Assembly (NCBI GenBank): GCA_048939465.1
Contig: JBHLPL010000057.1
Location: 1 to 12,392 of the forward strand
Origin: Promethearchaeota archaeon
GTDB lineage: Archaea > Asgardarchaeota > Odinarchaeia > Odinarchaeales > JBHLKK01
Length of the DNA: 12,392 nucleotides
Direction: 5' to 3'
The notes under the pieces were generated by a model. The model saw only the letters and a list, made by a program, of their open reading frames with translations, did no database searches and was not told where the DNA came from. This document shows positions 1 through 12,392 of this stretch, piece by piece. A program made the translations under genes and the position numbers. Within the stretch, counting starts at the first letter, position 1. Each line of letters begins with the position of its first letter.

Positions 1-447
1 ACAGGTTGCCTTTACTGTTATCTGGCATGTTCCTATGAGCATTTTGGCGTGTTAAGCCTGTCACTGTCTCATATCAAAATAGTACCTGATGAATCAAAGC
101 CAGGCTATTTCATAGGAATACATTGTGCACATTGTGATGATCCCATATGTGAGGCCTCCTGCCCTGAAGATGCCATTACAAAGGACGAAGAGACCGGGTG
201 GGTTAACATTAACAGAATGAAATGCATCGGATGCAAGACGTGCAACATAATGTGTCCTATTTCCATACCTTGGCGTCACCCTATACAAAAACTCTCCCAT
301 AAATGTGATTTTTGTGAAGGAGATCCCAAATGTGCCAAATTCTGTCCGACTTCAGCCATTATTGTGACAACTAGGCGTGAGGCCGAAGAATACGTAGAAA
401 AGAAACTGGGAATCACGGTGTATGATTCTTACAAAAGCAAGAAATAA
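1..447 (+). CDS. 4x[4Fe-4S] electron-transfer protein, HycB/HydN/CooF/DmsB family (5'-partial)
   Basis: Frame is open from base 1 (ACA GGT TGC CTT TAC TGT TAT CTG GCA TGT = TGCLYCYLAC), so the track start at 49 is internal. Motifs CAHCDDPICEASCP, CIGCKTCNIMCP and KCDFCEGDPKCAKFCP give 15 of the 16 cluster cysteines in the window. Confidence 0.9.
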   Translation, partial: TGCLYCYLACSYEHFGVLSLSLSHIKIVPDESKPGYFIGIHCAHCDDPICEASCPEDAITKDEETGWVNINRMKCIGCKTCNIMCPISIPWRHPIQKLSHKCDFCEGDPKCAKFCPTSAIIVTTRREAEEYVEKKLGITVYDSYKSKK

Positions 448-464
448 GGTGGAAAAGATCCAAA

Positions 465-755
465 ATGAGTAAGGAAACAGAGGAAAAAAAGAGCGTTCCC
501 CTTTACCCTCTGAGAAAAGACAAGGAGTTTATACCAAGTCCTTATCGAGCTGGATTTGAAAGCATACTGGCAATGGCAATGAATAGGGAACTTCCTGATT
601 ACTTCTTAGACGAACGTGATATGCTGGGTCTTGAGGAGATCATCGCAGCCTGGAAAAATGAAAAGGCCCAAAAAGAAATTCAAGAACTGGCAAAAAAACT
701 TGGTCTAGATAAGAAGGTGGCGTTTGACTGGAAAAAGAAGAAGATCAAGTATTAA
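465..755 (+). CDS. Cys-free protein resembling the C-terminal helical region of heterodisulfide reductase subunit C (HdrC-like, no Fe-S domain)
   Basis: 96 aa immediately upstream of hdrB. ERDMLGLEEI...KAQKEIQELAKKLGLDKKVAFDW matches by eye the HdrC tail pattern (R-x-x-LGL-x-E...EV-x-x-I-x-x-x-x-GFD-x-x-V-x-FDW). No cysteines. The ORF is well supported; the family call is tentative. Confidence 0.55.
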   Translation: MSKETEEKKSVPLYPLRKDKEFIPSPYRAGFESILAMAMNRELPDYFLDERDMLGLEEIIAAWKNEKAQKEIQELAKKLGLDKKVAFDWKKKKIKY

Positions 756-768
756 GAGGGTTAAAGCC

Positions 769-1626
769 ATGGCAAAACGACTTGCGTTCTTCTTGGGTTG
801 TGCTCTGCCCTCAGCGCAGCTGTTTGCTGAAGCATCAACCAGATTGAGCTTGCAGGACTTGGGTGTAGAAATTGTTGATCTGGAAGGTGCTACCTGTTGC
901 CCAGACCCTGAAATCTCAAGAACTCTGGGTCCTGACCTATGGATTCGAATGGCTGCCAGAAATCTAGCGCTGGCTGAAGCTGCTAAAGCGGATACTTTTA
1001 CGGTGTGCAATGGGTGTTGGGAAACACTGAGTGAAGCTCAGGAAATGCTCACTAAAGACTCAAAATTACGAGAGGAAGTCAATCGAGATCTAGAGAAGCT
1101 TGGTCTGCGCTATACTGCGAAATTTAAGATATATCACGCAATAGAGGTCTTCCATGATGTTGTCGGTATTGGTGCAGTAGAAAGCATGATTAAGCGCAAG
1201 TTCAAAGGCATAAAACTAGCAATTCAGCCGGGCTGCCGCATCTACAAAAGACCAGAGAAGAATCTTGTAGAGAAAATGCGGAAGTTGGTTCAGGTTTTGG
1301 GTTGCGAAGTAGTCGATCTCCAGCTTGAAAGGCTTTGCTGTGGCGTTCCTTTAATGTATACCGATACTGATTACTCCTTAATGGAGCGAACTAAAGCTAA
1401 GCTTGATGAAATTAGAACCAAATCTGCGCAAGGTATTGTTACTTTTTGTCCTGCTTGTTATGACCGAATGGAAAAAGGTCAGCTAGAGTTAAACACTAGG
1501 GGGGAAAACTACAATATCCCCGTGTTAAGCTATTCTGAGCTTTTGGCGTTCGCATTAGGTCATGAGCCGGACGATTATGGATCATATTTACATAAATTAG
1601 ACTATGCCAAGGTCTTTATGGGGTGA
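769..1626 (+). CDS. hdrB: Heterodisulfide reductase subunit B-like protein (two CCG domains), divergent
   Basis: AFFLGC, ATCCP, TVCNGC, PGC, LCCG and FCPAC supply all ten non-cubane cluster cysteines; also AARNL and NIPVLSYSELLAFALG. ATG 769 after AGAGGG is preferred over TTG 724, which overlaps the previous gene. Confidence 0.9.
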   Translation: MAKRLAFFLGCALPSAQLFAEASTRLSLQDLGVEIVDLEGATCCPDPEISRTLGPDLWIRMAARNLALAEAAKADTFTVCNGCWETLSEAQEMLTKDSKLREEVNRDLEKLGLRYTAKFKIYHAIEVFHDVVGIGAVESMIKRKFKGIKLAIQPGCRIYKRPEKNLVEKMRKLVQVLGCEVVDLQLERLCCGVPLMYTDTDYSLMERTKAKLDEIRTKSAQGIVTFCPACYDRMEKGQLELNTRGENYNIPVLSYSELLAFALGHEPDDYGSYLHKLDYAKVFMG

Positions 1627-3116
1627 AGTATTTGGCCATAGAAGGACTAATACCGTTGATACTTCTGTTGGTGGGTGCGGCTTTAGCCATACCTGTGAAA
1701 ACTGTTTCTGACAAGGCAATGAAAGGTATGCTCGTTACATTGTTTGCAGCAGCATTAGCCTTCAACTCATGGCTAATTTGGAATGTACTGAGTGGAGTCG
1801 CTGAGAGTTATGTAGTGAATGTGTTTGTGGCAAATGGGGCTTCGCTCTTTATTAGCGAAATAATCTTGCTCATTGGTCTCATGTCTCTTTTATATTCTAT
1901 CAAGTTTATGACCGAGGCTCCCCTGAAAACCGGCCTATTCTATGGCGCATTTTCGCTTCTAATGGCAGCGCTGATAGGCACGACACTCGCTGTTGAAGTG
2001 ATTGCACTATACGCGTTCCTAGAAACAATGACCGTGACTTCGGCTGTTCTAGTTTTATATGGGCGGGGAGCATTGCGAGCCACAATGATTTACCTCGTGG
2101 CTGCCATCCTGGGTGCCATACTCGTTCTAGTAGGCGTTTTCTTCATGTACAGTTTTGCCGGTACCACACTCATTACACGTGCGCTCGATTTCCAATTTCT
2201 TACTGATTTTCAAAGACTCCTGATATCGTCCCTTTTCTTTGTAGGCTTCGGGATAAAGGCTGGGATCATACCCTTTGGTTTGCTCTGGGTTCCACCATCG
2301 TATAGTGCTGCCCCGACTCCTATCACCGTGGTTTTAACGGGCATGATAGCAAATGTGGCCATATTCACAATGGCAAAAACGATCTATATCTTTTATCCCC
2401 TTCTAGGCCAGGACGTTTTTACCCTCACAGTATCTAGCATTGGCATCGCAAGCATTCTGGTGGGCGGAATTCTGGCATTCCTCCAAAGCGACATAAAGAA
2501 GTTGCTGGCATATAGTAGTATTTCCCATTATGGATATATCGTTCTCAGTTTGGGTTTGGGAATTGTAAGCTCAGATGCAGGTCTTGCCTTTCTAGGCGTA
2601 GAAGGGGGTTTATTTCATATCCTCAATCATGCTATCTTCAAGAGCCTTCTCTTTCTTGCCATAGGAAACATCATCTTACGTGTAAACACCAAAAACATGC
2701 GAGAAATGGGCGGCCTGTGGAAAAAAATGCCTGTAACACTAATACTATTCCTAATAGGCGTGTTCTCGACGATCGGCCTTATTCCAGGGTTCAATGGCTT
2801 CCAGAGCAAGGAGATAATTCATGAGGCAATTGTGGTATCCGGTATTTCAGTTGTGGAGGGTTTTTCCATATTTGGAATACTTGCATATATTGGAAGTGGA
2901 ATCACAGTCTTATATCTCGCAAGGGCTGTCTGGGAAATATTCTTGAAGAAACCCAAAAACCCGTCTCGCAATAATAAGGTGAAAGAAGCTCCTATAGCCA
3001 TGTTGGTTCCCATAGCGATTTTGGCCGTACTTTGCATTGCAATTGGTGTTTTTCCTGAAATTATCGCAGGTTTCCTGGATCGTGCTTCCGAAGTTTTAGG
3101 AGGATTGATTAGCTAA
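1623..3116 (+). CDS. Antiporter-like proton-translocating membrane subunit (MrpD/MbhH/NuoM-N/HycC family)
   Basis: 497 aa, strongly hydrophobic. Motifs FLE (TM5 Glu), GIKAG...W (TM7 Lys), KKLLAYSSISHYG, FHILNHAIFKSLLFL, GFNGFQSKE and KEAPIAMLVP. GTGA overlap with the hdrB stop. Confidence 0.92.
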   Translation: MKYLAIEGLIPLILLLVGAALAIPVKTVSDKAMKGMLVTLFAAALAFNSWLIWNVLSGVAESYVVNVFVANGASLFISEIILLIGLMSLLYSIKFMTEAPLKTGLFYGAFSLLMAALIGTTLAVEVIALYAFLETMTVTSAVLVLYGRGALRATMIYLVAAILGAILVLVGVFFMYSFAGTTLITRALDFQFLTDFQRLLISSLFFVGFGIKAGIIPFGLLWVPPSYSAAPTPITVVLTGMIANVAIFTMAKTIYIFYPLLGQDVFTLTVSSIGIASILVGGILAFLQSDIKKLLAYSSISHYGYIVLSLGLGIVSSDAGLAFLGVEGGLFHILNHAIFKSLLFLAIGNIILRVNTKNMREMGGLWKKMPVTLILFLIGVFSTIGLIPGFNGFQSKEIIHEAIVVSGISVVEGFSIFGILAYIGSGITVLYLARAVWEIFLKKPKNPSRNNKVKEAPIAMLVPIAILAVLCIAIGVFPEIIAGFLDRASEVLGGLIS

Positions 3117-3457
3117 TGAATGAGGAAGAGAAAGAATCGAAGTTCGAGGGTAAACGGCCAGGCAAGGTGTGGCGAAAGGATGTGCTACCGTTGACTGTGG
3201 CTATGGTAATCCTGACATTGGGAAGTTTAGGATTCATATTTGCCCGAAATTTGCTGGAGTTTTTCCTGCTTGCTGAACTCGTTGCAGTGGCCACTTTCTT
3301 CATATTGTTTAGCGTACTGATACCATCACTGTTTCCAGAAGAGGTGAAGACTGAAGAGATTTTTACTGGCGGTGCTGCTAAGGCTCCATACATAAGTGAC
3401 GATGAGGTCCTCAGACCTGTCATTCCCTTTTTGGAAGAGGAGGAAGATAAAAGCTAG
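3116..3457 (+). CDS. Small membrane protein (2 predicted TM helices), possibly NuoA/MbhI-related accessory subunit
   Basis: 113 aa, TAATG overlap with the previous gene. Two hydrophobic segments followed by KTEEIFTGG, reminiscent of the NuoA TM1-2 loop/MbhI loop, and an acidic C-terminus. Confidence 0.6.
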   Translation: MNEEEKESKFEGKRPGKVWRKDVLPLTVAMVILTLGSLGFIFARNLLEFFLLAELVAVATFFILFSVLIPSLFPEEVKTEEIFTGGAAKAPYISDDEVLRPVIPFLEEEEDKS

Positions 3458-3469
3458 GATGAATAGAAG

Positions 3470-5209
3470 ATGTCCAAAAGGAAAAGAAAGACTAGAAGAC
3501 GCGGTATAGCAGTCGGTATCTTGAATGAATTGAAAAAAATCCTCGGCAAGGATTATTTGGAAGAGTATTCAAGAGGTCAAAATAGAATATATGTGCGAAC
3601 CACATCTGATCATATTGCCGGTATTGTTGAATTCATGTTAAAGAAGGATGCTAGGCTTGCTCACATCACCACGTCTGACTTAGGTCTCCGCGGATTTGAC
3701 GTCCTATATCATTATGCACTAGATCATATTGAGCAAAACCTGCACATAGTCATAAAAGTGGGGGTGGAGAGAGACAAGCCTGAATTACCATCAGTGACTC
3801 CAATAACTTGGCAGGCATCCTATGCAGAGAGAGAGAACATGGATCTAATGGGGGTGAAATTCCTAAATCACCCTGATCCGCGACATTTATTCCTGCCCTA
3901 TGAATGGCCAGAGAAAGTAGAAGGCGGAAAGTTTGATGAGAATCAAGCAGTTGGAAGAACCGATGTTTCAAAAGAAGAAATTCGTGAAAGTGCCGGCAAA
4001 TGGGTCCCGCTCTCTATTACTCCGAAGGATGCCAAGCTCACGTTAATACCAATCGGCCCCTATCATCCAATGCTCATTGAAAGCGAGTATTTCAGGTTAA
4101 AAGTGAATGGGGAAGAGGTGGTTGATGCTGATCTGAAGCTGGGCTTTAACCACAGAGGCATAATGAAATTGGCTGAAGAAAGAACATTCTGGAGAGATAT
4201 ATACCTAGTTGAGAGAACCTGTGGAATCTGCAATGCAACACACTCAACAGCGTACTGTACTGCTGTAGAAGAAATAATGGGGGCAGACCTCCCCGATAGG
4301 GCTAGGTACATCCGAACCCTGATACTGGAGCTTGAACGTCTTCATAGCCATCTCTTGTGGTTCGGGGTTGCTGGAGACCTGATAGGCTTCAAAACACTAT
4401 TCATGTGGGCCTGGCGAGATCGTGAACATGTCTTAGATATTTTTGAAACCATTACAGGCGGTCGTGTCTATCACTGTATGAATGTGATTGGCGGTGTTAA
4501 GCACGATATGAAAGAATCTTGGTATCCGAAAATCGAAAAGGGTGTAAGAATAGCCAAAGATGCTGTCTTGAAGTATATCGAAATGGCTTATGACCATCCA
4601 ATTCTGAAGGCTAGAACTGAAGATATTGGAGTCATGTCAACCGCTGCTGCCAGAGACATGGGAGCGGTTGGCCCGACTGCAAGAGGCAGCGATTGGAAGA
4701 TTGACGCACGATGGTCAGATCATCATGCAGCTTACGCTCCGGAATATACCTCATGGGACCCAGTCGTTGAGTCTGGAGGTGACGTGTGGGCAAGGGTTGT
4801 TGTAAGGCTGAAAGAAATGCTTGTTTCTGCGGAGCTTTGTGATCAGTGTCTGGATGCATTGAAACGTACTGGGGGACCGATCACATCGGAATTGGATTAC
4901 ATTCCTGAGGGTGAAGGAATAGCCAAAACAGAGGCACCTCGGGGGGAATTGTACTATTATGTGGTTTCGGATGGAACTGCAGTGCCTCAAACAGTAAGAA
5001 TCAGAACTCCCAGCTATCGAAATGACGCCTGTCTTCCTTTAATGGTCAAAGGCTATACGCTGGCGGATGCTCCAATCATCATTGGAAGCATAGACCCTTG
5101 CTTCTCTTGCTCAGACAGAATGGTAGTTATAGAAGATGAGAAGACAGGGAACATCAAAAGAGACTTACTGGGAAATCTCGTCAAGAGGTTCAATGAGAGA
5201 AGGATGTGA
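3470..5209 (+). CDS. Group 4 [NiFe]-hydrogenase large subunit 1, fused NuoC+NuoD (HycE-type architecture)
   Basis: NuoC-like N-terminus (ERENMDLMGVKFLNHP), GPYHP, HRG, L1 ERTCGICNATH (4211-4243), EAPRGE, RTPS, L2 DPCFSCSDR (5093-5119) followed by a 29-aa C-terminal extension. Confidence 0.95.
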   Translation: MSKRKRKTRRRGIAVGILNELKKILGKDYLEEYSRGQNRIYVRTTSDHIAGIVEFMLKKDARLAHITTSDLGLRGFDVLYHYALDHIEQNLHIVIKVGVERDKPELPSVTPITWQASYAERENMDLMGVKFLNHPDPRHLFLPYEWPEKVEGGKFDENQAVGRTDVSKEEIRESAGKWVPLSITPKDAKLTLIPIGPYHPMLIESEYFRLKVNGEEVVDADLKLGFNHRGIMKLAEERTFWRDIYLVERTCGICNATHSTAYCTAVEEIMGADLPDRARYIRTLILELERLHSHLLWFGVAGDLIGFKTLFMWAWRDREHVLDIFETITGGRVYHCMNVIGGVKHDMKESWYPKIEKGVRIAKDAVLKYIEMAYDHPILKARTEDIGVMSTAAARDMGAVGPTARGSDWKIDARWSDHHAAYAPEYTSWDPVVESGGDVWARVVVRLKEMLVSAELCDQCLDALKRTGGPITSELDYIPEGEGIAKTEAPRGELYYYVVSDGTAVPQTVRIRTPSYRNDACLPLMVKGYTLADAPIIIGSIDPCFSCSDRMVVIEDEKTGNIKRDLLGNLVKRFNERRM

Positions 5210-6321
5210 GAAAAATGCCTGTGATGATCTTATTAACGATAGCTGCTTGCATAGTTATACCTATTGTTGCATTCTTTGGCGGAGTTCTATGCTGGTTTGC
5301 CATTAGAAAGTTTACTGCTAGGATGCAGGCCAGATTAGGACCTTTGTTGTCTGTCCCGAAACCACTAAGACCTGTAGTCGGTTCCACACGTATACTTCAG
5401 CCTTTCTGGGATATCTTGAAGCTTTTTTATAAAGAAAGCGTAATACCTGCAACTGCCAGAAAGAGACTGTTTGTCACAATGCCCTACGTCGCTTTGATCT
5501 GCACTATTTTGGTCACGTGGTTTATTCCGATAGCTGGGGTATCTCCCTTTGATCAGTTCTCGTTCAGTTTGCTGGTTGTTATGTACCTAATGGTTGTGGT
5601 TCCTCTGGCGTTTGTGGTCGGTGGTGTTGCTAGTTCTTCTCCGTGGGGTGTGCTAGGGAGTTCGAGGGAGGTCAAACTGGTTTTGGCCTATGAAATTCCC
5701 TTTGTGCTAGGTGTGTTTTCAGTTGCGCTGATGGCAGGCTTTCCTGCCGCCAGTGGCGATCTTTTGCCTAGTCTTCCCGGAACACTCTCTCTGGCTGAGT
5801 TGGTAGTCTTTCAGACCGCGCATCAGCTGAACTTTTTTGGAGTTCTGCTGCCAGCATGGTTCATCATCCTCAATCCGTTCTCTGCAGCTGCGGTCTTCCT
5901 TAGCTTAATTGGGAAAATTGGACTGAAACCTATGGATATTTCAGACGCAGAAGTTGAAATAGTGGCTGGAGCTTACACTGAATATAGCGGGAAGCTACTA
6001 GGAATCCACGAAATGGTGCACACATTCCTACTGTTCATAACAACGACACTGTTCGTGGATCTCTTTCTCGGGGGAGGTGCAGTTCGCGTACCATTCTTTG
6101 GAATACCCTCATTAGTGTGGTCCATAATCGTTTACGCAATAATGATGGTGATAACTCTTCTTGTCCTGTCAATTGTAAATACGGCAAATCCTAGGTTTAG
6201 AATCGACCAAGCCTTCAAATGGTATCTGAAGCTTCCTCTGGCATTGGCAATAATTGGGCTGGCTTGGACCTACATTTTTGCCAGCTCTATGATTAACGTT
6301 CCTGGTATAGGTATAACATAG
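5206..6321 (+). CDS. NuoH/HycD/MbhM-like membrane anchor subunit 1
   Basis: ARMQARLGP, LQPFWDILKLFYKE, SREVKLVLAYE, DISDAEVEIVAGAYTEYSG, PRFRIDQ. GTG 5206 overlaps the upstream stop; ATG 5215 is an alternative start. Confidence 0.93.
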   Translation: MRKMPVMILLTIAACIVIPIVAFFGGVLCWFAIRKFTARMQARLGPLLSVPKPLRPVVGSTRILQPFWDILKLFYKESVIPATARKRLFVTMPYVALICTILVTWFIPIAGVSPFDQFSFSLLVVMYLMVVVPLAFVVGGVASSSPWGVLGSSREVKLVLAYEIPFVLGVFSVALMAGFPAASGDLLPSLPGTLSLAELVVFQTAHQLNFFGVLLPAWFIILNPFSAAAVFLSLIGKIGLKPMDISDAEVEIVAGAYTEYSGKLLGIHEMVHTFLLFITTTLFVDLFLGGGAVRVPFFGIPSLVWSIIVYAIMMVITLLVLSIVNTANPRFRIDQAFKWYLKLPLALAIIGLAWTYIFASSMINVPGIGIT

Positions 6322-6333
6322 GAGAAATGAATA

Positions 6334-6945
6334 ATGGTTAAAGGAAAACTCAAGCTTCTGAAGGAGGCAATCAAGAGCCTGTTTAATCCGGTCACCATAG
6401 GCTATCCTGCCGGAGACCCCGACCTGGATTATGCAGAACCACACTTTGGGACAGAATCCAAATACAGCACCGTAGCTGAAGAACTCCGTGGCAAACATAA
6501 ATGGGATCCTGAGAAGTGCACTGGCTGCGGAGCTTGCAGTTCCTGTTGTAGTAGTCTCTGCCTTCTTTACGAAGACAGGGATGATGGAAAACGTCATCTC
6601 TGGGTCCATCTAGGTAGATGTATTTTCTGTGGTCGATGTGAGTACGTATGTCCTGATGATGCCCTTGACTTGACACCCGAATTTGAACTAAACTATGAAG
6701 GAGACAAAGAGAGCGAAGAATCATTTGTTAGGCATGAGGTAGAACTCGAGGTATGCAGCAATTGTGGACACTATGTTGCTCCAAAGCTGCAAATTGAGAG
6801 ATACTCGCAAAAAGTTCTGGATGATATTCATCCTGCTGTCAAGGATGCAGTCAAAGAGGACTTGGAGAAGATTTCTAAGCTCTGTGTGGACTGCAGAAGA
6901 AAGCTTGCTTATGAGCAAAATCTTCACACTCGGAAATACTACTGA
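6334..6945 (+). CDS. NuoI/HycF-like 2x[4Fe-4S] subunit with extra C-terminal four-Cys site
   Basis: TIGYP...LRG, CTGCGACSSCC, CIFCGRCEYVCP, plus CSNC and CVDCRR. GGAG upstream. Confidence 0.92.
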   Translation: MVKGKLKLLKEAIKSLFNPVTIGYPAGDPDLDYAEPHFGTESKYSTVAEELRGKHKWDPEKCTGCGACSSCCSSLCLLYEDRDDGKRHLWVHLGRCIFCGRCEYVCPDDALDLTPEFELNYEGDKESEESFVRHEVELEVCSNCGHYVAPKLQIERYSQKVLDDIHPAVKDAVKEDLEKISKLCVDCRRKLAYEQNLHTRKYY

Positions 6946-6956
6946 AGGAGGATGGA

Positions 6957-7403
6957 ATGATGGGTCTAAAACAGAAAGCAAGAGCTTACTCACCATGGGT
7001 ATTCCACGCACACTGCGGTGGATGCAACGGCTGTGATATAGAAATAGCTGCGCTTTTTAACCCGAGATTTGATGTAGAGAGGTTTGGTATTCAACTCAAA
7101 AATAATCCCCGGCATGCAGACATACTAGTTGTAGATGGTATACTTCCAAAACAAACAGCCTACTTCCTAAAACGTGTGTATAATCAGACTCCTGACCCCA
7201 AAGCTGTAGTTGCAGTAGGTGCTTGTGCAATTACCGGTGGGGTATTTGCTAGTGATGATGAAACTAGGCCTAATTACTCCCAAGCAGGACCTACTGACAG
7301 GGTACTTCCAGTTGATGTTTATGTTCCGGGTTGTCCGCCGAAGCCCGAAGCAATAATAGAAGGCATAGTACGAGCGATAATAGCATTGAGTAAGAAAAAA
7401 TGA
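6957..7403 (+). CDS. Group 4 [NiFe]-hydrogenase small subunit 1 (NuoB/HycG-like)
   Basis: HycG-type CGGCNGCDIE, ERFG, PRHAD, GAC, VPGCPP. GGAGG at 6947-6951. Confidence 0.95.
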   Translation: MMGLKQKARAYSPWVFHAHCGGCNGCDIEIAALFNPRFDVERFGIQLKNNPRHADILVVDGILPKQTAYFLKRVYNQTPDPKAVVAVGACAITGGVFASDDETRPNYSQAGPTDRVLPVDVYVPGCPPKPEAIIEGIVRAIIALSKKK

Positions 7404-7458
7404 TTTCTCCCGTAGGTATTAATATGTCCTCAACGCCTTTCCAGTAGACTATCGTTAG

Positions 7459-7464
7459 TTTTTT
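7459..7464 (+). terminator. Possible oligo-T terminator of module 1
   Basis: T6 run about 55 nt after the last stop codon of the module. Archaeal termination at oligo-T tracts is established, but the signal is weak. Confidence 0.3.
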
Positions 7465-7486
7465 ATCCTTACGTGCTGAAGTTAAA

Positions 7487-7511
7487 GTGAAGTCTAAGAA
7501 ATAGTCTTCAC
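7487..7511. promoter_or_regulatory. Inverted repeat (operator or RNA hairpin) upstream of the AMMECR1 gene
   Basis: GTGAAGTCTA-agaaa-TAGTCTTCAC: 10-bp arms with one mismatch and a 5-nt spacer, directly after TTAAAG and 14 nt before ATG 7526. Confidence 0.5.
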
Positions 7512-7525
7512 AGGTGTTGAGGAAT

Positions 7526-8140
7526 ATGCATCTCAATTTGAAGGAGGGTGAATACCTAATTAGATTTGCAAGAAAGAGTATAGAAACCTATTTGACAACC
7601 GGAGAAAGACTAAAGACCCCCGAAGATGCCCCGAAGATACTCTACGAAAAACGCGGTGTATTCGTTACTCTCCAGAGAATCCTTGAAGATGAGAAACGAC
7701 TCAGAGGTTGCATAGGTTTTATTGTCCCTCAATATTCGCTTATCGAAGCCACGTCTCACTCTTCCATCAGTGCGGCCGTAGATGACCCGAGGTTTCCACC
7801 CGTGGAATTTGATGAGTTGAAAAGAATCGCAATTGAAGTAAGTGTTCTGACTCCTGCCCAACTGGTGAAGATCAGTAGGCCTGAAGACTACCTATCGAAA
7901 ATAAAGGTCGGTCGTGATGGTCTAATTGCAAAGCTCGGGTGGAAAACCGGAGTGTTACTACCTCAGGTACCGGTAGAATATGGCTGGAATGAGGAGAAAT
8001 TTATGAGGCAAACATGCATAAAGGCGTTTTTGCCGCAGGATGCATGGAAAGAAGACGGTTTTGAATTATATTCCTTTCAGTCCCAAATCTTCGAGGAGAA
8101 ATTCCCTAACGGAGAAGTGGAAGAACGCTTCATAACTTAG
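7526..8140 (+). CDS. AMMECR1-domain protein (archaeal type)
   Basis: RGVFVTL, LRGCIG, AAVDDPRFPPV, EVSVLT, GRDGLI, LLPQVPVEYGW. ATG 7526 follows GAGG and is preferred over GTG 7514. Confidence 0.93.
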   Translation: MHLNLKEGEYLIRFARKSIETYLTTGERLKTPEDAPKILYEKRGVFVTLQRILEDEKRLRGCIGFIVPQYSLIEATSHSSISAAVDDPRFPPVEFDELKRIAIEVSVLTPAQLVKISRPEDYLSKIKVGRDGLIAKLGWKTGVLLPQVPVEYGWNEEKFMRQTCIKAFLPQDAWKEDGFELYSFQSQIFEEKFPNGEVEERFIT

Positions 8141-8165
8141 AATGAATTCTACCGAAATAATAGTT

Positions 8166-8180
8166 GAAAAATCTTAAATA
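8166..8180 (+). promoter_or_regulatory. Archaeal BRE + TATA box for module 2
   Basis: GAAAAAT immediately followed by CTTAAATA, 60 nt upstream of ATG 8240, in a 99-nt AT-rich intergenic gap. Confidence 0.6.
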
Positions 8181-8239
8181 TTAGTGGTAGATATTACTGT
8201 TTGCTTCGGGCCTCGTAAATGTGAAAGGGGCGAGTAGAA

Positions 8240-8566
8240 ATGAGTTTGATACTTGCTGTGCCTATTGCGTTCATAATATGTCTGATAGCAGTCGGATTTA
8301 TTTATCTTCTCGGAAGAAAAATGGCTCCTCCAAGCAGGAAGAAGGGTGAAGCTGTGTTAACGTATGCTTGCGGCGAAGACATAGATCAAGAGAAAATCCA
8401 GTTCAAGGTAAACTGGCTTTACTATGCGATCTACTTCGTCATCTTCGACATAATTGCATTTACGCTTTCTCTATCCATTCAGCTTGGTGTACTCGAATCG
8501 GTCCTTATGGCGGTTACGTACTCATTCGTAGCACTCGTGGCAATACTAGTACTCCTAAGACGATAG
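8240..8566 (+). CDS. NuoA/FpoA-like 3-TM membrane subunit
   Basis: TM1, loop TYACGE, then YYAIYFVIFDII and a third hydrophobic helix; 108 aa. Confidence 0.85.
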   Translation: MSLILAVPIAFIICLIAVGFIYLLGRKMAPPSRKKGEAVLTYACGEDIDQEKIQFKVNWLYYAIYFVIFDIIAFTLSLSIQLGVLESVLMAVTYSFVALVAILVLLRR

Positions 8567-8579
8567 AGGTGAATCAATA

Positions 8580-9032
8580 ATGGGATTATTAAAAAGGCTG
8601 GTTGACTGGTCAAGGCGCAAATCACCCTGGCTTCTCCACTTCAACTCTGGAAGCTGTAATTGCTGTGATATTGAGATTTTGGCATCTTTAATGCCCAGAT
8701 TTGACCTAGAACGATTTGGAGTTCTTCTTAAAGGCAGTCCGAGACATGCGGACGTACTTGTATGCACAGGTCCTGTTACGTTACAACAAGAAAAACGCTT
8801 AAGGAGGATCTATGAACAAACACCGGCCCCTAAGTTCGTTATGGTGGTAGGAACGTGTGGAAGTACAGGAGGAGTCTTCAGAGGCTGTTATCATACTCAC
8901 AAAGGTATTGATAATATTATTCCGGTCGATGTCTATGTTCCCGGCTGCCCTCCAAGACCTGAGTCTATACTGTTTGGGGCCGTGAAACTTCTTCAGAAAC
9001 TAGAAGCAGTTCAAAAAGGTGAAAAAGCATGA
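8580..9032 (+). CDS. Group 4 [NiFe]-hydrogenase small subunit 2 (NuoB/MbhJ-like)
   Basis: SPW, GSCNCCDIE, ERFG, SPRHAD, TGPVT, GTC, VPGCPPRPE. Confidence 0.95.
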   Translation: MGLLKRLVDWSRRKSPWLLHFNSGSCNCCDIEILASLMPRFDLERFGVLLKGSPRHADVLVCTGPVTLQQEKRLRRIYEQTPAPKFVMVVGTCGSTGGVFRGCYHTHKGIDNIIPVDVYVPGCPPRPESILFGAVKLLQKLEAVQKGEKA

Positions 9033-10762
9033 CTGTAGAAACTGAAATGGGTGAGGAAGTACTTCTAAAAGAATTCCCTCAAGAGTGGGAAATTGTCCAA
9101 TCGCTGCGGGAGGCACTGGGAGATAAATTTGTGGCCAGCAAAATTCCGCGGAAGCGCAGAGTCTACGTCTCGGTTACTGAGGAAGCCCATCGTGAAGCCG
9201 CCAAACAACTCAAGGCAATGGGTATATGGTATACTCCCACCATCGTTGCTTTGGATCTCAAGGATAAATTTGAAGTCCTCTTCCAGTTTTTTGATAAAGA
9301 GAGAAATGTACATATTGCAATAAGAACTCCGGTTTCGAAAGATAAGCCTGAGCTGGAAACGATAACGGATCTCTTTCCCGGAACCATATTCTATGAGCGT
9401 GAAGTTCATGACTTATTTGGGATTGTTTTCAGAAACCATCCCAATTTAGTGAAACTGCTACTGGCAGATACTTGGCCTGCAGACGAATACCCTCTAAGAA
9501 AGGATTGGAAACCCTCGGCTAAGAAAGTCAAGTCCCGAAGAAAAATACCTCTGGTTACAGCGGGAGAATTCCTTATTGAAGTTGGGCCTCAGACTCCAAC
9601 GCTGAAAGAACCAATGAACTTCGAAGTCATTGCAGACGGAGAAGTTGTGGTTGATATAATTCCTCACTTGGAGTATAACCACCGAGGTATTGAAAAGGCC
9701 ATGGAGCAACGGACTTTCACCCAAGGAATTTACCTTAGTGAACGCGTCTGCGGTATATGCAGTCAACCTCACGCATTCACATTCTGTAGTGCTGTTGAGA
9801 GGTTGCTGGACGTCGATGTACCAAGAAGAGGACAGTACATCAGAACTATGGTTTATGAGATGAACAGAATCCACAGCCACCTTTTGTGGGTAGGCGTTGC
9901 TGCACATCTGATTGGCTGGGATACCTTATTCATGTATACATGGCGTGACCGTGAGGTTATTTTGGATATGACAGAGCTTATTACCGGTGGCCGCTTAACT
10001 GGTGCAATAAACACGATAGGCGGAGCCAGAAGAGACATAAATGACGATCAAATACACAAGCTTCGCAAGGGCTTAGATGTCCTGGAAGAACGTACAAGAG
10101 CGTACAAGAAAATTGCTCTAAATGAAGATACACTGATAAAAAGATGTCTTGGCGTAGGCATTATGAAGCCTGAGCTAGCCAGGAACTTTGCTGCGGTTGG
10201 ACCGACCATCAGGGGATCCGGAATAAAAGCTGATCTTCGTTGGGACGATCCGGAACATGGGTGTTATGATGAGCTTTCAGATGTATTCACTCCTGCAACA
10301 TCGGACTTATGTGACGTTGCTGGAAGGCTAATCGTTCGTGTAGATGAAACATTAGAATCAGTCAACATGATTCGCTGGATCCTTGACCATTTGCCAAGTG
10401 GACCAGTGAGAAAAAGAGTGCCCAGAAGGGTTCCAAGGAATGAGGCTGTCGGAAGAACTGAAGCTCCTCGAGGGGAAGTTTATTATTACATGATGTCTAA
10501 TAACACGGACAAGCCTGAACGTGTAAAGATAAAAACACCGACGATAGCAAACATTCCTGCGTTCGTTGAATCCACAAAGGGACTTTACATTGCAGACTTC
10601 GTGATCAACTTTGGCAGTATTGATCCATGCATCGCGTGTACCTGCAGAACAACAATTACCGATATAAGCCACCCGAGAAATCCAAAGCGACGTGTTATGT
10701 CGCATGAGGAATTGAGGAAGTATGGCATAGACTGGTATGAAGACCGAAAATGGAGGAAATAA
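9029..10762 (+). CDS. Group 4 [NiFe]-hydrogenase large subunit 2, fused NuoC+NuoD
   Basis: EREVHDLFGIVFRNHP, YPLRKD, HRGIEK, L1 ERVCGICSQPH (9740-9772), EAPRGE, KTPT, L2 DPCIACTCR (10622-10648) plus a 37-aa extension. ATGA overlap with the small subunit gene. Confidence 0.95.
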   Translation: MTVETEMGEEVLLKEFPQEWEIVQSLREALGDKFVASKIPRKRRVYVSVTEEAHREAAKQLKAMGIWYTPTIVALDLKDKFEVLFQFFDKERNVHIAIRTPVSKDKPELETITDLFPGTIFYEREVHDLFGIVFRNHPNLVKLLLADTWPADEYPLRKDWKPSAKKVKSRRKIPLVTAGEFLIEVGPQTPTLKEPMNFEVIADGEVVVDIIPHLEYNHRGIEKAMEQRTFTQGIYLSERVCGICSQPHAFTFCSAVERLLDVDVPRRGQYIRTMVYEMNRIHSHLLWVGVAAHLIGWDTLFMYTWRDREVILDMTELITGGRLTGAINTIGGARRDINDDQIHKLRKGLDVLEERTRAYKKIALNEDTLIKRCLGVGIMKPELARNFAAVGPTIRGSGIKADLRWDDPEHGCYDELSDVFTPATSDLCDVAGRLIVRVDETLESVNMIRWILDHLPSGPVRKRVPRRVPRNEAVGRTEAPRGEVYYYMMSNNTDKPERVKIKTPTIANIPAFVESTKGLYIADFVINFGSIDPCIACTCRTTITDISHPRNPKRRVMSHEELRKYGIDWYEDRKWRK

Positions 10763-10763
10763 G

Positions 10764-11810
10764 ATGGTGCTGGAGGCAATTCTCGACATAGTCCAAATCT
10801 TACTTTTCCCGGGAATACTCTTTTGCCTAACTTTGGCACTCTTTTATTCGTGGATAGATAGGAAATATCATGCTGACCTGCAAAATCGAATGGGACCTAC
10901 ATACACTGGTTGGCGAGGGATACTGCAGCCTTTTGCAGACTTCATAAAACTTATGGCAAAAGAAGATATTACGCCGGCAGCAGCAGATAGGAGAAGCTTT
11001 GCCGCTGTACCAGCCGTGATGCTGGCGGTTCCTTTCCTAGGTCTTCTATTCATTCCGATTAGCAATATAGTTGGGATAATTAGCTTTCCTGGCGATATTG
11101 TGTTTCTGATGTTCTTATCGACCATAATCGCAATTTTGATCTTCCTTGCAGGATGGTTCTCAACGAACGTATTCAGTGACATTGGAGCTACAAGAGCTGT
11201 GCTGCAGCTGATAGGATACGAGATACCGTTTATGATAGCGGCATTCTCTCCGGCTATTCTGGCTGGTTCACTTACACTTGCTCAGGTAATCGAATACCAG
11301 GCCACCAACGGCTTGATGCTTTTCCAATTCCCGGCTATATATCAAAGCATTCCTATGTGGGTTGCTTTTGGTGTCTATATGATAGCACTGATGGCTGAAC
11401 TTGAGAAAATACCTTTAGATATTCCGGAAGCAGAAACCGAAATTGTTGCGGGATGGCAGACTGAATATTCGGGCAAGAAATATGCATTCTTGGTTCTGTC
11501 GAATGATCTTCATATGCTATTTGGAGCAGGTCTTGTGGTAACCTTGTTCTTAGGAGGACCCTTTGGAATCGAAAAACTGCCAGGGCTGGCCGGCCTAAAT
11601 GCGTTTATTTCGACGACACCCATAATAAGAGAGCTTTGGTACACAGGATGGTTCATATTGAAGGCTGCTATTGTAGTGCTGGTAATTTCAAACATCAGAA
11701 CTCTATTTGCGCGATACAGAGTCGATCAGATGATTCGCGGATCGTGGAAATATCTTGCACCAACCGCCTTGATAGGAGTGATATTGATTCAACTCTTCAG
11801 TTTAATCTAA
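10764..11810 (+). CDS. NuoH/HycD/MbhM-like membrane anchor subunit 2
   Basis: QNRMGP, GILQPFADFIKLMAKE, LIGYE, DIPEAETEIVAGWQTEYSG, ARYRVDQ. ATG 10764 follows GGAGG (10752-10756) and is preferred over track start 10737. Confidence 0.94.
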   Translation: MVLEAILDIVQILLFPGILFCLTLALFYSWIDRKYHADLQNRMGPTYTGWRGILQPFADFIKLMAKEDITPAAADRRSFAAVPAVMLAVPFLGLLFIPISNIVGIISFPGDIVFLMFLSTIIAILIFLAGWFSTNVFSDIGATRAVLQLIGYEIPFMIAAFSPAILAGSLTLAQVIEYQATNGLMLFQFPAIYQSIPMWVAFGVYMIALMAELEKIPLDIPEAETEIVAGWQTEYSGKKYAFLVLSNDLHMLFGAGLVVTLFLGGPFGIEKLPGLAGLNAFISTTPIIRELWYTGWFILKAAIVVLVISNIRTLFARYRVDQMIRGSWKYLAPTALIGVILIQLFSLI

Positions 11811-11817
11811 GAAGGTG

Positions 11818-12207
11818 ATGTTAATGCCTTTCCCCGGAGCTATGCAAGCAGAATTGTTGAGACATCTCACAAAAAAGAGAGCAACTCTGCTCTATCCATT
11901 TGAGAAGCTGGATTTACCCGAGGCGTATAGAGGTCGATGGTCTCACGATATGGCTAAATGCACCGGCTGTGGTCTCTGTGCAAAGGATTGTCCAAGTGAA
12001 GCCATACAGCTAGTTGAAACAGATATAACGCCAGGAGGCAGATACCCCGTTTGCTACCTGAGTAGATGCATGTTTTGCGCTCAGTGTCAAGATACTTGCC
12101 CTACAGGTGCTATCCAGCTAACAAACGAGTATGAGCTCGCTGATTATCAGAAAAGAATCATCGATAGCAACGTACCCGAAGGATTTAGATACGAAAAGAG
12201 TAAATAA
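11818..12207 (+). CDS. NuoI/MbhN/EchF-like 2x[4Fe-4S] subunit 2
   Basis: ATLLYPFEK...YRG, CTGCGLCAKDCP, CMFCAQCQDTCP. Start could be GTG 11815, ATG 11818 or ATG 11824 (AGGTGA Shine-Dalgarno favours 11824). Confidence 0.93.
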   Translation: MLMPFPGAMQAELLRHLTKKRATLLYPFEKLDLPEAYRGRWSHDMAKCTGCGLCAKDCPSEAIQLVETDITPGGRYPVCYLSRCMFCAQCQDTCPTGAIQLTNEYELADYQKRIIDSNVPEGFRYEKSK

Positions 12208-12212
12208 ATCAT

Positions 12213-12276
12213 CCCCTCCTTTATTTATTCTTACGTTCGTCTTACTTTTAGCCATATTCTTTCAGTATTCTTTCTG
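12213..12276 (+). terminator. Pyrimidine/T-rich probable terminator region after module 2
   Basis: Strongly pyrimidine-biased + strand right after stop 12207 (CCCCTCCTTTATTTATTCTT...CTTTT...TTCTTTC). Confidence 0.4.
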
Positions 12277-12326
12277 TTAAGTAAATAAAACAAGATTACT
12301 GATTCCTACCCAATGTTTTTTGTTTT

Positions 12327-12392
12327 CAGAAAGATTTAAAAGAAACAAGCATAAATACTAAGTGCAAATGGTTTAGTATATTAAATCGGAGG
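12327..12392 (+). promoter_or_regulatory. Possible BRE/TATA and ribosome-binding site of the next downstream gene
   Basis: CAGAAAGA-TTTAAAAG at 12327-12342 and GGAGG at the last five bases (12388-12392). The gene itself is outside the window. Confidence 0.4.

Follow-up and report, generated by a model that had tools for sequence, protein, structure and literature searches.

A further HdrB-linked group 4 [NiFe] hydrogenase operon, from an Odinarchaeia genome

The window analysed here, 12,392 nucleotides long, is an entire contig from a Promethearchaeota archaeon of the Odinarchaeia. Nine genes, all on the forward strand, are tightly packed into positions 1-7403, spaced by -4 to +17 nt; the gene beyond the ninth lies 110 nt away. 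All nine have been identified, and they bear out the layout described in an earlier note: a tight run in which an HdrC-tail gene and hdrB stand between HycB-like and HycC-like genes. Also as described there, the hdrB stop codon (TGA, ending at 1626) overlaps the GTG start of the antiporter-like gene (1623) in a GTGA; a second overlap of this type joins the large-subunit gene to its downstream neighbour. The 5' end of the first gene is lost at the contig edge, and its first 19 codons were found on a second contig, C49, whose end overlaps window positions 1-98 with one mismatch. The upstream flank recovered on C49 contains a divergent promoter region. No Mo/W enzyme or CODH gene adjoins the operon, upstream flank included, and hdrA, already reported missing from view, is present neither in the window nor in 15 kb of recovered upstream flank.

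The first gene (1-447, truncated; Pfam Fer4_11, E 4e-14) encodes a HycB-like ferredoxin for four [4Fe-4S] clusters, with four CxxCxxCxxxC-type motifs whose 16 Cys residues are invariant or nearly so in 10 orthologues. Its nearest solved relatives are the Fe-S subunits of AOR/WOR5, HDCR HycB3, and E. coli HycB. The second gene, orf96 (465-755), encodes a Cys-free protein of 96 residues with no Pfam match. It matches residues 138-183 of HdrC 5odc_C (phmmer, E 0.012); its family profile matches residues 123-181 of HdrC 8rvu_c (E 5e-6) and, across the phylum, picks up full-length HdrC genes at their C-termini; and hhalign pairs it with residues 134-194 of the host genome's own 199-residue HdrC (probability 89%). 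All related clusters have a counterpart in this place. By these matches, orf96 is homologous to the C-terminal tail of HdrC, the part without clusters, and stands as a gene of its own.

The third gene (769-1626; two Pfam CCG domains) encodes the HdrB-like catalytic subunit. The ATG at 769, with GAGGG upstream, is a likelier start than the TTG at 724 given by the ORF lister. Both CCG motifs are complete and all 10 Cys residues invariant, pointing to two non-cubane [4Fe-4S] sites. The protein aligns over its full length to HdrB 5odc_B (167 bits) and scores 201.6 bits against the NCBIfam HdrB model TIGR03288, below the cut-off of 345.

The remaining six genes encode the hydrogenase and its membrane arm. 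The large subunit (3470-5209) is a NuoC-NuoD fusion (Complex1_30kDa, NiFeSe_Hases and Complex1_49kDa) with the L1 motif RTCGIC...H, the L2 motif DPCFSCSDR and, beyond the latter, a C-terminal extension; all four Ni-binding Cys residues are present. Because its best solved match is E. coli HycE (7z0s_E, 288 bits), with MbhL next, the earlier description of the operon as encoding counterparts of all six Hyc structural subunits is fair. The NuoI/HycF-like subunit (6334-6945; Fer4 families), for two [4Fe-4S] clusters, has two extra CxxC pairs at its C-terminus and matches the NCBIfam formate hydrogenlyase Fe-S subunit with E 9e-29, under that model's cut-off. The NuoB/HycG-like small subunit (6957-7403; Oxidored_q6, E 5e-35), assigned the proximal cluster, has Cys at positions 20, 23, 26, 90 and 126, GCPP included.

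The membrane arm has a single antiporter-like subunit of the MbhH/HycC/NuoL-M-N type (1623-3116; Proton_antipo_M, E 3e-46), whose best solved match is MbhH (6cfw_H). Alignment shows that it keeps the Glu of TM5 and the Lys motifs of TM7, TM8, TM11 and TM12, charged residues that are canonical in complex I and Mbh, with WLPxAH of TM7 in degenerate form. It is accompanied by a NuoH/HycD-like subunit (5206-6321; NADHdh, E 8e-59) and by a small membrane protein of 113 residues (3116-3457), with two to three hydrophobic helices by hydropathy and a weak NuoK-like match (Oxidored_q2, E 0.004). Orthologues of the latter are present in all related clusters with membrane arms.

The cluster is found again in the same genus (81-92% amino acid identity), in two Odinarchaeia MAGs, three Bathyarchaeia MAGs and one Baldrarchaeota MAG, and in one Ehe-type cluster and the Ehd of Methanomethylicus mesodigestus. 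The linkage of hdrB to the hydrogenase genes, on which the earlier proposal hung, is thus conserved. The gene set stays together despite reshuffled order in at least six lineages, and in some of them hdrB lies immediately 5' of the large-subunit gene. Conservation of HdrB, the tail ORF and the four-cluster protein alongside the hydrogenase genes is strict across large phylogenetic distances, and relatives of the large subunit at 42-62% identity belong to other HdrB-linked clusters.

With a probability of roughly 0.6, the nine genes encode one Ehd-like membrane complex: a group 4 energy-converting [NiFe] hydrogenase in which a disulfide reductase replaces the formate dehydrogenase or ferredoxin site as the electron-input/output module. 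In such a complex the large subunit would split H2, and electrons would pass from the proximal cluster in the NuoB-like subunit, by way of the NuoI/HycF-like pair and the four clusters of the HycB-like protein, to the non-cubane cluster pair of HdrB, there reducing a disulfide to two thiols. The HycB-like protein would substitute for the two-cluster ferredoxin domain of HdrC, whose tail would be retained as orf96 to clamp HdrB. The redox drop from H2 to disulfide would be coupled to export of H+ or Na+ through the NuoH-like, small and antiporter-like membrane subunits. What the analysis shows is gene content, motifs, homologies and conserved linkage, together with an interface prediction in favour; from these we infer the single nine-protein complex, the direction of electron flow, ion coupling and substrate identity, direction and coupling solely from thermodynamics and motifs. 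The H2:disulfide oxidoreductase originally suggested, membrane-bound, bypassing HdrA and probably ion-translocating, remains the best-supported reading of the sequences and models.

Complex prediction bears on the contact between the HycB-like protein and HdrB. With sister-MAG orthologues and purpose-built alignments as input, the HycB-like protein, HdrB and orf96 scored 0.83, against 0.48 for the best control; the mark reached is attained by 58 of 80 solved complexes and by 2 of 110 mismatched pairs. Contacts agreed between runs to at least 78%, and partner pLDDT was at least 86. In the predicted interface, the HycB-like protein turns its first and its last Cys motif towards the second CCG motif of HdrB, as electron transfer would require. 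The ferredoxin domain of HdrC lies on HdrB in solved structures, and likeness to that arrangement may explain part of this result. The controlled prediction supports docking of the HycB-like protein to HdrB and orf96.

The closest precedent is Ehd of the Methanomethylicia/Verstraetearchaeota, which the earlier note mentions; Kohtz et al. 2022 (PMC9723716) redraw it and credit the name to Borrel et al. 2019. The M. mesodigestus Ehd comprises the same nine gene families, including the Fer4_11 four-cluster protein, the HdrC-tail ORF and HdrB; the small ORFs are homologous (hhalign probability 96%) and the large subunits 45% identical. The proposed function, published for Ehd and Ehd-like clusters, is likewise that of an H2:disulfide enzyme with ion translocation (PMC9723716). 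The differences are in detail. Ehd has its membrane genes first; the host here is not a methanogen; the Methanomethylicus HdrB retains Lys, Gly and Arg at three of the five positions that contact CoM-S-S-CoB, whereas the window HdrB has only a conservative Lys; and the large subunits form two distinct, well-supported clades whose connection runs through an unresolved backbone.

Ehd-like clusters are also known from Bathyarchaeia, Methanomethylicia and Culexarchaeia, and Ehe from Culexarchaeia (Kohtz et al. 2022, PMC9723716). As in the window, these join HdrB to a group 4 hydrogenase core in non-methanogens, and their HdrB shares with the window protein a CCP(D/E)PEIS-type pocket with no Arg at the Arg14 position. 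Bathyarchaeia large subunits are 50-61% identical to the window's. The host phylum here is instead Asgardarchaeota, and the SdhA, HdrA2B2C2 and GcvH genes adjacent to Ehe do not adjoin the window operon. For the Asgard archaea themselves, Appler et al. 2024 (10.1101/2024.07.04.601786) give the same reading for group 4l/4q [NiFe] hydrogenases of Odinarchaeia and other deep lineages: an Mbh-like composition with an added peripheral heterodisulfide reductase module, as in the window. The window genome belongs to the same order as the two Odinarchaeia MAGs. Section 7 of that preprint does not mention HdrC being divided between a four-cluster protein and a tail ORF.

E. coli Hyc (group 4a, 7Z0S) has one-to-one counterparts of HycB, C, D, E, F and G in the window, but its four-cluster protein partners the Mo enzyme FdhF rather than HdrB and an HdrC tail; the window has an additional small membrane subunit, and its HycB-like protein is nearer to AOR/WOR5-type Fe-S subunits than to E. 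coli HycB. Soluble HdrABC-MvhAGD (5ODC, 8RVU) has the HdrB fold, all cluster Cys residues and the HdrC tail in common with the window. In the window, by contrast, HdrA and flavin-based bifurcation are absent, the HycB-like protein stands in for the HdrC ferredoxin domain, the hydrogenase is a membrane-bound one, and the pocket residues have changed.

The pocket bears on the substrate. Five HdrB residues contact CoM-S-S-CoB in 5ODR (PMC13261682); four of these are replaced in the window HdrB and one conservative Lys is kept, and the Gly46 position holds an invariant Glu in all non-methanogen members. No mcrA was found in the host genome (91% complete), which does encode the maturation proteins HypD and HycI.

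Group 4 hydrogenases typically evolve H2. The strongest competing account, though improbable, is that the same complex runs mainly in reverse, oxidising a dithiol and releasing H2 as a vent for reducing equivalents. The donor could be a carrier of the dihydrolipoyl type, or else a pool of thiols that soluble HdrABC-type complexes replenish; the host's soluble Hdr/MvhD clusters and group 3 hydrogenase could set the thiol/disulfide ratio, and Kohtz et al. (PMC9723716) left the direction open. An orphan GcvH paralogue that keeps its lipoyl Lys is encoded at a distance of 3 kb in Odinarchaeia and 14 kb here, and directly next to the genes of the Ehe-type cluster. It is not specific to the operon, however: in this small sample it is present in two of five genomes without the operon and missing from two of five with it. 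With typical disulfides, reversal would also run energetically uphill (about -140 to -290 mV, against -414 mV for H2); it would be feasible at very low syntrophic H2 pressures or if driven by the ion gradient.

Two other accounts are unlikely. The CCG protein might serve an H2:X oxidoreductase in which X is not a disulfide: fumarate/succinate-type, a hydroxy acid, or a sulfur/persulfide carrier as in sHdr or DsrK. The altered pocket, weaker NCBIfam matches to SdhE, LdhH, TfrB and GlcF, and the SdhA beside Ehe-type clusters fit this. Against it, the best full-length matches are to true HdrB (155-167 bits, versus at most 87 bits for other CCG families), the HdrC-tail partner is specific to HdrBC, and the operon has no SdhA, lactate or glycolate enzyme. 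Equally doubtful is an essentially ferredoxin-dependent, Mbh/Ech-like hydrogenase entered through the HycB-like protein, with HdrB as a side branch or regulator, for example in redox sensing or in confurcation of ferredoxin and thiol electrons. Four-cluster proteins often gather electrons from several partners, the antiporter-like subunit is closest to MbhH, and the deep-Asgard complexes are called Mbh-like. Mbh and Ech, however, take ferredoxin without any four-cluster protein; here that protein, HdrB and the tail ORF never part from the hydrogenase genes, and the modelled interface makes HdrB the terminus of the cluster chain. That the first three genes and the six hydrogenase genes are two separate enzymes, merely neighbours or co-transcribed, is very improbable: gene order does vary between lineages, but the sets stay together through the shuffling, their reading frames overlap, and an HdrB module without the hydrogenase would have no electron donor.

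Together, these results place the operon, read as an H2:disulfide oxidoreductase, in a known family. Since the Ehd genes match and the Asgard module has been reported by Appler et al. 2024, it is essentially an already described kind of cluster, and the earlier suggestion of a distinct version, set apart by an Fe-S-less HdrC, a tetracluster protein and a divergent HdrB, falls away. HdrB-linked hydrogenase operons of the Ehd/Ehd-like and Asgard 4l/4q kind have been published, and the window is a further member. The new detail is the absence of mcrA combined with loss of four of the five CoM-S-S-CoB contacts: given a non-methanogen host and a changed binding pocket, the substrate of this HdrB is probably a disulfide other than CoM-S-S-CoB.

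The window is the complete 12,392-bp contig, from an assembly of 1.96 Mb that is 91% complete. Its first part (window 1-7403, forward strand) carries nine genes on one strand, spaced by -4 to +17 nt, with 110 nt separating the last from the next gene. Pfam and NCBIfam searches identify these as encoding a HycB-like, four-cluster ferredoxin (Fer4_11; 1-447); a 96-residue protein without family match, orf96 (465-755), whose gene follows that of the ferredoxin by only 17 nt; an HdrB homologue with two CCG domains (769-1626); an antiporter-like subunit (Proton_antipo_M; 1623-3116); a 113-residue membrane protein (3116-3457); a NuoC-NuoD fusion with a NiFeSe_Hases segment (3470-5209); and subunits resembling NuoH (NADHdh; 5206-6321), NuoI/HycF (Fer4; 6334-6945), and NuoB/HycG (Oxidored_q6; 6957-7403). 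Gene content and spacing are as described in the earlier note, as is the overlap between the hdrB stop codon and the GTG start of the antiporter gene. An overlap of the same type links the large-subunit gene to that for NuoH. The operon is real, intact, and conserved, and is one more case of a published class of HdrB-linked hydrogenases.

At its 5' end the HycB-like gene runs off the contig. The terminus of another contig from the same genome, C49, repeats window 1-98 on the opposite strand with a single mismatch. Past this overlap C49 supplies the 19 codons that the window lacks, with GAGG ahead of the ATG, and then about 180 nt of non-coding sequence. Beyond lie divergent genes, for a YdjM-like membrane protein, Ogg, a GlcD-like FAD oxidase with its HdrD-like partner, and others. 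The join is supported by a same-genus sister metagenome-assembled genome (MAG), in which a 78-kb contig shows the same layout across this point, except that the GlcD-like/HdrD-like pair is missing. (In C49, stretch L003:1866-4432, the HdrD-like member of this pair carries Fer4_8 and two CCG domains.)

An upstream Mo/W oxidoreductase or CO dehydrogenase was considered as the true partner of the HycB-like protein, and is rejected: the upstream flank, whose retrieval the earlier note had called for, opens with the intergenic region and divergent genes, with the same divergence in the sister MAG. Neither a Mo/W enzyme, nor CO dehydrogenase, nor hdrA is found near the operon in this flank or in the window. 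The operon therefore begins with the four-cluster protein, for which no alternative catalytic partner is in view.

The catalytic core is that of a group 4 hydrogenase. The large subunit contains both Ni-Fe ligand motifs (RTCGICNATH in the amino-terminal and DPCFSCSDR in the carboxyl-terminal part), and its best solved relative is Escherichia coli HycE, followed by Pyrococcus furiosus MbhL. Pfam matches and cysteine patterns place NuoB-, NuoI-, and NuoH-type subunits together with an antiporter-like subunit in this one operon. The antiporter-like subunit is closest to MbhH, and alignment with MbhH reveals retention of the TM5 glutamate and of the lysine motifs in TM7, TM8, TM11, and TM12, which, from what is established for complex I and Mbh, define the ion channels in this family; the WLPxAH stretch is degenerate. 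Maturation genes are located elsewhere in the genome: HypD (445 bits), and a HycI-type protease (42 bits, above its cut-off). A formate hydrogenlyase of group 4a is not indicated, as no Mo/W formate dehydrogenase is encoded in the window, its upstream flank, or the checked flanks of relatives. The NuoI/HycF-like subunit (6334-6945) also has two additional CxxC pairs in its carboxyl-terminal half, Cys141/144 and Cys184/187, which may bind a further metal.

HdrB matches solved HdrB subunits over its full length (155-167 bits), and its ten CCG cysteines are invariant among ten orthologues. Its score of 201.6 bits against TIGR03288 lies below the equivalog cut-off of 345.15. The HycB-like protein retains sixteen cysteines in four cluster motifs, and falls in the general four-cluster family that includes the Fe-S subunits of AOR/WOR5, HDCR HycB3, FdnH, and HycB.

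What, then, is orf96? By itself, its match is limited to the final 45 residues of HdrC in solved Hdr complexes (E = 0.012), a stretch that contains the terminal G/AFDW motif. A profile built from seven syntenic orthologues matches HdrC residues 123-181 (E = 5e-6), and orf96 aligns with residues 134-194 of the 199-residue HdrC from its own genome (probability 89%). Moreover, a ten-row profile matches the carboxyl termini of frames of about 185-230 residues in many genomes of the phylum, which are taken to be full-length HdrC genes. At the sequence level, orf96 thus corresponds to the HdrC extension that packs on HdrB. It has no cysteine, and so lacks the ferredoxin domain of HdrC with its two [4Fe-4S] clusters. 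Matches confined to the tail, together with the missing cysteines, identify orf96 as a free-standing HdrC tail, bearing out what had been guessed from the sequence. All members examined, the published Ehd among them, divide HdrC between a four-cluster wire and a tail clamp. The organism has canonical HdrC in addition to this split form: HdrC and HdrB are paired twice in a large soluble Hdr cluster on contig C56 of the same genome (L017:2653-12844), which also encodes a polyferredoxin, three HdrA-like proteins, one of them an MvhD fusion, and MvhD on its own.

Complex prediction addressed how these proteins might fit together. The sister-MAG proteins (80-91% identical to those of the window over the aligned rows) were modelled, because the HycB-like gene in the window lacks its first 19 codons and the missing stretch includes residues of the predicted interface. 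The complex of HycB-like protein with HdrB and orf96 scores 0.83, compared with 0.48 for the best control, so that an interface with HdrB, proposed earlier as a check, is indeed predicted. (Of 80 solved complexes, 58 reach the mark for this score, as do 2 of 110 mismatched pairs.) At least 78% of the contacts agree between runs, and partner pLDDT is at least 86. In the predicted contacts, the second CCG motif of HdrB faces two cysteine motifs of the four-cluster protein, the first and the last. These models support, rather than demonstrate, binding of the HycB-like protein to HdrB and the tail protein. Part of this result may reflect likeness rather than independent evidence, because the HdrC ferredoxin domain occupies HdrB in solved structures.

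With HdrB, the large subunit, and orf96 as queries, searches recover this set of genes in the sister MAG, in two Odinarchaeia MAGs (members of the order to which the window's genome belongs), and in three Bathyarchaeia MAGs. A Baldrarchaeota MAG has the cluster without the antiporter gene; a Methanomethylicota-labelled MAG has it with neighbours of the Ehe type (SdhA, HdrA2B2C2, and GcvH); and it is present also in Methanomethylicus mesodigestus. Across these relatives the genes stay together in variable order, so the hdrB-hydrogenase linkage is conserved, as the earlier proposal of a membrane H2:disulfide oxidoreductase had led one to ask. All of the close large-subunit relatives checked (42-62% identity) are likewise HdrB-linked.

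In a large-subunit tree that contains no 4a-4i references, the window and sister MAG form a pair, which an unresolved backbone connects to the clades of Odinarchaeia, Bathyarchaeia, Baldrarchaeota, the Ehe type, and Ehd. The window's second hydrogenase falls far outside these HdrB-linked clades. One large subunit labelled [Eubacterium] cellulosolvens (P0096) nests within a Bathyarchaeia clade; this record probably is contaminated or mislabelled. The sister MAG (JBHLKK010000002.1), the nearest public MAG, bears the NCBI label Candidatus Hodarchaeota, which looks inconsistent because genome search places it in the window's genus, within the order of the two Odinarchaeia MAGs.

Kohtz et al. 2022 (PMC9723716) describe Ehd, Ehe, Drh, Ehg, and "Ehd-like" enzymes as HdrB-interacting group 4 hydrogenases, attribute the naming of Methanomethylicia Ehd to Borrel et al. 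2019, and propose coupling of H2 and disulfide with ion translocation in methanogens and non-methanogens alike. The window has the defining arrangement of Ehd and Ehd-like clusters, with hdrB and an HdrC-derived gene beside group 4 hydrogenase and antiporter genes. Indeed, all nine families recur in Methanomethylicus Ehd, among them Fer4_11 and, as an ORF of 116 residues, a homologue of orf96. Appler et al. 2024 (10.1101/2024.07.04.601786) describe a peripheral heterodisulfide reductase domain on group 4l/4q hydrogenases from Odinarchaeia and other deep Asgard classes; the window fits this account by description only, as an Odinarchaeia-order host with an Hdr module. The supposedly distinctive features are therefore general to the class. 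The suggestion that this operon represents a version distinct from Ehd falls, since the four-cluster protein, tail ORF, and HdrB are all present already in Methanomethylicus.

The most likely mechanism is that the complex would oxidize H2, reduce a disulfide other than CoM-S-S-CoB, and export ions; here direction, substrate, and coupling all are inferred. No match to McrA was found in the 91%-complete genome, so the cluster is filed as Ehd-like and not as Ehd, the methanogen enzyme for CoM-S-S-CoB. In structure 5ODR this substrate is held by Arg14, Gly46, Gly198, Arg201, and Arg240 (PMC13261682); the window HdrB has Ala16, Glu48, Leu195, Thr198, and Lys236 at these positions. The Gly46 position is glutamate, and the Arg14 position never arginine, in all eight aligned non-methanogen relatives. 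In the Ehd of the methanogen, three of these five positions of HdrB retain Lys, Gly, and Arg. This altered pocket supports a substrate other than CoM-S-S-CoB, as judged from aligned residues. The genome also encodes six CCG proteins and three MvhD-type domains, along with a group 3 hydrogenase and the large soluble Hdr cluster in which the canonical HdrC genes lie.

One candidate carrier is an orphan GcvH paralogue that keeps the lipoyl lysine; in Odinarchaeia its gene is 3 kb away from the operon, and in the Ehe-type cluster the two adjoin. As a specific partner of the operon it fails a ten-genome check: orthologues of at least 49% identity occur in two of five genomes without the operon and are missing from two of five with it. 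In two genomes it sits instead near canonical HdrC. It is kept as a low-probability lead. (The orphan gene adjoins that for arginyl-tRNA synthetase, at L003:11900-14412 on C49 and L005:5889-8530, a pair syntenic with Odinarchaeia; its product is 36% identical to the canonical GcvH encoded beside GcvT on contig C46.) A broader and quite improbable idea is that non-methanogen HdrB, marked by an invariant CCP(D/E)PEIS signature and by loss of the CoB-holding arginines, has been re-tuned for a protein-bound or other non-CoM/CoB disulfide, such as a lipoyl arm of the orphan GcvH type, within a reversible complex. If so, fermenters of amino acids or oxo acids could dispose of electrons carried on thiols by releasing H2, with an accompanying exchange of ions, and chemiosmosis would be tied to lipoyl or thiol carriers in a new way.

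Further genes surround the operon. A second group 4 hydrogenase, apparently intact, occupies window 8240-12207 in complex I order: NuoA, NuoB, NuoCD (with CGIC and DPCIACTCR), NuoH, and NuoI. It ends after NuoI in both the window and the sister MAG. Approximately 8.5-11 kb upstream of the HdrB-linked operon, C49 carries a membrane module of NuoJ-like, 93-residue, NuoK-like, and NuoL-like proteins (L003:8499-10965), which takes the operon's orientation once the contigs are joined. Given this module upstream and the NuoA-to-NuoI set downstream, the Ehd-like operon lies between two halves of a complex-I-like gene set. A small GTPase gene of the Arf/Ras family adjoins the NuoJKL-like module (L004:79-762 in the sister MAG; L003:11236-11637). 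Between the two hydrogenase clusters stands a lone AMMECR1-family gene (window 7514-8140), with a gap of about 100 nt on each side; it is kept at the same position in the sister MAG (81% identity).

Together, these results add to the catalogue of HdrB-linked hydrogenases another genus-level lineage, the second in the Odinarchaeia order, which comes from mangrove and sediment metagenomes. Two features are usable additions to the description of the class: the split HdrC, common to every examined member, and the altered pocket, common to the non-methanogen members. HdrB-linked membrane hydrogenases would constitute a simple means of conserving energy from H2 and disulfide, without flavin-based bifurcation.

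Follow-up and report, generated by a model that had tools for sequence, protein, structure and literature searches.

The window, i.e., the whole stretch of DNA that was analysed, is an entire contig of 12,392 nt from an archaeal MAG (1.96 Mb, 91% complete). The following features were located in it (coordinates and strand; description; basis of the assignment in parentheses):

1–447 (+): cytoplasmic polyferredoxin with four [4Fe-4S] clusters (HycB/AorA/DmsB type), 3' part of the gene (PF13247, Cys motifs, PDB matches)
465–755 (+): cysteine-free protein of 96 aa, probable tether, NuoC C-terminal motif joined to the HdrB-clasping arm of HdrC (profile, Foldseek, complex prediction, dN/dS)
504–521 (+): codons of Y14-P-L-R-K-D19, the C-terminal motif of NuoC/Nqo5 (family alignment, alignment to solved NuoC chains)
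531–749 (+): segment homologous to HdrC residues ~107–184 (profile vs PDB, AF2 model, Foldseek, complex prediction)
769–1626 (+): HdrB-like catalytic subunit of 285 aa, its two CCG motifs (non-cubane [4Fe-4S] clusters) intact (PF02754, 5odc_B, Cys conservation)
1623–3116 (+): antiporter-like subunit, NuoL/M/N or HycC-like (PF00361, E 2.6e-46)
3116–3457 (+): small NuoK-like subunit (PF00420, E 0.0037; weak, below the Pfam cutoff)
3470–5209 (+): fused NuoC-NuoD (HycE-like) [NiFe] large subunit, four Ni-ligand Cys (RTCGICNATH, DPCFSCSDR, 7z0s_E)
5206–6321 (+): NuoH/HycD-like membrane subunit (PF00146, E 8e-59)
6334–6945 (+): HycF-like Fe-S subunit with two clusters (NF009053, formate hydrogenlyase Fe-S subunit, E 8.5e-29)
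6957–7403 (+): NuoB/HycG-like small subunit (PF01058, E 4.9e-35)

Gene content of the operon

The polyferredoxin gene enters the window with its 3' part; contig C49, which overlaps window positions 1–98 end to end with one mismatch, supplies its first ~27 codons. On C49 the gene is preceded by a divergently transcribed membrane-protein gene, which shows that the operon starts with the Fe-S gene and that hdrA is not located upstream. The protein matched PF13247 (Fer4_11) with E 4e-14 and contains four CxxCxx(xx)CxxxC(P) motifs; of the 16 cysteines 15 lie in the window and the first one on C49. A full-length homologue was compared with the PDB and gave 8c0z_C (E 6e-27), 6x6u_B and HycB 7z0s_B (E 2.8e-14), the solved relatives being AorA, the Fe-S subunit of WOR5, HycB, FdnH and NrfC; HdrC was found in none of the 31 PDB matches, and the N-terminus carries no twin-arginine signal. 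The preliminary description had placed a four-cluster protein of the DmsB type at 1–447, and the Fer4_11 match, the four motifs and the HycB/AorA/DmsB relationship bear this out. Chain 9mqx_E, a good match of the polyferredoxin, was considered as a possible part of a solved HdrB-hydrogenase complex and was dismissed because no 9mqx chain appeared among the matches of HdrB or of the large subunit.

The HdrB-like protein consists of two CCG domains (PF02754, E 7.5e-23) and matched 5odc_B with E 4.5e-48; TIGR03288 scored 201.6 bits, which is under its cutoff of 345 bits. Residues C11, C43, C44, C80, C83, C156, C190, C191, C227 and C230 are invariant in 18 homologues. TTG 724, which would make the gene overlap that of the 96-residue protein, was rejected as a start codon, since in the homologues the start corresponds to ATG 769. 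The stop codon of hdrB overlaps the next start (GTGA at 1623–1626), pointing to translational coupling to the antiporter-like gene.

The closest solved relative of the large subunit is HycE (7z0s_E, E 1.2e-84), and the Ni-ligand patterns of group 4, L1 RxCGxCxxxH and L2 DPCxxCxxR, are present as RTCGICNATH and DPCFSCSDR. HdrB with both CCG motifs and an antiporter-like membrane subunit occur in one cluster, the combination by which HdrB-associated group 4 hydrogenases are recognised.

The 96-residue protein and the C-terminal arm of HdrC

The ORF at 465–755 (+), with ATG as its start codon, codes for 96 residues, none of them a cysteine. It is separated by 17 nt (448–464), within which a GGTGG element of the Shine-Dalgarno type is found, from the upstream stop at 447, and by 13 nt from ATG 769 of hdrB; the interval 448–464 is too short to accommodate a ferredoxin-domain remnant between the genes. 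A short cysteine-free ORF in the usual position of hdrC, 17 nt from its upstream neighbour and lacking such a remnant, was what had been described at the outset, and re-examination of the reading frame gave the same result. The protein is acidic at its N-terminus and basic at its C-terminus, and an acidic/basic leader precedes the segment LYPLRKD.

Comparison of the ORF with its orthologue (83% identical at the protein level) from a related MAG, in which the gene order of the window is repeated, gave dN 0.079, dS 1.41 and dN/dS ~0.06; the excess of dS over dN identifies a genuine coding gene under strong purifying selection. An independent contig from a mangrove metagenome (9.5 kb) matches window positions 1–3200 with 3 substitutions and 0 gaps. 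A second, slightly different strain, present in two other runs, has 4 variants in the ORF (551, 602, 668 and 722), all at third codon positions. No indel across positions 1–3200 was detected in any run of the independent assemblies, and in view of this gap-free agreement the ORF is not an assembly artefact. None of the runs listed for positions 1–3200 was of RNA, which has no bearing on expression.

Canonical HdrC contains two [4Fe-4S] clusters, and its helical tail packs on HdrB. The preliminary description had noted by eye a likeness of the 96-residue protein to these C-terminal helices. By single-sequence phmmer the top PDB match was HdrC 5odc_C, whose residues 138–183 (the last 46) aligned with residues 51–95 of the query at E 0.012. 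A family profile was built from 20 member sequences and searched against the PDB by hmmsearch; it retrieved 8rvu_c, 8rvv_C, 5odc_C and 9sfi_E, all of them HdrC, with E 1.8e-14 to 2.8e-12, and a fifth HdrC chain, 7bkb_C, the range over the five chains being E 1.8e-14 to 2.4e-6; the best match other than HdrC had E 0.16. The alignments are confined to HdrC residues ~107–184, i.e., to the C-terminal 75–80 residues.

Structure prediction was performed with AF2. The single-sequence model (pLDDT 55.6) was unusable, and the alignment-based one (pLDDT 80.9) was taken instead; it consists of four helices (residues 25–37, 45–53, 66–79 and 81–85) and a terminal β-hairpin ending in the motif FDWKKKK, the first 20 residues having pLDDT of 52–70. 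The comparison with HdrC structures proposed earlier was carried out with this model: in the Foldseek search against the PDB ranks 1–6 were all HdrC (probability 1.00, query-normalised TM 0.52–0.62, rmsd 2.3–2.4 Å over 64–75 columns), and rank 7 had a probability of 0.07. The profile search and the Foldseek ranks together establish homology to the HdrC arm, and the likeness first seen by eye is thereby placed on a quantitative footing.

Neither Pfam nor NCBIfam gave a significant match to the 96-residue protein; matches to HTH_Tnp_1 (E 0.056) and SepA (E 0.016) were judged to be due to chance. The family alignment contains no conserved cysteine column, and nothing in the protein corresponds to residues 1–106 of HdrC, its ferredoxin domain (two CxxCxxCxxxC motifs). 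It is established that the homology of the 96-residue protein to HdrC extends solely to the cluster-free C-terminal arm.

Complex prediction with the adjacent HdrB, another check put forward at the outset, was performed with alignments for both proteins, in three runs and with three controls. The ipSAE value was 0.84 (three runs) vs 0.00 for the best control; since HdrBC complexes have been solved, this score may reflect 5ODC-like structures already known to the predictor, rather than being independent support. Of 80 solved complexes, 58 attain the ipSAE mark used, as do 2 of 110 mismatched pairs. At least 83% of the contacts were common to the runs, and the pLDDT of the partner was 73–75. The predicted interface comprises residues 23–85 of the arm and residues 9–64, 107, 111 and 269–274 of HdrB, the YPLRKD segment being left free. 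According to this prediction the 96-residue protein would bind the neighbouring HdrB.

The NuoC terminal motif and the relatives of the protein

The segment YPLRKD (residues 14–19) is the motif with which NuoC ends. The conserved terminus of NuoC reads [HY]PLRKD[YW]; in E. coli NuoCD (7p61_C) and T. thermophilus Nqo5 (2fug_5) it is HPLRKDY, with which YPLRKDW of the second NuoCD of the window aligns. Within the family, in sequences down to 28% identity, P15 and L16 are invariant and K18 is nearly invariant. PF00329 did not match the 96-residue protein; the α/β core of NuoC with its ERExxDxxG is absent, and the terminal YPLRKD alone is shared. The NuoC domain of the operon itself (in 3470–5209) stops at ...LPYEWPE (aa 145–147, nt 3902–3910) and is followed by a linker devoid of YPLRKD. 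The match to PF00329 (profile length 124) ends at position 110 in NuoCD1, and at positions 118–122 in NuoCD2 and in the fusion proteins described below.

A phmmer search against 1.84 billion representatives returned 13 proteins shorter than 101 aa (12 of 88–100 aa and one of 58 aa) and 4 longer ones that match by their C-terminal end. Each of the four longer members carries a NuoC (PF00329) domain running straight into the arm, the junction being LPYEWPEGKYPLRKP followed by the arm. In the free-arm operons with NuoC (10 of 11 loci) the distribution of the motif is complementary: NuoC, either a separate protein of 143 aa or fused to NuoD, lacks it and ends in LPY(E/A)WP, and LYP(L/W)RK stands at the beginning of the free arm. 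Within the Asgard phylum the free form occurs in at least seven family codes; it is also known from one MAG named Candidatus Methanomethylicota (NCBI) and from several metagenome contigs.

On its sequence, the 96-residue protein is a chimera of the last motif of NuoC and the arm of HdrC. The preliminary description of it as HdrC reduced to its helical tail stands as to the arm; it falls short for the first ~20 residues, which carry the NuoC motif and make the protein more than a trimmed HdrC. The split-off end of a NuoC-HdrC-arm fusion would, by the same comparison, be the better description.

Gene neighbourhoods were compared at 15 loci taken from genomes of the Asgard phylum, metagenomes and the MAG named Candidatus Methanomethylicota; four gene orders were found. 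The arm, free or fused to NuoC, lies directly 5' of hdrB in all 15, and every locus long enough to display its neighbours contains the Fer4_11 polyferredoxin and genes of a group 4 hydrogenase. In the fused architectures, in which the arm is joined to NuoC, the antiporter gene stands between the polyferredoxin and the arm. Relatives down to ~30% identity have either the ~90-aa form or the NuoC fusion in this position. A search for homologues of the same length next to hdrB, proposed along with the preliminary description, thus returned ~90-aa forms with hdrB directly 3', and close relatives did not encode a full-length HdrC here. The 92-aa member from the MAG named Candidatus Methanomethylicota belongs to an Ehe-like cluster, in which GcvH, HdrA2B2C2 and SdhA-like genes are also found. 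A GcvH gene adjoins two related clusters, as was noted for Ehe of Culexarchaeia (PMC9723716).

The nearest named relative is a MAG labelled Ca. Hodarchaeota, of the same GTDB genus as the window genome. Elsewhere the window genome encodes three full-length hdrC-hdrB pairs (HdrC of 194–203 aa), one of them adjoining an hdrA-like gene; the 96-residue protein is therefore a specialised paralogue and not the sole HdrC of the organism. In the HdrB tree the hydrogenase-linked HdrBs are separate from those of the full-length pairs (support 92/93), and the partners of the free arm constitute a single well-supported clade (99/97), next to which the fusion partners form an unresolved grade. Origin of the free arm by a single fission of a NuoC-arm fusion fits this tree, but with the fused forms left as a grade the tree does not prove fission over fusion.

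Proposed role, alternatives and comparison with known systems

The 96-residue protein is probably a cofactor-free tether of two parts in an FHL-like, HdrB-linked group 4 [NiFe] hydrogenase of the Ehd/Ehe/Drh type. By homology and according to the model, the arm (residues ~23–95) would wrap the N-terminal CCG half of HdrB, as in HdrABC. The YPLRKD strand (residues ~12–20) may bind the hydrogenase large subunit in trans, so that HdrB would be fixed on the peripheral arm; strand docking is suggested by the complementarity of the motif and by the covalent NuoC fusions of the relatives. The relay role of the lost HdrC clusters would pass to the separate HycB-type polyferredoxin, as family relationships suggest, and electrons could move between the HycF-like/NuoB-like clusters, the polyferredoxin and the non-cubane clusters of HdrB. 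By analogy, HdrB would occupy the place that FdhF has in the FHL of E. coli, and oxidation of H2 might be coupled to disulfide reduction, or the reverse process might take place, with ion translocation. As to the origin of the protein, it is quite possible, short of probable, that an ancestral NuoC-HdrC-arm fusion was cut before the terminal strand of NuoC, so that the 96-residue protein now complements the truncated NuoC and clasps HdrB.

The segment YPLRKD could also be a vestige of an earlier fusion. If so, the protein might be only a clamp stabilising HdrB, which does not dock to the hydrogenase and retains YPLRK as a leftover, HdrB being held by the polyferredoxin alone. The limitation of the predicted HdrB interface to residues 23–85 and the low model confidence of the first 20 residues agree with such a clamp, but the retention of P15, L16 and, nearly throughout, K18 at 28% identity argues that the segment is functional; moreover, exactly YPLRKD is missing from the partner NuoC in every examined free-arm operon with NuoC, and the arm is covalently joined to NuoC in other lineages. 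The clamp-only explanation is accordingly regarded as unlikely. A small, cofactor-free protein, acidic at one end and basic at the other and predicted to bind HdrB, might also act in assembly or maturation, attaching to apo-HdrB for a time, e.g., while the non-cubane clusters are inserted, and leaving before the complex is mature. However, the homologous arm of HdrC is a permanent part of the solved HdrABC complexes, and in relatives the arm is covalently joined to NuoC, a structural subunit, as would be expected of a structural component present in stoichiometric amounts; a maturation factor is considered very improbable.

The order of the genes, ferredoxin and then tail at a distance of 17 nt, would suit a split HdrC, in which the polyferredoxin is the detached and expanded ferredoxin domain and the 96-residue ORF is the tail. 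Yet the polyferredoxin is a Fer4_11 protein with four clusters that did not find HdrC in the PDB, and in the fusions it is separated from the arm by the antiporter gene, the arm being joined to NuoC and not to a ferredoxin; this explanation is considered extremely improbable. Recent truncation of a full-length hdrC, a pseudogene remnant or an assembly artefact has nothing but the short length of the ORF in its favour, and its probability is negligible in view of the ~90-aa form conserved from 83% to ~30% identity in at least seven Asgard family codes, of dN/dS ~0.06, of independent assemblies without indels and of the mere 17 nt available upstream.

HdrB-associated group 4 [NiFe] hydrogenases have been predicted from genomes as Drh (Methanocella), Ehd (Methanomethylicia), Ehe (Culexarchaeia) and Ehd-like forms (PMC9723716; PMC6046458), and Ehg likewise (PMC9723716); Ehg is reported to be expressed in a cultured Methanonezhaarchaeia strain (PMC12700198). 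For the Asgard archaea, groups 4l/4q with a 'peripheral heterodisulfide reductase domain' and Hdr-bearing complexes of deep-branching classes were reported (bioRxiv 10.1101/2024.07.04.601786). In PMC9723716, PMC6046458 and PMC12700198 these complexes are proposals made from genomes, to which transcript or expression results are added for Drh and Ehg; an enzyme assay is reported in none of the three. The operon of the window has the same core as Drh, Ehd, Ehe and the Asgard groups 4l/4q, namely HdrB and an Fe-S protein together with a group 4 large subunit (Ni ligands included) and an antiporter-like subunit; in contrast to the deep-branching classes of the preprint, its genus has a MAG labelled Ca. 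Hodarchaeota as the nearest named one. The term used in all these papers is 'HdrBC', whereas the HdrC found here is cluster-free, bears the NuoC motif and is sometimes fused to NuoC. In the open full texts that were searched no description was found of a cluster-free HdrC, of a NuoC motif on HdrC or of a NuoC-HdrC fusion; some 93-aa members are labelled 'heterodisulfide reductase subunit C' by JGI and hypothetical by NCBI. The enzyme class has thus already been predicted from genomes, also for Asgard archaea, and what is new here is YPLRKD on a cluster-free arm together with the complementary truncated NuoC.

With HdrC of HdrABC (5ODC, 8RVU, 9SFI, 7BKB) the 96-residue protein has in common the homologous arm, the gene position directly 5' of hdrB and the predicted binding to HdrB; it differs in the absence of the ferredoxin domain, in the N-terminal NuoC motif, in an operon without hdrA and in a membrane hydrogenase as the partner. 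Counterparts of HycE, HycF, HycB, HycG, HycD and HycC of E. coli FHL-1 (7Z0S/7Z0T) are all present in the window, but the soluble partner is HdrB with the putative tether, instead of the molybdoenzyme FdhF, and the tether is without counterpart in FHL. With NuoC/Nqo5/30-kDa subunit (PF00329) the terminal [HY]PLRKD is shared, whereas in this operon the NuoC domain stops short of the motif and is joined to NuoD; in the NuoC-HdrC-arm fusions the same arm follows the motif immediately.

HdrB-linked membrane hydrogenases (Ehd, Ehe, Drh, Asgard 4l/4q) recur in models of energy conservation of uncultured archaea. If their 'HdrC' is a cofactor-free tether, derived at one end from NuoC and at the other from HdrC, and not an electron carrier, the predicted wiring changes, since electrons would then have to reach HdrB via the HycB-type polyferredoxin. 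For annotation the family profile is a candidate marker by which HdrB-linked hydrogenases might be told from soluble HdrABC. The fused and split forms would exemplify domain fission between respiratory modules, which does not establish a system of a new kind. If the 96-residue protein did arise by such a cut and now joins the truncated NuoC to HdrB, a portable 'plug' would have let archaea of the examined Asgard and Methanomethylicota lineages attach a disulfide reductase to an ion-pumping hydrogenase without the clusters of HdrC, and a respiratory (or H2-evolving) thiol/disulfide complex would be present in a relative of the eukaryotic ancestor.

5' end of the operon and start of hdrB

Positions 1–98 of the window overlapped end to end, with one mismatch, with C49 (C49:1-1598, locus L002), another contig of the same genome (G000), and the two are therefore contiguous. 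The missing N-terminus of the polyferredoxin (…LLFRQELCTGC) is encoded on C49, together with a YdjM-like membrane-protein gene in divergent orientation; no hdrA was found upstream of the operon (C49:1-1598 checked). For hdrB, start codon TTG 724 (window 724-768) would add 15 codons and run into the end of the gene of the arm, the cysteine-free protein homologous to the C-terminal segment of HdrC; it was rejected because the N-termini of homologues (MAKR/MTKR) align with ATG 769, and the short form, starting there, is on this comparison the likely one.

Second hydrogenase module

AMMECR1-family gene: window 7514-8140, between both hydrogenase modules

An AMMECR1-family gene occupies the equivalent position in a related Ca. 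Hodarchaeota MAG (L003, 17014-17628). In the module at 8240-12207, NuoCD has kept both the YPLRKDW motif and the Ni ligands, its L2 motif is the unusual DPCIACTCR, and no pump subunit is present as far as the contig's end.

Full-length HdrC elsewhere

G000 also contains three canonical full-length hdrC-hdrB pairs (C56:2653-7763; C152:6891-8401), two of them in tandem with an hdrA-like gene after them. In each of three further Asgard genomes, a match of the canonical HdrC type is interrupted by a single in-frame TGA, which may encode selenocysteine or mark a broken gene:

G003:C54:10314-10526
G002:C1:165210-165422
G345:C239:5097-5321

Related loci with GcvH

Both architectures stand back to back on one metagenomic contig (JGI 3300035198; L008, 2125-15026): a NuoC-arm fusion operon and, transcribed divergently, a free-arm operon directly followed by a GcvH (PF01597) gene. 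In the Ehe-like cluster of L035 (1985-15577), from a MAG named Candidatus Methanomethylicota by NCBI, GcvH lies directly upstream of polyferredoxin, a 92-aa arm and hdrB; HdrA-like, short HdrC-like, HdrB and SdhA-like genes flank the cluster. One candidate for the substrate is the disulfide of a lipoyl protein.

Follow-up and report, generated by a model that had tools for sequence, protein, structure and literature searches.

We propose that the HdrB-like protein encoded at positions 769..1626 of the window, by which we mean the whole stretch of 12,392 nucleotides of Asgard archaeal DNA analyzed here, is the disulfide-handling subunit of an ion-translocating group-4 [NiFe] hydrogenase of the Ehd/Ehe kind, acting most likely on lipoyl-GcvH2, and we give this reading about an even chance of being correct. 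The fold of HdrB is retained in the protein, as are all ten ligands for two noncubane [4Fe-4S] clusters. Judged from the alignment, the residues that hold CoM and CoB in methanogens are replaced throughout the clade to which it belongs. Hdr-like enzymes are common in non-methanogenic anaerobes and, to our knowledge, their disulfide substrate has gone unidentified for decades. Here we present a concrete candidate partner, GcvH2, with predicted contact residues, for one Hdr-like clade. The host is an Asgard archaeon, and Asgard hydrogen and energy metabolism directly informs models of the origin of eukaryotes.

The 285-residue protein consists of two CCG domains. The Pfam profile PF02754 (CCG) matches it in two stretches (E 7.5e-23), and the five-cysteine motif CXnCCGXmCXXC is complete in both domains, at cysteines 11, 43, 44, 80 and 83 and at cysteines 156, 190, 191, 227 and 230, with C179 as an extra cysteine. 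All ten cluster cysteines are identities in the alignment to 5odc_B (E 4.5e-48), which bears out the claim of an earlier sequence-only reading of this DNA that all ten are kept; the intact cysteines suggest that the protein is catalytically competent. Its AF2 model (pLDDT 91) superimposes on 5odc_B with a TM of 0.91 and an rmsd of 2.1 Å at 32 % identity, and the fold, the two CCG domains and the ten cysteines are common to the HdrB of methanogenic HdrABC (5ODC/5ODR of M. thermolithotrophicus, 7BKB, 8RVU and 9SFI). However the protein falls short of the family cut-offs: it scores 201.6 bits against TIGR03288, the equivalog of CoB-CoM heterodisulfide reductase subunit B (cut-off 345.15), and 79.8 against NF041780 (cut-off 450).

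Enzymes without disulfide reductase activity, such as SdhE, LutA, GlcF and GlpC, also contain CCG proteins. The protein may likewise turn over no disulfide at all; its clusters would then pass on electrons or act on a different substrate, for instance an organic acid or a quinone-like acceptor. We consider this explanation quite unlikely. The second tier of fold matches does consist of CCG proteins from enzymes with reactions other than disulfide reduction (LutA 9a6l_A, EtfD 9ojn and 3kwl), and NCBIfam gives weaker matches to SdhE, LdhH and GlcF, but true HdrBs are by far the closest in both sequence and fold (TM 0.91 versus at most 0.76) and, like the disulfide-cleaving HdrB, the protein has both five-cysteine motifs in full. 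Similarly, SdhA and CdhA are encoded alongside the Culexarchaeia cluster (PMC9723716) and the host operon has a GlcD-HdrD pair nearby; against this, the iron-sulfur wire ends at HdrB, and the operon encodes no further catalytic subunit.

In methanogen HdrB, the CoM sulfonate is contacted by Gly46 and Gly198, the CoB carboxylate by Arg201 and the CoB phosphate by Arg14 and Arg240 (PMC13261682). We checked this numbering on the printed 9sfi_C and 7bkb_B sequences via P0109, a row near-identical to 7bkb_B. Four of the five published contacts are replaced in the aligned protein (R14>A16, G46>E48, G198>L195 and R201>T198) and the fifth is substituted conservatively (R240>K236), in agreement with the remodeled substrate pocket of the earlier reading.

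These changes fall in five motifs, all on the forward strand like the other genes of the window described here. The N-terminal CALPSAQL (799..822) carries A16 in place of the CoB-phosphate-binding Arg14, a position that is M, V or A in type A, the clade defined below, whereas it is R or K in all other groups. CCPDPEI (895..915) has D46 and E48 in place of A44 and G46 at the CoM-sulfonate site. QPGCR (1225..1239) brings R157 instead of the histidine of HYGCH beside cluster ligand C156; this residue is R or K in 100 % of type A and H in 100 % of type B, of the three methanogen-type rows and of the bacterial types. In CCGVPLMY (1336..1359) the Gly-rich CCGAGGGVR loop is 2 residues shorter, G198 and R201 are gone and P194 is fixed. 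Finally MEKGQ (1468..1482), replacing FDRGQ, places K236 where Arg240 binds the CoB phosphate. Methanogen-type sequences read CCPAPG, HYGCH and CCGAGGGVR at those columns (P0109, 9sfi_C). Compared to 5odc_B, 1+5 residues are absent after GCRIYKRPE, leaving the host protein six residues fewer after the second GC motif, and 2 are absent in the loop after CCG. The departures from the methanogen motifs at QPGCR, CCGVPL and CCPDPEI, and the shorter segment after the second GC motif, had all been noticed earlier; the motifs are confirmed in position and the shortening is real.

The pocket changes define a well-supported HdrB clade, which we refer to as type A, with the signature GC(R/K) for GCH, CCP(D/V)PEI and CCG-x-P. 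The substitutions are fixed (E48 in 95 %, R/K157 in 100 % and P194 in 100 % of 39 aligned sequences) and, since these sequences are only about 40 % identical overall, they are not due to chance. In a tree built with a quick method and containing only three methanogen-type rows, the HdrBs linked to hydrogenases group together in one clade (71 rows, SH-aLRT 100) within which the GC(R/K) proteins of type A are nested (34 rows, SH-aLRT 99). The methanogen-type rows P0104, P0109 and P0113 fall outside; the host protein does not cluster with methanogen HdrB, the point on which the phylogeny suggested by the earlier reading was to turn. It shares a clade with the HdrBs of the Culexmicrobium clusters (L022, L026 and L031), from which we infer membership in the Ehd/Ehe (Asgard 4l/4q) hydrogenases. 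The absence of an arginine at the R14 position, a Glu after CCPxP and GC(R/K) would together make the binding of CoM-S-S-CoB implausible.

The host genome points in the same direction. Neither McrA (PF02249) nor ComA (PF02679) was found in this genome, which is 91 % complete, and of the 31 type-A genomes searched, the host included, McrA was found in only one (G171, locus L033, a genome other than the host) and not in 29 of the 30 others. That the protein remains a CoM-S-S-CoB reductase, as has been proposed for the Ehd of Methanomethylicia (Kohtz et al. 2022, PMC9723716), with the coenzymes imported or made by unknown synthesis routes, is in our view extremely improbable. Its nearest solved structures are CoB-CoM heterodisulfide reductases, G171 does carry McrA, and Hdr tolerates some substrate analogues (PMC13261682). 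This explanation has to contend, however, with the four replaced contacts and the acidic residues in the sulfonate site, with the lack of McrA and ComA noted above, with a score under the TIGR03288 cut-off and with a position outside the methanogen-type rows. The type-A pocket of the Methanomethylicia-labelled loci L030 and L034 moreover argues against a role of Ehd itself in CoM-S-S-CoB reduction. The clade, the replaced contacts and the missing McrA and ComA thus support the earlier suggestion of a disulfide reductase for a different substrate.

The gene neighborhood provides the physiological context. Upstream of hdrB are a four-cluster ferredoxin-like protein of the HybA/DmsB/HycB type (Fer4_11, 1..447, its 5′ end lost at the contig end), which we presume to be the electron wire to HdrB, and a cysteine-free 96-residue protein (465..755) that resembles the tail of HdrC and is found, in conserved synteny, directly upstream of type-A hdrB; the latter has no family match among the Pfam and NCBIfam profiles. 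Downstream, an antiporter-like membrane subunit of the NuoM/MrpD type (1623..3116) overlaps the hdrB stop with its start (GTGA) and is followed by a small membrane protein of 113 residues conserved in the cluster (3116..3457) and by a NuoC-fused [NiFe]-hydrogenase large subunit (3470..5209) whose Ni ligands are intact (ERTCGICNATH and DPCFSCSDR). Profile matches identify the remaining genes as a NuoH-like membrane subunit (5206..6321), a NuoI/HycF-like two-cluster subunit (6334..6945) and a NuoB-like hydrogenase small subunit (6957..7403). hdrB is therefore co-located and co-oriented with the genes of the two group-4 hydrogenase subunits, with those of the NuoH- and NuoI-like proteins and with that of the antiporter-like subunit, and its product is predicted to be a subunit of a membrane-bound group-4 [NiFe] hydrogenase of a class already predicted in the literature. 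A matching gene module is present in loci L013 to L045. [NiFe]-hydrogenase (NuoC/NuoD-type) genes lie beside the related HdrB in 83/83 loci, and the Fer4_11 homologue was detected in 77 of these, some loci being cut at a contig end. There is no HdrA-like gene among the genes of the window and no HdrC ferredoxin domain with two [4Fe-4S] clusters in the operon, the upstream 96-residue protein being devoid of cysteine. This hydrogenase context, which explains the HdrB-like protein, was missed by the sequence-only reading.

Both the HdrB-linked hydrogenase class and the GcvH idea are already published (Kohtz et al. 2022; Appler et al. 2024). HdrB-interacting group-4 [NiFe] hydrogenases were described as Ehd in Methanomethylicia and Ehe in Culexarchaeia, where the product of a GcvH gene within the Ehe cluster was suggested as a candidate carrier of the disulfide (Kohtz et al. 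2022, PMC9723716), and the Asgard 4l/4q hydrogenases were reported to have a ‘peripheral heterodisulfide reductase domain’ (Appler et al. 2024, bioRxiv 10.1101/2024.07.04.601786). The module shared with Ehd/Ehe and 4l/4q comprises the Fe-S protein, the HdrC-like protein, HdrB, the antiporter and the large and small hydrogenase subunits. Unlike Ehe, the host operon has no GcvH, SdhA, CdhA or HdrA2B2C2, its GcvH2 being about 14 kb away. We found no residue-level analysis of the pocket, no definition of a GC(R/K) clade and no docking in the literature covered here.

The best candidate substrate, inferred from gene neighborhood and from modeling, is most likely the lipoyl disulfide of GcvH2, a paralogue of GcvH. 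GcvH-like genes are present in 16 of the 33 type-A loci, 13 of which have one no more than 600 bp from the cluster; about 0.15 such genes would be expected by chance in the 242 kb of flank (about 0.6 per Mb). They occur in at least five arrangements, in Bathyarchaeia, Culexarchaeia, Methanomethylicia-labelled genomes, Thermoprotei and Odinarchaeia, and the lipoyl lysine is kept in all cluster-linked GcvH-like proteins. In the host genome the canonical GcvH1 adjoins gcvT, a separate GcvH2 is encoded at C49:13969-14412 and LplA is present. This GcvH2 is the orthologue of the cluster-linked GcvH (233 versus 82 bits) and is placed about 14 kb upstream of the operon on the neighboring contig, by a contig join deduced from synteny with locus L016; the same synteny puts the GlcD-HdrD pair 2-4.5 kb upstream of the operon. 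Genome-wide co-occurrence of GcvH2 and type-A HdrB does not discriminate, because GcvH2-like genes are found in many more of the 151 Asgard genomes than type-A HdrB and because in family f12 the only GcvH of the type-A-positive genomes is a low-scoring one that adjoins a soluble-type HdrB. GcvH-like genes also adjoin other CCG proteins, namely soluble HdrB and GlcD-HdrD, and the carrier may belong primarily to these enzymes.

Modeling of the complex of HdrB, the tail protein and GcvH2 gave a score of 0.77, compared to 0.00 for the best of 3 controls. Of 80 solved complexes 58 reached this mark, as did 2 of 110 mismatched pairs; because we used our own alignments, these counts apply only roughly, and near relatives of a genuine partner are known to pass this test as well. 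At least 93 % of contacts recur between runs, and the pLDDT of the partner is at least 86. In this model, which contains neither clusters nor lipoyl group, the predicted interface of HdrB (residues 15-16, 196-197, 232, 236-237, 239-240, 243, 274 and 276) covers the former CoB-binding positions, K236 included, and faces the lipoyl loop of GcvH2 (73-80, with K74), and the 96-residue tail protein touches GcvH2 through residues 41-49. Since no PDB entry was found with both an Hdr and a GcvH chain, it is unlikely that the pass reflects memory. A lipoyl-type carrier, one of the candidates listed by the earlier reading, thus gains support from both gene neighborhood and complex model.

The same loci leave room for a small substrate, a prospect that we rate as unlikely: a low-molecular-weight disulfide, persulfide or polysulfide (CoA disulfide or persulfide, inorganic polysulfide) in an H2-driven or H2-evolving sulfur or thiol respiration functionally like Mbs with NSR in Thermococci. 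Five type-A loci (L015, L032, L035, L039 and L043) have a gene of the CoA-disulfide-reductase/NADH-oxidase family at most 60 bp from the cluster; adjacency of this kind is however rarer than that of GcvH (5/33 versus 13/33 type-A loci). CoADR-like genes also occur in the type-B loci L046 and L050, inserted between GcvH and Fer4_11, and a homologue is found in the host genome (C61:9364-10788), yet these genes score under the family cut-off (297-353 versus 579 bits), and an enzyme of this family could itself act on the lipoyl protein. In the Hermodarchaeota-type loci the adjoining gene is of the CoA-disulfide-reductase family and not GcvH, but there the CoADR-like genes are convergent. The pocket itself retains the basic K236 and gains R157, which would be in keeping with such a ligand. 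An Lpd gene had also been considered beside the cluster; this assignment was dropped, the neighbor being a member of the CoA-disulfide-reductase/NADH-oxidase family with the single Cys motif SLCGLPY.

Another protein carrier of a disulfide or trisulfide, whether it belongs to the DsrC/TusE type, resembles thioredoxin or is an unknown small protein, appears very unlikely. A precedent exists in DsrK of DsrMKJOP, a CCG protein likewise in a membrane complex, which reduces the trisulfide of DsrC, a sulfur bridge on a small protein (PMC10861901). DsrK however carries a single CCG cluster, is connected to quinol via a cytochrome b and works with DsrC (PMC10861901), and no DsrC-family gene (PF04358) was found in the host genome, so that the DsrC-type carrier, also among the earlier candidates, loses support and was set aside. 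No gene for such a carrier recurs beside the clusters in the 83 loci, as screened for homologues of the proteins of the window, GcvH, CoADR-like, GlcD and HdrD. The link between a CCG enzyme and a dedicated GcvH-like lipoate-binding protein, distinct from the H protein of glycine cleavage, is itself known from sHdr-LbpA (Cao et al. 2018, PMC6067878). In contrast to the single HdrB on a hydrogenase proposed here, sHdr is soluble, is built from HdrA with two each of HdrB and HdrC, depends on sulfur transferases and oxidizes sulfane sulfur (PMC6067878); HdrA, HdrB1/B2, HdrC1/C2, TusA and DsrE are all missing among the genes of the window.

With lipoyl-GcvH2 as substrate, electrons would pass from the [NiFe] site through the NuoB-like cluster, the NuoI-like clusters and the four-cluster Fer4_11 protein to the HdrB clusters, with the cysteine-free HdrC-like tail clasping HdrB. 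No flavin-based bifurcation is expected in the complex since the operon has no HdrA. The substrate would be the intramolecular disulfide on the lipoyl-lysine arm of the dedicated GcvH2; this arm would enter by the former CoB channel and offer both sulfurs to the two clusters, while the CoM pocket, now superfluous, would be plugged by acidic and bulky residues. The predicted reaction is H2 + lipoyl-GcvH2 <-> dihydrolipoyl-GcvH2. Textbook potentials are about -414 mV for H2 and about -290 mV for lipoyl, from which about -24 kJ/mol would be available toward H2 oxidation, which would suffice to translocate about one ion; at very low H2 the reaction would be reversible. A lipoyl-protein couple, if confirmed, would represent a new kind of energy-conserving hydrogenase reaction.

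More tentatively, and with somewhat more doubt than belief, we suggest that lipoate bound to a dedicated GcvH paralogue serves non-methanogenic Asgard and TACK archaea as their general ‘heterodisulfide’. It would be a dithiol/disulfide carrier between soluble Hdr-type or GlcD-HdrD enzymes and the membrane H2-linked HdrB complex, and the type-A pocket, with its lost CoB arginines, the acidic plug in its CoM site and GC(R/K), would be an adaptation specific to the single-arm lipoyl-lysine. If so, hydrogen metabolism and ion-gradient formation would be coupled through a lipoyl protein, and the assignment of Ehd-type enzymes as CoM-S-S-CoB reductases would need revision.

The arrangement combines elements of better known complexes. 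As in methanogenic HdrABC, an HdrC-like element is encoded directly upstream of the host hdrB; unlike there, the partner is a membrane-bound group-4 hydrogenase, with no HdrA and no Mcr. The membrane arm and the NuoB/C/D/H/I-type core are common to Mbh/Mbs of Pyrococcus furiosus and to the Hyc formate hydrogenlyase of E. coli, where a HycB-like multi-cluster protein likewise joins an extra catalytic subunit to the hydrogenase. In the host this extra module is HdrB rather than FdhF or a direct ferredoxin/polysulfide site.

The HdrB-like protein of the window lies in a hydrogenase operon of a MAG of 1.96 Mb that is 91 % complete; the window is an entire 12.4-kb contig (C109) of this MAG. All genes are on the + strand. 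A four-cluster Fer4_11 protein (1-447), recognized by family match and truncated by the contig end, is followed by a 96-aa HdrC-tail-like protein with zero cysteines and no family match (465-755, hereafter the tail) and by the HdrB-like gene (769-1626), whose stop is overlapped by the GTG start of an antiporter-like subunit (1623-3116). Next are a small membrane protein and a [NiFe] large subunit that is fused to NuoC and keeps its Ni ligands intact; family matches identify the genes after it as NuoH-, NuoI- and NuoB-like, and these are followed by AMMECR1 and a second hydrogenase module. The nearest HdrB homologues come from a MAG labelled Hodarchaeota (81-83 % identity) and from Odinarchaeia (56-63 %), which makes the host an Asgard archaeon.

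A Pfam search finds two CCG domains in the protein. Among solved structures it comes closest to the HdrB proteins from M. thermolithotrophicus (5odc_B, E 4.5e-48), M. hungatei and M. marburgensis. The AF2 model (pLDDT 91) superposes on 5odc_B with a TM of 0.91 and an rmsd of 2.1 Å. The sequence-only reading had described an HdrB with all ten cluster cysteines and a remodelled substrate pocket. Residues 11, 43, 44, 80, 83, 156, 190, 191, 227 and 230 are indeed aligned identities with the cluster ligands, and the motifs CCPDPEI, QPGCR and CCGVPLMY stand where they were claimed, in the columns of methanogen-type CCPAPG, HYGCH and CCGAGGGVR. The segment after the second GC motif, noted as short, lacks 6 residues, and a further 2 are absent from the post-CCG loop. 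An eleventh cysteine outside the ten ligands, C179 (window 1303-1305, VLGCE), follows the invariant G178.

In structure 5ODR, Gly46 and Gly198 bond the CoM sulfonate through their backbone NH, Arg201 pairs with the CoB carboxylate, and Arg14 and Arg240 pair with the CoB phosphate (PMC13261682, a 2026 Hdr structure-activity paper). We mapped these contacts from alignment coordinates, with numbering confirmed on Methanococcus HdrB 9sfi_C (R14, G46, G198, R201, R240). The window protein carries A16, E48, L195, T198 and K236 at these positions, which bears out the claim of a remodelled pocket, and D46 makes the sulfonate site acidic at one more position. Residues were compared across 39 type A sequences, the clade marked by GC(R/K), CCP(D/V)PEI and CCG-x-P, 50 type B sequences, the other hydrogenase-linked HdrBs, 3 methanogen-type and 18 bacterial-type sequences. 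The Arg14 position is M, V or A in type A and R or K in all other groups; the residue following the second-domain ligand Cys is R (54 %) or K (46 %) in type A and His in all others. Glu48 is 95 % conserved in type A, and Pro194 is invariant in types A and B. Judged from these alignments, the pocket substitutions are a clade signature, not noise.

Phylogeny places the protein apart from methanogen HdrB, in a quick IQ-TREE search (LG+C20) of 109 rows that includes only 3 methanogen-type rows and several long-branch rows. One clade (71 rows, SH-aLRT 100) unites all hydrogenase-linked HdrBs, and within it type A forms a 34-row clade (SH-aLRT 99) that contains the window HdrB. The methanogen-type rows, HdrC-B fusions, the bacterial CCGK type and the three soluble-type paralogues of the host fall outside. 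Searches of the 91 % complete host genome found no McrA, ComA or DsrC; McrA occurs in 1 of 30 other genomes with type-A HdrB, and the window HdrB scores 201.6 bits against TIGR03288, for which the cut-off is 345. The proposal that this enzyme acts on a substrate other than CoM-S-S-CoB is thus supported by its separate clustering, its lost contacts and a host in which neither McrA nor ComA was found; a DsrC-type carrier, one of the substrates then suggested, loses support for want of a DsrC in the host. The evidence supports the conclusion that the window HdrB is not a CoM-S-S-CoB reductase. Two type-A proteins from Methanomethylicia-labelled genomes (L030 and L034) likewise have the remodelled pocket and a GcvH gene directly upstream, which argues against the CoM-S-S-CoB role proposed for such complexes, at least in these Mcr-less genomes.

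We assembled 83 related loci, 80 from a type-A alignment scan of 185,579 species genomes and 3 from exact-protein look-ups. NuoC/NuoD-type hydrogenase genes adjoin the HdrB gene in 83/83, and a Fer4_11 homologue is detected in 77. Type A occurs in Asgard genomes labelled Odin-, Baldr-, Hermod- and Heimdall/Hod, and beyond Asgard in Bathyarchaeia, Culexmicrobium, Methanomethylicia-labelled genomes and Thermoprotei, in the order Fer4_11, tail, HdrB, then membrane subunits.

A GcvH-like gene is present in the fetched DNA of 16 of 33 type-A loci, at most 600 bp from the cluster in 13. Such genes have a density of about 0.6 per Mb in the Asgard sample, which predicts about 0.15 for the type-A flank of 242 kb. 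The arrangement varies. In Culexmicrobium and in Methanomethylicia-labelled and Nitrososphaerota-labelled genomes the gene immediately precedes Fer4_11. In some Bathyarchaeia it comes right after nuoB, with glcD-hdrD behind it, and in others it is divergent from the tail gene; in Thermoprotei it is 0.8 kb downstream and in Odinarchaeia 3-3.7 kb upstream. All type-A-linked copies keep the lipoyl lysine, with E(T/S)(G/A)KWVG in one subtype and ESTKATSD in another.

The carrier may instead belong to Hdr-type enzymes in general: GcvH2-like genes are far commoner in Asgard genomes than type-A HdrB, and the type-A-positive genomes of one Asgard family, f12, have only low-scoring GcvH, 2.4-3 kb from soluble-type HdrB. 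Two Asgard families have a GcvH-like gene at a distance of 2.4-3 kb from the gene of a soluble-type HdrB that scores about 260-273 bits to the type-A profile (G011:C46, G066:C15, G090:C12, G105:C297, G072:C27, G084:C112, G043:C46, G029:C11, G048:C63, G018:C74); linkage of GcvH to Hdr thus extends beyond the hydrogenase-bound form. In some lineages the substrate may be a small thiol, as the gene adjacent to Hermod-type type-A clusters encodes a CoA-disulfide-reductase/NADH-oxidase-family protein, convergent with the cluster and at most 60 bp from its end (L015:16049-17425, L032:16986, L035:16559, L039:16976, L043:16979). At two loci (L046:2893, L050:4818) a gene of the CoA-disulfide-reductase family lies between GcvH and the Fer4_11 gene.

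For the window HdrB, lipoyl-GcvH2 is the best-supported candidate substrate, a proposal to which we give an even chance. The host has a canonical GcvH1 adjoining gcvT, with gcvP and an LplA elsewhere. Its second paralogue, GcvH2 (C49:13969-14412), falls slightly below the NCBIfam GcvH cut-offs and is orthologous to the copies linked to the clusters (233 vs 82 bits). Synteny with an 81 %-identical relative (L016) indicates that contig C49, reversed, abuts the window start. On this arrangement the operon would be preceded by a GlcD-HdrD pair at 2-4.5 kb and by GcvH2 at about 14 kb. The pair (C49:1866-4432) is, relative to L016, a host insertion that separates two conserved genes close to the upstream end of the operon; Mrp-like small subunits and an antiporter lie further upstream (C49:8499-10965).

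Complex prediction with HdrB, tail and GcvH2 as three chains, one alignment each, scored 0.77; the best of 3 controls scored 0.00. This mark is attained by 58/80 solved complexes and 2/110 mismatched pairs, counts that are only rough here given custom alignments and three chains. The runs share at least 93 % of contacts, with partner pLDDT of at least 86. Hdr and GcvH chains do not occur together in any PDB entry, which makes it unlikely that the score reproduces a known complex. The predicted interface comprises HdrB residues 15-16, 196-197, 232, 236-237, 239-240, 243, 274 and 276, covering the positions where CoB-binding arginines were replaced, the lipoyl hairpin 73-80 of GcvH2, including K74, and residues 41-49 of the tail. 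The model, of protein chains without clusters or lipoate, supports HdrB-GcvH2 binding and stops short of showing it.

If the complex works like its homologues Mbh, FHL, complex I and HdrABC, the NuoB, NuoI and Fer4_11 clusters would carry electrons between the [NiFe] site and HdrB; the tail would clasp HdrB, and the antiporter- and NuoH-like subunits would link turnover to ion translocation. Neighbourhood and docking suggest that GcvH2 inserts its lipoyl-lysine arm at the entry used by the CoB heptanoyl chain in methanogens and that both noncubane clusters meet the dithiolane, the CoM pocket being closed off. Textbook potentials are -414 mV for H+/H2 and about -290 mV for lipoamide. H2-driven lipoyl reduction would then yield roughly -24 kJ/mol, sufficient for about one ion, and the reverse reaction is conceivable at syntrophic H2 pressures. 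Candidate enzymes to close the cycle are the nearby GlcD-HdrD pair and a soluble Hdr gene cluster on contig C56. The latter (C56:2653-12415) contains two HdrC-HdrB pairs (HdrB at 3266-4150 and 5535-6434) and then large Fe-S/flavoprotein-like ORFs (7778-9922, 10415-12415). Two more host genes, on C152 and C119, are HdrB-like and HdrD-like respectively, the latter being the second of its kind.

The window protein is an additional member of an enzyme kind known from the literature and biochemically uncharacterised. "HdrB-interacting [NiFe] hydrogenases" (Ehd, Ehe, Drh, Ehg) were described by Kohtz et al. 2022 (PMC9723716), who noted that CoM/CoB biosynthesis is missing from Culexarchaeia and put forward the GcvH of the Ehe cluster as a possible disulfide carrier. 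Group 4l/4q hydrogenases with a peripheral heterodisulfide-reductase domain were reported from deep Asgard lineages, Odinarchaeia among them (Appler et al. 2024, bioRxiv 10.1101/2024.07.04.601786), and sHdr-LbpA of sulfur oxidisers (PMC6067878) is an experimental precedent for an Hdr-like enzyme needing a lipoate-binding GcvH paralogue. Beyond these papers, we present the residue-level loss of coenzyme contacts, the GC(R/K)/Glu48 signature defining type A, the wide occurrence and differing arrangements of the GcvH linkage, and a docking model with the lipoyl loop on remodelled positions; the old open question of the Hdr-like substrate is now directly testable.

Type B occurs in Bathyarchaeia, Hadarchaeia, Nezhaarchaeales and one Hodarchaeaceae MAG, with hdrB placed between nuoC and nuoD (loci L046-L095; e.g. 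L051:8801-12905, L060:3983-7128). Its motifs are GCQIPMR, HYGCH and CCGYPSMQ, with the Arg14 equivalent and the His retained, and often no antiporter or NuoH homologue was detected near the cluster. Several type-B clusters have, at a distance of about 2 kb, a gene for a GcvH-like protein of 200-240 aa with ETWMFMFD, and no lysine, at the lipoyl-lysine position (L051:14977, L054:6291 and 6923, L074:15392, L082:5884, L085, L092:7378, L093:14960); from its sequence it looks like a "dead" carrier. Type-B locus L087 (DATKLC010000041.1), from a MAG labelled Krumholzibacteriaceae (Bacteria), is nested among Bathyarchaeia sequences in the tree, reflecting either horizontal transfer or a binning error. 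Two Asgard HdrB-like matches, G007:C52:43338-44219 and G135:C47:9181-10014, are each interrupted by an in-frame stop (TAG in one, TGA in the other) and could be pseudogenes, recoding or sequencing errors.
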